From assembly GCA_017983435.1 (NCBI GenBank), contig JAGOBM010000005.1, positions 28,469 through 92,468 on the forward strand: a stretch of DNA of 64,000 nucleotides, written 5' to 3'. The position numbers and the translations under genes were made by a program. Numbering within the stretch: position 1 is the first letter of the stretch; every line of letters begins with the position of its first letter. This document shows, piece after piece, positions 1 to 64,000 of the stretch. This DNA is from Candidatus Moraniibacteriota bacterium. GTDB lineage: Bacteria; Patescibacteriota; Minisyncoccia; Moranbacterales; UBA1568. The notes beneath the pieces are model-generated. The model was not told where the DNA came from. It worked only from the letters and a program-made list of their open reading frames with translations, and did not search any database.

Positions 1-1
1 G

Positions 2-289
2 CTCGCCTATGGCAAGAATGTCTATAAGGCGATCGACGAGGGCTTCCGCCGCGCCTGGCCGAGCATCCGCGATGGCAACTATTCGACCCTTATCACGACA
101 TTCATCCTGATCGGTATGGGGACCGGTTTCGTGAAGGGCTTCGCGATCATCCTGACCATCGGTGTGCTCCTCTCGATGTTTACGGCGGTCGTACTGGTAC
201 GCGTGACGCTCCGCTTCCTGATCGGACAGTGGGCTGAGAAGCGTCCATGGATACTCCTGCCGCCGGGTAAGATTTACGAAAACGACTAA
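2..289 (+). CDS. secD: Protein translocase subunit SecD, C-terminal part (5' truncated by window edge)
   Basis: In-frame translation ...IRDGNYSTLITTFILIGMGTGFVKGFAIILTIGVLLSMFTAVVLVRV... matches the SecD C-terminal TM region; stop TAA at 287-289; secF follows 4 nt later. Confidence 0.8.
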   Translation, partial: LAYGKNVYKAIDEGFRRAWPSIRDGNYSTLITTFILIGMGTGFVKGFAIILTIGVLLSMFTAVVLVRVTLRFLIGQWAEKRPWILLPPGKIYEND

Positions 290-293
290 CCGT

Positions 294-1196
294 ATGATGA
301 AGATCATCCAGAAAAGAAAATACGCTTACGTCTTTTCGGTTGCGATAACAGCGCTCTCGATGGTCGCGCTCGCGGTCTGGGGACTCAAGTTCGGTATCGA
401 CTTCAAGGGCGGTACGCTCATGGAGGTGCAGTTCACGGTCGAGCCGGCTCCGGAATCCAAGCAGGTACTCGAAGCGCTCGAACCAATCGGTCTGCAGAGT
501 CTGACTGTGCAGCCGACCGACAACAACGCTATCCTGCTCCGCTACCTCTCTTCCGATGAGAATGCCAATGACCAGGTAATCGAGAAACTCAAAGGCATCG
601 ACCAGGACGTGAAGCAGCTCCAGACGAATTTCATCGGCGGCTCTGTGTCGGGCCAGATGAAGAAGAATGCCATCATGGGCGTCATCCTGGCATCGGTCGG
701 CATCGCGCTCTATATCGCCTGGGCTTTCCGTCGGGTTGCCTATCCGGTCACGTCGTGGGAATACGGTATCGGAGCAATCATCGCGCTCGGCCATGATATC
801 CTCGTGACGATCGGCGCTTTCGCGGTACTCGGGCATTTCTACGGCATCGAAGTCGGCGTTCCGTTCATCGCGGCGCTCCTGACGATTCTCGGCTATTCGG
901 TCAATGACACGATCGTCGTGTATGACCGGGTCCGCGAGAATCTCCTCCGAGAGCATGGCAAAGTGGACTTCGAGGAGACGGTCAATCGTTCGCTCAATCA
1001 GACGCTCGGCCGTTCGGTCAATACGTCGATGACAGTTATTATCACGCTTATCGCTATCACGTTGTTTGGTGGTGAGAGCATCCGCTACTTCTCGCTCGCG
1101 ATCCTGATCGGTGTCGGATTCGGTACCTACTCATCGATCTATGTCGCCTCAGCGCTCCTGGTTACACGGTACAAGATGAAGTTTCGTAAGCAATAA
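294..1196 (+). CDS. secF: Protein translocase subunit SecF
   Basis: 300 aa; N-terminal TM then FGIDFKGGT periplasmic domain and C-terminal RND-like TM bundle typical of SecF; immediately follows secD. Confidence 0.9.
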   Translation: MMKIIQKRKYAYVFSVAITALSMVALAVWGLKFGIDFKGGTLMEVQFTVEPAPESKQVLEALEPIGLQSLTVQPTDNNAILLRYLSSDENANDQVIEKLKGIDQDVKQLQTNFIGGSVSGQMKKNAIMGVILASVGIALYIAWAFRRVAYPVTSWEYGIGAIIALGHDILVTIGAFAVLGHFYGIEVGVPFIAALLTILGYSVNDTIVVYDRVRENLLREHGKVDFEETVNRSLNQTLGRSVNTSMTVIITLIAITLFGGESIRYFSLAILIGVGFGTYSSIYVASALLVTRYKMKFRKQ

Positions 1197-1288
1197 ACAT
1201 AAAACAATTAACAATAAACAGAAAGAGTGCGTTCGATGGTTAGACGAATTCTTGTTTGCTGTTAATTGTTATTCGTTAACTGAAATAT

Positions 1289-1585
1289 ATGTTGGGAAAT
1301 TTGTTCAAGAAGAAAAAGGATCAGAAAGAAGAAGGGGTATCTGGTGCTGCTCCGGTCGGTATGCCGAAGCCCGAGAATATGAACATGGTCCAGCGCTTCG
1401 CCTACAAGCGCATCATGGCGATGAATCCGCAGGAGCGCCAGAAGCTCATGCAGAAGATGCTCAAGCCGGAAAACGTCCAGAAGCACAAGGCTGAGATTCT
1501 CGAGCAGCTCGAGGCGATGCGTAAAGGAGGTCAGATGAGCGATGACCAGATCCGTCTCGCCAAAGCCCGTCTCGGATTGAAATAG
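1289..1585 (+). CDS. Small K/E-rich hypothetical protein (98 aa)
   Basis: ORF with coding-like composition between secF and tyrS; no recognisable domain; an imperfect 18-bp inverted repeat overlaps its promoter region. Confidence 0.5.
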   Translation: MLGNLFKKKKDQKEEGVSGAAPVGMPKPENMNMVQRFAYKRIMAMNPQERQKLMQKMLKPENVQKHKAEILEQLEAMRKGGQMSDDQIRLAKARLGLK

Positions 1586-1608
1586 ATTTCTTTCGAATAC
1601 AAAAAAGT

Positions 1609-2808
1609 ATGGATGAGCGAGCATTGAAGATAGAGGAGCTCTTGACCCGCGGGGTCGCCGAAGCGATCGACCGCGAGCATATCAAGGAGCGGCTCATGCG
1701 GGGCGATGAGCTGCGCGTCAAGCTCGGTATCGATCCGACCAGTCCGAATCTCCATCTCGGTCGGGCCGTCTCGCTGCTCAAGCTGCGCGATCTGGAGGAG
1801 CTCGGCTGCAAGATCATCCTGATCGTCGGAGACTTCACCGGGCAGATTGGCGATACGAGCGACAAAGAGAGCGAGCGTCCGATGCTTGGTCGTGATCTGA
1901 TCCGCGAGAACATGCAGAGCTACACCGCGCAGATCGGTAAGCTCGTTGATATTTCCAAGGCGGAGATCCATTACAATTCTACCTGGCTTGAAACGCTCGG
2001 TTTCGACGATATCGGCGAAGAAGCGGATCATTTTTCTGTCGCTGAATTCATCGCTCGAGAGAATATCAAGAAGCGGCTCGATGAAGGGAAACGCGTCTCG
2101 CTCCGCGAGATGCTCTATCCGCTCATGCAGGGCTATGACAGCGTCGCGGTCAATGCTGATATCGAGCTCGGCGGCACCGATCAGCGCTTCAACCTCTTGG
2201 CGGGGCGACGGTTGCAGGAAGCGCATGGCCAGCCGGCGCAGGATGTCATCATGACCAATCTCATCCTCGGGACCGATGGCCGCAAGATGAGCTCGAGCTG
2301 GGGCAATACGATCAATCTGCTCGATACGCCGAATGACATGCTCGGCAAGATCATGAGCATGCCGGACGAGCTGATCATCCCATATTTCATCCACTGCACG
2401 CGGGTAGCGCTCGCCGAGGTCGAAGTGATCGAAGCGAAGCTCGGGACCGAGATGAACCCGCGCGATGCCAAGCTACGGCTCGCCAAAGAAATCGTCGCGC
2501 TCTATCATGGTCCGGAAGAGGCCGAGAAAGCGGAAACGTATTTCGTCCAGGCATTCTCCAAGAAAGAGATCCCGGATGATATTCCAGTAACACGTGTTGA
2601 TCTTGTAGCGCCGGAGACGATGGTTGATGTCATTGTTCGTATGGGTTTTGCAACAAGCAAGAGTGATGCTTGGAGAAAGATAGAACAAGGAGGGGTGTCG
2701 ATTGATGGACAAAAGATTTCAGAAGGGAATATCTCCTTTGAGAAGAGTCTGCATGATGGAAAAGTCATGAAGGTCGGTAAGAAAGATTTCGTGAAAATCG
2801 TGTTTTAG
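1609..2808 (+). CDS. tyrS: Tyrosyl-tRNA synthetase
   Basis: Class I aaRS: HIGH-like PNLHLG, GGTDQ tyrosine-binding motif, KMSSS (KMSKS variant as in archaeal/eukaryotic-type TyrRS), C-terminal S4-like RNA-binding domain. Confidence 0.85.
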   Translation: MDERALKIEELLTRGVAEAIDREHIKERLMRGDELRVKLGIDPTSPNLHLGRAVSLLKLRDLEELGCKIILIVGDFTGQIGDTSDKESERPMLGRDLIRENMQSYTAQIGKLVDISKAEIHYNSTWLETLGFDDIGEEADHFSVAEFIARENIKKRLDEGKRVSLREMLYPLMQGYDSVAVNADIELGGTDQRFNLLAGRRLQEAHGQPAQDVIMTNLILGTDGRKMSSSWGNTINLLDTPNDMLGKIMSMPDELIIPYFIHCTRVALAEVEVIEAKLGTEMNPRDAKLRLAKEIVALYHGPEEAEKAETYFVQAFSKKEIPDDIPVTRVDLVAPETMVDVIVRMGFATSKSDAWRKIEQGGVSIDGQKISEGNISFEKSLHDGKVMKVGKKDFVKIVF

Positions 2809-2815
2809 TGATAGA

Positions 2816-3877
2816 TTGGAACAAGACATGACCACTATGCCGAAAGCCAAGATAGAGACAATCGTCGCCGCAGGGAAGCAAGCGCTTGAGGCCGTCGCCG
2901 ATGCGGCTGGTTTGGCTGTGTGGGAAACCGCCTATCTCGGCCGCAAGAGCGAGCTCAATGACGTGCTCAAAGGGCTCAAGGATCTCTCTCCCGAAGAGAA
3001 GCGTACCGTCGGTCCGGCAGCTCATGAGGCCAAGCAGGCGCTCATGGCGAGCTATACCGCGGCCGCTCTGCGCATCGAGCGCGAGAGTATCGATTGGGAG
3101 CGCGAGTGGATCGACGTCACGGCTCCGGGCGAGCGTCAACCGGCCGGCCATCTCCATCCGATTACGATTCTCGAGCATGAGATCGCCGATATCTTCGCTT
3201 CGCTCGGATTCACCGTCGAGGATGGTCCGGAGCTCGATACCGAGCACAACAACTTCGATTCGCTCAATTTTCCCAAAGATCATCCGGCACGCGATATGCA
3301 GGATACGTTTTGGGTGAAGTCTGAGAAGCGCTGGCAGCATACCTATATTCCGCGCACGCATACGTCGACGGTCCAGGTCCGCTATATGCAGGAGCACAAG
3401 CCGCCGGTGCGCATCATCGTGCCGGGACGCATCTTCCGCAACGAGGCGACCGATGCTTCGCATGAGCATACCTTCCATCAGTTCGAGTGCCTCATGGTCG
3501 ACGAGCCGGGCAAGGTGACCGTCGCGACCTTCAAGTATGTCGCCGAGACCTTCTTCAGCCGCTTCTTCGGCAAGAAAGTCGATATCCGCCTCCGGCCGAG
3601 CTTCTTCCCATTCACCGAGCCATCATTTGAATTCGATATTTCCTGCATCATCTGCGAGGCCAAGGGCTGCTCGGTCTGCAAGGGGACCGGCTGGCTCGAG
3701 ATCGGCGGCGCCGGTATGGTGAATCAGAAGGTCTTCGAAGCGGTCGGCTACAAGCGCGGTGCGTATCAGGGTTTCGCCTGGGGCTTCGGGCTGACACGGC
3801 TCGCCATGATGAAATACAAGATCGCGGATATCCGGCTCCTCATGAGCGGCGATCTCAGATTCTTGAAACAATTTTAA
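2816..3877 (+). CDS. pheS: Phenylalanyl-tRNA synthetase alpha subunit
   Basis: Class II aaRS core with FPKDHPARDMQDTFW and GFGLTRLAMMKY motifs characteristic of PheS. Confidence 0.95.
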   Translation: MEQDMTTMPKAKIETIVAAGKQALEAVADAAGLAVWETAYLGRKSELNDVLKGLKDLSPEEKRTVGPAAHEAKQALMASYTAAALRIERESIDWEREWIDVTAPGERQPAGHLHPITILEHEIADIFASLGFTVEDGPELDTEHNNFDSLNFPKDHPARDMQDTFWVKSEKRWQHTYIPRTHTSTVQVRYMQEHKPPVRIIVPGRIFRNEATDASHEHTFHQFECLMVDEPGKVTVATFKYVAETFFSRFFGKKVDIRLRPSFFPFTEPSFEFDISCIICEAKGCSVCKGTGWLEIGGAGMVNQKVFEAVGYKRGAYQGFAWGFGLTRLAMMKYKIADIRLLMSGDLRFLKQF

Positions 3878-3956
3878 GGGCAGATTTGTTAGTTTATAGT
3901 TTATTAGTTTTGTTAGAAAGAAGACTATAAGCTATAGACTCCATACACTATAGACT

Positions 3957-6326
3957 ATGAAATACAGTTATCATTGGCTCAAAGAACTTTCAGGGACCAA
4001 GAAGCCGGCCGAGCGGGTGGCTGATTTGCTCATGCGGCATGCTTTCGAAGTTGAGGGAGTGGAGAGTTATCCCCACGGACTCGATGGTGTGCTGACGGGA
4101 CGGGTGCTCTCAGTGGTCCCGCATCCGAACGCGGATCGTCTGCGGGTCGCGCAGGTCGAGCTCGGAAAGAATGACGTCCGACAGATCGTCTGCGGCGCAC
4201 CCAATCTCGCTGAGGGACAGAAAGTCGTCGTCGTGCTGCCGGGAGCGAGTCTGCCAGGCGGTATCGAGATCCGGGCGGCGGAGATCCGCGGTGTCCAGTC
4301 GAACGGCATGATCTGCTCCGAGAAGGAGCTCGGGATCGGCGACGGACATACCGGTATCCTCGTGCTGCCGGATGAGGCTCCGATCGGATCAGAATTCGCC
4401 AAGCTCGTCGGATTGTCCGATACTATACTCGATGTGAAGATACTGGCCGACCGTGGATCTGATGCGCTGTCGTACGAAGGGTTGGCGAGGGAAATCGCCG
4501 CGCTCGACGGTCATGCTCCGCAGTTTGCTGAGACCAAGGCTAAGCCGTTCAAGATTCCTTCCTACAATCGGGCACCCAAAGTGCAGATCGCGGATAAGAA
4601 AGCTTGCCGCCGGTATGTCGGACTGCTCTTCAAGGATGTCGAGGTCGGGGAGTCGCCGCTCTGGCTCAAGACGAAGCTTCTGGTCTCCGGTCTCCGCCCG
4701 ATCAACAACATCGTCGATATCACGAACTATCTCATGCTCCGTACGGGCCAGCCGCTGCATGCCTTCGATGCGGACACGCTCTCGGGCGGCGTGCATATCC
4801 GCATGGCCAAGAAAGGTGAGAAGCTCGAACTCCTGACCGGAGAGAAGAAATCTCTGTCGACGGATGATCTAGTCATCGCTGATGCCAAGCATCCGCTCGC
4901 GCTCGCCGGCATCATGGGCGGCAAACACTCGGGAGTGACCGCTGAGACCAAGGATATCTTTTTGGAAATCGCGAATTTCGACGGCGCCACGCTCCGCCGG
5001 ACACGGATCCGTCATGGACTCGCGACCGATGCCAGCTATCGTTTTGAACGCAATCTCGATCCGAATCTGCCGATAGAGGTGGCCCGCGAAGCCGCTGAGC
5101 TCATCCGCGAACTTGCGGGGGGCAAGTTGGCCGGGGCGCGCGACGAATATCCGGAGAAGCGCAAAGAGTGGAAGATTGAGCTCGCGCTCTCCCGCGTCGA
5201 AGGGGTGCTCGGGGTCAAAGTCCCTATCTTCGAAGTCGTACAGTATCTGGCGCTCCAGGGGCTCACCGTCCGCAAGCAGAATGGCAAGGATGCACTCCTG
5301 GTGACGATCCCGACCCGTCGGCCGGACCTCCGGGATGAGTGGGATCTGATCGAAGAGATCGGTCGTATGCGCGGCTATGACAAAGTGTCTCCGGTAGCGC
5401 CCCTGCTTCCTCTCGTGGCTGTGCCCGGGAATCCCGTGAAGCATTTCGAGCGGAATACCAAAGAGCGGCTCGCACATGCCGGTTTCACGGAGATCATGAC
5501 GTATTCTTTCTATGGGGTCCGTGATATCGAGGCTTTCGGACTCGAGGAGGCCGGGCACGTCGAGCTGGCCAATCCGCTCAATCCTGATCAGACGCATCTG
5601 CGGAGGAGCCTGGTACCGAGCCTCTTGCGCAAGGTGAAAGAGAATCTCCGACATACGGATACCTTCCGGATTTTCGAATGGGAGAGCGTCTTCGAGAAGT
5701 GGAAGAAACTCGAGGTCCGGGAAGCGAAGATGCTCGTGATCGCCTCGGTGTCCCGTGATGGTGGAGTCAGGGAATTCGCTCGGCTCAAAGGGTCGATCGA
5801 GAATCTGCTCGAGAGCCTCCATATCGGAGGAGCGGAATTCGTGCCGCATGCAGCTCCGGAATCGGGCGATGAGTGGCACCGCGTGCAGAGCGCTGATATC
5901 CTGGTCGGCGGCCGGAAGCTCGGCACTATCGGGACGCTCATGCCGTTTATCATGAAGAACTTCGGGATCGCTTCCGGTATGGCAGTCGCGGTACTCGATA
6001 CGGAAGCGCTTCGATCCTCGGTTGAGACTGAGACCGTGTTCCGCCCGCTGCCGCGTTTTCCATTTGCCGTGCGTGATATCTCGCTCGTATTCGAGAAGAA
6101 AGTCGAGAGCGGATCGGTGGTGAGACGCATGCTGGATGCCGGAGCCCCGCTCCTCCGTTCGGCAGAGCTTTTCGATATCTTCGAGAAAGAGGGGAGTCGC
6201 AGCCTGGCTTTCCATCTCTCTTTCGGGGCTGACGAGCGGACACTGACGAGTGATGAGATGGATGCTGCCTTCGAGCGTATCGTCTCGGAAGTCGAGCATG
6301 AGCTCGGAGGCCGGCTCAATCGGTAG
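3957..6326 (+). CDS. pheT: Phenylalanyl-tRNA synthetase beta subunit
   Basis: 789 aa; N-terminus MKYSYHWLKEL typical of PheT; tRNA-binding, B3/B4 and B5 regions; adjacent to pheS. Confidence 0.95.
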   Translation: MKYSYHWLKELSGTKKPAERVADLLMRHAFEVEGVESYPHGLDGVLTGRVLSVVPHPNADRLRVAQVELGKNDVRQIVCGAPNLAEGQKVVVVLPGASLPGGIEIRAAEIRGVQSNGMICSEKELGIGDGHTGILVLPDEAPIGSEFAKLVGLSDTILDVKILADRGSDALSYEGLAREIAALDGHAPQFAETKAKPFKIPSYNRAPKVQIADKKACRRYVGLLFKDVEVGESPLWLKTKLLVSGLRPINNIVDITNYLMLRTGQPLHAFDADTLSGGVHIRMAKKGEKLELLTGEKKSLSTDDLVIADAKHPLALAGIMGGKHSGVTAETKDIFLEIANFDGATLRRTRIRHGLATDASYRFERNLDPNLPIEVAREAAELIRELAGGKLAGARDEYPEKRKEWKIELALSRVEGVLGVKVPIFEVVQYLALQGLTVRKQNGKDALLVTIPTRRPDLRDEWDLIEEIGRMRGYDKVSPVAPLLPLVAVPGNPVKHFERNTKERLAHAGFTEIMTYSFYGVRDIEAFGLEEAGHVELANPLNPDQTHLRRSLVPSLLRKVKENLRHTDTFRIFEWESVFEKWKKLEVREAKMLVIASVSRDGGVREFARLKGSIENLLESLHIGGAEFVPHAAPESGDEWHRVQSADILVGGRKLGTIGTLMPFIMKNFGIASGMAVAVLDTEALRSSVETETVFRPLPRFPFAVRDISLVFEKKVESGSVVRRMLDAGAPLLRSAELFDIFEKEGSRSLAFHLSFGADERTLTSDEMDAAFERIVSEVEHELGGRLNR

Positions 6327-6389
6327 ATTTTCAGGGCAAAGAGTCGATATTTATGATAGAATGAGGCTTGTACAGTGAGTCTCTTTTTG

Positions 6390-6418
6390 TTGACTTTTAT
6401 ACAAAAAAGGTGTATAAT
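6390..6418 (+). promoter_or_regulatory. Sigma-70-type promoter for rnpB (TTGACT - 17 nt - TGTATAAT)
   Basis: Near-consensus -35/-10 with 17-nt spacer and TG extension, about 20 nt upstream of the RNase P RNA P1 helix. Confidence 0.7.
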
Positions 6419-6433
6419 ATGAAGTTCGTGGTT

Positions 6434-6819
6434 CTTTTCTAAGACAGGTTGGATTGCCGCGCTTTGGAGCCTTTTTTGGCTTCTTTGTGAGGAAAGTCCG
6501 GACACTCCCCATCGCTTGCGATGGAAGGGTAATGGGTAACTCCCATACGCCGCGAGGCGCGAGGTGCGAACAGAAACGGCCGATTCCGAAAGGGATCGGA
6601 TATCCGGGTGCAAATCCGGATAAGCCTCTCTGGTAACAGGGAGGGTGAAACGGCTAAATCCTTACCTGAGTGCAAGGTCGAGCTCCCGTTCATATTGCAG
6701 CTGCGATTGAGTGGGAGAGAACCGCACGGATCTGGCTGGCAACAGTCAGGCAAGAGAAATGGCAATCGTCCCGCTTCGGCGGGATACAGAATCCGGCTTA
6801 TAGGCCTGTCTTAGAAAAG
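6434..6819 (+). ncRNA. rnpB: RNase P RNA (bacterial type A)
   Basis: Contains universally conserved GAGGAAAGTCCGGAC (P4), GGGTGAAACGG, and ACAGAATCCGGCTTATAGG (P4 3' strand, cf. E. coli ACAGAACCCGGCUUAUCGG); 15-bp P1 helix cttttctaagacagg / cctgtcttagaaaag closes the molecule; about 386 nt. Confidence 0.9.
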
Positions 6820-6855
6820 CATCATCGAAACGAATCCTTGATCATCTCTGTCCGT

Positions 6856-8280
6856 ATGAAACGATCAGAAATATTCTTCAGCGCTCTGCAGCTCCCGGTG
6901 GATCTCCTCATGATCTCGCTCGCGGCGCTGAGCGCGTACTATGTCCGCAATATTCCGCAGATCCTCGCGCTTCGGCCGAAGCTCTACGATATCACGCTCT
7001 CCGGTTTCATGGAGGTGATTTTTTTCGTGGCGCCGATATTCGTCCTCATCTTCGCGCTCGAAGGACTCTACCAGATGCGGACCACGCGTCGCTTCTGGCA
7101 GGAAGCCTACCGGGTCTTCAAAGCGACCTCGCTCGTGCTTGTCATCGTCATCGTGGTGATCTTCCTCAAGCGCGAATGGTTCTCGTCCCGCTTCATCATC
7201 CTCGCGGGCTGGGGATTCACCGTCCTCTATATCACGCTCGGCCGCTATCTCATCGCCCGTGTCCAGCGCTATCACCTCCTCAAGAAGGGGACGGGTGTCC
7301 ACCGCGTGCTCCTCATCGGAACCAACGGCAAGATGCAGGCGATGAATCAGTACCTGACAGCGCATCGTGAGCTCGGCTACAAGATCGTCGCGCAGGTCTC
7401 CGGTGTCTCGCTCCATGAGATCAAAGCGATCCGGGCCGAACGGGGTATCGACGAGGTCATCGTCTGCGATCCGACCCTGACCGATGATGAACATGAGAAA
7501 CTCCTCGATTACTGTCAGATCAACAATATCGGCTATCGTTTCATCCCGACGACGCTCCAGGCGTCTCGTATCTCCATGCAGGTCGGCATCCTGAACGGCG
7601 AACCGATCATCGAGTACCAGCACACGCCGCTCGACGGCTGGGGCAAGGTCATGAAACGGGCCTTCGATCTCTTTGCCGGATCTATCCTGACCCTCATTGC
7701 GCTGCCGATCATGGGTATCATCGCGCTCCTCATCCGCATCGAAGACGGTACCGGACCGATCATCTACAAGAATGAGCGTGTCGGTCAGGACGGCAAGAAA
7801 TTCTATGTGTACAAGTTCCGGTATATGCTCTGGAAGCATTGTATCGCCAAGGAGAACCCGCATCTCGAGGCGGCGCTGGCTTTTGAGAAGCAGTTGATCG
7901 CCGAGCGCAATACGCGCGAAGGCGGCGTGCTGTACAAGATTAAGGATGACCCACGCAAGATGAAGGTCGGAGCCTTTATCGAACGTTATTCGCTCGATGA
8001 GCTGCCGCAGTTCTTCAATGTCCTCCGTGGAGAGATGAGTCTCGTGGGCCCGCGCCCGCATCAGCAGCGCGAGGTCGACAAATACAGCGAATACCATCGC
8101 CGGCTCCTCACCATCAAACCGGGCATCACCGGTATGGCACAGGTCTCCGGACGCTCTGATCTGCCGTTCGAAGACGAGTACCGCCTCGATGTCTACTATA
8201 TCGAGAACTGGTCGCTCTGGCTCGATATCATCCTCTGCCTCAAGACCTTCACCGCGCTCATCCGTCGTCGGAAAAATTAA
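6856..8280 (+). CDS. Undecaprenyl-phosphate sugar phosphotransferase (WbaP/WcaJ-like initiating glycosyltransferase)
   Basis: N-terminal multi-TM region, central linker, C-terminal bacterial sugar-transferase domain (KFRYM..., DELPQFFNVLRGEMSLVGPRP). Start moved from ORF-track 6670 to ATG 6856 because 6670-6819 is rnpB. Confidence 0.85.
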   Translation: MKRSEIFFSALQLPVDLLMISLAALSAYYVRNIPQILALRPKLYDITLSGFMEVIFFVAPIFVLIFALEGLYQMRTTRRFWQEAYRVFKATSLVLVIVIVVIFLKREWFSSRFIILAGWGFTVLYITLGRYLIARVQRYHLLKKGTGVHRVLLIGTNGKMQAMNQYLTAHRELGYKIVAQVSGVSLHEIKAIRAERGIDEVIVCDPTLTDDEHEKLLDYCQINNIGYRFIPTTLQASRISMQVGILNGEPIIEYQHTPLDGWGKVMKRAFDLFAGSILTLIALPIMGIIALLIRIEDGTGPIIYKNERVGQDGKKFYVYKFRYMLWKHCIAKENPHLEAALAFEKQLIAERNTREGGVLYKIKDDPRKMKVGAFIERYSLDELPQFFNVLRGEMSLVGPRPHQQREVDKYSEYHRRLLTIKPGITGMAQVSGRSDLPFEDEYRLDVYYIENWSLWLDIILCLKTFTALIRRRKN

Positions 8281-8298
8281 TCGATTAATCGAAAAAAT

Positions 8299-8640
8299 AT
8301 GGTTCTCCTCAAATGGGTTGTCTCGGCGCTCGCATTTCTCGCTCTGCCGTATATCGTGCCGGGTATCAGCGTCAAAGGGTTCAGCACGGCGTTGCTCCTC
8401 GCTTTTCTCTGGGGTCTGATCGGTATTACGGTCAAGCCGATACTGGTCATCCTCACCTTGCCGATCAATCTTTTGACCTTCGGTATCTTCACCTTTGTCA
8501 TCAATGGATTCCTCCTCTGGATGCTCGGCGGATTCATCAAGGGATTCGATGTGAAGACGTTTACCGCCGCGCTGCTCGGAGCGGTCGTCCTCTCGATCAT
8601 CCACACGCTCTCACACTGGGCCCTCAACCGGGCGGATTAA
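8299..8640 (+). CDS. DUF360 / phage-holin-4-like small membrane protein
   Basis: 113 aa, four predicted TM helices, sequence pattern typical of the YvlD/DUF360 (holin family IV) membrane protein family. Confidence 0.6.
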   Translation: MVLLKWVVSALAFLALPYIVPGISVKGFSTALLLAFLWGLIGITVKPILVILTLPINLLTFGIFTFVINGFLLWMLGGFIKGFDVKTFTAALLGAVVLSIIHTLSHWALNRAD

Positions 8641-8684
8641 TTTTAGCGGTCCGACCGCTAAAAAACTTCGAAGAATATACGGGA

Positions 8685-8716
8685 AATCCCAGTCTGACAG
8701 ACTGGGATTTTTATTA
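8685..8716 (+). terminator. Intrinsic terminator (aaatcccagtctgacagactgggattttta)
   Basis: 12-bp perfect stem followed by T-run, downstream of the DUF360 gene. Confidence 0.65.
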
Positions 8717-8841
8717 TCAAAAAAGCATAAGAAAATCCTGGGTCACGGGAAAGATTTTTTCGATGCACTACGCTTCCGAGCGTACAGCAAGAAAAAAATT
8801 TCTCGTGGCCTGGGATTTTTCCGAATATTTCTCCTGAGGAT

Positions 8842-8996
8842 ACGAAAGCAGATTTTTTCTGTGCCAATTGAAATCTCTTTCCAAGGGGGAAACAATCTTT
8901 TCCTCGCTATCGCCTCGGAAGTCTCGGGCAGCAGAAAAAATTGTTTCCCCCTTGGAAAGAGACCCTATTCGATGGCGCAGAAAAAAATCTACTTTC
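8842..8996 (+). repeat. Hairpin element copy A (conserved core cctcgctatcgcctcggaagtctcgggcagcag; internal 23-bp perfect inverted repeat 8874-8896 / 8940-8962; outer stem cgaaagcagatttttt / aaaaaatctactttcg)
   Basis: Direct sequence comparison with copy B at 48075-48161: the core and the outer stem base are shared, the stem extensions are unrelated but perfectly paired in both. Confidence 0.8.
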
Positions 8997-9001
8997 GCAT
9001 C

Positions 9002-9030
9002 TTGCTCCCTCACTCAAAACAGTGTAAACT
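9002..9030 (+). promoter_or_regulatory. Putative promoter (TTGCTC - 17 nt - TGTAAACT) for the 9058 gene
   Basis: -35-like and extended -10-like hexamers with 17-nt spacing, starting 6 nt after hairpin element A. Confidence 0.4.
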
Positions 9031-9057
9031 AAAAGCAAACAATAACTCAAACCTCCT

Positions 9058-9816
9058 ATGCCCCTCCTCCCCAAAAAAGGCTCAGTCCTTGTCTTCTCTC
9101 TCATCATCTTGAGCATCATCCTCTCCGCCGCTATCACGGTAGCGAGTGTCTCTATCACCAATCATCGTTCTGCCTCTTCGACTGGCAAATCCGTCCAATC
9201 CTTCCAAGTCGCTGACTCCGGTATCGAGCTCGCTCTCCAGAAGATCTACAAAGGCAATCATGCCACGCTCAGTGCCATGGCTACCGCCATGGGAGGCGGA
9301 GCCTCCTGTGCCGGAGGCACCATCTCCAAGAACAACGTCGTCGGAGGCAATATCAAAGTCTCGTTCTATGACAATGATGGTAATCTCGTCACCTGTGCCG
9401 CTACGGATTGGAGAGACAAAGTCGTACGAATCAAATCAGAAGGCTCCGCTTTCGGGACGACTCGGGTGGTGGAAACGGCGGTGGCGGCGAGCGGAAATTT
9501 TACAGGGAGTTATGACTGTACGGGAACGGGGCATGCTCTTGGTGGAGGCAACTATACGAATGGGACGAAACCAAGGTTTGTCATCGTGACCGCGCACAAT
9601 ACTGCCAATATTTCCCAGGGATGGATATATGCGTATGTGAATAATGTGGCGGTGGGGAGAGCGACTACGAGCGATGCTAATTCGGGACTTGGCTGGCTGG
9701 CTGCTGCGAACTCAGTTTCTTTTATGGTTCCGCCAGGGGCTCAATATAAGGTAGATAGGGTACCGAATAATGGGAATACGAATATCGTTCAGGATTCGTG
9801 GTGTGAGATTGAGTAG
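9058..9816 (+). CDS. Secreted / cell-surface protein with pilin-like N-terminus (KKG followed by a hydrophobic helix)
   Basis: 252 aa; N-terminal MPLLPKKGSVLVFSLIILSIILSAAI resembles a class III (prepilin-type) signal but lacks Glu at +5; G/T/N-rich C-terminal domain. Confidence 0.45.
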   Translation: MPLLPKKGSVLVFSLIILSIILSAAITVASVSITNHRSASSTGKSVQSFQVADSGIELALQKIYKGNHATLSAMATAMGGGASCAGGTISKNNVVGGNIKVSFYDNDGNLVTCAATDWRDKVVRIKSEGSAFGTTRVVETAVAASGNFTGSYDCTGTGHALGGGNYTNGTKPRFVIVTAHNTANISQGWIYAYVNNVAVGRATTSDANSGLGWLAAANSVSFMVPPGAQYKVDRVPNNGNTNIVQDSWCEIE

Positions 9817-9849
9817 CTGTACTGGATGTTTTCCGTACAAGAATATACA

Positions 9850-9877
9850 AAAACAGCGGGTGACCGCTGTTTTTTAT
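9850..9877. terminator. Bidirectional intrinsic terminator (aaaaacagcgggtgaccgctgtttttt)
   Basis: Perfect 7-bp GC stem flanked by A-run and T-run, between convergent genes. Confidence 0.75.
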
Positions 9878-9891
9878 CTTATGAGAAGTTG

Positions 9892-11007
9892 TTATTCGAG
9901 GATATAATCGAGGGTCTCTCGAGCGCAGGTGTCCCAGGAGAAGTGCGTCAGGCGAGCTCGGCCCTGCGTGATGAGCTCAGCCCTGCACGACGCATCGGTC
10001 CAGAGCTGGAGAAGCGCTTCAGCGATCCCTGCGGTGTCGAAGGCATCGGCATAGAGCGCGGCATCGCCGGCTACTTCGGGGAGGCTGGAGTTCCGAGCGG
10101 TCAGGACCGGTGTGCCAGAGGCGAAGGCTTCGAGAATCGGAATGCCAAAACCTTCGAAGAGTGACGGGAAGGCGAAAGTGCGGGCTCCCTGGTAGAGCGC
10201 CGGGAGATGATCAGATGGCACCTGACCGGTCAGAAAGATATCGTCGCGATATGGAGAATGTTCTCGGGCAGCGATGATCGGATCGGACAGCCAGGCACGC
10301 TCGCCGGCGAGTACGAGCTTGGCTTCGGGCGCGGAGGCTTTGAGTATCCCGAAGGCCTCGATGAGACGGATGAGATTCTTGCGCGGCTGCAGCGCGCCGA
10401 CGTAGAGGATATACTGCTGATCACGGAGTCCGTAGCTCGCTAGGATGCGGGTTTTTTCATCGACGCTGACGGTTATTCCGAAACGCTCCTGGGTGAAGCC
10501 ATGGTGGATCACGCGTATGTTCCGGTCATCGAGATTCGGAAAGGAAGCGAGGAGATCCTGTCGAGTCGCTTCAGAGACGGCGATGATCTTGTCAGCGCGA
10601 GCGACAGCGCGGTTCAAGAGGAAATCAAGCTTGAAGCGGGTTTTGGGTGTAAACGTCTCTGGATAGTGCCGCCAGGCGATATCGTGTACGGTGACGGTAA
10701 TCTCGGCCGAAGCGGGCAGAAATACCGGGACGGCTTGGACCGGGAAAAATATCTTCTCCGGCCGGGTACGAAACATTTCGAGAGCGAACCGGGTCTGCAT
10801 CCACTGGCTCGGGAACGGCAGAGCGGTTTCAGCGTAGTTGTCGAAATGCGGAGGAGTGAGCTCAGGATTGAAACGTGTTTTGTGATAGAGATGGAAAGCT
10901 GTTTCGGGAGCGAGCGTGCCGAAACGCTTGAGGAGCTCGAGGAGGTAGATACGGGTGCCATCAATGCGGGCGGCATCCAAATCAGCGGCTTGGAGGGCAA
11001 TCGTCAT
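9892..11007 (-). CDS. Glycosyltransferase family 1 (GT4)
   Basis: GT-B fold with C-terminal motif FPSLFEGFGIPILEAFASGTPVL. Start trimmed to Met at 11007 (MTIALQAADL...); the ORF-track N-terminal extension is R/P-rich and non-coding-like. Confidence 0.85.
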   Translation of the reverse strand: MTIALQAADLDAARIDGTRIYLLELLKRFGTLAPETAFHLYHKTRFNPELTPPHFDNYAETALPFPSQWMQTRFALEMFRTRPEKIFFPVQAVPVFLPASAEITVTVHDIAWRHYPETFTPKTRFKLDFLLNRAVARADKIIAVSEATRQDLLASFPNLDDRNIRVIHHGFTQERFGITVSVDEKTRILASYGLRDQQYILYVGALQPRKNLIRLIEAFGILKASAPEAKLVLAGERAWLSDPIIAAREHSPYRDDIFLTGQVPSDHLPALYQGARTFAFPSLFEGFGIPILEAFASGTPVLTARNSSLPEVAGDAALYADAFDTAGIAEALLQLWTDASCRAELITQGRARLTHFSWDTCARETLDYILE

Positions 11008-11021
11008 AAGAGCAGTCGGGA

Positions 11022-11432
11022 TTAGGCTTTGCGGAAGATCGCGAGACTCCCGACAATCGAGAGCGCTATCAGGATGCTGGCGGCGAGAGGGAATTTGAAG
11101 AGCGAGAGCGCGATGAGCGCGGCGCCCCAGCATCCGAGGAAAAACATGAGGACGAGAGAGCCGGCTTTGGAGAGCGGTGTGGTCTCTCTCTTCTGCGATA
11201 CGGACACGAATGTGTGGAGGGCGAAAGCTGCGAGGATGATACCGAAACACAGGGCGAGATTGATTCGGGCCGAGACGAAAGTCGGCAAGAGCATCTCTAT
11301 CGAGAGCAGGCAGGCAAAACCGAAGAGGGCTATCAGGAAGAATTCGGTGAAGAGTGCCCAGAGGACGGCTGACCCGGGAAGCCGTTTCAGGAGAGCGGAG
11401 ATATCGATGGAGAGAGGCAGATGGATACGCAT
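11022..11432 (-). CDS. Small membrane protein (4 TM), hypothetical
   Basis: 136-aa hydrophobic ORF immediately upstream of and co-directional with the GT4 gene. Confidence 0.5.
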   Translation of the reverse strand: MRIHLPLSIDISALLKRLPGSAVLWALFTEFFLIALFGFACLLSIEMLLPTFVSARINLALCFGIILAAFALHTFVSVSQKRETTPLSKAGSLVLMFFLGCWGAALIALSLFKFPLAASILIALSIVGSLAIFRKA

Positions 11433-11442
11433 AGGGGTTTGA

Positions 11443-12609
11443 TTATTCTCCGATACCGAAGCGGCTGAGAAGTCTGGTTTTGATCTGGCTTCCGAAGAGG
11501 CGGAAGTTGGCGCTGGTGCGGTCAGTAATCATCGAGACGGTGAGTGTATCGATATCGATAGGGGCTTCGCTCCGGAGGGCAAGCTGGAAGGCGCTGCCGG
11601 AGTCGGAAGAGAGGCTGCTCTCGGGGATATCGCAGGTATAGCGAGTGGCGCTCCACCAGACGGCGGTCGGGAGACAGGAGAGATTGATAGCTCGGGCATC
11701 GAATGAGGCTTCGATCGGATGTGTCGATGTGATGAGGAAATCACGGTATTCAGGCGATGTGATGGGTCTGAGGCGCTGGCCGTGCACGAGGAGATAGACG
11801 CCGCTGTCCGTGTCGCGGAAGACAGTGCCCTCCGATTGGGCCGCGCCGTAGAGGAGGATACGCCCGCGCTCGTAGATACCGACTTCTTCTTCGTGGGCTG
11901 GAATGACATCTTCAAAACGATAGCCCATGGAGAGGAATATCCCTGGGTCGCCGAATGGTCGGATCTCGTGCTCGCTCGTGACGAGGAAGATGCCATCGGC
12001 GAATGAAATGAGGCTGCCGACTCGGAAGCCGATCCATTCGTCAGAGACAGGGAGTGTCTCTGCGAGGCTCGCAGCGAGCGGCACAGCGAAGGACGCTGGG
12101 TAGCGGGAGAGATAGGCGCGGGTCGAGACGAAGCGTTTGAGTGACCCTCCATCCTGAGCATAATAGATACCTTCCTGATCCTGGTAGAGCAAGGGGTGTT
12201 CGAAGGAGGCGACCGGAGTATCATCGATCGGCAGGAAGAACGAGCGGTAGGAACGGGAAATCGATGCCTTGAGGCGGGCAGCTTCCCCGGATTTCTGGCT
12301 GAGATCGAAGGAGATGCGGATGCGTGAGAAGGTACCTGGACTGTCGAAATTGCCGATAAGCGTCTGGTCGGCAGCGATCTTGCCGTTCTGGAGCGGTGTC
12401 TGATCGGAGAGTTGTCGCGGATCGAGAAAAGTATTCTTCGTCGATTGCGGGGTGCGGAAATTGAATCCAAACGGCAAGGTGGGAAAGATGATACGGAGCG
12501 CGAAGAAAAGAGCGAGAGCGAGACAGAGAATATAGAGGACGACGCGGCTTATGAGGTAGCAGCGTCTCTCTTGCGGAGGGATGGGACAGAATGGTTCGGC
12601 GAAGGACAT
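11443..12609 (-). CDS. Membrane-anchored hypothetical protein
   Basis: 388 aa, single N-terminal TM, no recognisable domain; member of the minus-strand operon. Confidence 0.5.
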   Translation of the reverse strand: MSFAEPFCPIPPQERRCYLISRVVLYILCLALALFFALRIIFPTLPFGFNFRTPQSTKNTFLDPRQLSDQTPLQNGKIAADQTLIGNFDSPGTFSRIRISFDLSQKSGEAARLKASISRSYRSFFLPIDDTPVASFEHPLLYQDQEGIYYAQDGGSLKRFVSTRAYLSRYPASFAVPLAASLAETLPVSDEWIGFRVGSLISFADGIFLVTSEHEIRPFGDPGIFLSMGYRFEDVIPAHEEEVGIYERGRILLYGAAQSEGTVFRDTDSGVYLLVHGQRLRPITSPEYRDFLITSTHPIEASFDARAINLSCLPTAVWWSATRYTCDIPESSLSSDSGSAFQLALRSEAPIDIDTLTVSMITDRTSANFRLFGSQIKTRLLSRFGIGE

Positions 12610-12620
12610 GACGGTGATGA

Positions 12621-14438
12621 TTATTCTATTTCAAAGATGACCGCGCCGCTACCAAACGGTACTGATTCGAGCGAGAATCCGTATGAGTCGGCGGTCGGTG
12701 TCGGGTTGAGACCGATGGAACCGAAAGCGGCCGTGTGGCGAGCGGACAGCGTGTAGCCGCTGAGTGCCTGAGCCCATTGGGTCGCTTCGGTGGTGGGGAC
12801 AATCAGCCAGACATGCTCGTAGAGCGAGCGGTCGATCTTGCTGAGGTCGTCCGGGTTGAAAAAATACGCGGCGTTCTTGTGGTGGAGAGAGGCGAGCGGT
12901 CCGGCGATCATGGCGAATCCGGACCCGGTCGTCTCGCGGTCGACGAGGATGAGGTCTCTCGGTCCGAAGAAGTCTACGATCTCAGCGGTTTCTCTGAGCA
13001 GGCTGGTATTTTCTTGGGCCAAGAGACCTTGTTGCCACGCAGCGGTTTGAAACGCGAAGAGGCTGGCAAAAACGAGCGCGAGCACGAAGCGGCGTCGCGG
13101 GCTCTGGGGAAAACCGATCGGGAAATGCCGATTCTCGGCAAAGAGGATACTGATGCCGACGAGAGCCGAGAAGACGAGTGTCGGGTAGATGGTCGGGAGA
13201 TAGCGGCGGAGCATCCAAGGATGGTCGGGAGTGATGTTGGGGAACACAAGATAGGCGAATGTCGGCAGAGCGATCAGAAAAGGTACCAGGGCGGAATATT
13301 TACGATAGCGGAAAATGATGAAGATGCCGATGAGCCCGAGGATCACTATGAGGAGGAGTCCGTAGTTGATCAGTATCGGCAGGACGGGTAGCGCATCGAC
13401 GGTGGCTGAGGTGGTAGTCTCCGCAGCGCCGAAACTCGTGAGGAAATCGCGGAGGGCTTTGCCGATCATCGTGTAGAACGGAAGCGCATCGGAAAAGCTG
13501 GTACCGAATGTCAGGAGGAAGAGGAAGATCGGTGCGACGAGGCTCTTGACCGGGTAGAGTCGCCAGATCGAGCGAGCGTGGGCGCTCCCGGCGATAAGGA
13601 AGAGGGTGATCGGGAGGAGTAGAAATCCTTCGATACGTGTGAAGCAGAAGATGCCGGCCGCCGAGAGAGCCGCGGCGTAGTGGAGAAATTTCCCTTCGGC
13701 CCGGAAGCGGACGACGGAGAAGGCGAGGAAGATGAAGAGGAAGAGGGCGAGGTTTTCCGTCAGGGTGAATTTGGCAAACCAAGTCGGCAGGAAAGCGGCG
13801 CCGAGAGCCAGGGTGCCGAGAAAAGCGATGAAGCGGTGGAGGAAATTACGGAGGAGGAAATAGAAAGAGAAGAGCGAGAGGGTAAGAAGTACGGCATTGC
13901 CGATGGCGAGCCCATCGATCCGGAAGAGGGCGTAGAAGCTGGCCAGCCAGGCGGTGTAGGCGAGGGGGAACTGAGTCAGGAGCTCGCCGTGTCCGGTGTA
14001 GAAAAATCCGGGGAAATTGTAGGCGAGTCCGGGGCCGTATATCGAGAAGAAGGTATCGGCTGCCGGCAGAGAGAAGCGGAAGGCGTGATGCTCAGCGAGC
14101 GCGATGGCGGCTGTGGCGATGGAACCCTGGTCGCGGCCGGTGAAGACGGTCGGTTCGACAGGGAGCGTGCTCATGAGCGCGAGACCGAGCAGGATGAGGA
14201 GAAAGACTTTTTCTGGTAGATCGAGCAGCGCGAGCGTCTTGATGAGGAGGAAGAGTACAAGCGTGCTCATGAGGGAGAAGCCGAAAGCGATGAGCGGGAT
14301 GTAGAAGAATCCGCTGACTCCGAGCGCGAGCGCGAACCAGATAAAGACCAGTGCTGCGAGGCCGGTCAGGGTGAAGAAATTTTGCGCCTGATGGGTAGAG
14401 TGCTTCTGTTCCATAAATATATGTCTAGTGTACCGCAC
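12621..14438 (-). CDS. Polytopic membrane protein, possible GT-C-fold glycosyltransferase (ArnT/PMT-like)
   Basis: 605 aa with about 13 predicted TM helices and a C-terminal soluble domain; head of a minus-strand operon with GT4; the functional call is inference from architecture only. Confidence 0.4.
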   Translation of the reverse strand: MRYTRHIFMEQKHSTHQAQNFFTLTGLAALVFIWFALALGVSGFFYIPLIAFGFSLMSTLVLFLLIKTLALLDLPEKVFLLILLGLALMSTLPVEPTVFTGRDQGSIATAAIALAEHHAFRFSLPAADTFFSIYGPGLAYNFPGFFYTGHGELLTQFPLAYTAWLASFYALFRIDGLAIGNAVLLTLSLFSFYFLLRNFLHRFIAFLGTLALGAAFLPTWFAKFTLTENLALFLFIFLAFSVVRFRAEGKFLHYAAALSAAGIFCFTRIEGFLLLPITLFLIAGSAHARSIWRLYPVKSLVAPIFLFLLTFGTSFSDALPFYTMIGKALRDFLTSFGAAETTTSATVDALPVLPILINYGLLLIVILGLIGIFIIFRYRKYSALVPFLIALPTFAYLVFPNITPDHPWMLRRYLPTIYPTLVFSALVGISILFAENRHFPIGFPQSPRRRFVLALVFASLFAFQTAAWQQGLLAQENTSLLRETAEIVDFFGPRDLILVDRETTGSGFAMIAGPLASLHHKNAAYFFNPDDLSKIDRSLYEHVWLIVPTTEATQWAQALSGYTLSARHTAAFGSIGLNPTPTADSYGFSLESVPFGSGAVIFEIE

Positions 14439-14469
14439 AACATGGGTCTTTTCAATTTGCCAAAGAGGG

Positions 14470-16971
14470 ATGCTCCAATATAGAATGGAGAAAACAAAAC
14501 ACCGAATGAACTATCTTTCTTTTTTTCTCTGGTACTACGGAGAGGGCGCTCGGAATGGTTTCGCAAATGTGCGCGATCTTCTTCGGGCTGTGTTGCATCG
14601 TTTCAATACGCGCGAGCTCCTCTCGACCTTCTTTTCGCCTTGGAAACGGGATGTCGAATACCGCACCTGGAGGGGATTCCATCCGATCAAGGGTCTGGTC
14701 CGGCTGATTGACAATCTCTTGTCGCGGTTCATGGGCATGCTGGTCCGGTTGCCGGTGATACTCTACGGACTTGGGTATTTCCTGGTAGCGCTGGTGTTTG
14801 GTACTGCTGTCTATCTCTGGTATCTTTTGTTGCCGGTAGCGGTCATGATCGGCTTCTATGGATTTTTGACGGGACAGAATCTGCTTTCGGAGACCGGGTG
14901 GATCATCAGCGGTCTCGGCGTGCTGTTTGGATTCGTCTGTTTTGTAGTCCGGACGCCGGAGCTTGAGGCGATCGGCAATATCGATTTCATGGCACTGCAG
15001 AAGAAGCCGTGGTTCGATCGGGTGCTCGCGCGGCTCGAGATGGATCGGAGCGATGTACCGGCGGATGCCCTGGTCAATGTCCGTGCATTCATGGCGCTGC
15101 TCAAGATGCGGAATATAGACGAGGATATGCTCGCGGCCGCGCTCGATATCGAACAGCGGGCTTTTGTCAAAAGCGCCCGGTCCAAGCGCTTCTGGCTGTG
15201 GGAGAATCTCGAAAAGAAAACACCGATCGGCAAGGGATGGCGCTATGGCTATACGCCGCGTCTCGACCGCTACTGCCTCGATCTCTCTCGATGGGATGCG
15301 ACGGAGTATCGCTCGATGGAGCTGGTCGGCCGCCAGGCGGAGTTCCGGGTAGCGACGGTCGTACTGGAGCGGCCGCAGCAGAACAATATCTTCCTCGTCG
15401 GCGAGCCGGGTATCGGCAAGAAGATGTTTATCCACTATCTCGCTCGGCTGATTCGGGAAAGCTCCTTCCCTCGGGGCGATGCTCTCAACGAGCTGCGTGT
15501 CCTGGTCTTCGATATCGGTGAAGCGATCGGCGAGGTGCTCAATCGCGGAGAGAACGTCGAAGACTTCCTCCGATCATTGTTTTTTGAAGCGGCTTCGGCG
15601 GGCAATGTTCTCCTGGTCATCGAGGATGTGGACCTCTTTCTTGGTACCGATCCTCAGAAAATCAACGTCGCGCATCTCTTGAATGAGTTTCTTAATCTTC
15701 CGACTTTCCGTTTCATCGGGACAGCGGTCGCAGCGCGCTATCATCTCTTGGCCAAGAAGGATGAGCAGATACTCAAGCTGTTTGAGACTATCTATCTGCG
15801 CCAGCCGAATATCGCTGAGAACCGCGAGATCCTCGTGCAGTTCTTCGCTCAATCGGAACGCCGGCAGGTGGTATTGACGCTCAAGGCGATCGAGACGATC
15901 ATCATGTCGTCGCGGCGCTACAATTGGGAGATGCCGTATCCGGAGCGAGTGCTCGATCTCGCGCAGCAGGTCATGATCTACTTCCGCAACCAGCCGGGCC
16001 GCTTCCTCACGGACCGGGTCGTCAACGAATACGTGAGCATGAAGACCGGCATGCCGATCGGCGAGGTGAGCGAGACCGAGCAGAAGAAACTGCTCAATCT
16101 TGAGACAGAGCTGCACGAGCGAGTCATCGGCCAGAATGAGGCCGTGAATCAGGTGTCGCAGGTCCTCCGCAAGGCGCGGGCTGGATTCCATGATCCAAAA
16201 CGGCCACTGGGGAGCTTCCTCTTCATGGGTCCGACGGGTGTCGGCAAGACGGAGACGGTCAAGGCATTGGCGGAATCGATTTTTGGTGATGAAGAGAAGA
16301 TGATCCGGCTCGATATGAGCGAGTTCCAGATGGCGAGTAGTCTGGAGCGGTTGCTCGGATCGCAGGCGGACGGGCTGCCCGGTATTCTGACCAAGGCCAT
16401 GAAGGAACACCCGTACTGCATCCTCCTCCTCGATGAGATCGAGAAAGCGTATCCCAAGATTCTTGATGTCTTCCTGCAGATCATCGATGAGGGTATGGTG
16501 ACCGATAGCTTCGGCGAGAAGATCAATTTCCGCAACGCCATCATCATCGCGACCTCGAACGCTGGGTCAACGCTTATCAAGGAGCTCTCCGAACAGGAGA
16601 TCCCGCTCAATGTCCTCCGCAAACAGGTGATCGATCAGGTGGTGCATGACGGTGTCTTCCGCATCGAATTTATGAACCGTTTTGACAATCTCATATTCTT
16701 CGAACCGCTCTCGGTACCGCAGCTCTCCGGTATCGCTGAGCTCAAACTCAAGAAATTCGTCGAGCGGATCAAACAGGACCGCAATATCGAAGTCGTCATC
16801 GCGCCGGGAGTGACGGAGCGCGTCGTCTCACGCGGCTATGAACCGCAGTTCGGAGCCCGATCGGTTAACCGGTTTATCATGGATCATATCGAAGATATCG
16901 TGGTGCGCAAGGTGATTTCCGGGGCAGTGCAGTCCGGAGGCACCGTCCTGATCGGTCCTGAGGATGTTTGA
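14470..16971 (+). CDS. Membrane-anchored two-domain Clp-like AAA+ ATPase (ClpA/ClpB/ClpC family, N-terminal TM domain, degenerate D1)
   Basis: D2: GPTGVGKT Walker A, LLLDEIEKA Walker B, VIGQNEAVNQV...RAGFHDPKRPLGSFLFMGPTGVGKTE signature of the Clp D2 domain. D1: GEPGIGKKM (Lys replaces Thr/Ser) and IEDVD. N-terminal about 180 aa with 3-4 TM helices. ATG 14470 chosen (AGGG RBS); the upstream in-frame start would overlap the divergent gene. Confidence 0.8.
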   Translation: MLQYRMEKTKHRMNYLSFFLWYYGEGARNGFANVRDLLRAVLHRFNTRELLSTFFSPWKRDVEYRTWRGFHPIKGLVRLIDNLLSRFMGMLVRLPVILYGLGYFLVALVFGTAVYLWYLLLPVAVMIGFYGFLTGQNLLSETGWIISGLGVLFGFVCFVVRTPELEAIGNIDFMALQKKPWFDRVLARLEMDRSDVPADALVNVRAFMALLKMRNIDEDMLAAALDIEQRAFVKSARSKRFWLWENLEKKTPIGKGWRYGYTPRLDRYCLDLSRWDATEYRSMELVGRQAEFRVATVVLERPQQNNIFLVGEPGIGKKMFIHYLARLIRESSFPRGDALNELRVLVFDIGEAIGEVLNRGENVEDFLRSLFFEAASAGNVLLVIEDVDLFLGTDPQKINVAHLLNEFLNLPTFRFIGTAVAARYHLLAKKDEQILKLFETIYLRQPNIAENREILVQFFAQSERRQVVLTLKAIETIIMSSRRYNWEMPYPERVLDLAQQVMIYFRNQPGRFLTDRVVNEYVSMKTGMPIGEVSETEQKKLLNLETELHERVIGQNEAVNQVSQVLRKARAGFHDPKRPLGSFLFMGPTGVGKTETVKALAESIFGDEEKMIRLDMSEFQMASSLERLLGSQADGLPGILTKAMKEHPYCILLLDEIEKAYPKILDVFLQIIDEGMVTDSFGEKINFRNAIIIATSNAGSTLIKELSEQEIPLNVLRKQVIDQVVHDGVFRIEFMNRFDNLIFFEPLSVPQLSGIAELKLKKFVERIKQDRNIEVVIAPGVTERVVSRGYEPQFGARSVNRFIMDHIEDIVVRKVISGAVQSGGTVLIGPEDV

Positions 16972-17100
16972 CATATGTTCTTAAAAGTGGTATAATTAAA
17001 AAAGAGTGCCATGGCGCCCCGGAAGTGTTTCCTGGGCGTTTTTTCTTTGGGTTTTGCTCGGAATGAGCTACACTGAAACCATAAAACATCAGGTGGCCCT

Positions 17101-18300
17101 ATGTCGGATCAACCGGAAAAGTTGAAAGTGCTCGTCGTGGCCCCAACGCCCTTTTTTGCTGACCGGGGGACACATATCCGTATCCTCGAAGAGGCTCTGG
17201 CGCTTGAAACTCTGGGGCACGAGGTGACGATCGCGACCTATCATATCGGTAGCGATATTCCGGAAGCGCTCGGCTCCGGGATCGACGTGCGTCGTATCCG
17301 GCGGTGGCTGTTTTGGTACCAGAAGCTCGAAGCAGGTCCGGATTGGCAGAAGATCGTCTTGGATCTCCTCCTGATCAAGAAGACGCTATTTCTCGCACGG
17401 ACCAAGCGGCCGGATATCATCCATGGTCATCTGCACGAGGGCGTCTTGATCGGGTGGATCGTCCAGAAGCTCCTCTTCTGGCGCGGTATTCGGCTGGTCG
17501 GGGATTTCCATGGCAGCCTGGTCAAAGAGATGGTGTCGCATAAGTATCTCGGAGCGGGCCTGCTCAAGGGAATATTCCAGCGAATCGAGCACACTATCGA
17601 TAATCTCGGGGATGCGGCCGTGACGAGCTCCTGGGAGAATACGGATGAGATCAGTCATATCCGCAAGGGGCAGTCGACGGAAACGCTTTTGGATGGTGTA
17701 CGTCTTGAGATGTTTGAAGGAGTGCCGGACCGGATGATAGTGCGTCGGCGCTTCGACATACCGGAAGACAAGACCGTCGTGATCTATACCGGGGCGCTGA
17801 TACCGAACAAGGGTATCGGATTCTTCCTGGAGGCGATTCCGATTGTAGCTGCGGAAGATGAGCGGGTGCACTTCGTCATCGCTGGGTTTCCAGTCGACAA
17901 GATCGAGCGGTATCTGTCGCAGCCGGTATTTCAGGAGCGCGTGACGGTCATCTCGCCGTTGCCGTATTTCACGCTGGCCGAAGTGCTCGGGATGGCGGAT
18001 ATCGGTGTCGATCCGAAAGAGGCTGAGGTGCGTCAGGCGAGCGGCAAACTCCTGCAGTACATGGGTGCCGGATTGCCGATCGCTTGTTTCGATACACGGA
18101 ACAATCGCGAGTATCTGGCCGAGGGTGGCAGTTATGCGTCGGAGGTGTCGGCTGCTGGACTGGCCAAGGCCATACTTCGCTTGGTTGCTGATCCGGAAGC
18201 GCGTGCGCGGCAGGGCCGATCGAATCGCGAGCGAGCAGAACGCTTTACCTGGAAAGAGCCGGCCCGCAGGTTGGAAAATATCTATCGGACACTCCTATGA
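17101..18300 (+). CDS. Glycosyltransferase family 1 (GT4)
   Basis: GT-B fold; N-terminal KVLVVAPTPFFADRGTHIRI and C-terminal GT4 motifs. Confidence 0.85.
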   Translation: MSDQPEKLKVLVVAPTPFFADRGTHIRILEEALALETLGHEVTIATYHIGSDIPEALGSGIDVRRIRRWLFWYQKLEAGPDWQKIVLDLLLIKKTLFLARTKRPDIIHGHLHEGVLIGWIVQKLLFWRGIRLVGDFHGSLVKEMVSHKYLGAGLLKGIFQRIEHTIDNLGDAAVTSSWENTDEISHIRKGQSTETLLDGVRLEMFEGVPDRMIVRRRFDIPEDKTVVIYTGALIPNKGIGFFLEAIPIVAAEDERVHFVIAGFPVDKIERYLSQPVFQERVTVISPLPYFTLAEVLGMADIGVDPKEAEVRQASGKLLQYMGAGLPIACFDTRNNREYLAEGGSYASEVSAAGLAKAILRLVADPEARARQGRSNRERAERFTWKEPARRLENIYRTLL

Positions 18301-19526
18301 GACTCTGGCAGAGCAATATCGGCAAAGCCTGGCAGGTGCTCAAGCGTGATGGCTTGTGGCGCGGCGGGCAGCGTATTTTCGGAGGTTTTTTTGATATGCT
18401 TCCGCGCCCGCTCGAGGGCGATATCCTGATCATTTCAAGCGGGGTCGGAGATACTGCTCGCTATCGAGGTGCCCATGTGGCGGAAGAGTTGCGCCAGCAG
18501 GGATTCCGAGTGGCGGTGACCACACAGTACAATCCGCTGTTGGCACGGTATGCTGACCGCTTTTCTGTCTTTGTCTTTCATCGGACGCTCTACGCGGGTC
18601 GGGTCAAGGTATTGTTCGATCGGGCGAAGTCGCTCGGCAAGACGCTCGTGTTTGAGACCGACGATCTCGTCTTTGATCCGGTGTTCGTCCAGCAGATGGA
18701 TTTCTATCAATCGATGAATGCGCTTGAGAAGAAACTCTACGAGCATGGAGTCGGCGGCGAGATCCTCGCTGATCCGGCAGTCGAGGTCGCGACCACGACG
18801 ACCGCCTATCTGGCTGAGAAGCTCTCTGCCAAGGGCAAGCGGGTGTTCATCATGAAAAACAAACTGTCAGAGGAGGATGTCCGCTGGGCCGATGAAATCA
18901 TCTCTATTGGTCATTCCGGCCGGAGCGGAGGAATCTCAAAATCCCTCGTCTGCCAGCTGGCGGATCGGGATGACGCATTGGTCCGTATCGGCTACGCGAG
19001 CGGGACAGCGACGCACAATAAAGATTTTGCGACGATTACCGAAGCGCTCCTCCGCCTGCTGGCCGCGTATCCGCAGACGGTGCTCGTGATTGCCGGGCCG
19101 CTTCTGCTCGATGAGCGTTTCGCGCCGTTTGCTCCGCGTATCGAGCGGTTGCCGTTCGCCGATCGTCGGCAGCACTTCAAAAATCTCGCTTCGCTTGATA
19201 TCAATCTCGCTCCGCTCGAGATCGGTGAACCCTTCTGTGAGGGGAAATCGGAATTGAAATTTTTCGAAGCGGGTATCGTGGCGGTGCCGACCGTCGCTTC
19301 TGCTACGGGGACGTTTATCGAGGCGATCGATGACGGTACTGACGGGTATGTCGCTCGGAATACCGATGAGTGGTACGCGCATCTGGAGGAGCTGGTCTCG
19401 GATTCTGAGAAGCGGGTATCGATGGGGCAGGCGGCGCGGGCCACAGTGCTCCGTGACTCTGTGACGACACGCGGGACGAATGATGAATATTATCAGTATC
19501 TTAGGCAACGTATTCACGAACAGTAA
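18297..19526 (+). CDS. Glycosyltransferase, GT-B fold (GT4-like C-terminal domain)
   Basis: 409 aa; C-terminal KFFEAGIVAVPTVASATGTFIEAIDDGTDGY resembles the GT4 nucleotide-sugar binding motif; 4-nt overlap with the upstream GT4 gene. Confidence 0.6.
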   Translation: MRLWQSNIGKAWQVLKRDGLWRGGQRIFGGFFDMLPRPLEGDILIISSGVGDTARYRGAHVAEELRQQGFRVAVTTQYNPLLARYADRFSVFVFHRTLYAGRVKVLFDRAKSLGKTLVFETDDLVFDPVFVQQMDFYQSMNALEKKLYEHGVGGEILADPAVEVATTTTAYLAEKLSAKGKRVFIMKNKLSEEDVRWADEIISIGHSGRSGGISKSLVCQLADRDDALVRIGYASGTATHNKDFATITEALLRLLAAYPQTVLVIAGPLLLDERFAPFAPRIERLPFADRRQHFKNLASLDINLAPLEIGEPFCEGKSELKFFEAGIVAVPTVASATGTFIEAIDDGTDGYVARNTDEWYAHLEELVSDSEKRVSMGQAARATVLRDSVTTRGTNDEYYQYLRQRIHEQ

Positions 19527-19530
19527 CTCT

Positions 19531-20652
19531 ATGACAAAACGCTTAGCAAAGAAGGAAAAACGGATACATGATCTGATAGCCCGAGTGACGGATCAGCGGA
19601 ATCGGACCATAGTCGGGATCGGGGTACTGTCGGGAGCGGTGATGATGTGTCTGGTCGGTGTCGTCTTGTTTGCGGGCTGGAAACTCTGGCCGCTGTTCCC
19701 TGTGGAGACTCCGAAAGAGTCCGCGGAACTCGTGCAGCCGGTGATCACGGAAACCAGTTTGCTCAAGATCGGCTTCGTCAACGATTGGGAATACGGGACT
19801 CGGAAGCGTCTCGGACACAAATTGACCAATCAGGCTCCGATGGAGCTCGGTCAGGCGGTGGAGTATCTCAATACGGTGTTTCAGCCGGATATCGTGGTCG
19901 GCGGCGGCGATTATGTCGAGAGCAGCGGGGTGAAGCCGGAGCGGGCCAAGGAACAGCTCTTGCTCGTGGACAAGATTTTCCAGAGGCTCACGGCGCCGCG
20001 CCTGTACGCGCTCGGTAATCATGATATGCGCGTTTTGACCAAGGCGGAGGTTCGGGAGATACTCGGCATCGAGGAGAATCATGCCATCCGTGATATCGGT
20101 GATTGGCGCATCGTCGTGCTGGATACGAATTTCAACAAGACGGATGGGAGCGATCGCAACGCCAAGGCCTATGCGACCGGATTTGTGAGCGAGGGTGAGC
20201 TCAGTTGGCTCTCCGAGGCGCTCCGGACCGAGCGTCCGGTTATCGTCTTCTCGCATCACTCGCCGGTCGTTTCGCCGAATGTGAATGGTATATTTTCGGT
20301 GAGCATAGAAAATGCCGCCTCGGTGCGTGAGGTGCTGGAGGCAGCAGGCAATGTCGCGGCGGTCGTGTCGGGGCATAGTCCGTACGGCTACTATGAAGAA
20401 CGCAACGGCATCCATTATTTCGTCGTCGATACGATGGTCAATGAGAGTGCGCTCGGGACGTTTGCGACCATAGAGATGCGCTATGCTTGGGAGACCGGTG
20501 ACGCCGATATCCTCTTCAAGCGGGTAGACGGTGGCCAGCGATTGTTTGAGACGGTAGACTGGAAGCGTGATGGCAGATATGTGGAACATGATCGATTGCC
20601 GGAGCCGATACGGGAGGATACCCTTCCGGTTCCGGGTGTCGAGGAAGACTAG
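19531..20652 (+). CDS. Membrane-anchored calcineurin-like metallophosphoesterase
   Basis: N-terminal TM; GDYVE, GNHD, VFSHHSP, SGHS metallophosphatase motifs. ATG 19531 chosen because 19480 would overlap the upstream gene by 47 nt (either is possible). Confidence 0.7.
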   Translation: MTKRLAKKEKRIHDLIARVTDQRNRTIVGIGVLSGAVMMCLVGVVLFAGWKLWPLFPVETPKESAELVQPVITETSLLKIGFVNDWEYGTRKRLGHKLTNQAPMELGQAVEYLNTVFQPDIVVGGGDYVESSGVKPERAKEQLLLVDKIFQRLTAPRLYALGNHDMRVLTKAEVREILGIEENHAIRDIGDWRIVVLDTNFNKTDGSDRNAKAYATGFVSEGELSWLSEALRTERPVIVFSHHSPVVSPNVNGIFSVSIENAASVREVLEAAGNVAAVVSGHSPYGYYEERNGIHYFVVDTMVNESALGTFATIEMRYAWETGDADILFKRVDGGQRLFETVDWKRDGRYVEHDRLPEPIREDTLPVPGVEED

Positions 20653-20685
20653 TCAGCGGATAATCAGGTAAGAGACTACGGGAGT

Positions 20686-21639
20686 ATGAAGATTCTGATC
20701 ACGGGTGGGGCTGGGTTCATAGGTTCTGCGTGTGCCAAGGCGCTCATGGAACGGGGCGATACGCCGATACTGGTGGATAATTTCAATGACTACTACGATC
20801 CGCAGCTGAAGAGAGATCGGATTTCCAAGTTTCTCAAACCGTATAAGGGGAAATTTGTGGTGCGTACTGGCGATATCCGCGATCGGAAATTCATGGAGCG
20901 CGTCTTCAAAAAAGATCAGCCGGAAAAGGTGATTCATCTGGCCGCGATGGCCGGGGTGCGCAATTCGCTCCGCGATCCGCTCCTGTATGCGGATGTCAAC
21001 GTGATGGGGACGACCAATCTACTCGATCTCTCAGTGAAATACGGGATCAAGAATTTCGTCTATGCCTCCTCGTCATCGGTCTATGGCACCAACACACCGC
21101 CGTTTGCTGAGACGGACAATGTCGATACGCCGATCTCACCGTACGCCGCGACCAAGAAGGCTACCGAGCTCATCGCCCATACCTTCAGTCATATCCACGG
21201 GTTGCCGACGACGGGCCTGCGTTTCTTCACGGTCTATGGTCCGTGGGGCCGGCCGGATATGGCGCTGTTTCATTTCACGAAGAGCATCCTCGAGGGCCAG
21301 GAGATCGAGGTCTACAATTTCGGCAAGATGTCACGCAATTTCACCTACGTCGACGATATCGTCTCAGGGACGATCACGGTGCTGGATGCCGATCTGCCCT
21401 GCGATGTGATGAATATCGGCGGCGACCGCGAAGAGACGCTGCTTGCTTTCATCGGGACAATCGAGAAGCATACGGGCCAAGAGGCGAAGAAGAAGCTCAT
21501 GCCGATGCAGCCGGGTGATGTACCGAACACCGTGGCGAATATCAAGAAACTCCGCAGGCTCGGCTGGAAACCGACCACTCGTATCGATAAGGGTATCAAG
21601 AACTTCGTCGAGTGGTATCGGGAATACTATAAGGCTTAA
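20686..21639 (+). CDS. NAD-dependent epimerase/dehydratase (UDP-glucuronate or UDP-sugar 4-epimerase-like, extended SDR)
   Basis: TGGAGFIGS Rossmann motif, YAATK catalytic YxxxK, 317 aa. Confidence 0.9.
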   Translation: MKILITGGAGFIGSACAKALMERGDTPILVDNFNDYYDPQLKRDRISKFLKPYKGKFVVRTGDIRDRKFMERVFKKDQPEKVIHLAAMAGVRNSLRDPLLYADVNVMGTTNLLDLSVKYGIKNFVYASSSSVYGTNTPPFAETDNVDTPISPYAATKKATELIAHTFSHIHGLPTTGLRFFTVYGPWGRPDMALFHFTKSILEGQEIEVYNFGKMSRNFTYVDDIVSGTITVLDADLPCDVMNIGGDREETLLAFIGTIEKHTGQEAKKKLMPMQPGDVPNTVANIKKLRRLGWKPTTRIDKGIKNFVEWYREYYKA

Positions 21640-21648
21640 TATTGAGGT

Positions 21649-22758
21649 ATGAAGATAGCCCTGGTGCATGATTATCTGGTGCAGTACGGAGGAGCGGAGC
21701 GGGTGCTCGAGGCTTTTACCGAGCTTTATCCCTACGCGCCGATCTATACGCTCATCTACGATCCTGAGGCGATGCATGGTGTCTTCGTCGGCAAACGCAT
21801 CTATACGTCGTTCCTTCAGAAATCCCGGTTTGTGCGCAAGCATCACCGGCTTTTTCCGGCGCTCATGCCGCTCGCGATCGAGGAGTTCGATTTCTCGAAA
21901 TACGATGTCGTACTCTCTGATTCGTCGAGCTATGCCAAGGGCATCATCACGCGGCCTGAGACGCTCCATATCTCCTATATGCACACGCCGATGCGCTATG
22001 CTTGGGATGACTGCCAGAAGTACACGGAGGACTTCGGCTTCCCGCTCCTGGTGAAGAAGCTGGTGCCGTTCTTCATGAATCCGATCCGTCTCTGGGATCG
22101 GGTGAGTGCTGACCGAGTCGACCGCATCGTGGCCAATTCGAATTTCGTAGCGGCGCGCATCCGGAAGTACTATCGGAAGGAATCCGTCGTCATCCATCCG
22201 CCGGTCGATGTCGATCGCTTCGCGGTCGATCCGGTCGGGAAAGATTACTATCTCATGGTCGGCCGGCTCATCGCCTACAAGCGCCACGATATCGCCATCG
22301 AGGCATTCAACCAGCTCAATCTGCCGCTCAAGATCATCGGCCGCGGACCAGAGCTCGAGCGTCTCAGGCGGCTGGCTGGACCGACGATTGAATTCCTCGG
22401 CCGGGTCGACGAGGTGGAGCTGCCGAAATACTATGCCGAATGCCGCGGATTTGTGTTTCCTCAGGAGGAGGATTTTGGCATCGTGGCGATCGAGGCCTTG
22501 GCTTCGGGCCGCCCGCTGATCGCGTATCGGGGCGGCGATATCCCGGAACACATGGAGGAAGGGAAAATGGGAGTATTCTTCGATGAGCAGACGAGCGAAT
22601 CCGTTATCCAAGCGGTGAAGCGGTTCGAGAAGATGCATTTTGATCCGGCATACATCCGGTCGCGGGTGCTCCGCTTTGACAAAGCGCTGTTTAAGGCTAA
22701 GATGAAGGACTACATCGAAAGCGAGGTAGCGAAACATCTGGAACGCAGGCAATACTAA
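21649..22758 (+). CDS. Glycosyltransferase family 1 (GT4)
   Basis: MKIALVHDYLVQYGGAERV N-terminus, C-terminal E(x7)E-like region. Confidence 0.85.
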   Translation: MKIALVHDYLVQYGGAERVLEAFTELYPYAPIYTLIYDPEAMHGVFVGKRIYTSFLQKSRFVRKHHRLFPALMPLAIEEFDFSKYDVVLSDSSSYAKGIITRPETLHISYMHTPMRYAWDDCQKYTEDFGFPLLVKKLVPFFMNPIRLWDRVSADRVDRIVANSNFVAARIRKYYRKESVVIHPPVDVDRFAVDPVGKDYYLMVGRLIAYKRHDIAIEAFNQLNLPLKIIGRGPELERLRRLAGPTIEFLGRVDEVELPKYYAECRGFVFPQEEDFGIVAIEALASGRPLIAYRGGDIPEHMEEGKMGVFFDEQTSESVIQAVKRFEKMHFDPAYIRSRVLRFDKALFKAKMKDYIESEVAKHLERRQY

Positions 22759-22873
22759 AAACACACAAACCAAACAAAACGCAGTATTCATAGCACACTC
22801 CATATTTTCGGGTTTTGTGTTGTATGATGTGTTTGGTTTTTGTATGTTTAGTCCTGTCATTGAATGCAAGTCT

Positions 22874-23515
22874 ATGGAATTCCGAGAAATAGTGAAGCTG
22901 TACTGGGAAGAGCGGAGACTATTCGCATTGATCATCGCGGTTTCGGTTTTCCTGACGCTGGTCTGGCAGGTGAATCAGCCGATCAGCTATCAGGCCTCGC
23001 TCTTGCTCAATATCGGTCGGCAGGGCGTGCAGGCGACGACTGGCGAATATACCTATGATAATTTCTACCGCCTGCAGGCAGACGAGCGTTTCGCGGATAC
23101 GGTGGTCCGCTGGCTAGAGTCGCCTCGCGTCGTGTCGGATATCCTCAAGGAAGCCGGCATACGACCGCAGGCCGCCTCTGAGAGCGATCTGCGCGGCATG
23201 ATCGGGGCGAAGCGTCTCTCATCTCAGGTGATCGAGACCTCATTTACGGAAACCAGGAAAGAAATCTTGGAAAAAGAATCCGATGCGATTGTCCAGGTGC
23301 TCAATCTCTACGCTTCCGGACTCAATCAGGGAAGCGCGAGCGATGGTTGGTTCGTCGTGGTCGGCAGCAATCCGGTCATTCTCGACGCGCGGACGGCGCC
23401 GGGGACAGCTATCGCTTTCGGGGCGATCGCCGGCATACTCTTGGCTTTCTGGGGAGTGGCGATCAAGCGGTATTTTTCCGGGGCGGCGGAGACGGCGGAT
23501 GGGCGCGCAGCATGA
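22874..23515 (+). CDS. Wzz-like polysaccharide co-polymerase (chain-length determinant) family protein
   Basis: N-terminal TM, periplasmic domain, C-terminal TM (GAIAGILLAFWGVAI); start trimmed to Met 22874. Confidence 0.55.
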   Translation: MEFREIVKLYWEERRLFALIIAVSVFLTLVWQVNQPISYQASLLLNIGRQGVQATTGEYTYDNFYRLQADERFADTVVRWLESPRVVSDILKEAGIRPQAASESDLRGMIGAKRLSSQVIETSFTETRKEILEKESDAIVQVLNLYASGLNQGSASDGWFVVVGSNPVILDARTAPGTAIAFGAIAGILLAFWGVAIKRYFSGAAETADGRAA

Positions 23516-23540
23516 TTGATCGTTGAACACAGCTACGGAT

Positions 23541-24692
23541 ATGAGAATCGGAATCGATGTGAGATGCCTGCAGGACGGAACGCATTCGGGAGTGGAAGAA
23601 TACGTGCGTGCGCTGCTCGAAGAGCTGTTTGCTTCGGATACGGAGAATGAATACCTCCTGTTTGCGAATGCGTGGAATGTCGAGCGAATCGATTTTTCTT
23701 GGACCGAGCGCTATCGGAATGTCTCAGTCCGTCTTTCGCGCTGGCCGAACAAGCTGCTCAATCTCTGTTTCTGGTATCTCGGATGGCCCAAGGCTGATCG
23801 GATGCTCGGCGGGACAGATGTCTTTTTCATGCCGAATCTCAATTTCATCGCGCTCTCTCGAGACGTGCGTTTCGTACTGACGGCGCATGATCTCTCTTTC
23901 GAGCTCTTCCCGGAGACATTCTCGTGGAAGCGGCGGCTCTGGCATGTGTTCGTCGATTTCCGTCGGCTCGTGCGGCGCGCTGATCAAGTGATCGCGGTCT
24001 CGCAATCGACGGCCGATGATCTGCGGGCGGTCTACGGGACTTCCGAGCAGAAAATCCGGGTGATTCCGAGCGGTATCCGGGATATCTTCCGGCCGGTCGA
24101 TCGCAATGATGCGACGCTTCTCGCCATCAAGGAGAAATACGGCCTACCGTTCAAATTCATCCTCTCGCTCGGGACGATCGAACCGCGCAAGAACCTCGTC
24201 TCTCTCCTTCGGGCATTCGAGACGATGCAGGGGAGCGGGCATCCCGAGCTGATGAAATACGCGCTGGTGATCGCCGGGACTGAAGGCTGGGCTTCGCGCG
24301 ATTTCTTCGACCAGGTGCGGCGCTCGCCGGTACGGGACCGGATCATCCTGACCGGGTTCGTCGAGGATCAGGACAAGCCTGGACTCTATTCGCTCGCGAG
24401 CGCCTTTGTCTACCCGTCGCTCTATGAGGGCTTCGGCTTTCCGCCGCTTGAAGCGCTCGCCTGCGGGACGCCGGTGATCGCGTCGCACTCGTCGTCCCTG
24501 CCGGAAGTCGTCGGAGCGGATGCGATACTGATCGACCCCTATCGGCCAGAGGAGATCCTGCAGGCATTGCGGCAGCTGCTTCTCTCTCGAGAACTCCAGG
24601 AGATACTGCGTGATGCCGGTCCGGTGCAGGCTTCACATTTTTCGTGGCCGCGTGCCGCAACATCAGTCCGAAAAGTCTTGACAGAAATCTGA
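23541..24692 (+). CDS. Glycosyltransferase family 1 (GT4)
   Basis: MRIGIDVRCL... N-terminus, C-terminal YPSLYEGFGFPPLEALACGTPVIAS motif; ATG 23541 chosen over TTG 23523. Confidence 0.85.
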   Translation: MRIGIDVRCLQDGTHSGVEEYVRALLEELFASDTENEYLLFANAWNVERIDFSWTERYRNVSVRLSRWPNKLLNLCFWYLGWPKADRMLGGTDVFFMPNLNFIALSRDVRFVLTAHDLSFELFPETFSWKRRLWHVFVDFRRLVRRADQVIAVSQSTADDLRAVYGTSEQKIRVIPSGIRDIFRPVDRNDATLLAIKEKYGLPFKFILSLGTIEPRKNLVSLLRAFETMQGSGHPELMKYALVIAGTEGWASRDFFDQVRRSPVRDRIILTGFVEDQDKPGLYSLASAFVYPSLYEGFGFPPLEALACGTPVIASHSSSLPEVVGADAILIDPYRPEEILQALRQLLLSRELQEILRDAGPVQASHFSWPRAATSVRKVLTEI

Positions 24693-24708
24693 AAAATTCC
24701 AGAAATTC

Positions 24709-24717
24709 TGGTATACT
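24709..24717 (+). promoter_or_regulatory. Extended -10 promoter (TGgTATACT) for the 24754 gene
   Basis: TGnTATAAT-like element 37 nt upstream of the start codon. Confidence 0.5.
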
Positions 24718-24753
24718 GAGCGAAGTGTAAAACAAAAATAAACAAAGAAGAGT

Positions 24754-26142
24754 ATGGATAAGCAGCATCGTTCTCGGTCGGTATCATTGCCGGCGGCACT
24801 GATCATCATGTTCGTCTCTTTGGGCGCCTTTGTCGGTACGGCCAAGCTGGTCGCGCCGGAGAAGCATTTCGGTTTGACGATGTTTTCTTTCGCGAGTTAT
24901 GACGACGAGGACAGTGATTCGGATGATAGCGATGAAGATGAAGACAAGGATGATGACGAGGATGAAGATAAGGATGATGACGAAGACAAAGCCGCAGAGA
25001 AAGAAGCTGAAAAGCGGAAGAAGGAATCCGAGAAGCAGCGCACAATGTCTCGGAGTGCTACCAGTGGATCATCGGCGTCTTCTGTAGTGAAGACCGAGGA
25101 TGATGATGCAGACGATACCGAGGACGATATGGACGAAGATGAAGATGAAGATGAGAATGAATCGGAAGGCGATGAGATGATGGAGTCTTCCGGAGGGATG
25201 TATAAAGAAAAAGAGAAGACACTCGAGCGATTGAATCGCGATTTGGCCAAGGCCGAGGAAGATATCATGAAGCAGGCCGAGAAGGGTGTCGATGTTTCGC
25301 CGCAATTGGCTGCTCTGGCAGCGTACAGGGCGCAACTCAGCACGGTTGGTGAAGCGTTTGATGTGGATGATCTTGATACGGCCAAGTCGCTCGCGAAGCA
25401 GCTGAAGAAAGAAGCCTACTTCTTGAAGAAGAGCGCTCAGGATGTCGAGAAGGTTGCCAAGGAGATGCAAGATGTCATGAAGCGCTTTGCTAAGGCTGAT
25501 GCGAAGATCGCTGAGCTGGAAGCGCTGGGTGGCGACACGGCTGCTTTGAAGGCTCAGCTGGATGTATTGCGATCGGACTATGCGGTACTGGAGTCGGCCA
25601 TCGCTACCGCTCCGGGGACGATTTCCCGCGATACCGTGAAGACCCTTGAGAAGAAAGTGCAGAGAGTAAAGAGCGCAGCGGAACTCGCTCTCTTTGCGCT
25701 CGGCGCGGATGATGATGGTGAATTGGCCATGGATCATGAAGACGAGTCGGATGATATCGTTGAACACCTCTTTGATGTCGCCGAGATAGAGGATGATGAG
25801 AATGGCGCTGTGACCGATCAGGTCCGCTCGGTCGCCGAGAATCAGCGAAGAGCGTCGAGGGCGGTGAAGTCTGCTGTCGATGATTTTGAACAGCGGAGCC
25901 GAGTGACGGAATTCTTCCTCGGTACCAATCAGGAAGCCTCGGCTCGGCTGACGGCTGAAATCGAGGCGATGCAATCACGCGCGATGGTTCTCGAGTCGGC
26001 TGCCGCCGCACTGGCTGATCCGGATATGAAGCAAATATTGCTCGATCAAGCAGCCGCTCTCCGTTCCGAAGCTGCCAAATTCTCGACGTATCTCAATACG
26101 CAGAACGCCGGTTTCAGCCTCTTCGGCTGGTTGTTCCAGTAG
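24754..26142 (+). CDS. Signal-anchored protein with extreme acidic D/E-rich low-complexity region and coiled-coil domain
   Basis: 462 aa; N-terminal TM; about 100 aa of DDEDEDKDDDEDEDKDDDEDK-type repeats encoded by tandem 24-nt DNA repeats at about 24925-24990; heptad-like A/K/E-rich C-terminal part. Confidence 0.6.
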   Translation: MDKQHRSRSVSLPAALIIMFVSLGAFVGTAKLVAPEKHFGLTMFSFASYDDEDSDSDDSDEDEDKDDDEDEDKDDDEDKAAEKEAEKRKKESEKQRTMSRSATSGSSASSVVKTEDDDADDTEDDMDEDEDEDENESEGDEMMESSGGMYKEKEKTLERLNRDLAKAEEDIMKQAEKGVDVSPQLAALAAYRAQLSTVGEAFDVDDLDTAKSLAKQLKKEAYFLKKSAQDVEKVAKEMQDVMKRFAKADAKIAELEALGGDTAALKAQLDVLRSDYAVLESAIATAPGTISRDTVKTLEKKVQRVKSAAELALFALGADDDGELAMDHEDESDDIVEHLFDVAEIEDDENGAVTDQVRSVAENQRRASRAVKSAVDDFEQRSRVTEFFLGTNQEASARLTAEIEAMQSRAMVLESAAAALADPDMKQILLDQAAALRSEAAKFSTYLNTQNAGFSLFGWLFQ

Positions 26143-26160
26143 GATTCGTTGAATATGCGC

Positions 26161-26192
26161 AAAGCCGAGGGTCATCAACTCTCGGCTTTTGT
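26161..26192 (+). terminator. Intrinsic terminator (aaagccgagggtcatcaactctcggctttt)
   Basis: 7-bp stem followed by T-run; immediately followed by an extended -10-like TGgTATTAT for speH. Confidence 0.7.
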
Positions 26193-26252
26193 GGTATTAT
26201 ATATTTTGGATGAGCGGATTCCGTTCAGGAAAATGTAACAAGATATTGTCAG

Positions 26253-26657
26253 TTGACTATGGCAGAGCAGAAACATTTTGGTGAGCATTTGACCTTGGAT
26301 GGCTATGGAGGAGATCATGACAAACTGAATAATAAAGAAGTAGTGCTTGCCTGTCTGAATAATCTGCCGGAGGAGCTCGGTATGCATAAGCTGTCCCAAC
26401 CAGAGATCTATTGGGCGGATGGCAATGACTCCAAAGATCCGGGCGGATGGAGCGGGTTCGTGGTGATTGAGGAAAGCCACATTAGCATCCATACGTTTCC
26501 GGGGAGGAAATTCGTTAGTATTGATGTGTATACGTGCCAGAACGGACTTGACAGAAAGTTTATTTCAGGTTATTTTATAAACAAGTTTGGCCTTCAGGAT
26601 ACCGAAGAAAACCTGGTAATCCGCGGGACGAAGTATCCAGAGAATAATCTGGTCTGA
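26253..26657 (+). CDS. speH: S-adenosylmethionine decarboxylase proenzyme (class 1b, pyruvoyl-dependent)
   Basis: 134 aa; processing/active-site motif VVIEESHISIHTFPG (E-S self-cleavage site) typical of small bacterial/archaeal AdoMetDC. Confidence 0.85.
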   Translation: MTMAEQKHFGEHLTLDGYGGDHDKLNNKEVVLACLNNLPEELGMHKLSQPEIYWADGNDSKDPGGWSGFVVIEESHISIHTFPGRKFVSIDVYTCQNGLDRKFISGYFINKFGLQDTEENLVIRGTKYPENNLV

Positions 26658-26683
26658 TATTTTCGATAGAGGAGGGCGTCCAC

Positions 26684-27160
26684 ATGTCAGCAGTCGTTTT
26701 AAAACTTATCATGAATGCTGCGACAGTCGTGGCATGGGTCTTGGGTATTTTCCTGAGTGTATTTGCGGTCTCGAAAGGATCGAAGCTGAAGGAGGAAATG
26801 GGCGTATCGTTTGGGATGTATATGACACTGGTCGGTGTGACGGAAGTCATTTACTCGGTTAGCGCGCTCCTTATCCTGTCTGCTATGGGGATCAATGTCG
26901 TCCAGTATCTGGTCGAGTTGAATTTCCGTCAGGCATTGGCTATCCTGCAGAGCTTCGATGTAACCACTATCCAGATAGTAGGTGTCCTCGGATGGGTTGG
27001 CTTTGTCATCAATCGATTGATTTCCTATGTCAGTCCGCTGTATCTCTTGATAGCCGGTGGTAAGAAATTGCATCGCTATTTTGTGATCTCGGCTTGGACG
27101 GAGATTACGCTGGAGACAACCCTGACTGTAGCGCTCTTTTGGATACTCTATTTCAAATAA
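26684..27160 (+). CDS. Membrane protein (4-5 TM), hypothetical
   Basis: 158-aa hydrophobic ORF with GGAGG RBS; lower-GC composition. Confidence 0.55.
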   Translation: MSAVVLKLIMNAATVVAWVLGIFLSVFAVSKGSKLKEEMGVSFGMYMTLVGVTEVIYSVSALLILSAMGINVVQYLVELNFRQALAILQSFDVTTIQIVGVLGWVGFVINRLISYVSPLYLLIAGGKKLHRYFVISAWTEITLETTLTVALFWILYFK

Positions 27161-27180
27161 GGATCTGTCTGGCGAGCAAG

Positions 27181-27224
27181 AAAAAAACGGGAGACATTGA
27201 TTCAATGTTCTCCCGATTTTTGTT
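27181..27224. terminator. Bidirectional terminator (aaaaaaacgggagacattgattcaatgttctcccgattttt)
   Basis: Long stem with A-run and T-run flanks between convergent genes. Confidence 0.7.
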
Positions 27225-27940
27225 TAGTCCATAAATGCTTCTGCAAGCATTTGGATGGAGGCGGCCTGCTCAGCGGATAATACATCCAAAAAAGGATTGT
27301 CGAGCATCATGAGCACACCGTAGTTTAAGCTTTCTTCATCATCCATATAATTCGGGATGATTCGGAGAGGGCGGAAGCCTTCGCTCATGTAGAGCTTGAT
27401 TTCCGGATCCCGAGTTTTTGGGTTGGACCCTGTCCCAAAAACGTGCTCCTCGATAGAACGCTTGGCGGCATGTTTCTGATACGCCGGTACTCGGGCGCCC
27501 AAGAGCGCTCCCTTCTTGCGGCCCCCGACGACAGAGGCGAGAAAAGCGGTACTGATGAGCTTGCTTGCCAATCCAAGCGCCTGATACTTGGGAGCGACCG
27601 TCAGATCGATCCCGAAAATGGTATCTCCATCTGGATCGTGTGTCGAGAGCGTCCGATAGCCGCTGATATCTTCCCAGGAAGAGCAGTGCATAGCGCGATC
27701 GAGCGTGGTGCAGAGCATGGTGGTCGAGGCAGCTACTTCCAGAGTTTCCATGTCGAGTACGACATAGATGAGTTCTGGACAGTAATTGAACTGTTCCATC
27801 ATGATCTCTTCGGTCCAGATGTATTTCGGGAGCGTGAGATCGCCCCAGGTTACCTGATTGATGTGAGCAATCTGGAGTGCCAGGTGTTTTTTTGAGAAAC
27901 CCTGGTTAAGCAAATCGGAAACACGAGCGACGTGAAACAT
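27224..27940 (-). CDS. GNAT-family N-acetyltransferase-like protein
   Basis: Motif VAPKYQALGLASKLI resembles GNAT motif A; start trimmed to Met 27940, which has an AGGAGG RBS. Confidence 0.5.
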   Translation of the reverse strand: MFHVARVSDLLNQGFSKKHLALQIAHINQVTWGDLTLPKYIWTEEIMMEQFNYCPELIYVVLDMETLEVAASTTMLCTTLDRAMHCSSWEDISGYRTLSTHDPDGDTIFGIDLTVAPKYQALGLASKLISTAFLASVVGGRKKGALLGARVPAYQKHAAKRSIEEHVFGTGSNPKTRDPEIKLYMSEGFRPLRIIPNYMDDEESLNYGVLMMLDNPFLDVLSAEQAASIQMLAEAFMD

Positions 27941-28101
27941 GGTGGACCTCCTGGTCTTGATGTTAATGAACGATAGTATAAAAGCATTTTTATATTGATT
28001 TGTCAATATCTGTAGAAGTTGGACGGTTCAAAGAAAAGAGCGATTTATGGTATGATTTCAATATAAGCTTTTGTGTTCATATTTCTTACATTTTTGAGCG
28101 T

Positions 28102-29739
28102 ATGATTTTTGAAGGAGGGGTAGTTTTTTTGTGGATTCTACTTTTTATGCTCTGCGGGGTCGGTGGGTATGTGTTTTGGAAGGATTCGAAGAGTCCTACG
28201 AATCGCGCGTTCCTGTACATGTCGATCGCCAATGCTCTCTGGGTGGCCATCGTGTTTCTGGAAGATGGACCGTATAGCGACTGGACGAAGTTCTTTTTGT
28301 TGCGCGCGGATTATGCCATGGGCCTCGTGTTCTCTTTCTACATCATGCTGTTTTGTTTTCGGGTGTCGGATCTCGTGACTTTGCGGAAGAACAAGCTGAT
28401 GTTTTTTATCGGTGCAATCATCTGGGGTCTGGCTACTTTGGCAATGATATCTCCGCTGGTGGTGGAGACGTTTACTATCGACGCGATTGGCAATATATTG
28501 CCTGTTTTTGGTGCTCTCGAATCCGTTTTTATGGGTGCAGTACTACTACTACTGCTTGTCGGGCTCGCTTCTCTCGGCTTTGGCTATAGGGCTATGGATG
28601 ATCGCGGTCGTGCGCGATTCGTATATCTGCTGATCGGTGTGATTTTTGCGGTTATGACGAGCATCGTATGCAATATCGTGTTGCTGAAATATTTTCAGAA
28701 TGTACCGGATATCCTCTTACTGCTAACAAGGGTCGGGATTTTCAGTTCCCTTTTCATACCGCTGCTTTCTGGGTATTCGATTATCAAGCATCGACTGATG
28801 AACGTGCAGGTCATCGCGACTGAGACGATCGCTTTCTTTTTTCTGTTCGCGAATTTTATCATCATCTTCTTTTCGCAGTCGGTTCTAGAATTATTGGTCC
28901 GTATCATCGCTTTTTGTATCATTCTGTTCCTTATCATCGCGCTGATCCGCTATATGGATAACGAGATGCAGCGGAAATCGGAGCTACAGGTCATAGCGGA
29001 TCGGCTGGCGCTGGCGAATCAGGAACTGAAGCGGTTGGACAATGCCAAATCGGAGTTCATCTCGATCGCATCACATCAGTTGCGCACGCCGCTTACCGCT
29101 ATCAAGGGGTATGCTTCGCTCATCCTCGAGGGGAATTATGGGAAGATAGACAGCCAGATGCAAGATGTCGTTAACAAAGTCTACGCGGCCAATACTCGTC
29201 TGATCGATCTTGTCGAGAATCTCCTGTCGATCTCCCGCCTCGAGTCCGGGCGGATGCAGTACAATTTTCAGCCGACGCAGGTCGAAGAGATCGTGACGGA
29301 TCTGGGCAATATGTTTGCAGTGAGCGCCAAGAAGCGAGGCTTGGATTTCTCAGTCGTGCTGCCGGAGCAGCCGTTGCCGAAAGTCGATCTCGATCCAGCC
29401 AAGATACGCGAGGTCATGTCGAATCTCATCGACAACGCCATCAAGTACACGGAGCATGGATCGGTAATAGCGAGTCTCTGGCAGGAGGGCGACAAGCTCC
29501 GCTACTCCGTCAAGGATACCGGCATCGGCGTGACCGCGGAAGACAAAGAACGGCTCTTCTCAAAATTCTCCCGAAGCAAGGAGACCGAGAAGCTCTATGT
29601 CGGCGGGACCGGTCTCGGTCTCTATGTCGGCAAGACCTTTGTCGAGAAGCATGGCGGCCGTATCTGGGTGGAATCAGCTGGACATGGCCGAGGATCGGAA
29701 TTCATTTTTGAGCTTCCGATTTCCCGTGATTCGCTGTAA
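28102..29739 (+). CDS. Sensor histidine kinase with N-terminal multi-TM sensor domain
   Basis: HisKA H-box IASHQLRTPLTAIKG, HATPase_c N/G1/G2 boxes (DNAIKYT, DTGIGV, GGTGLGL); start uncertain (ATG 28102; RBS GAAGGAGG precedes a TTG at about 28129). Confidence 0.85.
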   Translation: MIFEGGVVFLWILLFMLCGVGGYVFWKDSKSPTNRAFLYMSIANALWVAIVFLEDGPYSDWTKFFLLRADYAMGLVFSFYIMLFCFRVSDLVTLRKNKLMFFIGAIIWGLATLAMISPLVVETFTIDAIGNILPVFGALESVFMGAVLLLLLVGLASLGFGYRAMDDRGRARFVYLLIGVIFAVMTSIVCNIVLLKYFQNVPDILLLLTRVGIFSSLFIPLLSGYSIIKHRLMNVQVIATETIAFFFLFANFIIIFFSQSVLELLVRIIAFCIILFLIIALIRYMDNEMQRKSELQVIADRLALANQELKRLDNAKSEFISIASHQLRTPLTAIKGYASLILEGNYGKIDSQMQDVVNKVYAANTRLIDLVENLLSISRLESGRMQYNFQPTQVEEIVTDLGNMFAVSAKKRGLDFSVVLPEQPLPKVDLDPAKIREVMSNLIDNAIKYTEHGSVIASLWQEGDKLRYSVKDTGIGVTAEDKERLFSKFSRSKETEKLYVGGTGLGLYVGKTFVEKHGGRIWVESAGHGRGSEFIFELPISRDSL

Positions 29740-29960
29740 GATAGAGCTAAGAGCCTCTCCCGATAGATCATCGCAGCTATAAAAAAGAACAACTGCTTGT
29801 CGGCTGAAATTCCAGAATTTCGGCTGCAAATCTTGAAAGACTCGGCGGAATAGCTACAGTATTCCTTCTCATCTTTCAGAGATTTTCGCTCGAAATTCTG
29901 AAATTTGCATCTCGACATGCTCTATTGGGAGCGGCTCTAAGTCATTAAAACTATACTGCT

Positions 29961-30782
29961 ATGTCCAAGATACTGCTGGTCGAAGATGATGAGTTTATCG
30001 CTGATATCTACAAGAAGAAATTCGAGTCTTCTGGATTCGAGGTGCTCAATATCATGAATGGTCGGGCGGTGCTCAAGGCGGTAGCCGATCAGCACTTCGA
30101 TCTTATCCTGCTCGATCTCGTCATTCCGGAAATGTCCGGCCTGGAAGTATTGAAGGAGCTGCGCGGGCCGCAGTATCCGCCTGATCTTCGGATCGTGATT
30201 TTTAGCAATCTTTCTAATCCCGAAGATCGCGAGCAGGCGGTCAAGCTTGGTGCAAACGGCTTCATCTCGAAGACGGAATTCTCGCCTTCGCAGGTGGTCG
30301 AGGAGGTGAATCGCTATCTGCATCAGTTCGGCGAGCAGGACAAGAATGAGAGCCGGCGGCTGGTCAGTGAGACGGCAGCCGACCTTGGGATACGCCCGCA
30401 GGCCGATCGGAAGAAGATCCTGTTCATCGAGGATGAAGAGGTTTTTGTTGATATGTTTGGCAAGAAGCTCTCGGATGAAGGCTATGAGGTGCTGGTGGAG
30501 AATGACGGTGCCAAAGGTCTTGATCGGGCGCTTCAAGAAGATCGGCTAGACCTGATTATCACTGATGCGATGCTGCCGGGAATGAATGGCAAAGACGTCG
30601 TGGAAGGTATCCGGTCGCATGAAAAGACATCGCGTATTCCGGTCTTCGTGATCTCGGCCTCAGTTGACGACGAAGATATGCGTGATATGCTGGCTGCCGG
30701 AGCGACGCGGACCTATTTCAAGACGAAAATCGTCCCGAGTCAGCTCGCGAGCGAAGTCCGCAGCTTTTTTGCCGGTAAATAG
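29961..30782 (+). CDS. Response regulator with two receiver domains (REC-REC), no output domain
   Basis: Two CheY-like domains (DD...D...K pattern: LLVEDDEF...LILLDLVIPE and ILFIEDEE...LIITDAMLPG); 273 aa. Confidence 0.85.
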   Translation: MSKILLVEDDEFIADIYKKKFESSGFEVLNIMNGRAVLKAVADQHFDLILLDLVIPEMSGLEVLKELRGPQYPPDLRIVIFSNLSNPEDREQAVKLGANGFISKTEFSPSQVVEEVNRYLHQFGEQDKNESRRLVSETAADLGIRPQADRKKILFIEDEEVFVDMFGKKLSDEGYEVLVENDGAKGLDRALQEDRLDLIITDAMLPGMNGKDVVEGIRSHEKTSRIPVFVISASVDDEDMRDMLAAGATRTYFKTKIVPSQLASEVRSFFAGK

Positions 30783-30784
30783 TG

Positions 30785-32197
30785 ATGGATGATCGATTGC
30801 GTATGGAACGGATATTGATGAGCGGAATCCCGGAAAAGTCCGGGCAGGCAGTGATGCTTGCGGGGTGGGTGAGCGTGCGCCGGGACCACGGCAAGCTGGT
30901 GTTTCTCGATGTCCGGGACCGGTCGGGATCGGTGCAGGTTGTCGTGCTGCCGCAGCATGCAGAAGCGGGTGAAGTAGCCCGGTCACTCCGTTCTGAATGG
31001 GTGGTTGAGATCTGCGGGAATGTAAATGCCCGTCCGGAGAAGCTCATCAATCATGATCAGCCCAACGGGGCGTTTGAGATAGAGGCGACGTCGATACGCG
31101 TCCTCAATACGGCGGAGACACCAGTTTTCGATGTATTGACGGATGGCAAGGAAATCGGTGAAGAAACTCGTCTCAAATATCGCTATCTCGATCTGCGCCG
31201 CGATCGGATGCAGCAGAATATCCGCAAGCGCCACGAGGCGACGCTCCATCTCCGTCAGTTCTATTCGAATGAGGGCTTCATCGAGATCGAGACGCCGTAT
31301 ATGACCAAGTCGACTCCGGAGGGATCACGCGACTATGTCATCCCGTCCCGTATCGAGAAGGGGAAATTCTATGCGTTGCCGCAGTCCCCGCAGCAGTACA
31401 AGCAGCTTCTGATGACAGCCGGTTTCGAACGGTATTTCCAGGTGGCTCGCTGTTTCCGTGATGAGGACACCCGTGGCGATCGGCAGCCGGAATTCACTCA
31501 GATCGATATGGAGATGAGTTTCGTCTCCCAGGAAGATGTGATGCGTATCAATGAGGCGCTTTTGATTGATCTTGTGCAGACCGTGTATCCGGAAAAGAAG
31601 ATCCAGACGCTGCCGTTTCCGCGTCTGACCTATCAGGAGGCGATGGAACAGTACGGTTCCGATAAGCCGGATATCCGGACGGATAAGAATGATCCGAATC
31701 TGCTCGCCTTCTGCTGGGTGATCGACTTCCCATTTTTTGAGAATGACGACAAAGGTGGCTGGACGTTCACACACAATCCTTTTTCCGCGCCGAAGCCGGA
31801 GTATATGGCTGATCTGATGGAGAAGCGGAATATCGGCGATATCGTGGCGGCCCAGTATGATATCGTGCTCAATGGCTATGAGATCGGCGGCGGAGGGATC
31901 CGCAATCATGATCCGGAAGCGCTCAAGCGAGTGTTCCAGGTGATGGGATATGCTGATGAGCGGATCGAAGCGAATTTCGGCCATATGCTTCGAGCGTTGG
32001 CTTCCGGGACGCCACCACATGGAGGACTGGCGTTCGGTTTCGATCGCTTGATGATGCTCTTGCAGAATGAGCCGAATATCCGTGAGGTGATTCCGTTTGC
32101 CAAGACGGGCGAGGGGCGCGATCTGATGATGCAGGCACCGTCGGATATCTCCCCGGAACAGCTCTCGGAGCTCGGTATCGTATTGCCCAAAGCGTAG
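30785..32197 (+). CDS. aspS: Aspartyl-tRNA synthetase (short form lacking the GAD insertion domain)
   Basis: FYALPQSPQQYKQLLM and FQVARCFRDEDTRGDRQPEFTQID class IIb motifs; 471 aa; start overlaps the RR stop (GTG 30782 / ATG 30785). Confidence 0.9.
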   Translation: MDDRLRMERILMSGIPEKSGQAVMLAGWVSVRRDHGKLVFLDVRDRSGSVQVVVLPQHAEAGEVARSLRSEWVVEICGNVNARPEKLINHDQPNGAFEIEATSIRVLNTAETPVFDVLTDGKEIGEETRLKYRYLDLRRDRMQQNIRKRHEATLHLRQFYSNEGFIEIETPYMTKSTPEGSRDYVIPSRIEKGKFYALPQSPQQYKQLLMTAGFERYFQVARCFRDEDTRGDRQPEFTQIDMEMSFVSQEDVMRINEALLIDLVQTVYPEKKIQTLPFPRLTYQEAMEQYGSDKPDIRTDKNDPNLLAFCWVIDFPFFENDDKGGWTFTHNPFSAPKPEYMADLMEKRNIGDIVAAQYDIVLNGYEIGGGGIRNHDPEALKRVFQVMGYADERIEANFGHMLRALASGTPPHGGLAFGFDRLMMLLQNEPNIREVIPFAKTGEGRDLMMQAPSDISPEQLSELGIVLPKA

Positions 32198-32273
32198 GGA
32201 TGGCGCGGCAGAGCCCCTGATTGGAATAATTCTTGAAAACAGGGTAGAATAGACTATCCTGTTTTTTCATCCT

Positions 32274-33368
32274 ATGGACATTTCCCAGATACCAAAAAAA
32301 CTGAATAAGGAGCTCATAGAACGGTTTTTCGGGCATCTGGCTCCGGATATCGGCATCGACCTCGGCACGGCCAACACGCTGGTCTATGTGAAGGGCCGCG
32401 GCATCGTCATCAATGAGCCTTCGGTGGTTGCGATCAATCAGCGGACCGGTCAGATCTTGGCAATCGGCCGCGAGGCCAAGAAAATGGTCGGTAAGACGCC
32501 GAGCCATATCGTCGCGACCCGGCCGCTCGTCGATGGCGTCGTGAGCGATTTCGAAGTGACGCAGCAGATGCTCCGCTATTTCATCCACAAGGTCAATCAG
32601 GGACGGTTCGCATTTCTGCGCCGGCCACGGGTTTTGATCGGTATCCCGTCGGGTGTGACCGAAGTGGAGAAGCGCGCCGTGATCGAGGCGGCGATGAATG
32701 CCGGGGCCCGGCAGGCGTTTCTTATCGATGAGCCGATGGCTGCTGCGATAGGCGCCCGGTTGCCGGTGACAGAATCGATCGGCAATATGGTCATCGATAT
32801 CGGCGGGGGAACGACGGAAATCGCGGTCATCTCGCTCGGCGGCGTCGTCGTCTCGCGGAGTCTGCGTATCGCTGGTGATGAGATGAATGAAGATATCGTC
32901 CGGTATTGTCGGGACGAATTCAATATTCTGGTCGGAGAGCGGACGGCTGAAGATGTGAAGATCGCCATCGGGAGCGCGTTCCCTCTGCGTGAGCGGCTGA
33001 CCTATCCGCTCCGTGGACGTGATCTTGTGTCCGGTCTGCCCAAGGAAGTGATTATCAATGACGAGCATGTGCGTGATGCCCTGTCCCGATCTATTCGCGT
33101 CATCGTGAACAATGTGAAGACAATCATCGAAGAGACGCCGCCGGAACTCTTGTCCGATGTTATGCAGCGCGGCATCATCCTGGCGGGCGGCGGCGGACTT
33201 ATCCGCGGGTTGGATCGGCTTTTGGCGAATCAGACCGGAATACCGGTGCGCATGATGGAGGATCCGCTGACCGCGGTCGTGCGCGGTACGGGACTCGTGC
33301 TGGATGACATGGAACATCTCCAGGATGTCTTGATCGAAGAAGAGACTGCTAAGGCATTCTCTTCGTAA
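32274..33368 (+). CDS. mreB: Rod shape-determining protein MreB
   Basis: Actin-like ATPase motifs IGIDLGTANTLVYV, DIGGGTTE. Confidence 0.95.
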   Translation: MDISQIPKKLNKELIERFFGHLAPDIGIDLGTANTLVYVKGRGIVINEPSVVAINQRTGQILAIGREAKKMVGKTPSHIVATRPLVDGVVSDFEVTQQMLRYFIHKVNQGRFAFLRRPRVLIGIPSGVTEVEKRAVIEAAMNAGARQAFLIDEPMAAAIGARLPVTESIGNMVIDIGGGTTEIAVISLGGVVVSRSLRIAGDEMNEDIVRYCRDEFNILVGERTAEDVKIAIGSAFPLRERLTYPLRGRDLVSGLPKEVIINDEHVRDALSRSIRVIVNNVKTIIEETPPELLSDVMQRGIILAGGGGLIRGLDRLLANQTGIPVRMMEDPLTAVVRGTGLVLDDMEHLQDVLIEEETAKAFSS

Positions 33369-33404
33369 CGGCATTCCCCGGGCCGCGTCCGGCGCGGAGA
33401 GTCG

Positions 33405-34250
33405 GTGCCTGATATATTTTCTGATATTAAGACTGTGAAACGGACTTTCTTTCAGACCAAGCTTTCTCGGGCGCTCATCGCCATCGCGATGCTCTTTGTC
33501 TTGGCATGGTGGAATCCAGGATTCATTATGCGCCCGATCGCCTCGGCGGCTCAGGTGGTCGCCTTCCCTTTCGAGAGAGCCTTTTCCTTTCTACTGTTCG
33601 AAGTGCGCGATGTGCTGGGTTTTGTGGGATCGATCGGGGAACTCAAGACCGAGAATGAGCGTCTGATACGCGAGCATCGAGATCTCCTGTCCGATCAGGC
33701 AGCGCTCCATGATATCCGGTCTGAGAATGAATCACTCCGTAAGGAGCTCGGACTCGCTCCGCGTGCCCAGTATGATCTCATATCCGCTGAGGTGATCGGT
33801 GAGGATGTCCTAGCGCAGGGGAAGGCTCTCATCATCAATCAGGGAAGCGGTTCCGATATTTCGGTCGGCATGCCGGTCGTGGTCGGCAAGGGTATACTAA
33901 TCGGAAGAATAGACGCAGTGTTCGTCGGGAGCGCCCGGGTCAGATTGCTGTCGCACCCGGATAGTCTGGTGGCGGCGATGACCACGGAGGGCGAGGCCAA
34001 GGGAGCGGTACGAGGCGAGCATGGTCTCGGCGTGCTGTTCGATATGGTACCGAGAACCGATGTGCTTGAGCGCGGTCATTCGGTCGTGACCTCCGGTCTC
34101 GGCGGCGATTTTCCGAGAGGGCTCCTCATCGGGACACTCCAGGATCCGCGCTACACGACGGATAAGTTGTTTCAGCAGGCATCGGTCGTGGCACCGGTGA
34201 AGTATGGCGACATCCGTTTCGTATCGGTAATCGTGGCGGAAAAATTATGA
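33405..34250 (+). CDS. mreC: Rod shape-determining protein MreC
   Basis: N-terminal TM, coiled-coil (ENERLIREHRDLLSDQAAL), C-terminal beta domain; position after mreB. Confidence 0.8.
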   Translation: MPDIFSDIKTVKRTFFQTKLSRALIAIAMLFVLAWWNPGFIMRPIASAAQVVAFPFERAFSFLLFEVRDVLGFVGSIGELKTENERLIREHRDLLSDQAALHDIRSENESLRKELGLAPRAQYDLISAEVIGEDVLAQGKALIINQGSGSDISVGMPVVVGKGILIGRIDAVFVGSARVRLLSHPDSLVAAMTTEGEAKGAVRGEHGLGVLFDMVPRTDVLERGHSVVTSGLGGDFPRGLLIGTLQDPRYTTDKLFQQASVVAPVKYGDIRFVSVIVAEKL

Positions 34251-34780
34251 CGTTCTGGATCCGGCTTGGCACACTCCTCATTCTGGTAGCGCTGCATCTC
34301 TCATCGGTGCCGGTCCTGACGCTTGTCTCTGTGCCGCCGTCAGTGCTGATCGCGAGCGCTATCGCCTGGACCGTGCTGCTTGGTTTCCCGGCGGTGCTCG
34401 TGCCGCTCCTCGCGCTGATCCTCGTGGCGGATAGCGTGCTGTTTGGAGGCGTAGAGATGCTTTCGGTCTACTATATCGGCATCGCCTACGCGACGATCTT
34501 CATCATGAAGCGGACACTGGTCGGAGATAGGACTAGTCTGAGTTTTTGGGTACTGACGCTGTTCTCCGGTGTAGCCAGCGCGTGTTGGCCGGTGTTCGTC
34601 TGGATATCCGATCTCTTGATACCGATGGAGAGTATCAACATGGAGCCGCTTTCTGTCGGGAGCCTGCTGCTCGGCGGTATCATCGGCTGTGTGGTCTATC
34701 CGATAGTATTCGCGTTGCTCAGCCGGAGCGAGCGGATGATCCGCGAGATCCGTCAGGATGCCCAGTTTTCCGTCAAATAA
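34247..34780 (+). CDS. mreD: Rod shape-determining protein MreD-like membrane protein
   Basis: 177-aa polytopic membrane protein overlapping the mreC stop by 4 nt, preceding PBP2. Confidence 0.6.
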   Translation: MTFWIRLGTLLILVALHLSSVPVLTLVSVPPSVLIASAIAWTVLLGFPAVLVPLLALILVADSVLFGGVEMLSVYYIGIAYATIFIMKRTLVGDRTSLSFWVLTLFSGVASACWPVFVWISDLLIPMESINMEPLSVGSLLLGGIIGCVVYPIVFALLSRSERMIREIRQDAQFSVK

Positions 34781-34788
34781 AAAAATAC

Positions 34789-36681
34789 ATGAAGCTCTTC
34801 ATACACAATTTGATTCATCCTTCGAATCGCGGCCGGGAGATCGACGATGCCGTGTTGACCGTGACTGAGGAAGAGGCCGCCCAGTTGGAATGGCCACTCT
34901 CGAAATATTGGTTTGCTGTTATCTGGTGGGGAGCGCTCCTGCTCCTCTTGCTCCTCGGGGGGCGGGTTTTCTACCTGACGATCGTCAAGGGGGCAGAGTA
35001 CCAGGAGATGGCACTGCGCAACAGTCTCCGGTCGATACCGATCGTGGCACCGCGGGGTATCGTCTACGATCGTACCGGCCAGGCACTGGTGCAAAACGTG
35101 CCGACCGTCGATCTGGCAGTGATTCCATCTGATCTGCCTCGTGACGACGCAGAACGAGAATCAGTGAGGCAGCGGGTCGGGATGCTTCTCGGTCTCGACG
35201 CGACACTTCTCGAGAACGTCTTCGCATCAGCCAAAAATTCGACGGTACCGCTCTTCCTCAAGCCGGGTCTGTCTCAGGAAGAGCTTCTCTTGGTGCTCGG
35301 TCGTCAATCGGAATTGCCGGGTATCGTGCTGGTGAAATCCGCGGAGCGTGAATACGCGGATGGCGCGATCTTCTCGCATATCATCGGCTATGAGGGCAAG
35401 ATCAGGCAGGAAGAGCTCGATCAGTATTCGGAGTACGGACTTTCAGACACGGTCGGCAAGCAGGGCGTAGAGAAGGCTTACGAATCAGTGCTTCGAGGCG
35501 AGAACGGTGCAGCCCGTGTCGAGGTGGATGCGATGGGCAAGATCAAAAAAGAGCTCGGCGTGCTCGATCCGATCCCAGGGAGCGATGTTATCCTTCATAT
35601 CGATGCCGGCCTGCAGAAGAAGATCTATGATTCCCTGCAGAAACTGCTCGATGAAAAGGGTTTCAAGCGGGCGGCAGCCATCGCGATGGATCCCAAGACG
35701 GGCGGCGTGTTGGCGCTCGTCAGTCTGCCGAGTTATGACAACAATCTTTTTTCCGGTGGCATCGATCAGGCGCATTATCAGGAGCTCATCACGGATGAGG
35801 CGAAGCCTTTGTTCAATCGGGCGATCAACGGCGAGTATCCTCCCGGATCGACGATCAAGCCGGTGATCGCGGCGGCGGCGCTCTCGGAGGGAGTCATATC
35901 ATCATCGACGGTCATCGACGGGATGGGCGGTGCTCTCCGGCGAGGCGGATCGGTATTCCGGGACTGGACGACGCACGGGCCGAGCACAGTACGGCAGGCG
36001 ATTGCTGAAAGTAATGACATATTCTTCTATACGATCGGCGGCGGCTACGGCAGCATACCCGGACTCGGTATGCGCCGCATGAAAACCTACGAAGAGCTGT
36101 TTGGATATGGCAAGGAAACAGGGATTGATATTCCGGGCGAGGCGGATGGCTTCCTGCCGGATCCGGACTGGAAGCAGGAACGCTATGGAGAGCGCTGGTA
36201 TATCGGCAATGACTACCATGCTTCCATCGGTCAGGGATTTGTGACGGCGACTCCGCTGCAGGTCTTGAATTCCGTCTCGACAATCGCGAATGGCGGGACG
36301 CTCTATCAGCCGAGGGTTGCGGCGCAGATCAGGGACGCTCGGGGGAAGCTCACATCAGTCGATGCTCCGGTCGTCCGGAAGGATTTCATCAACCAAGATG
36401 TACTGCGTGTCGTCCAGGAGGGGATGCGCGAGACGGTGACTGGCGGGACAGCCCAGTCGCTCCGTGATCTGCCGGTAGAGGCGGCGGGCAAGACTGGGAC
36501 AGCACAGTTCGGGACCGGCAAGGATACGCATGGCTGGTTCGTCTCCTTTGCTCCGTATGCGGATCCGGAAATCGCCATGATCGTTCTCGTCGAGGGGCAG
36601 GACGAGGAAGGATACAACGCGGTCCCGGTGACCAAAGAGGTCTATCAGTGGTATTTCGGTGGTCGGAAAGATGAAGAATAG
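34789..36681 (+). CDS. mrdA: Penicillin-binding protein 2 (peptidoglycan D,D-transpeptidase, elongasome)
   Basis: N-terminal TM, PBP dimerisation domain, transpeptidase STIK (SxxK) active-site motif; start trimmed to Met 34789 (the ORF-track 34546 start overlaps mreD). Confidence 0.9.
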   Translation: MKLFIHNLIHPSNRGREIDDAVLTVTEEEAAQLEWPLSKYWFAVIWWGALLLLLLLGGRVFYLTIVKGAEYQEMALRNSLRSIPIVAPRGIVYDRTGQALVQNVPTVDLAVIPSDLPRDDAERESVRQRVGMLLGLDATLLENVFASAKNSTVPLFLKPGLSQEELLLVLGRQSELPGIVLVKSAEREYADGAIFSHIIGYEGKIRQEELDQYSEYGLSDTVGKQGVEKAYESVLRGENGAARVEVDAMGKIKKELGVLDPIPGSDVILHIDAGLQKKIYDSLQKLLDEKGFKRAAAIAMDPKTGGVLALVSLPSYDNNLFSGGIDQAHYQELITDEAKPLFNRAINGEYPPGSTIKPVIAAAALSEGVISSSTVIDGMGGALRRGGSVFRDWTTHGPSTVRQAIAESNDIFFYTIGGGYGSIPGLGMRRMKTYEELFGYGKETGIDIPGEADGFLPDPDWKQERYGERWYIGNDYHASIGQGFVTATPLQVLNSVSTIANGGTLYQPRVAAQIRDARGKLTSVDAPVVRKDFINQDVLRVVQEGMRETVTGGTAQSLRDLPVEAAGKTGTAQFGTGKDTHGWFVSFAPYADPEIAMIVLVEGQDEEGYNAVPVTKEVYQWYFGGRKDEE

Positions 36682-36823
36682 AGGCTTTATAAAGCCACGA
36701 AATTGAGCATTTGACAATTTTTCCCTGTCTGGTACCATGGGAGGCGTTTTGAAGAGGAATTGCTGTGCACACAGCAGTTTTTCTTTCATAAGAGAGGAAT
36801 ACATCAATCAGTAAGAAAAAAAC

Positions 36824-37285
36824 ATGGCAAGGATTTATACCGAGGAAGGCCTCAAGAAACTGCAGTCCGAACTCGAAGAGCGCAAGGGAAAAATCCGACA
36901 TTCGATAGCGGAGGCGATCAAGGAGGCGAAAGAGCAGGGCGACCTGTCCGAGAATGCCGAATACAGCGAGGCCAAGCACCAGCAGAATGAGAACGAGAGC
37001 CGGGTCGTCGAGCTCGAGGTACTCCTCAAGGATGCGGTGCTGGCGGAACCGAAGCATCATCATAAGGGATCCGGTGTGAGCATGGGATCGAAACTCTCCG
37101 TGAAGCTCGGCAGCCGCGAGCTTGCCTTTGAGATCGTCGGATCCAATGAGGCTGACCCAGCCCATGGCAAGATCTCCAACGAGTCTCCGCTCGGCAAAGA
37201 ATTCATGGGCAAGAAGAAAGGTGACAAAATCGAGATCATCATCCCGGCCGGCAAAGCGAAATACGAAATCCTCGAAGTGAAATAA
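36824..37285 (+). CDS. greA: Transcription elongation factor GreA
   Basis: N-terminal coiled-coil (TEEGLKKLQSELEERK...SENAEYSEAK) and C-terminal FKBP-like domain. Confidence 0.9.
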   Translation: MARIYTEEGLKKLQSELEERKGKIRHSIAEAIKEAKEQGDLSENAEYSEAKHQQNENESRVVELEVLLKDAVLAEPKHHHKGSGVSMGSKLSVKLGSRELAFEIVGSNEADPAHGKISNESPLGKEFMGKKKGDKIEIIIPAGKAKYEILEVK

Positions 37286-37406
37286 TAAGCCTCTCTTTTT
37301 GGAAGAGATACGGGAATATTTTTCCGGGCCGCCCGCATATCGGGTGGCTCTTTTCCTTGCCTGAATGGGGAAAAATGGGTAGAGTGGGGAGGAATGTATT
37401 GAATAA

Positions 37407-38882
37407 ATGTGCCAGATTATGCGCCAAGATATCGTAGAGACGAAACAGGAAAAGCTCGAGAAGCTCACGGCGGCTTTTGGGACGGCGTATCCGGAGCAGT
37501 GCGGACGCACGCATATGACGGCTCTAGCGCTCGCGCATTTCGACACGCTGCTCTCGGAGGGTACTGCGGTGACGGTGGCTGGCCGGGTCAAATCGCTCCG
37601 CATGATGGGCAAGATCGGTTTCGCACATATCGAGGATGGGAGCGGCAAGATGCAGATCTTCCTGTCCGAGCAGACGACTGGTCTCGACGCGATCAGGCTG
37701 TTCGCTGATACGATAGAGATCGGGGATTTCGTCGAGGCGACGGGAAAAGTTTTTTTGACCAAGAAGGATGAGAAGACGATCGACGTCGCATCCTGGCGAG
37801 TACTCGGCAAATCCCTGCGTCCGATCCCGACCGAGCATTTCGGGCTCCAGGATGAGGAAGAGCGCCTCCGTCGTCGGTATCTCGATTTGCTCTCCAATCC
37901 GGAGACGCGCGATATCTTCATGAAGAAGAATCGTTTCTGGCAGACGGTGCGGACTTTCCTCTCTGAGCGCGGCTATCTCGAGGTGCAGACGCCGGTGCTC
38001 GAGCATATCCCGGGCGGCGCCGAAGCAGAACCCTTCATCACGCATCACAATGCGCTCGATCAGGATTTCTATCTCCGTATCTCGCTTGAGCTCGCGCTGA
38101 AGCGACTGCTCGTCGGCGGCTATGAGCGGGTCTTCGAGATCGGCCGGGTCTTCCGCAATGAGGGTATCGACCGAGAGCACCTGCAGGAATTCGATCATAT
38201 GGAATGGTATGCAGCGTATATGGATATGGAGACGGGCATGCAGCTCGTCGAGGATATGTATCGGGCTATCGTCCGTTCCGTGGCTGGTGAGTCGCTCACG
38301 ACGGAATACGAGGGCCAGACGATCGATTGGTCCAAGCCGTTTCCGCGCATCGATTATTTCGAGGAGCTCGCGAAGGAGACGGGAGTCGATCTCTCGGGAG
38401 AAGTATCCGTCGAGACGCTCCGTGCCGAGCTCGAGCAGCGCGGTATCAAATATGACAAGACCGCTGGCAAGGGTCGCCTGATTGACACACTCTACAAGAA
38501 GACCGTCCGTCAGCGTCTCATCCAGCCGTGTTTCCTCGTGGGGCATCCACTCGAGGTTTCACCGCTGGCCAAGATCGATCCGAAAAATCCGAACCGCGCG
38601 CTTCGTTTCCAGCCAATCGCCTGCAAGAGCGAGCTCGGCAACGGTTTCGCGGAGCTTAACGATCCAGCGGATCAGCGCCGCCGTTTCGAAGAGCAGATGA
38701 AGCTGCGTGAAGCGGGGGATGCCGAAGGCATGATGCTCGACGAGGATTTCCTCGAAGCGCTGGAATACGGCATGCCGCCGGCCTGCGGGTTCGGCATGAG
38801 CGAACGCTTCTTCGCGATGCTGCTCGACAAATCCGTCCGCGAGACAGTGACGTTTCCGCCGATGAAAACAAACAACCATTAA
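37407..38882 (+). CDS. lysS: Lysyl-tRNA synthetase (class II)
   Basis: N-terminal OB anticodon-binding domain; motifs FYLRISLELALKRLLVGGYERVFEIGRVFRNEG and HMEWYAAY. Confidence 0.95.
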   Translation: MCQIMRQDIVETKQEKLEKLTAAFGTAYPEQCGRTHMTALALAHFDTLLSEGTAVTVAGRVKSLRMMGKIGFAHIEDGSGKMQIFLSEQTTGLDAIRLFADTIEIGDFVEATGKVFLTKKDEKTIDVASWRVLGKSLRPIPTEHFGLQDEEERLRRRYLDLLSNPETRDIFMKKNRFWQTVRTFLSERGYLEVQTPVLEHIPGGAEAEPFITHHNALDQDFYLRISLELALKRLLVGGYERVFEIGRVFRNEGIDREHLQEFDHMEWYAAYMDMETGMQLVEDMYRAIVRSVAGESLTTEYEGQTIDWSKPFPRIDYFEELAKETGVDLSGEVSVETLRAELEQRGIKYDKTAGKGRLIDTLYKKTVRQRLIQPCFLVGHPLEVSPLAKIDPKNPNRALRFQPIACKSELGNGFAELNDPADQRRRFEEQMKLREAGDAEGMMLDEDFLEALEYGMPPACGFGMSERFFAMLLDKSVRETVTFPPMKTNNH

Positions 38883-39002
38883 AACAGTTCACAGTTAACA
38901 ATTAACAAAAAACAGTTGGCAAGAAGCGGGATTGGACAGATAGACATATTTTTTGTAGGATACCTCTTATCCATTGTTTGTCAGCTGAAAAGGTCGCAGA
39001 GT

Positions 39003-39023
39003 TCAGTTTCCGCCAGAGGCGGA
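39003..39023 (+). repeat. 21-bp direct repeat tcagtttccgccagaggcgga (copy 1, upstream of tRNA-Val); contains palindrome ccgccagaggcgg
   Basis: Identical 21-mer again at 39121-39141; inverted partial copy tccgcctctggcgga at 39219-39233. Confidence 0.8.
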
Positions 39024-39041
39024 TAAAGGTTAGAACAGAGA

Positions 39042-39115
39042 GGGCAACTAGCTCAGTTGGTTAGAGCACAGCATTCACATTGCTGGGGTCACTGGTTCGA
39101 ATCCAGTGTTGCCCA
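39042..39115 (+). tRNA. tRNA-Val (anticodon CAC)
   Basis: Manual cloverleaf: acceptor gggcaac/gttgccc, D-arm gctc-agttggttag-agc, anticodon stem cagca/tgctg with loop ttCACat, T-arm actgg-ttcgaat-ccagt; CCA not encoded. Confidence 0.85.
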
Positions 39116-39120
39116 CAACA

Positions 39121-39141
39121 TCAGTTTCCGCCAGAGGCGGA
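39121..39141 (+). repeat. 21-bp direct repeat copy 2, immediately downstream of tRNA-Val
   Basis: Exact match to 39003-39023. Confidence 0.8.
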
Positions 39142-39148
39142 CCCGCCT

Positions 39149-39253
39149 CGGGCGGGGGTTAGAGCACGGTATTCACACCTGCCCGACTCTGGAGGGTTGC
39201 TGGGGTCACTGGTTCCCTGTCCGCCTCTGGCGGAGAATCCAGTGTTGCCCACA
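39149..39253 (+). pseudogene. 5'-truncated degenerate tRNA-Val copy (D-loop to 3' end) with two insertions of about 20 nt
   Basis: ggttagagcac[g]g[t]attcaca + 20-nt insert + tgctggggtcactggtt + 21-nt insert (contains ccgcctctggcgg) + aatccagtgttgccca aligns to tRNA-Val positions 19-73; preceded by palindrome cccgcctcgggcggg. Confidence 0.6.
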
Positions 39254-39266
39254 GAAGTTTTCAATG

Positions 39267-39299
39267 AAGACGCTCCCGTTCCGGGGCGTCTTTGTTTGT
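39267..39299 (+). terminator. Intrinsic terminator (agacgctcccgttccggggcgtctttgtttg)
   Basis: GC stem followed by T-run, downstream of the tRNA-Val / pseudo-tRNA pair. Confidence 0.65.
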
Positions 39300-39373
39300 C
39301 TAATTGACAGGGGTGTCTGGATGGGGTACCGTATCTCCGTTACCAGTTCTTTTTTGAGAAGGGAGTATCCATC

Positions 39374-39835
39374 ATGGACACAGTCTGTCCTGAAACATTT
39401 TTCCGTCAGCTGGCCGTATTGACTGACAAACTGCTCGCTTTGAGCGATGAGCAGATCGCTGCTGCCGAACCGGGGCAGCTCTTGGACGAAGAGTACGATG
39501 TCTGTCTCGGCAAGGCTGATCCCGCGCTCCGTCGTCTCTACACGCTGCTCTCGATAACCCGGTCTTCTCAGTCGTATCTCCCGTTCGATTTTTTCATCGC
39601 GGATTATCCCGAGGAAAAACAGCATGAGATCTGTCGGGAGATATGCCTATCGGTGGTCGAGATTGAGACCTTGAATTGGCTCTTCCGCTCGGAAGTTGTC
39701 TGGGCTTTTCCGGATTTTCGTTCTGCTGGATTACTGGAAAAGATCGGCATGCGGAAAGGGTGGATAGTGGCCGTTCCGAAGCCCGAACCGTTTCCTCGTC
39801 GGAAAGTGGAGCGGGTCCGAATTCTAGAAGACTAA
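39374..39835 (+). CDS. Hypothetical protein (153 aa)
   Basis: ORF with AAGGGAG RBS; no recognisable domain; strong terminator hairpin follows at about 39845-39890. Confidence 0.5.
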   Translation: MDTVCPETFFRQLAVLTDKLLALSDEQIAAAEPGQLLDEEYDVCLGKADPALRRLYTLLSITRSSQSYLPFDFFIADYPEEKQHEICREICLSVVEIETLNWLFRSEVVWAFPDFRSAGLLEKIGMRKGWIVAVPKPEPFPRRKVERVRILED

Positions 39836-39983
39836 GTTTTTTGCGCCCTGACGGGAAATCTCGTCGGGGCGCTTTGCTTTTTTTTCGGTTAGGCGATAAG
39901 CTATCAGGTGTAATTGCTCGCCTCCCCGGTTTTTTTGTAGGCTAATGAAGCTAAAAAGCTAAGCAGCTAAAAGCTTGTTCTGT

Positions 39984-41312
39984 ATGCTCGATATCCGATT
40001 TGTCCGTGAAAACGAGGCCCTGATCCGCGAAGCGATCACGCTCAAGAAGAGCGATTTTGATCTGGATGCTTTCCTCTTGCTTGATCAGGAGCGGGTTGCT
40101 CTGCTCCAGGAATTCGAGGAGCTTAAGTCGCTCAAGAACGATATCAATGATCTGATTGCCCAGGCCAAGACGCCGGAAGAGCGGACCGAGATCATTGCGA
40201 AGGGCAAGGAGATCAAGCAGAAGACGGACGAGCTCGAGCCTCGTTTCCGTGAGACGACCGAACGCTTCGAAAGACTCTCGGCATTGGTGCCGAATGTCGT
40301 TTCATCCGATACGCCGCGAGGCAAGGATGATTCGGAGAATGTCGAAGTATTCCGCTCGGAAGAGCCGAAGCCGCTCGGCTTCGCTCCGCAGGATCATATC
40401 GCTCTCGGTACATCGCTCGATATCATCGATTTCGATCGGGGATCCAAGGTGGCCGGCTATCGTGGCTACTACCTCAAGAACGAGGGCGCGCTGCTCGTGA
40501 TGGGTCTCATGGCCTACGCGTTGCAGAAGATGGCGAGCAAAGGATTTCTCCCGATGATTCCTCCGACACTCGTGAAACCGTTCCCGCTGTTCGGATCAGG
40601 GTATTTCAAGGGGACGGAATACGATCCGGAAGTCGATGAGATCTATCGGCTGGCGGCGGCGGAGAAGGAGGCTGATGGTGCGATTAACCGTGAAGACCGG
40701 TTTCTCGTCGGGACCGCTGAACCATCGCTCCTCGCTTATCATGCCGGCGAAGTGCTCGACGGCGCTGCGCTTCCGATGCGGCTCGCTGGATTCAGTCAGT
40801 GCTACCGGAGCGAAATCGGCTCCTATGGCCGCGACACCAAAGGTATGTATCGGGTGCATGAATTCTTTAAGGTCGAGCAGGTCGTGCTCTGCGCGGCGGA
40901 TATGCGAGAGGCGGATGCGCTCCAGACCGAGATGATGGGGATTTCTGAGGAAATGCATCGCGAGCTCGGCATCCCGTATCGCAAGCTGCAGATCTGCACC
41001 GGAGATCTCGGAGCGGGCAAGTATCGCCAGTTCGATCTCGAAGCCTGGATGCCAGGACTCGATCGCTGGGGCGAGACCGGCTCGTCATCCAATTTCCTTG
41101 ATTGGCAATCCCGCCGTCTCAATGTGAAATATACCGATCCTGAAACTGGCGAGCGCAAGCATGTCTATATGCTCAACAACACCGCATTGCCGAGCCCGCG
41201 CATCCTTATCGCTATCCTTGAGAATTACCAGCAGGCTGACAGATCGGTCATGATTCCCGAGGTGCTACAGCCGTATGTCGGCAAGGATCGGATAGTCCCG
41301 AAAGCTGCGTAG
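39984..41312 (+). CDS. serS: Seryl-tRNA synthetase
   Basis: N-terminal coiled-coil arm MLDIRFVRENEA..., class II core motifs (YRSEIGSYGRDTKGMYRVHEF, GTALP); ATG 39984 preferred over TTG 39975. Confidence 0.95.
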   Translation: MLDIRFVRENEALIREAITLKKSDFDLDAFLLLDQERVALLQEFEELKSLKNDINDLIAQAKTPEERTEIIAKGKEIKQKTDELEPRFRETTERFERLSALVPNVVSSDTPRGKDDSENVEVFRSEEPKPLGFAPQDHIALGTSLDIIDFDRGSKVAGYRGYYLKNEGALLVMGLMAYALQKMASKGFLPMIPPTLVKPFPLFGSGYFKGTEYDPEVDEIYRLAAAEKEADGAINREDRFLVGTAEPSLLAYHAGEVLDGAALPMRLAGFSQCYRSEIGSYGRDTKGMYRVHEFFKVEQVVLCAADMREADALQTEMMGISEEMHRELGIPYRKLQICTGDLGAGKYRQFDLEAWMPGLDRWGETGSSSNFLDWQSRRLNVKYTDPETGERKHVYMLNNTALPSPRILIAILENYQQADRSVMIPEVLQPYVGKDRIVPKAA

Positions 41313-41333
41313 AAGTTGATCTCTATTTGAGTA

Positions 41334-41382
41334 AGAAAAAAAGCCGCTCTCCGATTTCCGGTGAGCGGCTGATATTTTTTTA
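41334..41382. terminator. Bidirectional terminator (aaaaaaagccgctc...gagcggctgatattttttt)
   Basis: 8-bp GC stem flanked by A-run and T-run between convergent serS and the minus-strand ORF. Confidence 0.75.
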
Positions 41383-41389
41383 TCTTTGC

Positions 41390-41953
41390 CTATCTGACGA
41401 TGTCCCTGCGCATCGTCCAGCCGAAACCATCATCGGTCGGGGCGAGCACATACTGCTCATCGCCTTTGAGCGAGGCGAAGTGTATGCGTTCGGCGGGCAC
41501 TGAGGTGCGGAGACAGATGCCGTGCCGCAGGCTGAGCTCCCGAAGCTCATCAGCGAAAGCGATAGCTTTGCGCATCGGATGATCTTCCGGATAGGGGAGA
41601 TCGGGCCAAAGGATCGGAGCGGTACAGGAGAAATGCCGGATCAGCGAGAGGGAGATTTCGCGTACCGATAGGAGCTCGCTTTCAGTGATGGGGCGGATGA
41701 TGTGTTCGACAGCGGTTTCGAGGAATGGTGCCGCAAAAACCTGTTCATTGATCGGACCGCGGGCATCATGGATAGAGCCATCGGGACGTCTGATGCCGGC
41801 ATGACGGATGACGCTATCAAGAATCAATCCGACCATCGGCCAACCGGTATTGCGGTGGAGCGCGATGGCAAGCTCGTAACAGGGGCCGTCCAGTCGAGGA
41901 ATGAGCCGATGGCGGTCCTCACCGGTGAGGAGCTGTACGTGGTTGGGTAGCAT
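41390..41953 (-). CDS. Hypothetical protein (187 aa)
   Basis: Minus-strand ORF with AGGAGGT RBS 6 nt upstream of the ATG; no recognisable domain. Confidence 0.5.
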   Translation of the reverse strand: MLPNHVQLLTGEDRHRLIPRLDGPCYELAIALHRNTGWPMVGLILDSVIRHAGIRRPDGSIHDARGPINEQVFAAPFLETAVEHIIRPITESELLSVREISLSLIRHFSCTAPILWPDLPYPEDHPMRKAIAFADELRELSLRHGICLRTSVPAERIHFASLKGDEQYVLAPTDDGFGWTMRRDIVR

Positions 41954-42008
41954 GAATACCTCCTATGGATTGGGAAGGGACAAAAAAGTGTTTGTATTTG
42001 CAATAGAG

Positions 42009-42081
42009 TGGGTGCGGAGGGGATCGAACCCACGACCGTTGGCTTAAAAGGCCACTGCTCTACCGACTGAGCTACGCACCC
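42009..42081 (-). tRNA. tRNA-Lys (anticodon UUU)
   Basis: Reverse complement folds as acceptor gggtgcg/cgcaccc, D-arm gctc-agtcggtag-agc, anticodon stem with loop cTTTTaa, T-arm gtggg-ttcgatc-ccctc (one U-U mismatch); CCA not encoded. Confidence 0.8.
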
Positions 42082-42137
42082 GAATGTGTTGGATCACTGA
42101 AATAACGATACTGACCGACTGCCAGCCCAAGGCTGGT

Positions 42138-42162
42138 CCGCCTCGGGCGGAAGCTACGCACC
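42138..42162 (-). repeat. Palindrome ccgcctcgggcgg abutting a 12-nt duplicate (agctacgcaccc) of the tRNA-Lys 5' end
   Basis: 12-mer identical to 42070-42081 (the tRNA 5' acceptor and D-stem start); the same palindrome occurs at 39145-39157 next to the truncated tRNA-Val copy. Confidence 0.7.
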
Positions 42163-42219
42163 CGTCTGTGTCAAAAACAAGAGAATTCTACCTGCTTTAG
42201 ACATATCCGTCAACAACAG

Positions 42220-42234
42220 ACCGGAGCTGAGTAT
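42220..42234 (+). promoter_or_regulatory. Extended -10 promoter (TGcTATACT) for the BNR lipoprotein gene
   Basis: TGnTATACT element 22 nt upstream of ATG 42257. Confidence 0.45.
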
Positions 42235-42256
42235 GCTATACTGAGGGAAAATCAAG

Positions 42257-43327
42257 ATGCTTATGCTCAAGAAAATATTCGTGGTTTCGTGCGCGTGTCT
42301 TCTGCTCTCCGGTTGCGGTGCTCCTCAAGCGACGGTCGAGAAGCCGCCGGTGCCAGGAAGTATCTACAAGTCCTTCGATGCCGGACGGACATTCGTACCG
42401 AAGATTACAGTGGATGAGAAGCGCCGTATTACGTCGGCTGATGTGCTGACTTGGGCTTTCCACCCGACTGATCCGCAGACGATGTATGTCGGCACCGCTT
42501 CCGATGGTATCTTTCGGACGACGGATGGAGCGGAACACTGGGAGCCGATGACATTTCCCCCGGAACGCGTCTATGGTCTGGCGGTCGATCCGACGAATCC
42601 GGATCGGATATTCGCGACGGGTGTCTATGAGAAGGTGGCCAAGGTCTATCGGACTGAGGACGCCGGAGCTAACTGGAAGGAAGTCTATGTCGAACCGGGA
42701 CCAGGCACGGTCATCTCGTCGTTCGCGATGCATCCGACTGACCCTCGTATCCTCTATGCGGCGACCGACAAAGGAGTCGTCATCAAGAGCAGCGATGGTG
42801 GGGAGCAGTGGAAAAATGTCTATGATGCAGCCGGTCCGGTCACCAAGATACTGGTCGGATCCAAAATACCGGAAGCAGTCTCACTCCTGGTATTCCAGAA
42901 GAACATCGTTTTTTCCGGTGACGGGGGTGCGACCTGGGCTGATCCGGCCAAGGGGGTCATCGCTTCCACTACTGATACCGCTGTTACGCCAGGCGCTATC
43001 GTCTCGATGGCTGCTGATCCGAGCACCCCGAGCACGCTCTATGCCGGAGGGACGGGCGGCATGTATCGGAGCCTGGATTTCGGCAAGACTTGGAGCGCGG
43101 TAGAGGTCATCGAGAGCGCCAAACAATATCCGATCCGAGCGATTGCTATCAATCCTCGCAATCCGAGCGAGATCGTCTTTGCAGCTGGATCGGTCTTCTA
43201 TCGATCGACGGACGGAGGGGAGCGCTGGTCGGTGACGGAGCTCGGCATCAAGAAGGGTGTCAGCGCTATCGTGTACGAACCGGGAAATTCTGATATCATA
43301 TATTTCGGTATACGGAGCTTTAAGTAA
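42257..43327 (+). CDS. Lipoprotein with BNR/Asp-box repeats (beta-propeller, Ycf48/sialidase-like fold)
   Basis: Lipobox LLSGC; six S/TxDxGxxW repeats (TTDGAEHW, TEDAGANW, SSDGGEQW, SGDGGATW, SLDFGKTW, STDGGERW). Confidence 0.7.
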   Translation: MLMLKKIFVVSCACLLLSGCGAPQATVEKPPVPGSIYKSFDAGRTFVPKITVDEKRRITSADVLTWAFHPTDPQTMYVGTASDGIFRTTDGAEHWEPMTFPPERVYGLAVDPTNPDRIFATGVYEKVAKVYRTEDAGANWKEVYVEPGPGTVISSFAMHPTDPRILYAATDKGVVIKSSDGGEQWKNVYDAAGPVTKILVGSKIPEAVSLLVFQKNIVFSGDGGATWADPAKGVIASTTDTAVTPGAIVSMAADPSTPSTLYAGGTGGMYRSLDFGKTWSAVEVIESAKQYPIRAIAINPRNPSEIVFAAGSVFYRSTDGGERWSVTELGIKKGVSAIVYEPGNSDIIYFGIRSFK

Positions 43328-43340
43328 TACAGGAACCACT

Positions 43341-43898
43341 ATGGTCAAAGAACTGATACAGGCGGGACAGGAGAAATTCGAGCAAGCAGTCGAGCATTTC
43401 GTCGAAGAAGCCGCCAAACTGCGGACCGGCCGTGCCAACCCGGCTCTCTTGGAAGGCATACTCGTGGATTATTACGGGACACGGACCCCGATCAAGCAGA
43501 TCGCCAATGTGACGATCCCGGAAGCCAGGCAGATATTGATACAGCCGTGGGACAAGGGGGCGATGCAGCCGATCGAAACCGCGATCCGCGAGTCCGATCT
43601 CGGCTTCAACCCAGGCAATGATGGCAATGTCATCCGTGTCACGCTGCCGCAGCTGACTGAAGATCGCCGGCGTGAGCTCGTGAAATCGCTGAATAGCCGA
43701 GCTGAAGACTCGCGTATCAGCATCCGAGCGACCCGGGAAGAGATCTGGAAGGAGATACAGGAGCTCGAGAAGTCCGGTGATATCGGCGAAGATGATAAGT
43801 TTGCCGGCAAGGATGATCTGCAGAAAGCTGTCGATGAATACAATGCAAAAATCGAAGATCTGCGCGAGAAGAAAGAAAAGGAAATCATGACCGTCTAA
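43341..43898 (+). CDS. frr: Ribosome recycling factor
   Basis: 185 aa; conserved RRF sequence (LRTGRANPALLEGILVDYYG..., NPGNDGNVIRVTLPQLTEDRR); start trimmed to Met 43341. Confidence 0.9.
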   Translation: MVKELIQAGQEKFEQAVEHFVEEAAKLRTGRANPALLEGILVDYYGTRTPIKQIANVTIPEARQILIQPWDKGAMQPIETAIRESDLGFNPGNDGNVIRVTLPQLTEDRRRELVKSLNSRAEDSRISIRATREEIWKEIQELEKSGDIGEDDKFAGKDDLQKAVDEYNAKIEDLREKKEKEIMTV

Positions 43899-43978
43899 CG
43901 AGATTCTGGATTTTCGAGTTTGGATTTTGGAATAAATGCCTTCTCAAAAATCAAGAATCGATAATCAAAAATCATACT

Positions 43979-45133
43979 ATGCTGACCATTCTCATCTTTG
44001 CCGCCATTCTCGGAATCCTCGTCTTCGTCCATGAATTCGGGCATTTCATCGTCGCTCGCCGCAATGGCATCAAGGCGGATGAGTTCGGCTTCGGCTTTCC
44101 TCCGCGCTTGGTCGGTGTCGTCAAGAATGATCAGACCGGCAAGTACGATATCATCTGGGGTGATCGCGATGTCGCGAGCCCGCATACGATCTACTCGCTC
44201 AATTGGATTCCGCTTGGCGGTTTCGTCAAGATCAAGGGCGAAGAGGGCGTGCATACGCATGATGCTGATAGCTTTGCCAACAAGTCCGTCTGGATCCGCG
44301 TCAAGGTGTTGGCAGCCGGTGTGGTGATGAATTTTCTCTTGGCCTGGGTCCTGATCAGCCTCGTCTATATCTTCGGCCTGCCACAGCCGATCAGTCCGGA
44401 AGAGCGGGGCATGTATCCGGATGAGAAAGTCCAGATTCTCGAAGTGAAGCCGGGGACGCCGGCGGCTGAGATGAAACTCCGTCCGCTCGATCAGATTATT
44501 ATGATCGATGGCATGCCGGTCTCGACGACCGAAGCGACGACCGAAGCGATTGCAGCTCGGAAGGGACAGGAAGTTGCATTTGTCGTCCGGCGCGGCGACA
44601 GCGAGCTTATCTTGCGCGGGACGCCTCGCACAGAGTATCCGAAGACCGAAGGGGCACTCGGTATCTCGCTCGCCGAGACCGCACTCATTACCTATCCGTG
44701 GTATGAAGCCATCGTCGAGGGAGCCAAGACGACCGTGACGGTGAGCGGCACTATCCTGCTCTATCTGGGCAAGATGATCGCTTCAATCTTCGGTGGCGCT
44801 GAAAAAGTGGCGCTCGATGTGACGGGCCCGGTCGGCATCGTCTACCTGACGAAGCAGATGACAGAGATGGGGTTCTCTTACCTGCTCTGGTTCGCGGCGC
44901 TCCTCTCTATCAATCTCGGCATCTTCAATATCCTGCCGATCCCGGCGCTCGACGGTGGTCGTATCTTCTTTGTCCTCATCGAGAAGATCAAGGGGAGTCC
45001 GGTCTCACAATTCGTCGAGAACCGTATTCATCAGGTCGGCTTCATGCTGCTCTTGTTCCTGATGCTGCTCGTGACGATACGCGACTTCTCACAGTTCCAA
45101 ATCTTGGATAAGCTCAAAGGATTCTTCGTATAG
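43979..45133 (+). CDS. rseP: RseP-family site-2 protease (M50 zinc metalloprotease with PDZ domain)
   Basis: HEFGHFIVAR HExxH motif in TM1, PDZ domain, C-terminal LDGG motif region. Confidence 0.85.
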   Translation: MLTILIFAAILGILVFVHEFGHFIVARRNGIKADEFGFGFPPRLVGVVKNDQTGKYDIIWGDRDVASPHTIYSLNWIPLGGFVKIKGEEGVHTHDADSFANKSVWIRVKVLAAGVVMNFLLAWVLISLVYIFGLPQPISPEERGMYPDEKVQILEVKPGTPAAEMKLRPLDQIIMIDGMPVSTTEATTEAIAARKGQEVAFVVRRGDSELILRGTPRTEYPKTEGALGISLAETALITYPWYEAIVEGAKTTVTVSGTILLYLGKMIASIFGGAEKVALDVTGPVGIVYLTKQMTEMGFSYLLWFAALLSINLGIFNILPIPALDGGRIFFVLIEKIKGSPVSQFVENRIHQVGFMLLLFLMLLVTIRDFSQFQILDKLKGFFV

Positions 45134-45160
45134 TCGACTGGTTTCGGCCAGAAGAAGGTG

Positions 45161-45192
45161 AAAAACCCGCAGAGGAAGCGGGTTTTTGCTTT
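45161..45192 (+). terminator. Intrinsic terminator (aaaaacccgcagaggaagcgggtttttgc)
   Basis: 5-bp GC stem flanked by A-run and T-run after rseP. Confidence 0.7.
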
Positions 45193-45209
45193 GTTCTCCT
45201 GCTTGACTA

Positions 45210-45238
45210 TTGACAAAAGAGCTAAAATAAGCTATTAT
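45210..45238 (+). promoter_or_regulatory. Sigma-70 promoter TTGACA - 17 nt - TATTAT
   Basis: Consensus -35 and near-consensus -10 with a 17-nt spacer; -35 context cTTGACAAAAGAG shared with the 48250 promoter. Confidence 0.65.
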
Positions 45239-45273
45239 AGGCGGTTGAGAGTTGCATAAGTATTGGAGGGAAA

Positions 45274-45915
45274 ATGTCTATGAAAAAGAGCTTGTTCAAA
45301 CTTTTTGTATCTTCGCTGCCGAAGGGAATCCTGATCGGACTCTTTGTGTCGCTCGCGGGTATCGGTGTCTTGTTCCTCTCGCAGGATCGGTATCGTTCGA
45401 GCGCGGATTTCTTGGTCACTTCGACGCAAGGCGGACAGGATTACTATACCGCGACCCGCTCAGCCGAGTATATGAGCCGGGTGCTGTCGGAGGTGCTCTA
45501 TAGCGAGCGCTTCATGAACGCCATCATCGAGACCGGCAAGGTGAACGATGCCTATTTTCCCCGGGACAAGAAGGACCGTCTCGAAGTGTGGGCACAGTCG
45601 TTGTCCGTCAAGCGCAATTCTGAAATCGGTTTTGTAAGCGTCTCGGTGACCGGCAAGAATGATCGTGACGTCTATCGTCTCTCTCAGGCGCTGGTCCAGG
45701 TGCTCGATACGAACAGCGCGGTCGTCTTCGGTGATGACGCGAGCAATATCAAGATCCGTCTGCTGTCAGGACCGATTCTCGAACGCAACCCGAGCGCATC
45801 GCAATTCATGACGCTGCTCATCGCGAGCGTCGCCCTCGGCGTCTTCGGTATCTTTGCCGCCCGTCTGATCCGGCAGGAGTTCGCGCTGCCGCTCATGCAC
45901 GATCCGCGTCAATAA
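45274..45915 (+). CDS. Wzz-like polysaccharide co-polymerase family protein (second paralog)
   Basis: N-terminal TM, SQDRYRSSADFLV region, C-terminal TM (LLIASVALGVFGIFAARLI); alternative start ATG 45280 has better RBS spacing. Confidence 0.5.
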   Translation: MSMKKSLFKLFVSSLPKGILIGLFVSLAGIGVLFLSQDRYRSSADFLVTSTQGGQDYYTATRSAEYMSRVLSEVLYSERFMNAIIETGKVNDAYFPRDKKDRLEVWAQSLSVKRNSEIGFVSVSVTGKNDRDVYRLSQALVQVLDTNSAVVFGDDASNIKIRLLSGPILERNPSASQFMTLLIASVALGVFGIFAARLIRQEFALPLMHDPRQ

Positions 45916-46117
45916 TCGAGGATCTCGAGCTCTTCCTTCCGCGCGAGGGGAGAGCCGAGATGTCCGATTCGAGTGTTCCTTGATAATTCGGCATCAGAAA
46001 GGAGTTGTCTTATGAGACAGTTCAGGCTTTGGATTACCCATCGCTGGGCTGCCTCATGTGGTAGCCCGCCTTGGTTCATTGAGGTTTTTCAAATTTCAAT
46101 CTGCGAAGGAGGTTATC

Positions 46118-47875
46118 ATGGCAGATCTTAATGTACGTTCTGGGATTCACCGGAAAGAATCCAGTCCTTTGGATGGATTCGAGCAGAGACGTGGTCTCAA
46201 GCCGAGAACTCTGGTTCTCGGTCTGGTCCTGATTGTCGTCTCGCTTTTTGCCTGCTATCGCTTCGGCGTATTCGATGAGACCGTCTCGGCGCAAGCCCCG
46301 GTTGCCGTCGCGCAGGTAGTAACACCGGTTCCCGTCAGTGTAGCGCCGCCGCCATCGCCGTTGGTAGTGGCCAAAGAGCCCGCCTCAAGCGTTGCTCCGT
46401 CGCCGACCTTGATCGAGAAAAGCTATGTTGTCCAGTCGGGTGATACGCTCTCTCGCAAGTTCCCGAAAGATTGGAAAGCGGTCTGCGAGACGAATAGTCT
46501 CAAGGATTGCAGCCTGATCCGTGAAGGACGAGAGCTCAAACTGCCGGGAACGGTGGAAACGAGCCAGGTCGTCCGGAAGCCTGTCGAAAGACTGGCCGAC
46601 GGATCGCTGCCGATAGCCCGTCTCAATATCGACCCGTATCGCCCGTATGCCAGCGCCGCCAATGATCGCAAGATCCTGGCAGCCCAAGGCTATTCCGCCG
46701 CAGAGATCGAGGAATTCTCGACGCTCGTGGCGCAGGGTGGTTGTGTCGAAGAAATGTTTGCCAAGGGTACGCAGTTTCCGTGGATGTCGCATGGCAATGC
46801 CAAGGTCGTCAAAAGCCTGGTCGCCACGTGGCAGAAACCGGAAGCCGGTCGGGTGTGTCAGCTTTCGAGCGGTCGCACCATCGTCATACTCGAAAAGTGT
46901 GGCAATCTGACCGAAACAGCGGCTCGTCCCATCGTCGTCCCGAAGGAACCGGAACCTCAAGCAGAACCGGAACCTGAACCTGAAGATGCTCCGGTACTCC
47001 CGGTGCATGCCAAGGAGGGCGACGTCATCCCGTGCAATCTGCAGGCCGGTGCCGGTGTCTACCAGAATCGCGTCTACCAAGGCGCCTGGGGCTACGGTGA
47101 GGGTCTCTGCTATATCTTCAAGAACGGCGAGTGGCAACACGGACCGGGCTTCTATGCTATGGCAGGCGGAGGCGAATCGCGCATGTCTACCTATTCCAAC
47201 AAGGAAACAGGCTATGGTCTGCAGTACGGCATCCAGCGCAATTGGCTGGGTGATCGCGGTCCGGCGACCTTCGAATTGAAGGGACGTCTGCTCCGTGACC
47301 ATATGTGGGGATCGAACAAAGAAGGCTACTGGGTTGACCAGAAAGGCTACAAGTTCGGCCTCTACGGGTCGTATTACGAGCGTCATGGCGAGAATCTGGT
47401 CGGCGCAATCGGTGAATACTGGCAGAGCTTCGGTCAGACGGTCAAATCGTCTTGGTCGGGCCAACAAGTCCAGAATCGCGGCAGCGTGGGCGTCTATGGC
47501 GTCTACGAACACCCGCTTACCGAAGACAATGATTGGCGTCTGCGCTGGATCGCCGGGGTGAACTACACGAATTGGGATGAACAATCCTGGTTCCGCGTCA
47601 CTCCCGAGTTCCGCTACAAAGAATGGCTGATGTTCGGGCCGCAACTCTCGGTCCCGATCGGAATCAGCAGTCTCAATCAACCCTTGACCTCCGGTGATCT
47701 GACCACGGTCGGCGCGTTCGTTCGTGTCGAGCTGGGGACAGAAATCCGCAAGGCTGATGCCGAAAACAGGGAAGAGCAAGTCGAGTATGTACCGGCGGCT
47801 GAGGTAGCAATACCTATCCATCCGGTGACACTTATCGAAGCTCCGCCCGCAGAAGCTGTTGCGCCGGCTGAATAA
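46118..47875 (+). CDS. LysM-domain membrane protein with large uncharacterised C-terminal domain
   Basis: Cytoplasmic N-terminus, one TM, P/V/A linker, LysM-like YVVQSGDTLSRKF...LKLPG, then a 400-aa G/Y/W-rich domain; start trimmed to Met 46118 (GAAGGAGG RBS). Confidence 0.6.
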   Translation: MADLNVRSGIHRKESSPLDGFEQRRGLKPRTLVLGLVLIVVSLFACYRFGVFDETVSAQAPVAVAQVVTPVPVSVAPPPSPLVVAKEPASSVAPSPTLIEKSYVVQSGDTLSRKFPKDWKAVCETNSLKDCSLIREGRELKLPGTVETSQVVRKPVERLADGSLPIARLNIDPYRPYASAANDRKILAAQGYSAAEIEEFSTLVAQGGCVEEMFAKGTQFPWMSHGNAKVVKSLVATWQKPEAGRVCQLSSGRTIVILEKCGNLTETAARPIVVPKEPEPQAEPEPEPEDAPVLPVHAKEGDVIPCNLQAGAGVYQNRVYQGAWGYGEGLCYIFKNGEWQHGPGFYAMAGGGESRMSTYSNKETGYGLQYGIQRNWLGDRGPATFELKGRLLRDHMWGSNKEGYWVDQKGYKFGLYGSYYERHGENLVGAIGEYWQSFGQTVKSSWSGQQVQNRGSVGVYGVYEHPLTEDNDWRLRWIAGVNYTNWDEQSWFRVTPEFRYKEWLMFGPQLSVPIGISSLNQPLTSGDLTTVGAFVRVELGTEIRKADAENREEQVEYVPAAEVAIPIHPVTLIEAPPAEAVAPAE

Positions 47876-48000
47876 CGCCGGTGCGACAGGAATCGTCTGA
47901 TCAATCTCAGGTCTCTAAAAAGGGTATCCGCCAACGTGAAAACGCGCGAGATATCGGCCAGCTCTGAGAGAATGATTCCGCTTCGCAAGATGCAGATTTG

Positions 48001-48045
48001 AAGGGACGAGTTGCCAATGTGCAGCCCGTCCCTTTCACTTTTTCC
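48001..48045 (+). terminator. Terminator-like hairpin (aagggacg...cgtccctt + tcactttttcc)
   Basis: 8-bp stem followed by T-rich run, 125 nt downstream of the LysM gene. Confidence 0.5.
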
Positions 48046-48074
48046 GGTAAGGATTTCTGTGCAGGAGTTGATTC

Positions 48075-48161
48075 CAGCCGAGCTGCGAAAGTAGATTTTT
48101 TCCTTGCTATCGCCTCGGAAGTCTCGGGCATCAGAAAAAACCTACTTTCGCAGCTCGGCTG
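48075..48161 (+). repeat. Hairpin element copy B (perfect 20-bp stem cagccgagctgcgaaagtag / ctactttcgcagctcggctg around core ccttgctatcgcctcggaagtctcgggcatcag)
   Basis: The core differs from copy A at 2 of about 32 positions; the stem base cgaaagtagatttttt is shared, the outer 11 bp are unique to B. Confidence 0.8.
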
Positions 48162-48249
48162 AAACCCTCGGGCGTCGAAAGAAATCTCTTTTGGTCCAGA
48201 CTCAGTCGGAACATGTATTTTTTGGCTTTTTAGAGGGTATTTTGGACTC

Positions 48250-48278
48250 TTGACAAAAGAGGCGTTTAGGTGTACTAT
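48250..48278 (+). promoter_or_regulatory. Sigma-70 promoter TTGACA - 17 nt - TGTACTAT; upstream block ggactcttgacaaaa
   Basis: Consensus -35 with extended -10; the 15-mer ggactcttgacaaaa is identical at 55299-55313. Confidence 0.65.
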
Positions 48279-48396
48279 GGGGAGTCATCAATAAAAACAA
48301 GAGATGGCACAGGTTTCAAGTGTAGTACCTTAAGCGCTCGGTGATCCATCCGGGTCTCGAGCACATCGATTGCGCTTTTCTCAATAGGAGGTCATC

Positions 48397-48783
48397 ATGC
48401 GCAAATTGTTCTCTCTCTTCATTGCCTTCCTCGGTTTTGCTTCTTTGGTCCAGGCTGAAGTGTTCGCTGCCAACGGTGGTAGCATCACGGCTACCAAGCA
48501 GGGGGATGGCGTTCTTGTCACCGTCGAAGGATTTGCGGCCGCCAAGTTGGTCCATTTCCGCGGTCAAGGCGACAAGGATGGTTTCATTCATCCCGTTGCC
48601 ATGACCAATGGCAAGGCCGTGCTGGAAAACGTCGCCAAGTTCGGCGGCCGCTTCCAGGTGATGGACGCCAGTGGCAAGTGGCTCCTCATCACCCCGACGG
48701 GCAATCCCTACAAGATGGTCGGGGTTACCCAGGAATGTAAAAAATCCAACAAGGGCTGCGCCCTTGAGGTGACGCTGAAGTAG
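48397..48783 (+). CDS. Small secreted protein (128 aa, Sec signal peptide), hypothetical
   Basis: N-terminal MRKLFSLFIAFLGFASLVQA-EV signal; AGGAGG RBS. Confidence 0.55.
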   Translation: MRKLFSLFIAFLGFASLVQAEVFAANGGSITATKQGDGVLVTVEGFAAAKLVHFRGQGDKDGFIHPVAMTNGKAVLENVAKFGGRFQVMDASGKWLLITPTGNPYKMVGVTQECKKSNKGCALEVTLK

Positions 48784-48925
48784 CGTCTCTAACCCCGGAA
48801 ATCCAACTGGATTTCCGGGGTTGACTTTTTTATATAAAAAGAGTATAATAATAAGTCAGCATCGTGCCGATTTTCGCTCACGAGCCGACAAGTACCTGAT
48901 CAACTTTTTTCGAGAGGAGGACGCC

Positions 48926-49828
48926 ATGCGCGCCTGGATCATAGCTGTATTAATTTCGATATTCCTGTCCGGGTGTACGACGCTCGGATCTAACAAGGTC
49001 GCATTGGCCACCGATGACGGACAGAAGATTGAAAAGACCGTCGATCCCATCGGTTTTGTCGGAGTACAGTGGACGGATAATCTGCGTGATGGCCGCTACC
49101 GCGCCTATCTCGCCGCTTTCCCTCCCGAGCTCTTTGCTGAGTTTCATCCGCTGCGTGTCCGCTATCAGGCGCTCGCGTATGGTGAGACGACCGGCAAAGA
49201 ATATCCGGCGCAGGCGCTCTATGTCGGCTATGCCGATTGCGCGCTCCGAGTCATCTTCATTGTCGAAGGCGATCCGGATGAGCCGATCATCGGTGCGCTA
49301 GCCACCACTCGTTTCACCAAGGTGTTTTCACTCCGCGGTGATCCGGTCTCGACCAAGACGCCTGAGAAGCTCGTGTCTGATGCGAAGTATCGCAGAGAGG
49401 CCGTGCTCGAAGGCGGTACCGATCTCAAGCGTCTCAAGGTCGTCCCACATCAAGGGACGAGCGGTCTCCAGAAGATATTCTCTTCCTGGGGTATCGCCCG
49501 AGTCGCCGGTCTGCCTGACCAGGTGACACCGCTCAATGAGCGTTCCGTCCGCAGCGTGGCCCGTGATAATCCGGAACTTTCTTTCCACGAAAAAGTTATC
49601 GGCAACGGGCATTTCGCTCTCTCGATGAGCTGGTTTTCCATCGCTATGGGAGCCGCTCAGGACGTGTTGGTTTCCGCCAATGCCACCGACAAAGGCTGGG
49701 ATGAACAATCCGAGCTGAAGCGGGGATATCAGGGGTTGATCGCTCAAGTCGTCGCCGCCCAATATCAGGCAGCGATCGATGCGGGCATGATCTGCCGCGG
49801 ACGTCCCACCGTGACGGTGAAGAAGTAG
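48926..49828 (+). CDS. Lipoprotein, hypothetical (300 aa)
   Basis: Lipobox FLSGC after a basic N-terminus; GAGAGGAGG RBS; start trimmed to Met 48926. Confidence 0.55.
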   Translation: MRAWIIAVLISIFLSGCTTLGSNKVALATDDGQKIEKTVDPIGFVGVQWTDNLRDGRYRAYLAAFPPELFAEFHPLRVRYQALAYGETTGKEYPAQALYVGYADCALRVIFIVEGDPDEPIIGALATTRFTKVFSLRGDPVSTKTPEKLVSDAKYRREAVLEGGTDLKRLKVVPHQGTSGLQKIFSSWGIARVAGLPDQVTPLNERSVRSVARDNPELSFHEKVIGNGHFALSMSWFSIAMGAAQDVLVSANATDKGWDEQSELKRGYQGLIAQVVAAQYQAAIDAGMICRGRPTVTVKK

Positions 49829-49923
49829 GCAGGATAAGCGCGGATCCCTTGGAATCATCAGGGTATCCGCGCATTTTTTTTACACAAAAGATCAAGGTCA
49901 TGCTATCGTAAAAGCGTATCAGT

Positions 49924-51408
49924 ATGTCTTCATATCTCGTCAATACATTCCGTTCATCTTTCACGCCTGATATGCGTGCGTTTGCGGTGCTCTGTATCGC
50001 GTATGCGCTGTTCGGACTAGCTCGGATCGCGTTCGGATATGTGCCGGGCTTCCTGATTTTCTTGGCCCCGGTCTTCCTCATCGTGCCACTCGTCCGGCCC
50101 AAGGCCGGGCTGTGGGCGATCATCACTCTGACGATTCTGTTCGAGCGTTTCTTCACGTTGGAGCCGTTTCAGTTCGGTCGCTATGTGCTCAAGCTCTATC
50201 CGATCGATCTGGTCTTGCTTGGGGTGTTCGGAGGCGTGATCGCTTCTATCGTGTTTCGCCGGACAGCCGCGTATTTCGATCGGACGATCGGTATGCTCGG
50301 CGTATTCTTCGGTATCGCGAGCCTGTATCTCGCGGCGAGCTTCCTCGGGTTCGGTGATCGCGATCTCGCGGTCGCGGTGAGCACCTGGAAGAATTATGTC
50401 TTCTATGGACTCCTGGCCTGCGTGCTGCCGCAGCTCTTCATTTCGGAGCAAGATATCCGTCAGACGGTCCGGGTATTCTTGGTATCGGTGGCGGCCGCGC
50501 TCGTCTTCCTCCTGATCGGCATCCTCCGAGGCGGGGGGCTTTGGACGGAATTCACGCCGCTCTCGACCGGCGGGGTCCGGCTGCTCGCGTTTCCCCATGC
50601 TTTCTATTTCTCGATCGCTCTCCTCGCTCTCCTCGTGTCGAACGATTACTGGGATCCGTATAAGCGGAGCGGATTCGTCTGGATGCTGCTCGGATTGCTC
50701 GCATTCGGTATCCTGTCTTCGCTCATGCGGCATATCTGGATCGGCATGTTTGTGTCGCTCGCTTTCGCTTTTGTCTTCTTCATGCGGCACGAGGCTCGGC
50801 AGAAGATGGCGGCGCTCTCATTTGTCGCGCTCGGTATCGGGACGGCACTTTTCTCGGTAGCGCTCGTCTTCGCGACGCTCTTCCCGACGCTCGGTCCGAG
50901 CCAATCGATCCAGGCGATACAGGGGGTGGTAGCGGAGCGCTTGGTCTCTATCGGCAGCTCATCGGATACGAGTATTTCCTGGCGAGGGACGACGTGGAAG
51001 AGCGCGATCGATGAGATCGAGAAGCATCCGATCACCGGCGCCGGATTCGGCCGGCATGTCGCGGTGGAATCGGGCGACTATCATGACTTCGTCGAGGTGC
51101 GGAATATCCATAATTCTTGGCTGGCTGTATTCGTCCAGATGGGATTCATCGGCGGTCTCGCCTTCATTGGCGTTTTTGGAATCATCGCACTGTCTCTCAT
51201 TCGGCTGCCAGCCTATGGGACCTGGCAGTGTGCCTTCCGAGCGGCGCTGCTCGCTCTCCTCGCGTATGAGGCGCTCTTGATGCTCGCGCAGCCGTATCTC
51301 GAGACCAATCTGCTCAATGTCATCATCTGGATGACGATCGGATTCTCGATCGCACTCTGCCGGGTCACGCGGACAAATCCGACGATGGCCGCATCATCCG
51401 TCCGCTGA
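49924..51408 (+). CDS. O-antigen ligase / Wzy-type polymerase family membrane protein
   Basis: About 12 TM helices; Wzy_C-like periplasmic loop motif HNSWLAVFVQMGFIGGLAF typical of the O-antigen ligase (PF04932) family. Confidence 0.8.
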   Translation: MSSYLVNTFRSSFTPDMRAFAVLCIAYALFGLARIAFGYVPGFLIFLAPVFLIVPLVRPKAGLWAIITLTILFERFFTLEPFQFGRYVLKLYPIDLVLLGVFGGVIASIVFRRTAAYFDRTIGMLGVFFGIASLYLAASFLGFGDRDLAVAVSTWKNYVFYGLLACVLPQLFISEQDIRQTVRVFLVSVAAALVFLLIGILRGGGLWTEFTPLSTGGVRLLAFPHAFYFSIALLALLVSNDYWDPYKRSGFVWMLLGLLAFGILSSLMRHIWIGMFVSLAFAFVFFMRHEARQKMAALSFVALGIGTALFSVALVFATLFPTLGPSQSIQAIQGVVAERLVSIGSSSDTSISWRGTTWKSAIDEIEKHPITGAGFGRHVAVESGDYHDFVEVRNIHNSWLAVFVQMGFIGGLAFIGVFGIIALSLIRLPAYGTWQCAFRAALLALLAYEALLMLAQPYLETNLLNVIIWMTIGFSIALCRVTRTNPTMAASSVR

Positions 51409-51415
51409 TACGTAT

Positions 51416-52612
51416 ATGAAAATACTGGAGGTCAATAAATTCTTTTTTGAGAAGCGCGGCGCCGAGCGGCACTTCTTCGACCTGTGCCGGCTGCTGGAGC
51501 GACGGGGCCACGAGGTGGCAGTGTTTGCGATGCGGCATCCGGAAAATACACCTTCGCTGTGGGAAAAGTATTTCCTGTCGCAGGTCGGCTACAACCCGGG
51601 CGATTCGGATCTCCGGGCCAAGCTCATCGGCATCGGCCGGCTGTTCTGGTCATGCGAAGCGCGGACGAAGATGCGAGCGCTGCTCCACGACTTCGCTCCG
51701 GATATTGTGCACGTACACAATGCCTACCATCAGCTCTCCCTCGCTTTTTTTCCACTGATACGGGAAGCGGGCGTACCGCTCATCCTGACCGCGCATGATT
51801 ATGCGGCCGTATCACCGGACAAGGATGCTTACTATCCGGAGGTCGGCCGACAGTATTGGCGATTCCTCCGTATCCGGAAATACAGTCTCGGCAAGCGTCT
51901 TCTCTTGGTGCTGAAAAAATACTGGGAGGACCTCGCCGGTTTCTATACGGCTGTCGATCGCTTCATCGTCCCGAGCCGATTCGTCGCCCAGACATTCGAA
52001 GCGGCCGGCATCAATAGGGAGCGCATCGTGGTTATGCCGCACTTCATCGCGGCAGAGCGAGTGTCGGCTATCGCATTGACGGATATCGTCCTTCCGGAGC
52101 GCTTCATCCTGTATTTCGGAGCGATGACCGAAGGGAAAGGCGTACAGGAGCTCTCCGGTATCGCATCACGTGTCGGTCTGCCACTGGTCGCGGCCGGACG
52201 TATCGATGCGGGCTTCGACCAGGCGAGCTGCCCAGGGACACTGTTCATCGGGCCTCGGACACCGGGCGAGCTCTGTTTCCTGATCGAGCACGCCACCTGC
52301 GTCGCGAGTGCCTCGAGCTTGGCGGAGACATTCGGCCTGACCGCGCTCGAGACAATCGCGCTCGGTAAGCCGTTCTTCGCGCTCGCGAGCGGAGCGGTGC
52401 CAGAAATGATCCACAACGGAATCAACGGGTATGTCGCCGCCGATATCACAGAACTTGAAACGCTGATACGCGGATTCATAGATGGTACGCGCACCGTCGC
52501 TCCAGCAGAGAATATCGTGAGCGCTGCCCGCGCTACCTACGGCGCCGATCGCTATGCCGATCGCTTCGAAAGTTTGGTGAAGGAATTACGACAGGCCTTC
52601 TCGAATTTTTAA
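51416..52612 (+). CDS. Glycosyltransferase family 1 (GT4)
   Basis: MKILEVNKFFFEKRGAERHF N-terminus; GT-B C-terminal domain. Confidence 0.85.
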   Translation: MKILEVNKFFFEKRGAERHFFDLCRLLERRGHEVAVFAMRHPENTPSLWEKYFLSQVGYNPGDSDLRAKLIGIGRLFWSCEARTKMRALLHDFAPDIVHVHNAYHQLSLAFFPLIREAGVPLILTAHDYAAVSPDKDAYYPEVGRQYWRFLRIRKYSLGKRLLLVLKKYWEDLAGFYTAVDRFIVPSRFVAQTFEAAGINRERIVVMPHFIAAERVSAIALTDIVLPERFILYFGAMTEGKGVQELSGIASRVGLPLVAAGRIDAGFDQASCPGTLFIGPRTPGELCFLIEHATCVASASSLAETFGLTALETIALGKPFFALASGAVPEMIHNGINGYVAADITELETLIRGFIDGTRTVAPAENIVSAARATYGADRYADRFESLVKELRQAFSNF

Positions 52613-52830
52613 GAAGAACTTCTAGTCAGCCACTTCTAAAAAATATCGTCCCCCTCCCGTCAAGCTATCCCTTCGGGAGTCTCTCGTCCGTCCAGCGACG
52701 GACTTCATTGCGTGAAATCCAAGTCATCCGTCATTCTGACGGAACCATGCTGACTTGGCTTTCAAGCCTCCCGAAAAGATACTTGAGGAAGAGGGACTGG
52801 GTTACTGGTATTTTTTTGTTTGGTGTTTTT

Positions 52831-53017
52831 AGACCCTTTCCCGCAAAGAATTTTGCACCATGTCGCTTTCAAGTCGGAAACCGTTTCCGACACGAGCGCC
52901 GCTAGAAAATTTCCGTGACGCGAGCGTAGTCGTAGCTGGACAGGAAATTTCATCGGCGTGACGTTGGAAAACGGTCGACTGAAAGTGCGGGGCAAAATTC
53001 TTTGCGGGAAAGGGTCT
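52831..53017. repeat. 187-bp MITE-like palindromic element with perfect 26-bp terminal inverted repeats (agaccctttcccgcaaagaattttgc)
   Basis: TIR 52831-52856 is the exact reverse complement of 52992-53017; the interior is itself a nested set of inverted and direct repeats (for example gtcggaaaccgtttccgac); no ORF. Confidence 0.7.
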
Positions 53018-53084
53018 GAGAACTGATAAAAATACCAAGAACTTCATCAGGATTTTGACTGTGTCCTCAGACAATAAAAAAACT

Positions 53085-53122
53085 ACCGGCGTGAGAACTG
53101 GTAGTTTTTTTATCTGCAAAAG
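53085..53122. terminator. Bidirectional terminator (aaaaaaactaccggcgtgagaactggtagttttttt)
   Basis: 6-bp stem with symmetric A-run and T-run; serves the convergent ACS gene. Confidence 0.7.
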
Positions 53123-53128
53123 AAACAG

Positions 53129-55249
53129 CTAGTCGGCTTCGATGCGGATGCGGGCATCGAGGGTGCGGAAGTCTTCGGCGTGTTCAAAAGCGAGCAGCGG
53201 GTTGATGTCGAGCTCAGCGATTTCGGGGAAGTCAGTCGCGATGCGGGCCAGGCGGCCGATGGCATCGATGATCGCCTCGCGGTCCACACCGGCTTGGCCG
53301 CGCGCTCCTTCGAGGAGCGGATAGCTTTTGAGCTCACGGAGCATGGCCTCGGCATCCTCGCGGGTGAGGGCCTCGGCGAAGCGGAAGCTGGCATCCTTGA
53401 AGACTTCGACGAAGATCCCGCCGAGTCCGATCATGATCAAGGTACCGAGCCCCGGCTCTTTCTTGAGACCGAGTATGAGCTCGAGGCCGCTTTTTTCGGC
53501 CATTTCGACGACGAGTGCTCCTTCGAGCCGGGCCTCCGGGACACGGGCTCTGACAGTCGCCATGAGCTCGTCATAGGCCTGATCGGCGTGCTCCGGATCG
53601 ATGCCGAGCAGGACACCACCAGCATCTGATTTATGAGTGATGTCTGGTGAGACGATTTTGAGGACAACTGGCTTACCGATCTTCTGTGCCGCAGCGAGCG
53701 CCGACTCCCGTGAAGTGACGACCTGATGCGAGAGGAAGCGGAATCCGTAGGCGGAGAGTATGCGCATGCAGTCGGCTTCGGGGATCTGCAGCTGATTGTT
53801 TTTCCGGGCAGCTTTGATGGTCTTGCGAGCGACCGCGGTATCGATATCCGGAAAATCAAAAGGAGTGGTGCCGAGCTCGGTGCGCCAGCGCGAGACCTGA
53901 GCGAGATGGCCGAGCGTCCGGGCGGCGGCTTCCGGCGAGCGGAGAGCGGCTACCTGATGATTTTCGAGGAAGGCTTTGGCAGAGCCGAAAGACTGATCAC
54001 CTGAGAGCGAGACGATGATCGGCTTGGTAGGGAATCGGTCGCGGGCCGAAGCGATCGCCTCAGCGGTCTTGTCGGCTTCAGTCATGGCCTGGGGAGTGAT
54101 GATGACGAGCAGCATATCGACGTTCGGATCGGCGAGTGCCGTATCGAGCGAGCGCTCGTAGCGATCGGCATGCGCATCGCCGAGGACATCGATAGGATTG
54201 TGACTATTGGCAGCGGCCGGCAAGAAGGATTGGAACATCGCGATGGTTTCCGGTGCCAGGATCGCGAGCTCGAGTCCTTGGCTGACACAGGCATCGGTAG
54301 CCATGACACCGAGTCCGCCGGCGTTGGTCAGGATCGCGACGCGGTTGCTTTCGGGGAGAGGGTTCTTGGAGAAGACTTCGAGCGCGGCGGTGAGCTCTTC
54401 CAGGCCATCGACGCGGATGATACCCGCTTGTCGGAAGAGGGCTTCATAGGCAGCGTCGCTGCCGGCCAGTGCGCCGGTGTGCGAGGAGGAGGCCGCCGTA
54501 CCGGCCGCGGTCTTGCCGGACTTGAGCGCGACGATCGGCTTGGGTTCAGCACGGCGGAGTATCGCCCGGCCGGTATCGATGAGACCTTTCGCGTCGGAGA
54601 GGTCTTCGGAATAGAAACCGATAGTCTTGGTCGTCGCATCAGCCGCGAAGAAGCGGAGCAGGTCGTTTTCTTGGAGCATGGCCTTGTTGCCGGTGCTGAC
54701 GCAGATCCGATAGCCGAGCCGTCGGCCGCTCATATCGAGGAGCGCGGTGAGGAGCGCTCCGCTCTGAGAGAAGAAAGCGATCGGGCCGGCCTCGGGGAGC
54801 GTCTTGGCAAATGAGGCATTGAGATGATCGTGCGGCGCGAGAAAGCCGAGACAATTGGGACCGAGCAGGGTGATGGAATATTCGGAGGCGATACGGAGAA
54901 CTTCCTCTTCGAGCGCTTTGCCTGGGGCACCGGTCTCCTTGAAGCCGGCGGAAATAATGGCGGCTGCAGGGATCTGTTTCTTGCCGCATTCGCGGAGCAC
55001 AGCCGGGACGATAGCCGCGGGTACGGCGATGACGGCGAGGTCGACGGATCCTTCGATGGCGAGGACGGACGGGAAGCACGGCTTGCCGAAGAGTTCGGTT
55101 GCCTTGGGATTGATTGGATAGCTGGCGCCGGAGAATTGCTCGATGATATTTTTGGCGAGAGTCCAGCCGACGCTGCCTTCCTGGGTCGAGGCGCCGATGA
55201 TAGCGATGGACTGGGGTCGGAACAGGGTGGAAAGTTGCATAAAACGCAT
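53129..55249 (-). CDS. Acetyl-CoA synthetase (ADP-forming), fused alpha-beta (NDP-forming acyl-CoA synthetase, ACD)
   Basis: 706 aa; N-terminal CoA-binding Rossmann (IAIIGAS...), succinyl-CoA-synthetase-like flavodoxin domain, C-terminal ATP-grasp beta part (KSDAGGV...). Confidence 0.9.
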   Translation of the reverse strand: MRFMQLSTLFRPQSIAIIGASTQEGSVGWTLAKNIIEQFSGASYPINPKATELFGKPCFPSVLAIEGSVDLAVIAVPAAIVPAVLRECGKKQIPAAAIISAGFKETGAPGKALEEEVLRIASEYSITLLGPNCLGFLAPHDHLNASFAKTLPEAGPIAFFSQSGALLTALLDMSGRRLGYRICVSTGNKAMLQENDLLRFFAADATTKTIGFYSEDLSDAKGLIDTGRAILRRAEPKPIVALKSGKTAAGTAASSSHTGALAGSDAAYEALFRQAGIIRVDGLEELTAALEVFSKNPLPESNRVAILTNAGGLGVMATDACVSQGLELAILAPETIAMFQSFLPAAANSHNPIDVLGDAHADRYERSLDTALADPNVDMLLVIITPQAMTEADKTAEAIASARDRFPTKPIIVSLSGDQSFGSAKAFLENHQVAALRSPEAAARTLGHLAQVSRWRTELGTTPFDFPDIDTAVARKTIKAARKNNQLQIPEADCMRILSAYGFRFLSHQVVTSRESALAAAQKIGKPVVLKIVSPDITHKSDAGGVLLGIDPEHADQAYDELMATVRARVPEARLEGALVVEMAEKSGLELILGLKKEPGLGTLIMIGLGGIFVEVFKDASFRFAEALTREDAEAMLRELKSYPLLEGARGQAGVDREAIIDAIGRLARIATDFPEIAELDINPLLAFEHAEDFRTLDARIRIEAD

Positions 55250-55304
55250 TTTTCTTAGAGAATAAGCAGTCCGTCTCTCCTATTGTACCCTGAGGAATGG
55301 ACTC

Positions 55305-55333
55305 TTGACAAAAAATTGTTTATTTGCTATTAT
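55305..55333 (+). promoter_or_regulatory. Sigma-70 promoter TTGACA - 17 nt - TATTAT with upstream block ggactcttgacaaaa
   Basis: Consensus spacing; identical 15-mer to the 48244 promoter. Confidence 0.65.
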
Positions 55334-55348
55334 ATTATGTTTTAATAG

Positions 55349-56320
55349 GTGAACATATTGCATATGCGATTTGCGAATTTTTGGCTTCATAAAGGGATTT
55401 TTCTGGGTGCCAGTCTGATGGTGCTCGTGATCGCTCCGTTTGCCGTTTTTGGCGGCAGTCAGACAATTTATGTCGATAAGTCGAATTCCGGTTCCGAGGA
55501 CGGGTCGAAATCCCATCCGTATGACACGATTGAAGAGGCTCTCAAGCGGGCTGACAACGGCGATGAAGTCGTGGTGGCCAAGGGGACCTATAAGGAGAAT
55601 GTCAACGTGCCGAAGGAAGTCTGGCTGCGCGGACAGAAGAGCAACAACGATGATGTGATCATCGAAGCGAAGAATGATGAGAAGCCGGCCGTGGAGATGA
55701 AGCACGGCAGCAAGCTCTCCTATCTCACCGTCAAGGGCGGACGCCATGGCGTGCGTATCCTCGAAGACAGCAAGGCACATATCTACAATGTCCATATCAA
55801 GGACAGCGAGCGCGATGGTATCCATGTCGATGCCGCCGAAGTTTCGAAGAAGAAGCGAGTGTTGATCGACAAAGTCGAGATCGAGAAGAGCGATCGGGCT
55901 GGTATCTACGCTGAGAAGCGTCTGATCACGGTGATCGATTCGGATATCCATGACAATCGTGGTGATGGTATCGACCTCGCGGCCGGTACGCATGCTTGGT
56001 TTGAGAAGAGCCAGTTCAACAGCAATCGCGGCAGCGGCGCCAAGCTGGTGCTCGACGGTGCGAGCATCTGGTCCAAGAGCAATGAATTCAAGAACAATAA
56101 GCGCGAAGGTCTCGAGATCAGCTCGTTTGGCGCGCAGGGGACCATCGGTTTCAAGAAGGCCAAGATTTCCGGCAATGACCACTACGGAGTCGCCCGTCTC
56201 GGCAAGACTGCCCAGGGGATGAAGATGTTCGGCAATGTCGATTTTGGCACCGGCGTCAATGGCAGCTCGTTCAGTGTCAATACTTTGGGTGATATCTCAC
56301 CAGTACTCTCGGTACGGTAA
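55349..56320 (+). CDS. Membrane-anchored right-handed parallel beta-helix (pectin-lyase-fold / DUF1565-like) surface protein
   Basis: N-terminal TM; TIYVDKSNSGSEDGSKSHPYDTIEEALKRADNGDEVVVAKGTYKENV typical of DUF1565 / beta-helix proteins; repeated GxxG..I.N beta-helix turns. Start GTG 55349 or ATG 55364. Confidence 0.65.
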   Translation: MNILHMRFANFWLHKGIFLGASLMVLVIAPFAVFGGSQTIYVDKSNSGSEDGSKSHPYDTIEEALKRADNGDEVVVAKGTYKENVNVPKEVWLRGQKSNNDDVIIEAKNDEKPAVEMKHGSKLSYLTVKGGRHGVRILEDSKAHIYNVHIKDSERDGIHVDAAEVSKKKRVLIDKVEIEKSDRAGIYAEKRLITVIDSDIHDNRGDGIDLAAGTHAWFEKSQFNSNRGSGAKLVLDGASIWSKSNEFKNNKREGLEISSFGAQGTIGFKKAKISGNDHYGVARLGKTAQGMKMFGNVDFGTGVNGSSFSVNTLGDISPVLSVR

Positions 56321-56364
56321 TTCTGTACTCCCGGTTACTCATTCGTTGAGGAGGGGAACTCTCT

Positions 56365-57537
56365 ATGAAAATCGCTTTCATCGGACAAAAAGGCATTCCG
56401 GCGCACTCAGGTGGCGTAGAGAAGCACGTCGAGCGGATCGCGGTCTCGATGGCGGAGATGGGTCATGACGTGACCGTCTATGCCCGGCCGCACTACGTGA
56501 AGAGCACGGAGAAGACGTTTCGCGGAGTCTCGCTCGTCTTCATGCCGAGCATCCGCACGAAACATCTCGATGCCATCACGCATACCTTCGTGTCGACGCT
56601 GCGCGCGCTCTTCCAGGATTATGAAGTCATTCATTTTCATTCGATCGGGCCGAGCATCTTCTCGATATTGCCTCGCATCTTCCGTCCGGATATGCGCGTC
56701 GTTGCGACCTTCCATAGCCGCGATTATTTCCATCAGAAATGGAATGCCTTTGCTCGGCTGTGTCTCCATCTGGCGGAGCGCATCACCTGTACGATTCCGG
56801 AGCGCACCATCGTCATCTCGAAGACACTCGCGGAATATGCTGAAGCAACCTATCACAAGACGTTCGTCATGATCCCGAACGGTGCTGATGTGCAGGTTTC
56901 GGAGAAAACCGATACGCTCAAGGCGCTCGGACTCAAAGAGGGACAGTATGTCCTCTCGGTCTCCCGTCTGGTCCGTCACAAGGGTATCCACTATCTCATC
57001 AAGGCATTCCAGGCGCTCAAGGAGACGTCTGAACTGCCGGGCAACGGATGGAAGCTCGTCATCGTCGGGGCGCATGCTGAGACGAAGGACTATGCTGAAT
57101 ATCTCGAATTCCTGTCAGCTGATGACGCGGATATTCTCCTCGTCGGTGAGCGTTCGGGAGAAGATCTGGCGCAGCTCTATACGCATGCCGGAGTATTCGT
57201 CCAGCCATCGGAAGACGAAGGTCTCTCGCTTGCGCTACTCGAAGCGCTCGGCTACGGCTTGCCGTGTGTCGTCAGCGATATTTCAGCCAATCTCGAAGCG
57301 ATCAACGATTGCGGCGTGAGTTTTGCCTCAAAAAACATAATCGATCTCAAGCAGAAGCTCTCTTCATTAATCAATCGCCCGGATACGATGCGGGCTCTCG
57401 GACAGGCGGCTCGCGAGCGGGCGCAGTCGGAGTATGACTGGCACGCGATCGCCAAGCGGACGCTGTCCACCTATGAGGATCTGATTGCCGAAAAGTCCGG
57501 ATACTTCCGCGCCAAGCTCGGATGGAGAGGAAAATAA
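56365..57537 (+). CDS. Glycosyltransferase family 1 (GT4)
   Basis: MKIAFIGQKGIPAHSGGVEKHVERIA N-terminus; C-terminal SEDEGLSLALLEALGYGLPCVVS motif. Confidence 0.85.
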   Translation: MKIAFIGQKGIPAHSGGVEKHVERIAVSMAEMGHDVTVYARPHYVKSTEKTFRGVSLVFMPSIRTKHLDAITHTFVSTLRALFQDYEVIHFHSIGPSIFSILPRIFRPDMRVVATFHSRDYFHQKWNAFARLCLHLAERITCTIPERTIVISKTLAEYAEATYHKTFVMIPNGADVQVSEKTDTLKALGLKEGQYVLSVSRLVRHKGIHYLIKAFQALKETSELPGNGWKLVIVGAHAETKDYAEYLEFLSADDADILLVGERSGEDLAQLYTHAGVFVQPSEDEGLSLALLEALGYGLPCVVSDISANLEAINDCGVSFASKNIIDLKQKLSSLINRPDTMRALGQAARERAQSEYDWHAIAKRTLSTYEDLIAEKSGYFRAKLGWRGK

Positions 57538-57544
57538 TCACCCT

Positions 57545-58618
57545 ATGACACGCACACTCCCGACAACTCTTTTTGCCGTATTGGCTCTGTTCTTCATCGG
57601 AACAGCGGCTTTCCTCTCGCTGGATTCTTTCCGCGAGTATCGGGCGGAAATTTCGATCATCGTGCTTCCGCAGGGTCATATCCTCGCGGCTGATCAGGTC
57701 GTCGAGAATATCGCGGTTCTGCCGACGACGCTCGATTTTTTCGACGCGCTGCTCGCAAGCGATGAGCGCATCGCTCTGTTTTCCGATATCGATGAGCAGC
57801 CGATGATGGTCCGCAAAGCGGCTTGGTCGGAGATGCTCAGCGTGGAGCGCCATGGGGAGAGCGGGATTATCTCGTATTCCATCGCTGCTGAGAGTCAGGA
57901 AGAAGCCGCACTCTTGGCCCGTCAGATGTCGAAGGTGCTCTTCGAGAAGATCGGAGCCTATTATGATATCCGTTCGGATGTCTCGATCCGTCTCGTCGAA
58001 GGGCCTCTGGTCCGCACGTCCGTCGGGACGCCGTTCGTATGGATCGGCATGAGTCTCGGTCTCGGTATCGTCGCGGCGCTCATCATGACATTTATCCTGT
58101 CGAATATCGCTCGGTTGTCCGCGTCGACCCGTGTGACGGCGACACCGGAAACCGGCATGTCACACCGGACTGCCGAACCGATCAAGCCAGCCTTCCATCC
58201 CTCCGCTTTCATTCCGAAGAAGCCGCTGGCTCTCTTCAGTGAGTCCGGAGAGGCCAAGGCGCATGAAGAGAAGTGGGACAAAATCCTGGCCGCTCAGGAA
58301 GCCGAAGCGAAGCGCGTGGAGCTCGCGTCCATCATCGCCCGTACGGCCAAGCCGGTCGTATCAGCGGTGGCAGCGAGTACGGCTCCGGCCAATCTGCCGG
58401 TCATGGATGAGAATGAATTTTTTGCACAATTTCAGGCGACCGCTGCCGCTCAGGAAGCCCAAGCCGCTGAGACCGTCGAAACGAAGACCGCTCTTCCTCT
58501 GGTCGAGGTGGCACCAGTCGTGTTTCCTTCGGAAGCCGAAGTGCCAGCCGAAGCGGCCGAACCGACGGTCGAGGAATATCGCCGCCGGCTCAATGAGCTG
58601 CTCAAGCAGGGGCAATAA
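57545..58618 (+). CDS. Wzz-like polysaccharide co-polymerase family protein (third paralog) with A/E/P-rich C-terminal tail
   Basis: N-terminal TM, periplasmic domain, second TM (VWIGMSLGLGIVAALIMTFILSNI), then a disordered tail of about 150 aa; start trimmed to Met 57545. Confidence 0.5.
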   Translation: MTRTLPTTLFAVLALFFIGTAAFLSLDSFREYRAEISIIVLPQGHILAADQVVENIAVLPTTLDFFDALLASDERIALFSDIDEQPMMVRKAAWSEMLSVERHGESGIISYSIAAESQEEAALLARQMSKVLFEKIGAYYDIRSDVSIRLVEGPLVRTSVGTPFVWIGMSLGLGIVAALIMTFILSNIARLSASTRVTATPETGMSHRTAEPIKPAFHPSAFIPKKPLALFSESGEAKAHEEKWDKILAAQEAEAKRVELASIIARTAKPVVSAVAASTAPANLPVMDENEFFAQFQATAAAQEAQAAETVETKTALPLVEVAPVVFPSEAEVPAEAAEPTVEEYRRRLNELLKQGQ

Positions 58619-58693
58619 CCCACTTCTGATTTTTCTTCGCGCTGCTTCCTCGATGAATGCATTGCGGCAGACGATACTCATAATATTCTCGCT

Positions 58694-60067
58694 ATGAAAC
58701 GCGTTTCAAATCTCACCTACTGGACCCGCTTCGCGATCATCGCGAGCATCTTCCTCTTCGGATGGTTCGTCTTCTGGGAGGTCAAGAATCAGGGCTGGCT
58801 GCGACTGGCTGATTTCTCGTCGCTCTTGCCGGTACCGGAAGAGGAGCAGACGGATATCGAAGCTCTCTCGCTCATCGCTGACCGGCTCATGGATACGGAT
58901 GGAGAGACCAAGACGTTCATGCTCCTGTTTCAGAACAATCTTGAGTTGCGCCCAGGTGGTGGGTTCATCGGATCATTCGGTGTCCTCAAGGTGCGCGATG
59001 GAGAAGTGCTCGAATTCGCGACGCATGACACCGGCAATTTCGATGGTCGTATCCCGGATACCGTGACGCCTCCGTATCCGATGGCCGAACTGTTGCATAT
59101 CAAATCCTGGAAGCTGCGCGACTCGAACTATTCCCCGGATTTTCCGACCAATGCCCAAGAGGCAGTGCGCTTCTATGAGCTCGGCGGAGGCCAGGAGCAA
59201 TTCGACGGCGTCATCGGCGTTACCGCCCAGGTGCTCTCATCGCTTCTCTCCGTCACCGGACCGGTGACCGTCGAGGGCTTCCCCGGGACCTACGGAGCGG
59301 ACAATGCGATCCTCGATCTCGAATACCAGGTAGAGAAAGGCTACACGCAGCAGGCTATCGCCGTCGGCGAGCGCAAGTCGGTGCTCAAACTCCTGGGCGA
59401 TGTCGTGCTCACGAAGGTCAAAACCTTGCCGCTCTCGGAGAAGTACGAGCTGTTTACCGTGCTCCTCACGGATCTCCATCGGAAGGATATCCAGGTGTAT
59501 TTCAGTGATGCAGACCTGCAGGATATCGTCGTCGGTGCCGGCTGGGACGGTGCGGTCGATACGGCCTGGAAGAATGACTCCTTCATGCTGGTCGATGCCA
59601 ACCTGGGCGCGCTCAAGAGCGACTATCACATGGAGCGCCGCATCGAATACCTGATCGACCTCTCGGGTGCCGCTCCGAAAGCGACACTCAAGATGACCTA
59701 TAAGCATCATGGGACCGCTCGCGATTGGTATACGAAAGAGTATGTGAGCTATCTCCGGGCCTATATCCCGGAGGGCAGCTATGTCACTCGCGTGGAGCAT
59801 GGCGACAAGCCGGTCTACGGATCGGAACTCGGCCGGAAATATGTCGGCGTAATCGTCGGCGTGCCGCTCGCTTCCGAGAAGACCGTGACATTCGAATACA
59901 CGCTGCCGGCTTCCATCGCATCCGACTGGTATGACCTCAAAGTCATGAAGCAGCCGGGTACGAAAGATACGCCGGTCAGCATCACCGTGATCGGCCAGGA
60001 CGGTATGATCAAAACCCAGAATGAGACTCTCGACCGCGATTTCACGCTGAGCGAACGAAACGATTAA
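58694..60067 (+). CDS. DUF4012-domain protein (membrane-anchored)
   Basis: N-terminal TM; FMLLFQNNLELRPGGGFIGSFG is the signature block of DUF4012. Confidence 0.75.
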   Translation: MKRVSNLTYWTRFAIIASIFLFGWFVFWEVKNQGWLRLADFSSLLPVPEEEQTDIEALSLIADRLMDTDGETKTFMLLFQNNLELRPGGGFIGSFGVLKVRDGEVLEFATHDTGNFDGRIPDTVTPPYPMAELLHIKSWKLRDSNYSPDFPTNAQEAVRFYELGGGQEQFDGVIGVTAQVLSSLLSVTGPVTVEGFPGTYGADNAILDLEYQVEKGYTQQAIAVGERKSVLKLLGDVVLTKVKTLPLSEKYELFTVLLTDLHRKDIQVYFSDADLQDIVVGAGWDGAVDTAWKNDSFMLVDANLGALKSDYHMERRIEYLIDLSGAAPKATLKMTYKHHGTARDWYTKEYVSYLRAYIPEGSYVTRVEHGDKPVYGSELGRKYVGVIVGVPLASEKTVTFEYTLPASIASDWYDLKVMKQPGTKDTPVSITVIGQDGMIKTQNETLDRDFTLSERND

Positions 60068-60080
60068 AACATTCAACTCT

Positions 60081-60176
60081 CTTGGAAAGGACGCTTTCCA
60101 AGCAGAGGAAAAGGAACAGGTGCATGTGCCGTCTTCCTGTTCCTTTCCCTCTGCTCTTGCAGAAAGAGTTTTTTTG
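60081..60176 (+). terminator. Compound terminator: three consecutive hairpins (9-bp, 19-bp, 5-bp stems) followed by a T7 run
   Basis: cttggaaagg-acg-ctttccaag; gcagaggaaaaggaacagg / cctgttcctttccctctgc; ctctt-gcaga-aagag + ttttttt. Confidence 0.7.
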
Positions 60177-60204
60177 TATTTCATCCTACCGAAGGAGGTG
60201 TGTC

Positions 60205-60819
60205 ATGCTGTATGTATATGGACTGGGATTCAGTCTCTTGCTCATGGTTCTCGTGGTTTTCTTCTTGGGACCCAGGTCTTTTCTGGGTATATTCATGCGG
60301 ACGTATACATTACCAATCTGTCTGCAAAGGGAAGTGGTGGCTGCATACCACAAAGAACAGAAATTCTTGTTTTTGTTCCTGCGCACACTTGCGCTGCTTT
60401 TGCCGGTGTACGTCCTATACAGGCTTTCTGCTCTGACATCTGGAGGGGTTACTGGATTAGATCTGTCAGAAAAGCTACAACCTGATCTTGCGTCTGCGAG
60501 CATGATTATGGTACCCAGCATATTCCTCCTTTTGCTCATTCTTAAGGTTAAAATAGAAGCTTTTTGGATGAGGCTGGATTGGGCACTTCTGTGTCAGAAA
60601 TACGCGACTGTTTCTGGGAGGATCATGCAGATCAAGGTTGATTCTCATGACTCTGGGCTTTTGTATCTCACCCTTCATTCGCGCGATAACGAAGAAGCAC
60701 ACGAGTTGAAAATCACAAAGGCAACCTGGGATGTTTCTGCGAATCTGCTCTCGTCATGCGTCATGATCTTTTACGATGCAAAGTCAAAGATGATCCATTT
60801 TGTAGGCCCTGATTACTGA
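60205..60819 (+). CDS. Hypothetical membrane protein (204 aa) in a low-GC island
   Basis: GAAGGAGG RBS; hydrophobic N-terminal half; GC about 45% versus about 58% in flanking genes. Confidence 0.5.
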   Translation: MLYVYGLGFSLLLMVLVVFFLGPRSFLGIFMRTYTLPICLQREVVAAYHKEQKFLFLFLRTLALLLPVYVLYRLSALTSGGVTGLDLSEKLQPDLASASMIMVPSIFLLLLILKVKIEAFWMRLDWALLCQKYATVSGRIMQIKVDSHDSGLLYLTLHSRDNEEAHELKITKATWDVSANLLSSCVMIFYDAKSKMIHFVGPDY

Positions 60820-60845
60820 TGAGTGAGTCGTAGTATGAGATACAT

Positions 60846-60886
60846 ACCGCCCTTGGAAAGAAATTTCTCGGGGCGGTTTTACTTTT
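60846..60886 (+). terminator. Intrinsic terminator (accgcccttggaaagaaatttctcggggcggttttacttttt)
   Basis: 7-bp GC stem with T-runs. Confidence 0.65.
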
Positions 60887-60970
60887 TCTCAGGCCGTTTT
60901 TCTGATAAACTGGCTGTATATGAGGAAAGGTGGTCTCACCTCTTTTTCTGGTTTCTCTGAAATATTGTTT

Positions 60971-61684
60971 ATGCGTTTTGATATCGTATCTATTTTTCCG
61001 GAGAGTTTCTCATCGTATTTCGGCGTGTCCATCCTGAAACGGGCGGAAGAAGCTGGATTGATCCAGGTGGCGACGCATGACCTTCGGGTCTATACGGAAG
61101 ACAAGCACAGCCGGGTCGATGACACGCCGTATGGCGGCGGCGCCGGCATGGTGATGCAGGTCGAGCCATTCGATCGCTGTCTCGAGTCTCTCCGGGCTGA
61201 TAGAGCGACGGCTGATCTGCGCACCCGAGTGCTGCTTTTTTCCGCGAAGGGACAATCCTTCAAACAGGCGGATGCCCGTCGGTTGGCAGCCGGGTACGAT
61301 CGGATTATCATGCTCTGCGGCCGCTACGAAGGTATCGATGAGCGGGTAGTCGAGCACCTAGTCGATGAAGAATTCTCTATCGGGGATTTCGTCCTGACTG
61401 GGGGAGAATTGCCGGCGATGATCGTCGCGGATGCCGTAGCGCGCTTGCTGCCGGGAGTGCTCGGCAATGATGAGAGCGCACAGACGGAGTCGCATAGCGA
61501 GGAGGGAGTCGTCGAATATCCGCAGTATACGAAACCGGAGTCCTATCGCGATTGGGTCGTGCCGCCGGTGCTCTTGTCCGGCCATCACGCTGAGATTGAG
61601 CGGTGGCGAGGTGAACAATCGGCCAAGAACAGCGCCGCCCGACTGAATCATACCGACGAACCACACGAATCACATGATGAGTAA
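60971..61684 (+). CDS. trmD: tRNA (guanine37-N1)-methyltransferase
   Basis: [12 protein letters not shown]-terminus, SPOUT fold motifs ([32 protein letters not shown]). Confidence 0.9.
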
Positions 61685-62786
61685 ATCACCCGCTTCATTC
61701 GATCGGCCGCTCCTGCTCGCTATTTTCGCGTTGCTCGGCATCGGTCTCCTGATGATCGCGAGCGCTGGCGTCGCCTATGGCCAGGTCCGCTTCGGAGACG
61801 AGTACTTCTTTCTCAAGGAGCAGAGTTTCGGCTTCGCCTTCGGGCTGATCTGCCTCTTCATCGCGTCCCGTATCGACTATCACGTCATCAAGCGCTTCGT
61901 CGTGCCGATTTTTTTTATCGCTATCGTTTTCCTCGTGCTCGTCTTCATCCCAGGATTCGGGACGACGGTCTATGGGGCATCCCGCTGGATCGAGCTCGGC
62001 CCGCTCTCATTTCAGCCTTCGGAAGTGATGAAGCTCGCGATCATCCTCTATCTCGCTGCCTGGCTTTCCGGGAAGCGTCAGGAGAATAACGCGGATTTTT
62101 TCGAGGGGTATGTCCCGTTTATCGCTATTCTGTCGCTCGTCGGATTCCTCATCATCAAGCAGCCGGATACCGGGACGCTCGGTCTCATCTTCTGCATCTC
62201 GCTCGCGATTTTTTTCGTGTCGGGAGCCAATCTCTCGCATATCCTCCTGACTATTCTCGGCGGTATCGGCGCACTGGCTATTCTGATCCGGATGGCTCCG
62301 TATCGTATGGAGCGTTTCTTGGTGTTTTTGAATCCCGGGCATGACCCGCTCGGTTCGGGCTACCAGCTCAATCAGGCAATGCTGGCTCTCGGGTCTGGGG
62401 GGTGGCTCGGCGTCGGTCTCGGACAGAGCCGGCAGAAATTCAATTATCTGCCGGAGCCGGTGACGGATTCGATATTCGCGGTCATCGGAGAAGAGGTCGG
62501 ATTTCTCGGCGCAGCCGTGGTAGTCTTGCTCTTCCTTTTCATCGCGTGGCGCGGACTCCGGATCGCCAAGGCGGCTCCGGATATGTTTGGACAGCTGATT
62601 GCATCTGGTGTCGTGGCTTGGATCTTTATTCAGGCGATGATCAATATCATGGCGATCTCGGGGTTGATTCCGCTGACGGGCATCCCGCTGCCGTTTATCA
62701 GCTACGGAGGCACATCGCTCGCGGTGCTCATGACCGGTATCGGCATCTTGTTGAACGTGTCCAAACAGGCTAGACTACAGGCATAA
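61674..62786 (+). CDS. ftsW: SEDS-family peptidoglycan glycosyltransferase (FtsW/RodA)
   Basis: 10-TM SEDS protein; located immediately upstream of murG-murC (dcw-like order), hence FtsW more likely than RodA. Confidence 0.8.
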
Positions 62787-62811
62787 AATGACTTCTTAAG
62801 CAGACAACTTT

Positions 62812-63936
62812 ATGTCGAACCTTCCTCGCGTCGTGTTGACCGGCGGTGTGTCCGGCGGACATACGTTTCCGCTGATCGCCGTAGCCCGTACGTTGCAGAC
62901 GCGGTATCCGCAGGGTATAGAGTTCCTGTTTATCGGTTCTGAAGGTACCTTCGAAAGCAACGCGATGTCGGCCGCCGGCATACCGGTGAAGTATGTGCTG
63001 TACGGCAAGATGCGCCGGTATTTTTCTCTGCTCAATTATCTCGATGCCTTCAAGCTGCCGATCGGTTTCGTCCAGGCACTCTGGCATCTGCTGTGGTTCA
63101 TGCCGGATGTCGTGTTTTCCAAGGGAGGGGCGGCTTCCGTGCCGGTCGTCCTCGCGGCTCGCCTCTACCGTATCCCGGTCCTGATCCATGATTCCGATTC
63201 GGTCGCCGGCCGGGCCAATGTATTTCTCCGCAATTTCGTCCAGAAGATCGCAATCGCCTATCCGAGCGCGGCGCAGTTTTTCCCCGCTGACAAGACGATA
63301 CTGACGGGCAATCCGGTCCGGACCGAAGCCTATTCTGGATCCGTCGAATCCGCCCGGGCGATCTTCTCGCTCCAGCCGGAAAAGAAGACGGTACTGATCG
63401 TCGGTGGCAGCCAGGGTGCGCGCGGACTCAATATCGCGGTGCTGCGTATCTTGCCGGCTCTGCTGACGAAAGGTATCCAGGTGATCCATCAGGTCGGCAA
63501 TCAGAATATCGGCGATGTCTCGGCACTCGCGGCGGAGCTCGGTGTCCCGCTGCAGGGAGGGGATTATCATCCGGTGCCGTTTCTCGATCCTCAGGCTATC
63601 GGAGACGCTTATGCGGCCGCTGATCTCGTCATCTCGAGAGCCGGAGCTGGTTCTATCGCGGAGATCGCGGCCAACAAAAAAGCGCTAATCCTCGTGCCTC
63701 TGCCATCGGCAGCCAACGATGAGCAGCGCAAGAATGCCTACGATATCGCCGCGCTCGGCGGAGCGCTCGTGCTCGAAGAATCCAATCTCGGGGAGCATCT
63801 CTTCCTTGAGAAGATCGTCGAGCTGCTCAACAACGACGGATTGCGCAGCGAGATGGGAGAGAAACTCTCGGTATTTTTCCGGCCGGACGCCGCAGAAAGA
63901 ATCGCTGACGGCGTCATCGACCTGATACGACCATGA
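62812..63936 (+). CDS. murG: UDP-N-acetylglucosamine--N-acetylmuramyl-(pentapeptide) pyrophosphoryl-undecaprenol N-acetylglucosamine transferase
   Basis: GT28 motifs RVVLTGGVSGGHTFPLIAVA, LVISRAGAGSIAE. Confidence 0.9.
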   Translation: MSNLPRVVLTGGVSGGHTFPLIAVARTLQTRYPQGIEFLFIGSEGTFESNAMSAAGIPVKYVLYGKMRRYFSLLNYLDAFKLPIGFVQALWHLLWFMPDVVFSKGGAASVPVVLAARLYRIPVLIHDSDSVAGRANVFLRNFVQKIAIAYPSAAQFFPADKTILTGNPVRTEAYSGSVESARAIFSLQPEKKTVLIVGGSQGARGLNIAVLRILPALLTKGIQVIHQVGNQNIGDVSALAAELGVPLQGGDYHPVPFLDPQAIGDAYAAADLVISRAGAGSIAEIAANKKALILVPLPSAANDEQRKNAYDIAALGGALVLEESNLGEHLFLEKIVELLNNDGLRSEMGEKLSVFFRPDAAERIADGVIDLIRP

Positions 63937-64000
63937 CACTCCTGCATATGACATCACCTCTGTTGAGCCAGGCGAAGCGGATACACATGATCGGCATCAA
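63933..64000 (+). CDS. murC: UDP-N-acetylmuramate--L-alanine ligase, N-terminal fragment (3' truncated by window edge)
   Basis: MTLLHMTSPLLSQAKRIHMIGI... resembles the MurC N-terminus (RIHMIGIGG pattern); start overlaps the murG stop (ATGA). Confidence 0.55.
   Translation, partial: MTLLHMTSPLLSQAKRIHMIGI

Follow-up and report, generated by a model that had tools for sequence, protein, structure and literature searches.

Two tRNA loci in a 64,000-nt stretch of a Candidatus Moraniibacteriota genome (the window, by which we mean the whole stretch) each contain a 30-nt double hairpin element (DHE) lodged in a partial copy of the local tRNA gene. We read the DHE as a tiny mobile insertion, the two loci as relics of GIY-YIG cassettes without an open reading frame (ORF), and a GIY-YIG nuclease as the likeliest enzyme to recognise or mobilise the DHE, and we give this reading a probability of about 0.6. 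The DHE is an inserted unit that marks dead pieces of tRNA genes and, in many genomes, is physically coupled to a GIY-YIG gene; we infer that this nuclease is the mobilising enzyme.

The tRNA-Val locus comprises the following features:
38933-38961, plus strand: promoter-like TGGACA-17-TAGGAT upstream of the tRNA-Val unit (consensus match only, 9/12)
38992-39008, plus strand: nt 1-17 (ggtcgcagagttcagtt) of another type of tRNA-Val(CAC), called 'A', as a 5' fragment that matches a tRNA-Val of the relative L011
39009-39023, plus strand: single hairpin of the family (TCCGCCAGAGGCGGA), followed by taaa, in the D loop of the type-A fragment
39028-39036, plus strand: type-A fragment resumed, ggttagaac
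39042-39116, plus strand: tRNA-Val(CAC), intact and uninterrupted (ARAGORN; Rfam tRNA 69.6 bits)
39121-39126, plus strand: tcagtt, 5' half of the D loop of a vestigial second tRNA-Val copy (copy 2)
39127-39156, plus strand: DHE, TCCGCCAGAGGCGGA CCCGCCTCGGGCGGG, which holds the palindrome of the initial annotation at 39143-39155
39157-39177, plus strand: copy 2, starting in the D loop and ending 1 nt beyond the anticodon (19/21 identities with 39059-39079)
39178-39196, plus strand: 19 nt inserted within the anticodon loop of copy 2, repeating the 39216-39234 unit in degenerate form
39197-39215, plus strand: copy 2 from the 3' strand of the anticodon stem to the T loop (19/19 identical to 39080-39098)
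39216-39234, plus strand: 19 nt inserted within the T loop of copy 2, made up of cctg and hairpin TCCGCCTCTGGCGGA (39220-39234)
39235-39253, plus strand: copy 2 from the T loop to the 3' end (19/19 identical to 39099-39117)
39269-39297, plus strand: terminator-like hairpin and T run after copy 2 (scan match 39274-39286 plus CGTCTTTGTT)

The tRNA-Lys locus reads on the opposite strand:
42185-42213, minus strand: promoter-like TTGACG-17-TAGAAT of the tRNA-Lys unit (10/12; conserved in the relatives L004 and L008)
42152-42163, minus strand: promoter-proximal 5' fragment of tRNA-Lys, nt 1-12 (gggtgcgtagct), the 12-mer of the initial annotation
42122-42151, minus strand: DHE, on the tRNA strand TCCGCCCGAGGCGGA CCAGCCTTGGGCTGG, which holds the palindrome 42138-42150 and the neighbouring hairpin
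42114-42121, minus strand: cagtcggt, nt 13-20 of the vestigial tRNA-Lys fragment
42082-42113, minus strand: 32-nt spacer from the fragment to the intact tRNA-Lys
42008-42081, minus strand: tRNA-Lys(UUU), intact and uninterrupted (ARAGORN; Rfam 69.3 bits)

The order of elements at the Val locus is predicted promoter, type-A 5' fragment, intact tRNA, 4-nt spacer, 3' copy 2 and terminator, and that at the Lys locus is predicted promoter, old 5' fragment with the DHE, 32-nt spacer and intact tRNA. Copy 2 of tRNA-Val is missing its first ~11 nt and so has no 5' acceptor strand, the vestigial Lys fragment amounts to 20 nt of tRNA in all, and Rfam recognised the intact tRNA genes alone at both loci. 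The Lys flanks, gggtgcgtagct and cagtcggt, join at AGCT|CAGT into 18 nt of the intact tRNA (position 12), and the Val flanks, tcagtt and ggttagagcac, join at AGTT|GGTTA into 16 nt (position 17). Since tRNA homology continues past the double hairpin, the DHE is a precise insertion within a partial tRNA copy. The Lys repeat extends 8 nt into the 5' flank and is 18/20 identical overall; the last 8 nt of the spacer 42082-42113, acacattc, resemble acacagac, the 8 nt that precede the old fragment. As for the further Val insertions, the single hairpin at 39009-39023 has a DNA fold of -6.3 kcal/mol (z -3.7), the insertion at 39178-39196 has no stable fold, and the one at 39216-39234 forms a 16-nt perfect inverted repeat with 39127-39142.

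The initial annotation had proposed that a 13-nt palindrome, ccgcctcgggcgg, lies exactly at the junction of tRNA-homologous and non-homologous sequence at both loci, as the terminus of an inserting element would. An inserting element linked to tRNA genes is borne out, but the palindrome, far from being a terminus, forms one half of a 30-nt insertion that is complete in itself, and at neither locus does it sit at the junction, tRNA homology resuming beyond the double hairpin. The sequences on which that proposal was built are present, with some displacement: the palindrome is at 42138-42150 as given for the Lys locus and at 39143-39155, not 39145-39157, for the Val locus; the 12-mer agctacgcaccc of tRNA-Lys (42070-42081) recurs at 42152-42163 instead of 42151-42162; and the hairpin next to the Lys palindrome occupies 42122-42136 instead of 42121-42135. 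The palindrome is far from randomly scattered in the 64-kb window, where all five occurrences of CCGCC-N3-GGCGG (0.17 expected) fall at the two tRNA loci. The 30-nt double-hairpin pattern, with up to 3 mismatches, occurs twice in the window (0.00 expected), and perfect hairpins of the wider family (YCMGCC-N3-GGCKGR) number six, again all at the tRNA loci. Positions no more than 100 nt from a tRNA make up about 0.9% of the window, which by our own arithmetic puts the chance of both DHEs falling there at p ~7e-5. The sequence of the tRNA-locus region is identical across three independent assemblies and the site is shared with relatives, and an assembly artefact was rejected on these grounds. One assembly of the Val locus terminates within tRNA-Val.

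By its LysRS homologues the organism is Moranbacteria-like (Patescibacteria/CPR). Gene order around both tRNA loci is conserved in relatives, the neighbours in the window (LysRS, SerRS, RRF, RseP and conserved hypothetical genes) being syntenic there, and the comparison of tRNA loci that the initial annotation had called for showed hairpin insertions present in one close relative and absent from another at both the Lys and the Val locus. The Val DHE site is filled in L004 and L011 as well. In L004 (LysRS 96% identical) the Val DHE is the same but for a single loop change, the terminator-like site of the Val unit keeps its position, and both 19-nt insertions of copy 2 are missing; the Lys locus of L004 has no DHE, the same old fragment there carrying, after nt 9, a 35-nt hairpin of another kind. 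L008 (LysRS 86%) has no Lys fragment, the promoter running directly into the tRNA, and L011 (LysRS 82%) has both tRNA-Val types intact (type A at 11673-11747 of L011) together with more hairpin-bearing copies. From these differences we conclude that the tRNA loci turn over fast by hairpin insertion into spare copies.

The DHE consists of 30 nt, TCCGCC-N3-GGCGGA followed by CC(C/A)GCC-N3-GGC(G/T)GG, that is, of two inverted, abutting palindromes of 15 nt whose GC-rich stems have 6 bp and whose loops have 3 nt. The Lys copy is predicted to fold into two 6-bp hairpins (-12.4 kcal/mol), with one longer hairpin as an alternative fold. The variable stem position covaries, being C:G in 69, A:T in 51 and unpaired in 4 of the 124 distinct contexts listed. 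Among the copies listed, NNA predominates in loop 1 and TNN in loop 2, which indicates that the second hairpin is the first in inverted form.

Scanning species-representative genomes, one per species, with the exact pattern TCCGCCNNNGGCGGACCNGCCNNNGGCNGG returned at least 120 loci with at least 128 copies. The hosts among these matches belong to many lineages of Patescibacteria, to Omnitrophota, Planctomycetota, Kiritimatiellae, Lentisphaerota and others, and include a verrucomicrobial MAG and proteobacterial MAGs, the phylum labels being those of MAG records that may include mis-binned contigs; some matches in genomes of 67-68% GC are probably due to chance. In a viral collection of 2.9 million contigs, the DHE pattern matched only twice, and phage carriage was rejected on this count.

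The initial annotation had taken tRNA genes for the specific target of the element, a view that does not hold: 72 of the 124 distinct copies listed (58%) sit in ORFs of at least 200 aa, as 10-codon insertions, and DHEs were also found in intergenic DNA. Fifty of these 72 ORF copies are in the frame that reads S-A-x-G-G-P-A-x-G-W or, in the opposite orientation, P-A-x-G-G-S-A-x-G-G. Comparisons of orthologues, including that of the window gene 21649-22731 with L070, showed exact 10-aa gaps at the DHEs. The element occupies the same site of miaA in two lineages and the same site of the CCA-adding enzyme gene in two others, and the 30-mer of the Lys locus is identical to one within miaA of L048.

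The association with tRNA genes nonetheless extends to other genomes: an ARAGORN tRNA is found no more than 150 nt from 15 of the 128 copies listed (~12%), against a share of ~1.7% of a CPR genome that we estimate to lie within this distance, assuming ~45 tRNAs per Mb. Over all loci listed, 51 DHEs have flanks which, when joined, reproduce 9 nt or more of the intact tRNA next to them, the insertions lying at tRNA positions 8, 12-14, 17-21, 28-29, 34-37 and 54-57. Of these 51 interrupted fragments, 40 are 5' parts, located upstream of the intact gene; the other 11 are 3' parts and lie downstream of it. Homology in the upstream fragments starts from nt 1 of the tRNA, and the 25-nt flanks are unrelated except within tandem arrays. 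When all hairpins of the family were removed in silico, only 2 extra full-length tRNAs appeared (2/155), each beside an intact twin, and the DHE carriers are therefore mostly truncated, dead tRNA copies. One 5S rRNA gene showed the same layout. A rule by which the DHE always lands in the loop of an existing hairpin is doubtful: 6 of 120 listed flanks have at least 6 bp of complementarity (~1.5 expected), and none of the ORF copies does.

The initial annotation had looked to a cognate recombinase or transposase. A candidate gene does exist at the same junction in many other genomes, and what it encodes is a small GIY-YIG nuclease. The small ORF between fragment and tRNA matched the Pfam family GIY-YIG (PF01541) in L042, L127, L099 and L120, and a local profile search of 835 kb of DHE-selected loci detected 15 GIY-YIG ORFs, 11 of them within 100 nt of a DHE against ~1 expected by our own arithmetic for these DHE-selected loci. 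The cassette runs from tRNA nt 1 to X, through the DHE, 5-12 further nt of tRNA and ~10-25 nt, to the ATG of an ~85-aa ORF, which is followed after 0-30 nt by the complete tRNA; a mirror-image 3' layout occurs too. The link holds when approached from the nuclease: among 80 metagenome GIY-YIG loci, found with 4 proteins as queries and sampled regardless of hairpins, 56 have a hairpin of the family within 120 nt upstream of the gene and 64 have one on either side, and four of the apparent exceptions, on inspection, bear double hairpins with long loops and the same stems. A tRNA lies within 400 nt of the gene at 47 of the 80, nearly always just downstream and on the same strand. The cassette proteins, ~85 aa long, are bare catalytic domains of the UPF0213/Slx1 type without a DNA-binding extension; their closest structures are those of UPF0213 (1zg2, 1ywl), then the structure-specific nuclease SLX1, and their matches to homing-endonuclease families are weak only.

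No GIY-YIG, integrase or transposase gene was found at the window loci, whose spacers measure 4 nt (Val) and 32 nt (Lys), nor any GIY-YIG ORF in the window and L001-L011, including the loci of four relatives. As no such gene is there, the cassette link at the two window loci is drawn by analogy of layout. L179, in which a DHE at nt 12 of tRNA-Lys is accompanied by a GIY-YIG ORF, has the element at the position seen in the window, and the spacer 42082-42113 would correspond to the place of the GIY-YIG ORF in L179, L031, L057 and L099.

Such a cassette would carry a replacement piece of tRNA and integrate by homology within conserved tRNA sequence, either by homing or in the manner of Campbell. 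Entry may proceed by break repair or a single crossover, in which case the DHE would mark the point of breakage or insertion in the discarded piece. This picture of entry is suggested by three features: the repeat spans nt 1 to the DHE, the flanks are unrelated, and the ORF abuts the complete tRNA. The window loci would be ORF-less relics, and the same may be true of roughly half the DHEs linked to tRNAs among the DHE-selected loci listed. The old fragments were probably kept for the transcription signals on them, a promoter in the case of Lys and of Val type A and the terminator in that of Val copy 2, and, being non-essential, they would gather hairpin insertions. Two considerations count against the scheme. 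A homing nuclease that restores an intact target next to the old one should cut it again, and the intact tRNA-Val retains AGTT|GG; and recombination would have to work with left homology arms of only 8-12 nt, which is very short. Its weakest step is that the GIY-YIG nuclease would move the DHE itself: the DHEs that stand alone in ORFs are not flanked by homologous sequence, which puts them beyond the reach of homologous repair and calls for a separate insertion chemistry.

A rival explanation has a single-strand HUH transposase (Y1), of IS200/IS605 or RAYT kind, moving the DHE in trans as a miniature REP/PATE-like element, so that the proximity of GIY-YIG genes would be secondary, both merely accumulating in dead tRNA fragments. 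Hairpins, precise insertion without duplication and a conserved short 5' flank are hallmarks of IS200/IS605-type elements, and the DHE shares them: it is hairpin-based and inserts precisely, with neither duplication nor loss of target sequence, mostly right after TT. Among the copies listed, T is found at position -2 in 108/122 and at -1 in 93/122, the flank logo being TT 5' of the element and V-A/G 3' of it. The refolding into one longer hairpin resembles that of a REP doublet, and an IS200-like ORF lies 2 kb from the DHE in L125. Still, we judge this explanation unlikely. Searches of 1.29 Mb gave 3 Y1-like matches, none adjoining a DHE, and one weak RAYT match (E 0.003), none beside a DHE; the DHE has no GTAG or CGTC tag; and its 30 nt are far below known PATE sizes. 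Moreover, the tRNA fragment always ends 5-25 nt past the DHE, at the start of the GIY-YIG ORF, which coincidence would not predict.

The covarying stems, the location of the hairpins within tRNA transcription units, between predicted promoter and terminator, and the retention of the Val DHE in relatives down to 82% LysRS identity might be taken to mean that the hairpins are host-beneficial structures born in place (for RNA processing or stability, as terminators or as protein-binding sites) and not insertions. We consider this very improbable. Near-identical 30-mers occur within unrelated ORFs of many phyla as exact 10-aa insertions, and we reject a terminator or processing origin in place because of these gaps; the flanks rejoin exactly into tRNA sequence, presence and absence vary between near-identical relatives, and neither window DHE is followed by the T run of an intrinsic terminator.

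Partial duplication of a tRNA gene is a classic signature of integration by an integrase, and the repeats at the two loci resemble it, yet there is hardly a chance that they are att remnants of a deleted genomic island or prophage: no integrase is encoded nearby, Pfam assigned only housekeeping families to the neighbouring genes, the duplicated pieces are mostly 5' parts (40/51 listed), the copies are 4-300 nt apart, and the gene, where present, is GIY-YIG. Least credible of all are intron-like insertions removed from the RNA of functional tRNAs, for although the insertions occupy D, anticodon and T loops, one Val insertion lies 1 nt 3' of the anticodon and group I introns are known in tRNA genes of Patescibacteria, hairpin deletion yields just the two twin-flanked extra tRNAs, Val copy 2 and the 20-nt Lys fragment are too incomplete as described above, Rfam recognises the intact genes only, and no intron was found in 38900-39320.

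Having weighed these alternatives, we return to the DHE as a mobile insertion coupled to a GIY-YIG cassette, which allows a bolder and distinctly doubtful proposal, namely that the DHE and the ~85-aa nuclease form a two-part selfish system of a hairpin-cutting nuclease, a cassette that colonises RNA genes and a hairpin pair that spreads alone. The nuclease would recognise the hairpin pair or cut at it, and the cassette would enter tRNA genes (and, in one case, a 5S gene) across phyla, rebuilding the gene it splits, with conserved RNA-gene sequence serving as its homology arm. As a mobile unit, the lone hairpin pair would then be smaller than any other known from bacteria, and its insertion would give housekeeping proteins 10-residue S-A-x-G-G-P-A-x-G-W loops.

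If the mobile reading is true, a 30-base element with near-invariant stems, among the smallest mobile units known in bacteria, is, or once was, mobile among Patescibacteria, Omnitrophota, Planctomycetota and others with their small genomes, reshaping tRNA loci and adding 10-residue loops to the essential MiaA, CCA-adding enzyme and DnaJ, and the abundant orphan GIY-YIG proteins of the UPF0213 type would gain a concrete, testable role. There would also be practical consequences: DHE-bearing fragments and duplicated tRNA ends would mislead tRNA callers and break assemblies, and in-frame insertions would give rise to spurious "lineage-specific" loops in protein alignments.

A full-text literature search, with subscription journals mostly outside its scope, returned no description of DHEs or of cassettes of GIY-YIG genes and tRNA fragments in these phyla, and a survey of tRNA introns in Patescibacteria makes no mention of such hairpins. 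Among known repeats, REP/REPIN sequences are alike in being dispersed GC-rich palindromes of 20-40 bp that often occur as inverted pairs and form hairpins with covarying stems, a palindromic character that the DHE shares. REPs are defined by a conserved unpaired tag, GTAG or CGTC, at one end; the DHE has none, and most of its listed copies are intragenic and in frame instead of extragenic. REPs come as one type per species, whereas the same DHE stems recur in genomes labelled as many phyla. With IS200/IS605 elements the DHE has in common insertion without target duplication beside a short conserved sequence, as seen at the 51 listed junctions.

The double-hairpin elements of Allomyces mitochondria, reportedly described by Paquin et al. 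in 2000, and the GC clusters of yeast mitochondria are likewise tiny, GC-rich units of two hairpins or palindromes; mitochondrial hairpin elements are sporadic and polymorphic for presence or absence, and they hit intergenic DNA, RNA genes and coding regions. They differ in being organellar, with no linked nuclease gene and no sequence relationship to the DHE, and GC42 has flanking direct repeats, which the DHE does not. The Rickettsia palindromic elements (RPE) are palindromic repeats that insert in frame into protein and RNA genes and add peptide segments to the products; they are ~100-150 bp long and restricted to one genus, while the 30-bp DHE occurs across many phyla and has links with both tRNA fragments and GIY-YIG genes.

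The nearest parallels to the cassette are found at tRNA genes. SegB of phage T4 is a GIY-YIG homing nuclease encoded in a tRNA gene cluster that recognises the TpsiC stem-loop motif of tRNA genes and spreads itself and neighbouring tRNA genes by break repair. It shares with the cassettes a small GIY-YIG ORF among tRNA genes, here 0-30 nt upstream of the intact tRNA, but belongs to a phage, whereas the cassettes are chromosomal in Patescibacteria, Omnitrophota and others and regularly have a partial tRNA duplication and a double hairpin. In tRNA-targeting integrative elements, too, a carried piece of tRNA restores the gene and a displaced partial copy is left behind; unlike integrase islands, the units described here have no integrase, are 80-400 bp long, mostly duplicate the 5' part of the tRNA and bear a hairpin at the crossover.

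At the site usually occupied by the double hairpin element (DHE; 30 nt, two inverted palindromes), some tRNA 5′ fragments upstream of a GIY-YIG ORF carry double hairpins with longer loops of 6-17 nt (L191:1400-1500; L165, L175, L141), the stems of which, TCCGCC/GGCGGA and CCCGCC/GGCGGG, are those of the DHE. A second hairpin family was observed as 32-36-nt insertions within tRNA fragments, both in relatives of the window locus (L011, L004, L008) and in L017:

L011:11620-11655 and 11795-11830, second-family hairpin insertions
L017:1836-1867, second-family hairpin insertion
L004:14600-14640, minus strand, second-family hairpin insertion
L008:13385-13440, second-family hairpin insertion

One of these, cccgcccgaacgtaccgttcggtacgggcggg, inserted between ggtta and gagc, occurs without any difference in two contigs, one from Moranbacteria and one labelled Bdellovibrionales. 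Within the window, a hairpin similar to that of the tRNA-Lys locus, CCAGCCCAAGGCTGG, lies in an ORF, where it could represent a single insertion of 15 nt, or five codons:

window:50094-50108, perfect hairpin CCGGCCCAAGGCCGG inside ORF 49924-51408

The window also encodes an RNase P RNA, and its cumulative GC skew rises over nearly the entire length:

window:6441-6816, bacterial RNase P RNA class A, 134.8 bits

In L003, the same locus in another public assembly (SRR11088479), the contig ends at the position equivalent to window 39078, within the tRNA-Val gene, consistent with disruption of the assembly by the repeated tRNA pieces.

In the cassettes that combine a tRNA-Lys(UUU) 5′ fragment, a DHE, a GIY-YIG ORF and an intact tRNA, the tRNA piece 3′ of the DHE is AAGGAGAAGG (L187:1482-1500, and the same position in L194, L198 and L190). 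Because it lies 8-13 nt upstream of the GIY-YIG start codon, this strand of the anticodon stem may also serve as the ribosome-binding site of the ORF. In L198 (1560-1690), L212 and L196, the intact tRNA next to the cassette is flanked on its two sides by a mutually complementary leader and trailer of 11-13 nt. Two other cassettes adjoin group I introns (Rfam RF00028):

L120:4856-5087, group I intron
L049:6736-7063, group I intron

Both introns, as read by eye, appear to lie within the adjacent tRNA gene, in which case two kinds of selfish insertion would share one locus.

In the Omnitrophota loci L045, L056, L064, L061 and L014, the DHE forms the centre of inverted tandem-repeat arrays with units of 5-7 nt (gttacag..., cggtttt...), and the region as a whole is a large composite palindrome. 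The verrucomicrobial MAG CBDCEW01 (L025, L032, L086, L090, L106, L125) contains at least eight DHE copies within a longer, nearly identical repeat; in L125, an IS200-like ORF is found at a distance of 2 kb from the DHE.

Finally, a dead gene fragment with a DHE precedes an intact 5S rRNA gene in L063, extending the layout beyond tRNAs:

L063:2480-2711, full arrangement, with the 5S rRNA 5′ fragment (...cccattccgaactcggaagtt), its DHE at 2509-2538 and the intact gene
L063:2603-2711, intact 5S gene, after the DHE-bearing fragment

Follow-up and report, generated by a model that had tools for sequence, protein, structure and literature searches.

Patescibacteria (CPR) genomes, at about 1 Mb, are highly compact and are regarded as repeat-poor. 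In the window, i.e. the whole 64,000-nt stretch of Candidatus Moraniibacteriota DNA that was analysed, the median gap between genes was 44 nt by rough ORF calling, and the longest gap was the 521-nt region at 47876-48396, which the initial annotation had already singled out as unusually long. This gap contains a hairpin, referred to here as copy B, that resembles another hairpin of the window, copy A. The question raised by the locus is whether copy B belongs to the gene behind it, as was implied when the hairpin was tied to a promoter and secreted-protein genes or to a long leader, or whether it is an element of another kind. The features of the gap are the following.

48000 to 48044, + strand: intrinsic-terminator-like hairpin with U-tract, of the upstream gene 46058..47875; conserved in L026, L030, L044 and L045
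48050 to 48074, + strand: putative spacer and outer left arm in degenerate form (AGGATTTCTGTGCAGGAGTTGATTC), homologous to AGATTTTTTCTGTGCCAATTGAAA of copy A by alignment
48075 to 48161, + strand: copy B hairpin, left arm 48075-48103 and right arm 48135-48161; covariance-model match of 105.8 bits
48104 to 48134, + strand: asymmetric conserved core TTGCTATCGCCTCGGAAGTCTCGGGCATCAG of copy B, which sets the orientation of the element
48167 to 48205, + strand: remnant 3' half of a second element, consisting of the core end CTCGGGCGTCG and the right arm AAAGAAATCTCTTTTGGTCCAGACTCAG
48250 to 48278, + strand: sigma-70-type promoter TTGACA-17-TACTAT of gene 48397..48783, with 10 of 12 consensus positions

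The perfect 20-bp stem proposed for 48075-48161 was recovered exactly. The sequence CAGCCGAGCTGCGAAAGTAG at 48075-48094 has its exact reverse complement at 48142-48161, a pair that was produced by none of 100 shuffles, and the 20-bp stem is perfect in both its outer and its inner part. Pairing reaches further, to 48072-48164, where arms of 31 nt (48072-48102 and 48134-48164) are 94% complementary through the T/A tracts. Compared with shuffled sequence, the RNA folding z-scores of copy B were -6.0 for the + strand and -9.2 for the - strand, and those of DNA folding were -6.8 and -7.9 on the two strands. Inside the core, the mini-helix GCCU.GG/CU.GGGC can pair on the + strand only. When the block 48095-48140 was compared with copy A (8895-8940), 93% identity was found, with three differences in 46 nt, two of them in the unpaired core; the two loop differences reported before were thus essentially right.

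On its right side copy B is followed by the remnant at 48167-48205, which matches the outer right arm of copy A in alignments and is represented at the same position in locus L030 by a complete element, E2. The fragment gaaatctcttt, previously connected with an arm of copy A, is indeed present (48181-48191), but it is the right half of the truncated second element. Since this second element is complete in L030, the fragment is best described as a truncated neighbour with no functional link to copy A. The remnant on the left side, 48050-48074, is an alignment-based assignment and is weaker than the other parts.

Copy A is more complex than copy B and has a neighbour of a second subfamily, F2.

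8731 to 8820, + strand: F2 hairpin with similar arms and the core GATGCACTACGCTTCCGAGCGTACAGCAAG
8837 to 9003, + strand: copy A, a nested composite in which family arms (8842-8859 / 8980-8999) enclose an inner hairpin (8874-8962)

The inner hairpin of copy A is perfect and carries the core at 8904-8934. Over 8837-9003 about 68 bp are paired, with a folding energy of -89 kcal/mol and a z-score of -11.7, and the string "ctactttcgca" after copy A is explained by the enclosing arms of the composite, which correspond to the inner arms of the family. The same nested architecture was found in the ortholog L021 and in locus L016 of the CAZOKB01 assembly. As the flanks of copy B align with the outer arms of copy A, the two copies are homologous over ~165 nt, so that the homology proposed earlier holds and goes beyond the loop alone. 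The F2 core GATGCACTACGCTTCCGAGCGTACAGCAAG shares ~70% identity with the F1 core read as its reverse complement; the F2 hairpin bears an apical 6-bp mini-hairpin with a UCCG loop. F2 adjoins F1 in seven loci and the relative orientation is constant in all of them. Apical mini-stems covary among subfamilies (TACGCT/AGCGTA, TACGTT/AACGTA and TATGTT/AACATA).

Between the holin-family gene 8299..8640 and this cluster of three hairpin elements stand two strong terminator-like hairpins in succession (8641-8663 and 8682-8712). Elsewhere in the window, an RNase P RNA (class A, 134.8 bits) at 6441-6816 overlaps the 5' end of a mechanically called 536-aa ORF (6670..8280), and the true start of that gene must therefore be further downstream.

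Copy B is one member of a small dispersed family of ~90-nt palindromic intergenic repeats. The family unit is 85-95 nt long, and some copies are nested composites of ~165 nt. A search with a covariance model built from 13 copies gave 37 distinct copies, all from genomes and metagenomes of related Candidatus Moranbacteria (CPR) and at least 13 of them from one MAG. When 185,579 species genomes were scanned for the 20-nt core TCGCCTCGGAAGTCTCGGGC, 13 copies were found in a single MAG, CAZOKB01; the remaining four matches, in Desulfuromonadales, Alphaproteobacteria and Wallbacteria, had no hairpin around any of them and look like chance. A slightly degenerate core matched 20 metagenome loci, and all 20 had the hairpin. 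Copy number is low, at ~15-20 per MAG of roughly 1 Mb, and no copy of the repeat was present in viral contigs, phage records or plasmid records. All copies are intergenic, often clustered, paired or nested, and their orientation to the neighbouring genes is co-oriented in 10, antisense in 12 and mixed in the others.

Contigs of GCA_020047555.1 and of sister assemblies are identical to the window, whose seryl-tRNA synthetase (SerRS) groups with Candidatus Moranbacteria. The MAG that carries most of the exact core matches (GCA_964580285.1; CAZOKB01, loci L001-L017) is titled 'uncultured Bdellovibrionales bacterium'. This label is probably wrong, since its SerRS is 87% identical to that of the window and the nearest named relatives are Moranbacteria; synteny and the repeat family concur. 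In more distant Moranbacteria, with SerRS ~80% identical, no element was found within +-10 kb of the syntenic region. As far as the limited sampling goes, the family thus appears confined to a small clade.

The terminator-like hairpin noted at 48001-48045 is present: a hairpin at 48000-48035, followed by CACUUUUU, folds together with the U-tract (-21.6 kcal/mol, z -3.0) and is conserved in the orthologs. The promoter noted downstream of copy B was likewise confirmed as TTGACA-17-TACTAT at 48250-48278, and it is conserved in orthologs whether the element is present or absent. Copy B follows the conserved terminator and precedes the -35 box by 88 nt. This arrangement of an upstream terminator and a conserved downstream promoter most likely places it outside the 48397 mRNA, and the sequence thus indicates that it is probably not part of the leader of that gene.

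Two familiar roles of hairpins were rejected for copy B. An intrinsic terminator is a GC-rich stem with a U-tract immediately after it; the stem of copy B is followed by GAAACCC with no U-tract, and a terminator scan gave no match at the element. A regulatory RNA of the 5' leader is found within the transcript, ahead of the start codon, and always has the orientation of the regulated gene. A riboswitch or attenuator does not agree with a promoter 88 nt downstream of copy B, nor with a family in which 10 copies are co-oriented with their neighbours and 12 are antisense.

The wider claim, that the element acts in cis (as upstream DNA or leader) and controls the downstream secreted-protein gene together with a shared promoter, draws on the position of both window copies, which precede predicted exported-protein genes in the same orientation as these, and on the promoter flank GGACTCTTGACAAAA, which recurs at a third exported-protein gene (at 48244, and at 55299-55313 preceding the signal-peptide gene 55349..56320). 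However, the third gene (55349) has the promoter and no element, strain L044 retains promoter and gene without copy B, and the element itself is separated from the -35 box and placed behind a terminator. Further copies flank housekeeping genes in either orientation, among them those in the rplK-rplA/dcd region and at a uvrC-like gene, so the implied tie of the hairpin to promoter, secreted-protein genes or a long leader was not supported. We give cis control hardly any credence. Copy B most likely has no dedicated regulatory role at its own locus and is at most an added structural barrier or insulator between terminator and promoter. For annotation, this means that such hairpins should not each be taken as gene-specific regulators.

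The promoter sequences show a pattern of their own. The sequence TTGACAAAAGAG occurs at 48250 and again at 45210, and three promoter-like sites (48244-48259, 55299-55314 and 45204-45219) have a common extended sequence around the -35 box. All three precede genes encoding proteins with N-terminal hydrophobic segments, and the common sequence may be a shared UP-element or regulator site.

An alignment of the copies showed three layers. The outer stem, of 7-12 bp, is variable among copies; the inner arms, (A/G)CGAAAGCAGATTTTYCC and GGRAAAAYCTCTTTCG(C), include a conserved bulged C; and the asymmetric core TYGCTATCGCCTCGGAAGTCTCGGGCAKCAG is common to the copies. Conservation thus decreases from core to inner arm to outer arm, which hints at a function of the loop, although the invariance of the core is partly due to ascertainment, as most copies were retrieved by an exact core match and those retrieved by the covariance model only (L017, L019 and L020) have other cores. 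The outer stems of different copies are nevertheless related, following the patterns (G)TCTC-YCYGGRCC-A or CAGCYSRGCT, and from these common patterns the repeat unit is concluded to be the whole hairpin of ~90 nt.

The outer stems differ among copies yet stay complementary. In the alignment 94.7% of the cells were paired, versus 33-62% when the partner columns were slid by 1-3 positions, and two-sided changes were seen in 18 of the 22 main-stem pairs; the observed values were reached by none of 500 shuffles. Pairwise comparisons gave the same picture at different distances. The window and L045 differ by one compensated C:G to T:A change, one compensated 1-bp indel and one uncompensated change; two compensated changes separate L007 from L019, one separates L009 from L022, and about ten separate copy A from L021. 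An attempt to assign the strand from wobble pairs was contradictory, since the core mini-helix favours the + strand and the main stem, with 17 G.U versus 35 A.C pairs on the core strand, slightly favours the - strand.

Covariation of this strength would be expected of a structured RNA, in which changes in the stem reflect selection on RNA pairing. Such an RNA could be a multi-copy small RNA or a module of 3' or 5' UTRs, with the long stem displaying the core to a binding protein or serving as an RNase III substrate. The core mini-helix speaks for it in several respects: its U:G and G:U pairs function on the + strand alone, and in six copies a G-to-A variant converts G:U to A:U and keeps the pairing. 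The covarying apical mini-hairpins of the subfamilies point the same way, as do copies that lie within 3' UTRs, e.g. downstream of rplA in L019 and L007; being located between stop codon and terminator, those copies are probably transcribed. Against an RNA stands the excess of A.C over G.U in the main stem on the core strand, together with the orientation of the copies, which is random relative to the neighbouring genes, and the position of copy B between a terminator and a promoter. Neither a conserved promoter nor a terminator belongs to the element itself, its stem is not followed by a U-tract, and perfect stems of 20-30 bp go beyond what selection for RNA stability needs. With Rfam 15 (gathering and E-value thresholds; the whole window and both loci), no family was matched, and only sub-threshold matches to miRNA-precursor models appeared. 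Matches to such models are generic for long hairpins. In L030 and L026, moreover, the core at the orthologous site points the other way. The evidence on DNA versus RNA is mixed, and we regard a structured RNA as unlikely while giving it some weight.

Comparison of the orthologous site among related strains revealed four configurations, in all of which the terminator and the promoter are conserved. The window and L045 have copy B and the half element. L030, with flanks 90-94% identical to the window, has the complete second element next to an element in which the core is inverted and the outer stem differs. L026 is a hybrid of the two, with the core inverted, and in L044 copy B is absent and a hairpin with a different core is present. 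L044 (CAZOKB010000001.1) and L045 (JGI 3300045379 Ga0490030_000059) are 99.6% identical over 17.5 kb of flank and differ across an intergenic block of ~250 nt. The L045 block is 87-95% identical to that of the window, whereas the adjoining genes are only ~77% identical, which suggests recombinational replacement of a block and not simple insertion. The difference resembles block replacement or rearrangement, with no clean filled versus empty site, and the sequences suggest that intergenic cassettes may be exchanged between species by recombination. Lineage-specific hairpin repeats that fill the longest gaps here and vary in near-identical strains are a marker of genome dynamics in these uncultivated bacteria.

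The element could also be read as DNA that a host protein binds in double-stranded or cruciform form, the protein being, e.g., nucleoid-associated or a factor of replication or segregation. The BIME-1/RIP elements of E. coli, for instance, contain an IHF site. In the present family, the putative binding site would be the core, which has T6/A6 tracts on its flanks; CTCGGAAG / CTTCCGAG are common to the F1 and F2 cores, and placement is indifferent to orientation. On the other hand, the same arms can carry discrete cores of other kinds (those of F2, of the L020/L019 variant and of L044), copies are few per genome and some are lost between strains, and no protein partner is known. A protein-binding site of this kind appears to us very unlikely.

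We favour, with moderate confidence, the reading that copy B is a palindromic DNA repeat similar to REP/BIME or MITE elements, that template switching within the hairpin keeps its arms complementary, and that it has no dedicated role here. The repeats would spread or reshuffle at the DNA level, through some transposase or through recombination between copies. Arm complementarity would be maintained mechanically, as replication corrects the quasipalindromes, and not through selection acting on individual pairs. The asymmetric core with the inner arms may be the part recognised by the propagating or binding machinery. Template switching is known to perfect quasipalindromes, and hairpin stems can arise and be preserved through it [PMC7202029, PMC8794818].

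An unrelated, near-perfect hairpin of ~200 nt was observed at 52825-53023, with 35-nt arms, a folding energy of -113 kcal/mol, a z-score of -11.9 and no Rfam family. Its syntenic ortholog is located in CAZOKB01 locus L003 at ~3700-3960, downstream of an ADP-forming acetyl-CoA-synthetase-like gene. The centre is 80% identical between the two, and the outer stems are different yet complementary. This hairpin could represent a second hairpin family or a novel ncRNA. That it shows the same pattern as the repeat family argues for a general mutational process and not for selection specific to one element.

A more active role for the elements can be envisaged, in which a hairpin-specific CPR machinery recognises the invariant core that a long self-correcting stem presents, and the elements are functional units instead of passive repeats. 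The machinery might be a structure-targeting system of ssDNA transposition or recombination with the loops of its own hairpins as insertion sites, and such insertion would explain the nested copies; or it might yield a multi-copy RNA processed from the hairpins. We consider such a machinery quite unlikely.

The family behaves in a REP/BIME/REPIN- or MITE-like manner but departs from what defines REP/REPIN, MITE, attC and terminators. Integron attC sites have R''/R' boxes (RYYYAAC ... GTTRRRY) and stand in a gene-cassette array. This class was rejected, as no AAC/GTT ends were seen in the alignment and the copies are dispersed among housekeeping genes.

Likeness to MITEs such as Correia and ERIC lies in a length of ~100-170 nt, terminal inverted repeats, non-coding sequence and intergenic position, as well as in nested and truncated copies. 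Presence also varies between strains, with a difference at the copy B site that looks like block replacement or rearrangement. ERIC has a conserved central inverted repeat. The 34 copies inspected for target-site duplications, as expected of a MITE, had no flanking direct repeats. A scan of all collected loci with the arm motif, at partial genome coverage, gave no gene-sized unit bounded by inverted arms that could be a parent insertion sequence with matching ends, and the ORFs between inverted copies were housekeeping genes. In contrast to MITEs, the Moranbacteria family has inverted repeats that vary at their outer ends, yet are complementary there within each copy, and the gradient of conservation from core to inner to outer arm is the reverse of that of typical MITEs.

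With REP, BIME and REPIN elements the family shares that its members are short intergenic palindromic repeats with predicted ssDNA or RNA hairpins [PMC3116915, PMC2817692, PMC3733652], that they are found alone, in inverted pairs or clustered, often just 3' of genes, and that several subfamilies exist per genome. In the loose sense the repeat is REP/BIME-like: it is multi-copy, exclusively intergenic and found in both orientations, with pairs of fixed relative orientation. The unit differs, being one hairpin of 85-95 nt where REPs have 20-40 nt. In REPs and REPINs, one end of the 20-40-nt palindrome bears a tetranucleotide tag, either GTAG or CGTC [PMC3733652]. This tag was not present in the 37 aligned copies, whose ends are variable (e.g. 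GTCTC.../...GAGAC or CAGCC...), and GTAG appears in the arm of copy B only as a variant of the GCAG of the family. A REPIN consists of two conserved REPs, inverted, around a less conserved spacer [PMC3116915]. In the Moranbacteria repeat conservation is highest in the loop and lowest at the stem ends, which is the reverse, with the caveat that most copies were retrieved by their exact core. Copies are counted in tens versus hundreds for REPINs, and the host is a CPR bacterium. Where REP/REPIN elements are mobilised by a RAYT, the genome has the gene for this Y1/HUH transposase, flanked by repeats. A tblastn search of 327 kb with E. coli RayT and IS200 TnpA, a weak test with approximate query sequences, gave no match below E = 0.4.

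Quasipalindrome correction is a mutational mechanism and no element family, and it leaves the dispersal and the conserved asymmetric core unexplained. It does account for the concerted reverse-complement changes of the arms, the perfect long stems and the compensated indels without selection on each pair [PMC7202029, PMC8794818]. The family is a clean natural case of inverted-repeat arms that evolve in concert, with compensated substitutions and indels between orthologs, and it bears on how much RNA 'covariation support' DNA-level template switching alone could produce.

Follow-up and report, generated by a model that had tools for sequence, protein, structure and literature searches.

The spacer between a GT4 glycosyltransferase gene and the convergent gene for an ADP-forming acetyl-CoA synthetase (ACS), 516 bp at positions 52613-53128 of the window (the whole stretch of DNA analysed here, 64 kb long), holds a genuine non-coding feature, probably a structured RNA cassette that is so far uncatalogued. 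The cassette is about 400 nt long, from about 52606 to 53022, and consists of an AU-rich hairpin, H0, and two folded domains, A and B, see Table 1. It has a homologue at the same site in one other lineage and is conserved above the flanking genes. Its base pairs are preserved strand-specifically between the two lineages, a recombination breakpoint lies to its left within the GT4 gene, and it carries no coding or known-family signal. The explanation that we favour, with a confidence a little above even, is that the cassette does not code for protein, works as folded RNA, has been moved by homologous recombination and has a role at transcript 3' ends.

Anatomy of the spacer

The initial annotation had placed the spacer between a GT4 gene ending at 52612 and a convergent ACS gene ending at 53129, which is correct. 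The flanking proteins have homologues assigned to Candidatus Moranbacteria (Patescibacteria/CPR). The spacer had also been called the longest non-coding stretch in the window, but the stretch at 47876-48396 is slightly longer (521 bp). The reported density of hairpins is borne out, as the 516-bp spacer folds at -223/-224 kcal/mol compared with -142 +/- 7 for shuffles, corresponding to z = -11.8 on the + strand and -12.2 on the - strand. Five independent assemblies, three NCBI MAGs and two from Logan, agree on the spacer with 100% identity, and the palindrome is not a perfect one; on these grounds an assembly artefact was rejected.

The perfect 26-bp inverted repeat, AGACCCTTTCCCGCAAAGAATTTTGC, is exact, and from shuffles the chance expectation for such a repeat is 0 matches, even with 3 mismatches tolerated. 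Pairing continues outward imperfectly, covering 52825-52859 / 52989-53023 (35 nt, 91%) and further out 52801-52815 / 53028-53042, the last segment lying in the tail between domain B and the terminator. The ends of the repeat unit are thus not sharp, as imperfect pairing runs on to 52801/53042. The interior is itself an imperfect palindrome, with arms that are about 69% complementary over 258 aligned columns. Of the 187-bp unit proposed earlier the repeat stands, while its extent does not: the real unit runs from about 52606 to 53022 and comprises two domains and an AU-rich hairpin. What had been read as a 26-bp "terminal inverted repeat" forms the bottom helix of domain B. The separate hairpins that had been noticed 5' of the repeat exist and jointly form one branched structure, domain A.

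Table 1. Coordinates of the features in and around the spacer (positions in the window).
Feature	Position	Strand	Remark
GT4 glycosyltransferase gene	51416-52612	+	Last gene of surface-polysaccharide operon
GT4 gene 3' end, last ~15 codons	52566-52612	+	Belongs to cassette haplotype
Hairpin H0, AU-rich, TTTTTAAGAAG / CTTCTAAAAAA	52606-52643		16-nt non-conserved loop; includes GT4 stop codon
Domain A, Y-shaped three-way junction	52648-52799	- (tentative)	Better fold on -
T-rich inter-domain spacer	52800-52828		~29 nt; GTATTTTTTTGTTTGGTGTTTTT in window, shorter unrelated stretch in L030
Domain B, rod-like hairpin, ~78 pairs	52829-53022	+	Conserved core 52857-52993; lower helix lineage-specific
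26-nt repeat, left arm	52831-52856	+	Basal helix of domain B
26-nt repeat, right arm	52992-53017	-	Basal helix of domain B
Window-specific tail, domain B to terminator	53023-53075		No homologue in L030 or L010
Bidirectional intrinsic terminator	53076-53111	both	A7, 7-bp stem CTACCGG/CTGGTAG, 8-nt loop, T7
ADP-forming acetyl-CoA synthetase (ACS) gene	53129-55249	-	Convergent with GT4

In H0, 10 of 11 positions pair (read from the sequence); both arms are kept in the homologue from lineage L030, described below, while the loop is different. Read on the - strand, the 5' arm of H0 is a U6 tract 3' of domain A, and the alignment of the window and L030 has a conserved AUUUUUU at this place. Domain A is composed of a ~30-bp basal helix, a branch with hairpin CCGTCATTCTGACGG and the hairpin GTCCGTCCAGCGACGGAC. 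The predicted fold of domain B contains small internal loops only. Its left repeat arm includes a 14-nt near-palindrome, GCAAAGAATTTTGC, that is missing from L030 on both arms.

To the right of the cassette lies a further part of the spacer that had not been singled out earlier, the terminator, which folds on both strands and is common to the GT4 operon and ACS. It is about 90% identical in the L010 lineage, which itself has neither domain A nor domain B. The terminator is thus backbone, outside the cassette.

A homologue at the same site

The sole homologue found is in the L030-L033 lineage (GCA_964580285.1, one JGI metagenome and two Logan runs), where the GT4/ACS spacer is 446 bp and 80.6% identical over 397 nt. 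It occupies the same GT4/ACS site, with amino acid identities of 80% for ACS and 70% for GT4, and the neighbours in both lineages are alike: Wzy_C, GT4, ADP-forming acetyl-CoA synthetase and a beta-helix protein. The conservation is concentrated in the cores, with 140/152 identical positions in A (92%) and 122/137 in B (89%), and GTGAAATCCAAGTCATCCGTCA, GGAAATTTCATCGGCGTGACG and CGTGACGCGAGCG serve as its conserved core words. The four flanking genes have 65-75% nucleotide identity, which drops to 37-51% at third codon positions (to 37-42% in the three nearest genes, ACS, GT4 and Wzy). By this measure third codon positions are near saturation between the two lineages, and in sequence identity the cassette is better conserved than the neighbouring enzymes, although the high identity of the cores could in part reflect recent lateral transfer and not constraint.

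The 26-nt repeat is the least conserved part of the cassette. In L030 the lower helix of domain B is formed by AAAGTCCTTTCGTCCC pairing with GGGACGAAAGGGTTTT; the sequence of the 26-mer is not kept, while the pairing is.

Substitutions preserve pairs on opposite strands

Both lineages agree in the strand on which each domain folds best. For domain A the minimum free energy (MFE) is -87.4 on the - strand versus -73.0 on the + strand in the window, and -75.9 versus -71.0 in L030. For domain B it is the + strand that is favoured, with -107.4 versus -95.9 in the window and -91.2 versus -75.7 in L030. Domain A has 5 and 3 G-U pairs on the - strand and 0 on the + strand, and the asymmetry between strands in both energy and G-U pairs agrees in the window and L030.

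The consensus folds of the two lineages contain no broken pairs. In the RNAalifold structure of domain B on the + strand, 55 of the 69 pairs are unchanged, 8 have one-sided changes (G-U type), 6 are compensatory and 0 are broken. A pair-survival test was chosen to escape the bias of consensus folds: taking the MFE structure of one lineage, we compared the substitutions of the other with the same number of random ones, reciprocally in both lineages. For the core of B on the + strand, 49/50 pairs are kept, a value reached by 0 and 2 of 5000 simulations in two runs, and 47/50 in the reciprocal comparison (p~0.02, 0.023). On the - strand, 42/47 and 46/50 are kept (p = 0.26 and 0.065). Domain A keeps 55/56 and 56/59 pairs on the - strand (p~0.001, 6 of 5000, and ~0.045), and 51/53 and 51/55 on the + strand (p = 0.018 and 0.19); its strand preference is accordingly modest, p 0.001-0.045 versus 0.018-0.19.

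As judged from these two sequences, substitutions preserve pairing strand-specifically, in domain B for the + strand and in domain A preferentially for the - strand. With just two lineages carrying the cassette, all covariation comes from a single pairwise comparison. The strand-specific tolerance of G-U changes fits a single-stranded structure, most likely RNA, over protein recognition of duplex ends. The suggestion made at the outset of a structured non-coding RNA is thus supported, with cores that are 89-92% identical where synonymous sites are saturated and base pairs that are kept strand-specifically by way of G-U intermediates and compensatory changes.

One of several cargoes in a hypervariable slot

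The GT4/ACS junctions were compared in ten lineages, retrieved via exact-protein look-ups. At this site the cassette is missing in eight related lineages, which have either an empty site or unrelated protein genes. The lineages closest to the window are L010-13 (GT4 93-94% and ACS 96% amino acid identity). Here, a gene for a 289-aa membrane-anchored protein replaces A and B and is followed by the same terminator and a further two-gene insert, which in L010 is 2.4 kb long and bordered by a 47-nt duplication of the ACS 3' end. Other variable membrane-protein genes are present in the slot in L015/16/29 and L017/18, two small genes in L040 and a WecG gene in L036-39. L026/27 have an empty site with a 75-bp spacer, i.e., the bidirectional terminator alone, and the L026 terminator differs from that of the window but is of the same type. 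Finally, GT4 and ACS abut or overlap in L034, L035 and L041-44. A third carrier was also sought in the added lineages P0006, P0125, P0126, P0129 and P0131, all of which are without the cassette. As eight related lineages do without it, any role of the cassette is dispensable.

Sliding-window identity places a recombination breakpoint at about 52563-52570, inside the 3' end of GT4. Left of about 52560 the window matches L010 at 80-100% and L030 at 45-65%, while from about 52566 on the match switches to L030, with which GAAAGTTTGGTGAAGGAA is shared exactly, and L010 no longer matches. The C-termini of GT4 agree with this breakpoint, being ESLVKEL in the window and ESLVKEI in P0005 versus EGLIAEM in P0001. 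On the right side, homology to L030 stops at about 53020 and homology to L010 resumes at 53076. The boundaries of presence and absence are therefore at about 52566, within GT4, and at about 53020-53076, not at the ends of the repeat, and the polymorphic unit takes in domain A and the GT4 tail, more than the 187-bp unit. The breakpoint in GT4 together with the switch of homology on the right side indicates that homologous recombination carried the cassette from one lineage to another. Its high identity may hence in part be a record of this lateral exchange.

It can be asked whether the structures act instead as DNA, i.e., as single-stranded or cruciform hairpins in a recombination or integration site (att- or attC-like) or in the priming of DNA synthesis. 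The slot is a proven insertion hotspot with different cargo in ten lineages, the L010 insert of 2.4 kb and two genes has its 47-nt duplicate of the ACS 3' end, and opposite-strand hairpins together with a stem perfected on both arms fit template switching. We nevertheless consider a DNA-level role very unlikely. No recombinase, integrase or transposase adjoins the cassette in either lineage, the other cargo variants have no related border sequence, the breakpoint is in coding sequence as for ordinary homologous recombination, and the many G-T wobble positions are tolerated better by RNA than by DNA.

The cassette might also be a functionless relic, either a decayed cargo gene or an old inverted duplication, carried by recombination in a fast-changing locus. 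Such a relic would be dispensable, as the cassette is in eight related lineages, it would have no assignable function, and palindromes can form and be perfected mechanically. However, neither DNA nor protein comparison reveals similarity to the relatives' cargo genes, the cores retain 89-92% identity between lineages that are saturated at neutral sites, and pair-breaking is avoided far more than under random substitution, which makes a relic highly improbable.

Copies, coding potential and known families

The initial annotation had offered a non-autonomous MITE as one candidate. A selfish palindromic repeat with many copies elsewhere in the genome, comprising domain B or the cassette as a whole and being either a MITE or an element like ERIC or Correia, would agree with the perfect 26-bp inverted repeat within an overall imperfect palindrome, with the patchy occurrence among close relatives, and with conservation above the flanking genes, as in ERIC elements. 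A multi-copy family is formally possible, the copy searches having covered the 64-kb window, the relatives' loci and public collections. In these, no second copy was found by BLAST and covariance models in the window or in about 170 kb of the relatives' loci. In GTDB representatives and JGI metagenomes the repeat 20-mer TTTCCCGCAAAGAATTTTGC matches only by chance, at 10 loci, and in IMG/VR it has no match; none of these collections includes the source genome. All 10 loci are isolated 20-25-nt matches in unrelated contexts, without an inverted partner. Two core probes, GTGAAATCCAAGTCATCCGTCA and GGAAATTTCATCGGCGTGACG, gave no match against viral contigs, nor did a BLAST search of the spacer against phage and plasmid collections.

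Other observations also argue against a selfish repeat. The flanks read ...GGTGTTTTT / element / GAGAACTGA... and contain no target-site duplication; the earlier remark that none was obvious holds for each pair of ends considered (52831/53017, 52825/53023 and 52801/53042). The homologue keeps the pairing and not the repeat sequence, both known copies occupy the same site, a polymorphism boundary within GT4 points to homologous recombination rather than transposition, and the G-U-type changes are strand-specific. Most tests thus go against the MITE candidate, which has no target-site duplication, no second copy found in the sequence searched and polymorphism boundaries outside the repeat. On present evidence, drawn from sequence comparison, the cassette does not appear to be a MITE, and we regard a selfish repeat of any of these kinds as quite unlikely.

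Covariance models were built for the core of B (R1) and for A (R2), and neither finds lineages beyond the window and L030. Weak R2 matches (16-21 bits) to other long hairpins are generic stem matches, because in them the whole interior is deleted and both strands score. Domain A has a marginal similarity to a separate "conserved-loop hairpin" family (GCTATC.C.TCGG.AGTCTC, 17/20), with a local score of 14 versus a null of 9.8 +/- 1.4; 6-8 of 300 shuffles are as good.

A search of the whole window against Rfam 15 at the gathering threshold returned RNase P RNA and two tRNAs, and nothing in the spacer. At E<=10 for the spacer and E<=5 for the L030 spacer, only generic hairpin (miRNA-precursor) or noise matches appear, far below threshold. 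The description of the spacer as non-coding is upheld: its ORFs have no match in Pfam, and five spacer ORF translations, concatenated, retrieved no homologue in a search of 5.8 billion proteins. Small ORFs that are conserved have 33 aa on the + strand and 28-29 aa and 20 aa on the - strand.

Several specific identities were tried and rejected. A pseudogene of cargo is not supported, as tblastn with the relatives' cargo proteins (289, 201, 207, 212, 227, 373 and 316 aa) finds nothing in the spacer. A type I toxin-antitoxin locus does not fit, as the conserved small ORFs are hydrophilic and have no Shine-Dalgarno sequence. No reverse transcriptase, IscB/TnpB, recombinase, integrase or transposase is adjacent in the window or L030; with neither a reverse transcriptase nor IscB/TnpB next to it in either lineage, the cassette is not a retron ncRNA or an omega RNA. 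Against 6S RNA stand the missing Rfam 6S match, the small internal loops of B and its absence from eight related lineages here. No relevant work on structured RNAs or hairpin repeats in the CPR came up in the literature searched.

A proposed folded RNA at transcript 3' ends

No sigma-70-like promoter is present on either strand of the spacer in the window or L030, while the RNase P RNA in the same genome has a canonical promoter, TTGACT-N17-TGTATAAT. L030 has no canonical terminator between the convergent genes. The U tracts of A on the - strand and of B on the + strand are 4-15 nt from the stems and were not called in the terminator scan.

These features bear on a further possibility, that A and B are two independent sRNA genes, divergent from 52800-52830 with A to the left and B to the right, maybe an antisense or toxin-antitoxin-like pair with non-consensus promoters. 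In both lineages each domain favours the strand that the other does not, A has a conserved U6 behind it on the - strand, B has a terminator or a U tract behind it on the + strand, and a weak TTGAGG-N17-TGGTAT can be read from the sequence upstream of B. In L030, however, this version is poorer (TTGAGG-N17-TGGTAA), promoter-like sites are absent on both strands in both lineages, and the domains are just ~29 nt apart, in a stretch that is not conserved. The small ORFs are not hydrophobic and have no ribosome-binding site, and thus encode no type I toxin. A pair of divergent sRNA genes is therefore unlikely.

We suggest instead that the cassette is one of several alternative cargoes that can occupy the slot between GT4 and a shared bidirectional terminator, and that it would have moved between Moranbacteria lineages via homologous recombination in the flanking genes, not by transposition. 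In the window lineage, the basal helix of domain B would have been lengthened by 14 bp on both arms. The 26-bp stem would then have been perfected, likely by templated (fold-back) correction of a quasi-palindrome, or alternatively by selection for a longer helix.

Transcription of the cassette, its functional strandedness and its role in termination or at 3' ends are what we infer from this arrangement. As it is promoterless and located upstream of a terminator, like the co-transcribed cargo of the relatives, the cassette would be transcribed on the + strand as the 3' end of the GT4 operon. A - strand transcript could arise via read-through from ACS. At its 3' end each transcript would thus carry the domain whose fold is better on that strand, i.e., on the + strand B, with the terminator behind it in the window and a U tract in L030, and on the - strand A together with U6. 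The domains could serve as oversized 3'-end hairpins, which stop or insulate convergent transcription and protect 3' ends. Alternatively, they might be released as stable 3'-derived small RNAs.

A bolder proposal, which we rate as unlikely, is that the cassette represents a new class of accessory, laterally exchanged structured RNA of the CPR. This would be a non-coding "allele" rivalling membrane-protein genes for the slot, with domains on opposite strands, for example a sense/antisense module, an RNA-based defence or a regulator of surface variation.

The genomes of Patescibacteria/CPR are about 1 Mb with short spacers, and a conserved non-coding block of 400 nt is conspicuous because of this. 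To our knowledge, very few structured ncRNAs have been described for Patescibacteria/CPR. The 3'-end cassette proposed here is an accessory feature that alternates with protein-coding cargo at a hypervariable cell-surface locus. If transcribed, the cassette is a candidate for a new RNA family and a handle on the variation and insulation of surface-polysaccharide operons in these episymbionts. It would also illustrate that what looks like a transposon end, a perfect terminal inverted repeat, can instead be the base of an RNA hairpin that was freshly "perfected".

Comparison with known systems

Correia-type elements of Neisseria have 26-bp terminal inverted repeats and are 100-155 bp long. The 187-bp unit resembles MITE and Correia elements in its size, its 26-bp repeat, its intergenic and probably transcribed position and its folding into a long hairpin. 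However, the cassette has no target-site duplication, no other copies were found, and the repeat sequence is not conserved in the homologue. Its polymorphism is also not bounded by the repeats; it is at one fixed site and is inherited or exchanged together with domain A.

The ERIC elements of enterobacteria are about 127 bp long, are present in tens to hundreds of copies per genome and have been reported to be conserved above their flanking genes. Like ERIC/IRU elements, the cassette includes an imperfect palindrome in a probably transcribed spacer, is variably present at orthologous sites, is conserved above its neighbours and has a suspected role at the RNA level. The cassette is different in being about 400 nt long, in having two unlike domains and in being present as one copy per lineage in the sequence searched.

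Like bidirectional terminators and REP-type 3'-UTR stabilisers, the cassette is located where convergent genes meet, forms stable hairpins near U tracts on either strand and lacks a promoter; in L030 no other structure separates the two genes. In contrast to terminators it is ten times larger and branched, its primary sequence is conserved and its U tracts are offset, and the window has a normal terminator too.

Finally, 6S RNA is a rod with a large central bubble and a core gene. Compared with the large or rod-like ncRNAs in Rfam (6S RNA, OLE, HEARO/omega RNA and raiA), the cassette matches no model, is accessory and not core, and has no IscB/TnpB or reverse transcriptase nearby. It is nevertheless similar to them in having 150-200 nt per domain, irregular helices and conserved pairing.

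A separate family of hairpins with a conserved loop

The window also holds hairpins that form a family separate from the structured cassette between the GT4 glycosyltransferase gene and the convergent acetyl-CoA synthetase (ACS) gene. Their 31-nt loop, CTYGCTATCGCCTCGGAAGTCTCGGGCAKCA, is nearly identical between copies and is carried on stems of about 30 bp that differ in sequence. The conserved-loop hairpin at 48072-48164 sits inside a non-coding spacer of 521 bp (window 47876-48396), slightly longer than the GT4/ACS spacer and 67-97% conserved in relatives. In the syntenic spacer, the loop orientation in the relatives' loci L010, L011, L013 and L014 is opposite to that in the window, L001, L003 and L012. 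The GT4 protein is the same in L010 and L012. L010 itself contains two copies, one in each orientation. One possibility is a repeat that inverts or recombines. The family has no match in Rfam and was not found in IMG/VR.

Positions of features in the window and in relatives' loci
Feature	Position	Strand	Remark
RNase P RNA, class A	window 6441-6816		134.8 bits
Conserved-loop hairpin, copy 1	window 8874-8962
Conserved-loop hairpin, copy 2	window 48072-48164
Conserved-loop hairpin, partial third copy	window about 48165-48200
Conserved-loop hairpin, L010 copies	L010 2558-2646, 2698-2786
33-codon ATG ORF in domain B	window 52860-52961	+	frame still open in L030
GT4/ACS slot cargo	L010 7206-10524; L015 1614-2839; L016 2448-3086; L018 3194-3877; L040 4549-5375

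Domain A, the Y-shaped fold of the cassette, and the hairpin loop have GCTATC.C.TCGG.AGTCTC in common (17/20; window 52664-52683 versus 8906-8925 and 48106-48125). Equal scores occur in 6-8 of 300 shuffles, i.e., the likeness is only marginally above chance.

Small ORF and slot cargo

The ORF within domain B, the rod-like hairpin, differs from its L030 counterpart by four synonymous and four non-synonymous changes. It has no ribosome-binding site, its start codon is hidden within a helix and its product is hydrophilic; the ORF is probably incidental.

In relatives, the hypervariable GT4/ACS slot holds small, unrelated genes. For several of the encoded proteins, an N-terminal membrane anchor (MKKSYLIA...VLIWEKQKQ) is all they have in common, and their C-terminal domains are divergent. 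The 2.4-kb insert of L010, coding for a protein with a CHAP domain and another of 316 aa, is flanked by a duplicate of the ACS 3' end (47 nt, 96%; 8143-8189 versus 10531-10577), as though the insert had integrated into the 3' end of ACS and the end of the gene had been regenerated in the process.

Base composition and promoter signals

The G+C content is clearly lower at window 26001-29000 and 60001-61000 (0.44-0.47 versus about 0.55-0.6 elsewhere), and these stretches may be acquired DNA. The RNase P RNA in the window is preceded by a canonical promoter, TTGACT-N17-TGTATAAT, which shows that standard sigma-70 promoter signals are in use in this organism.
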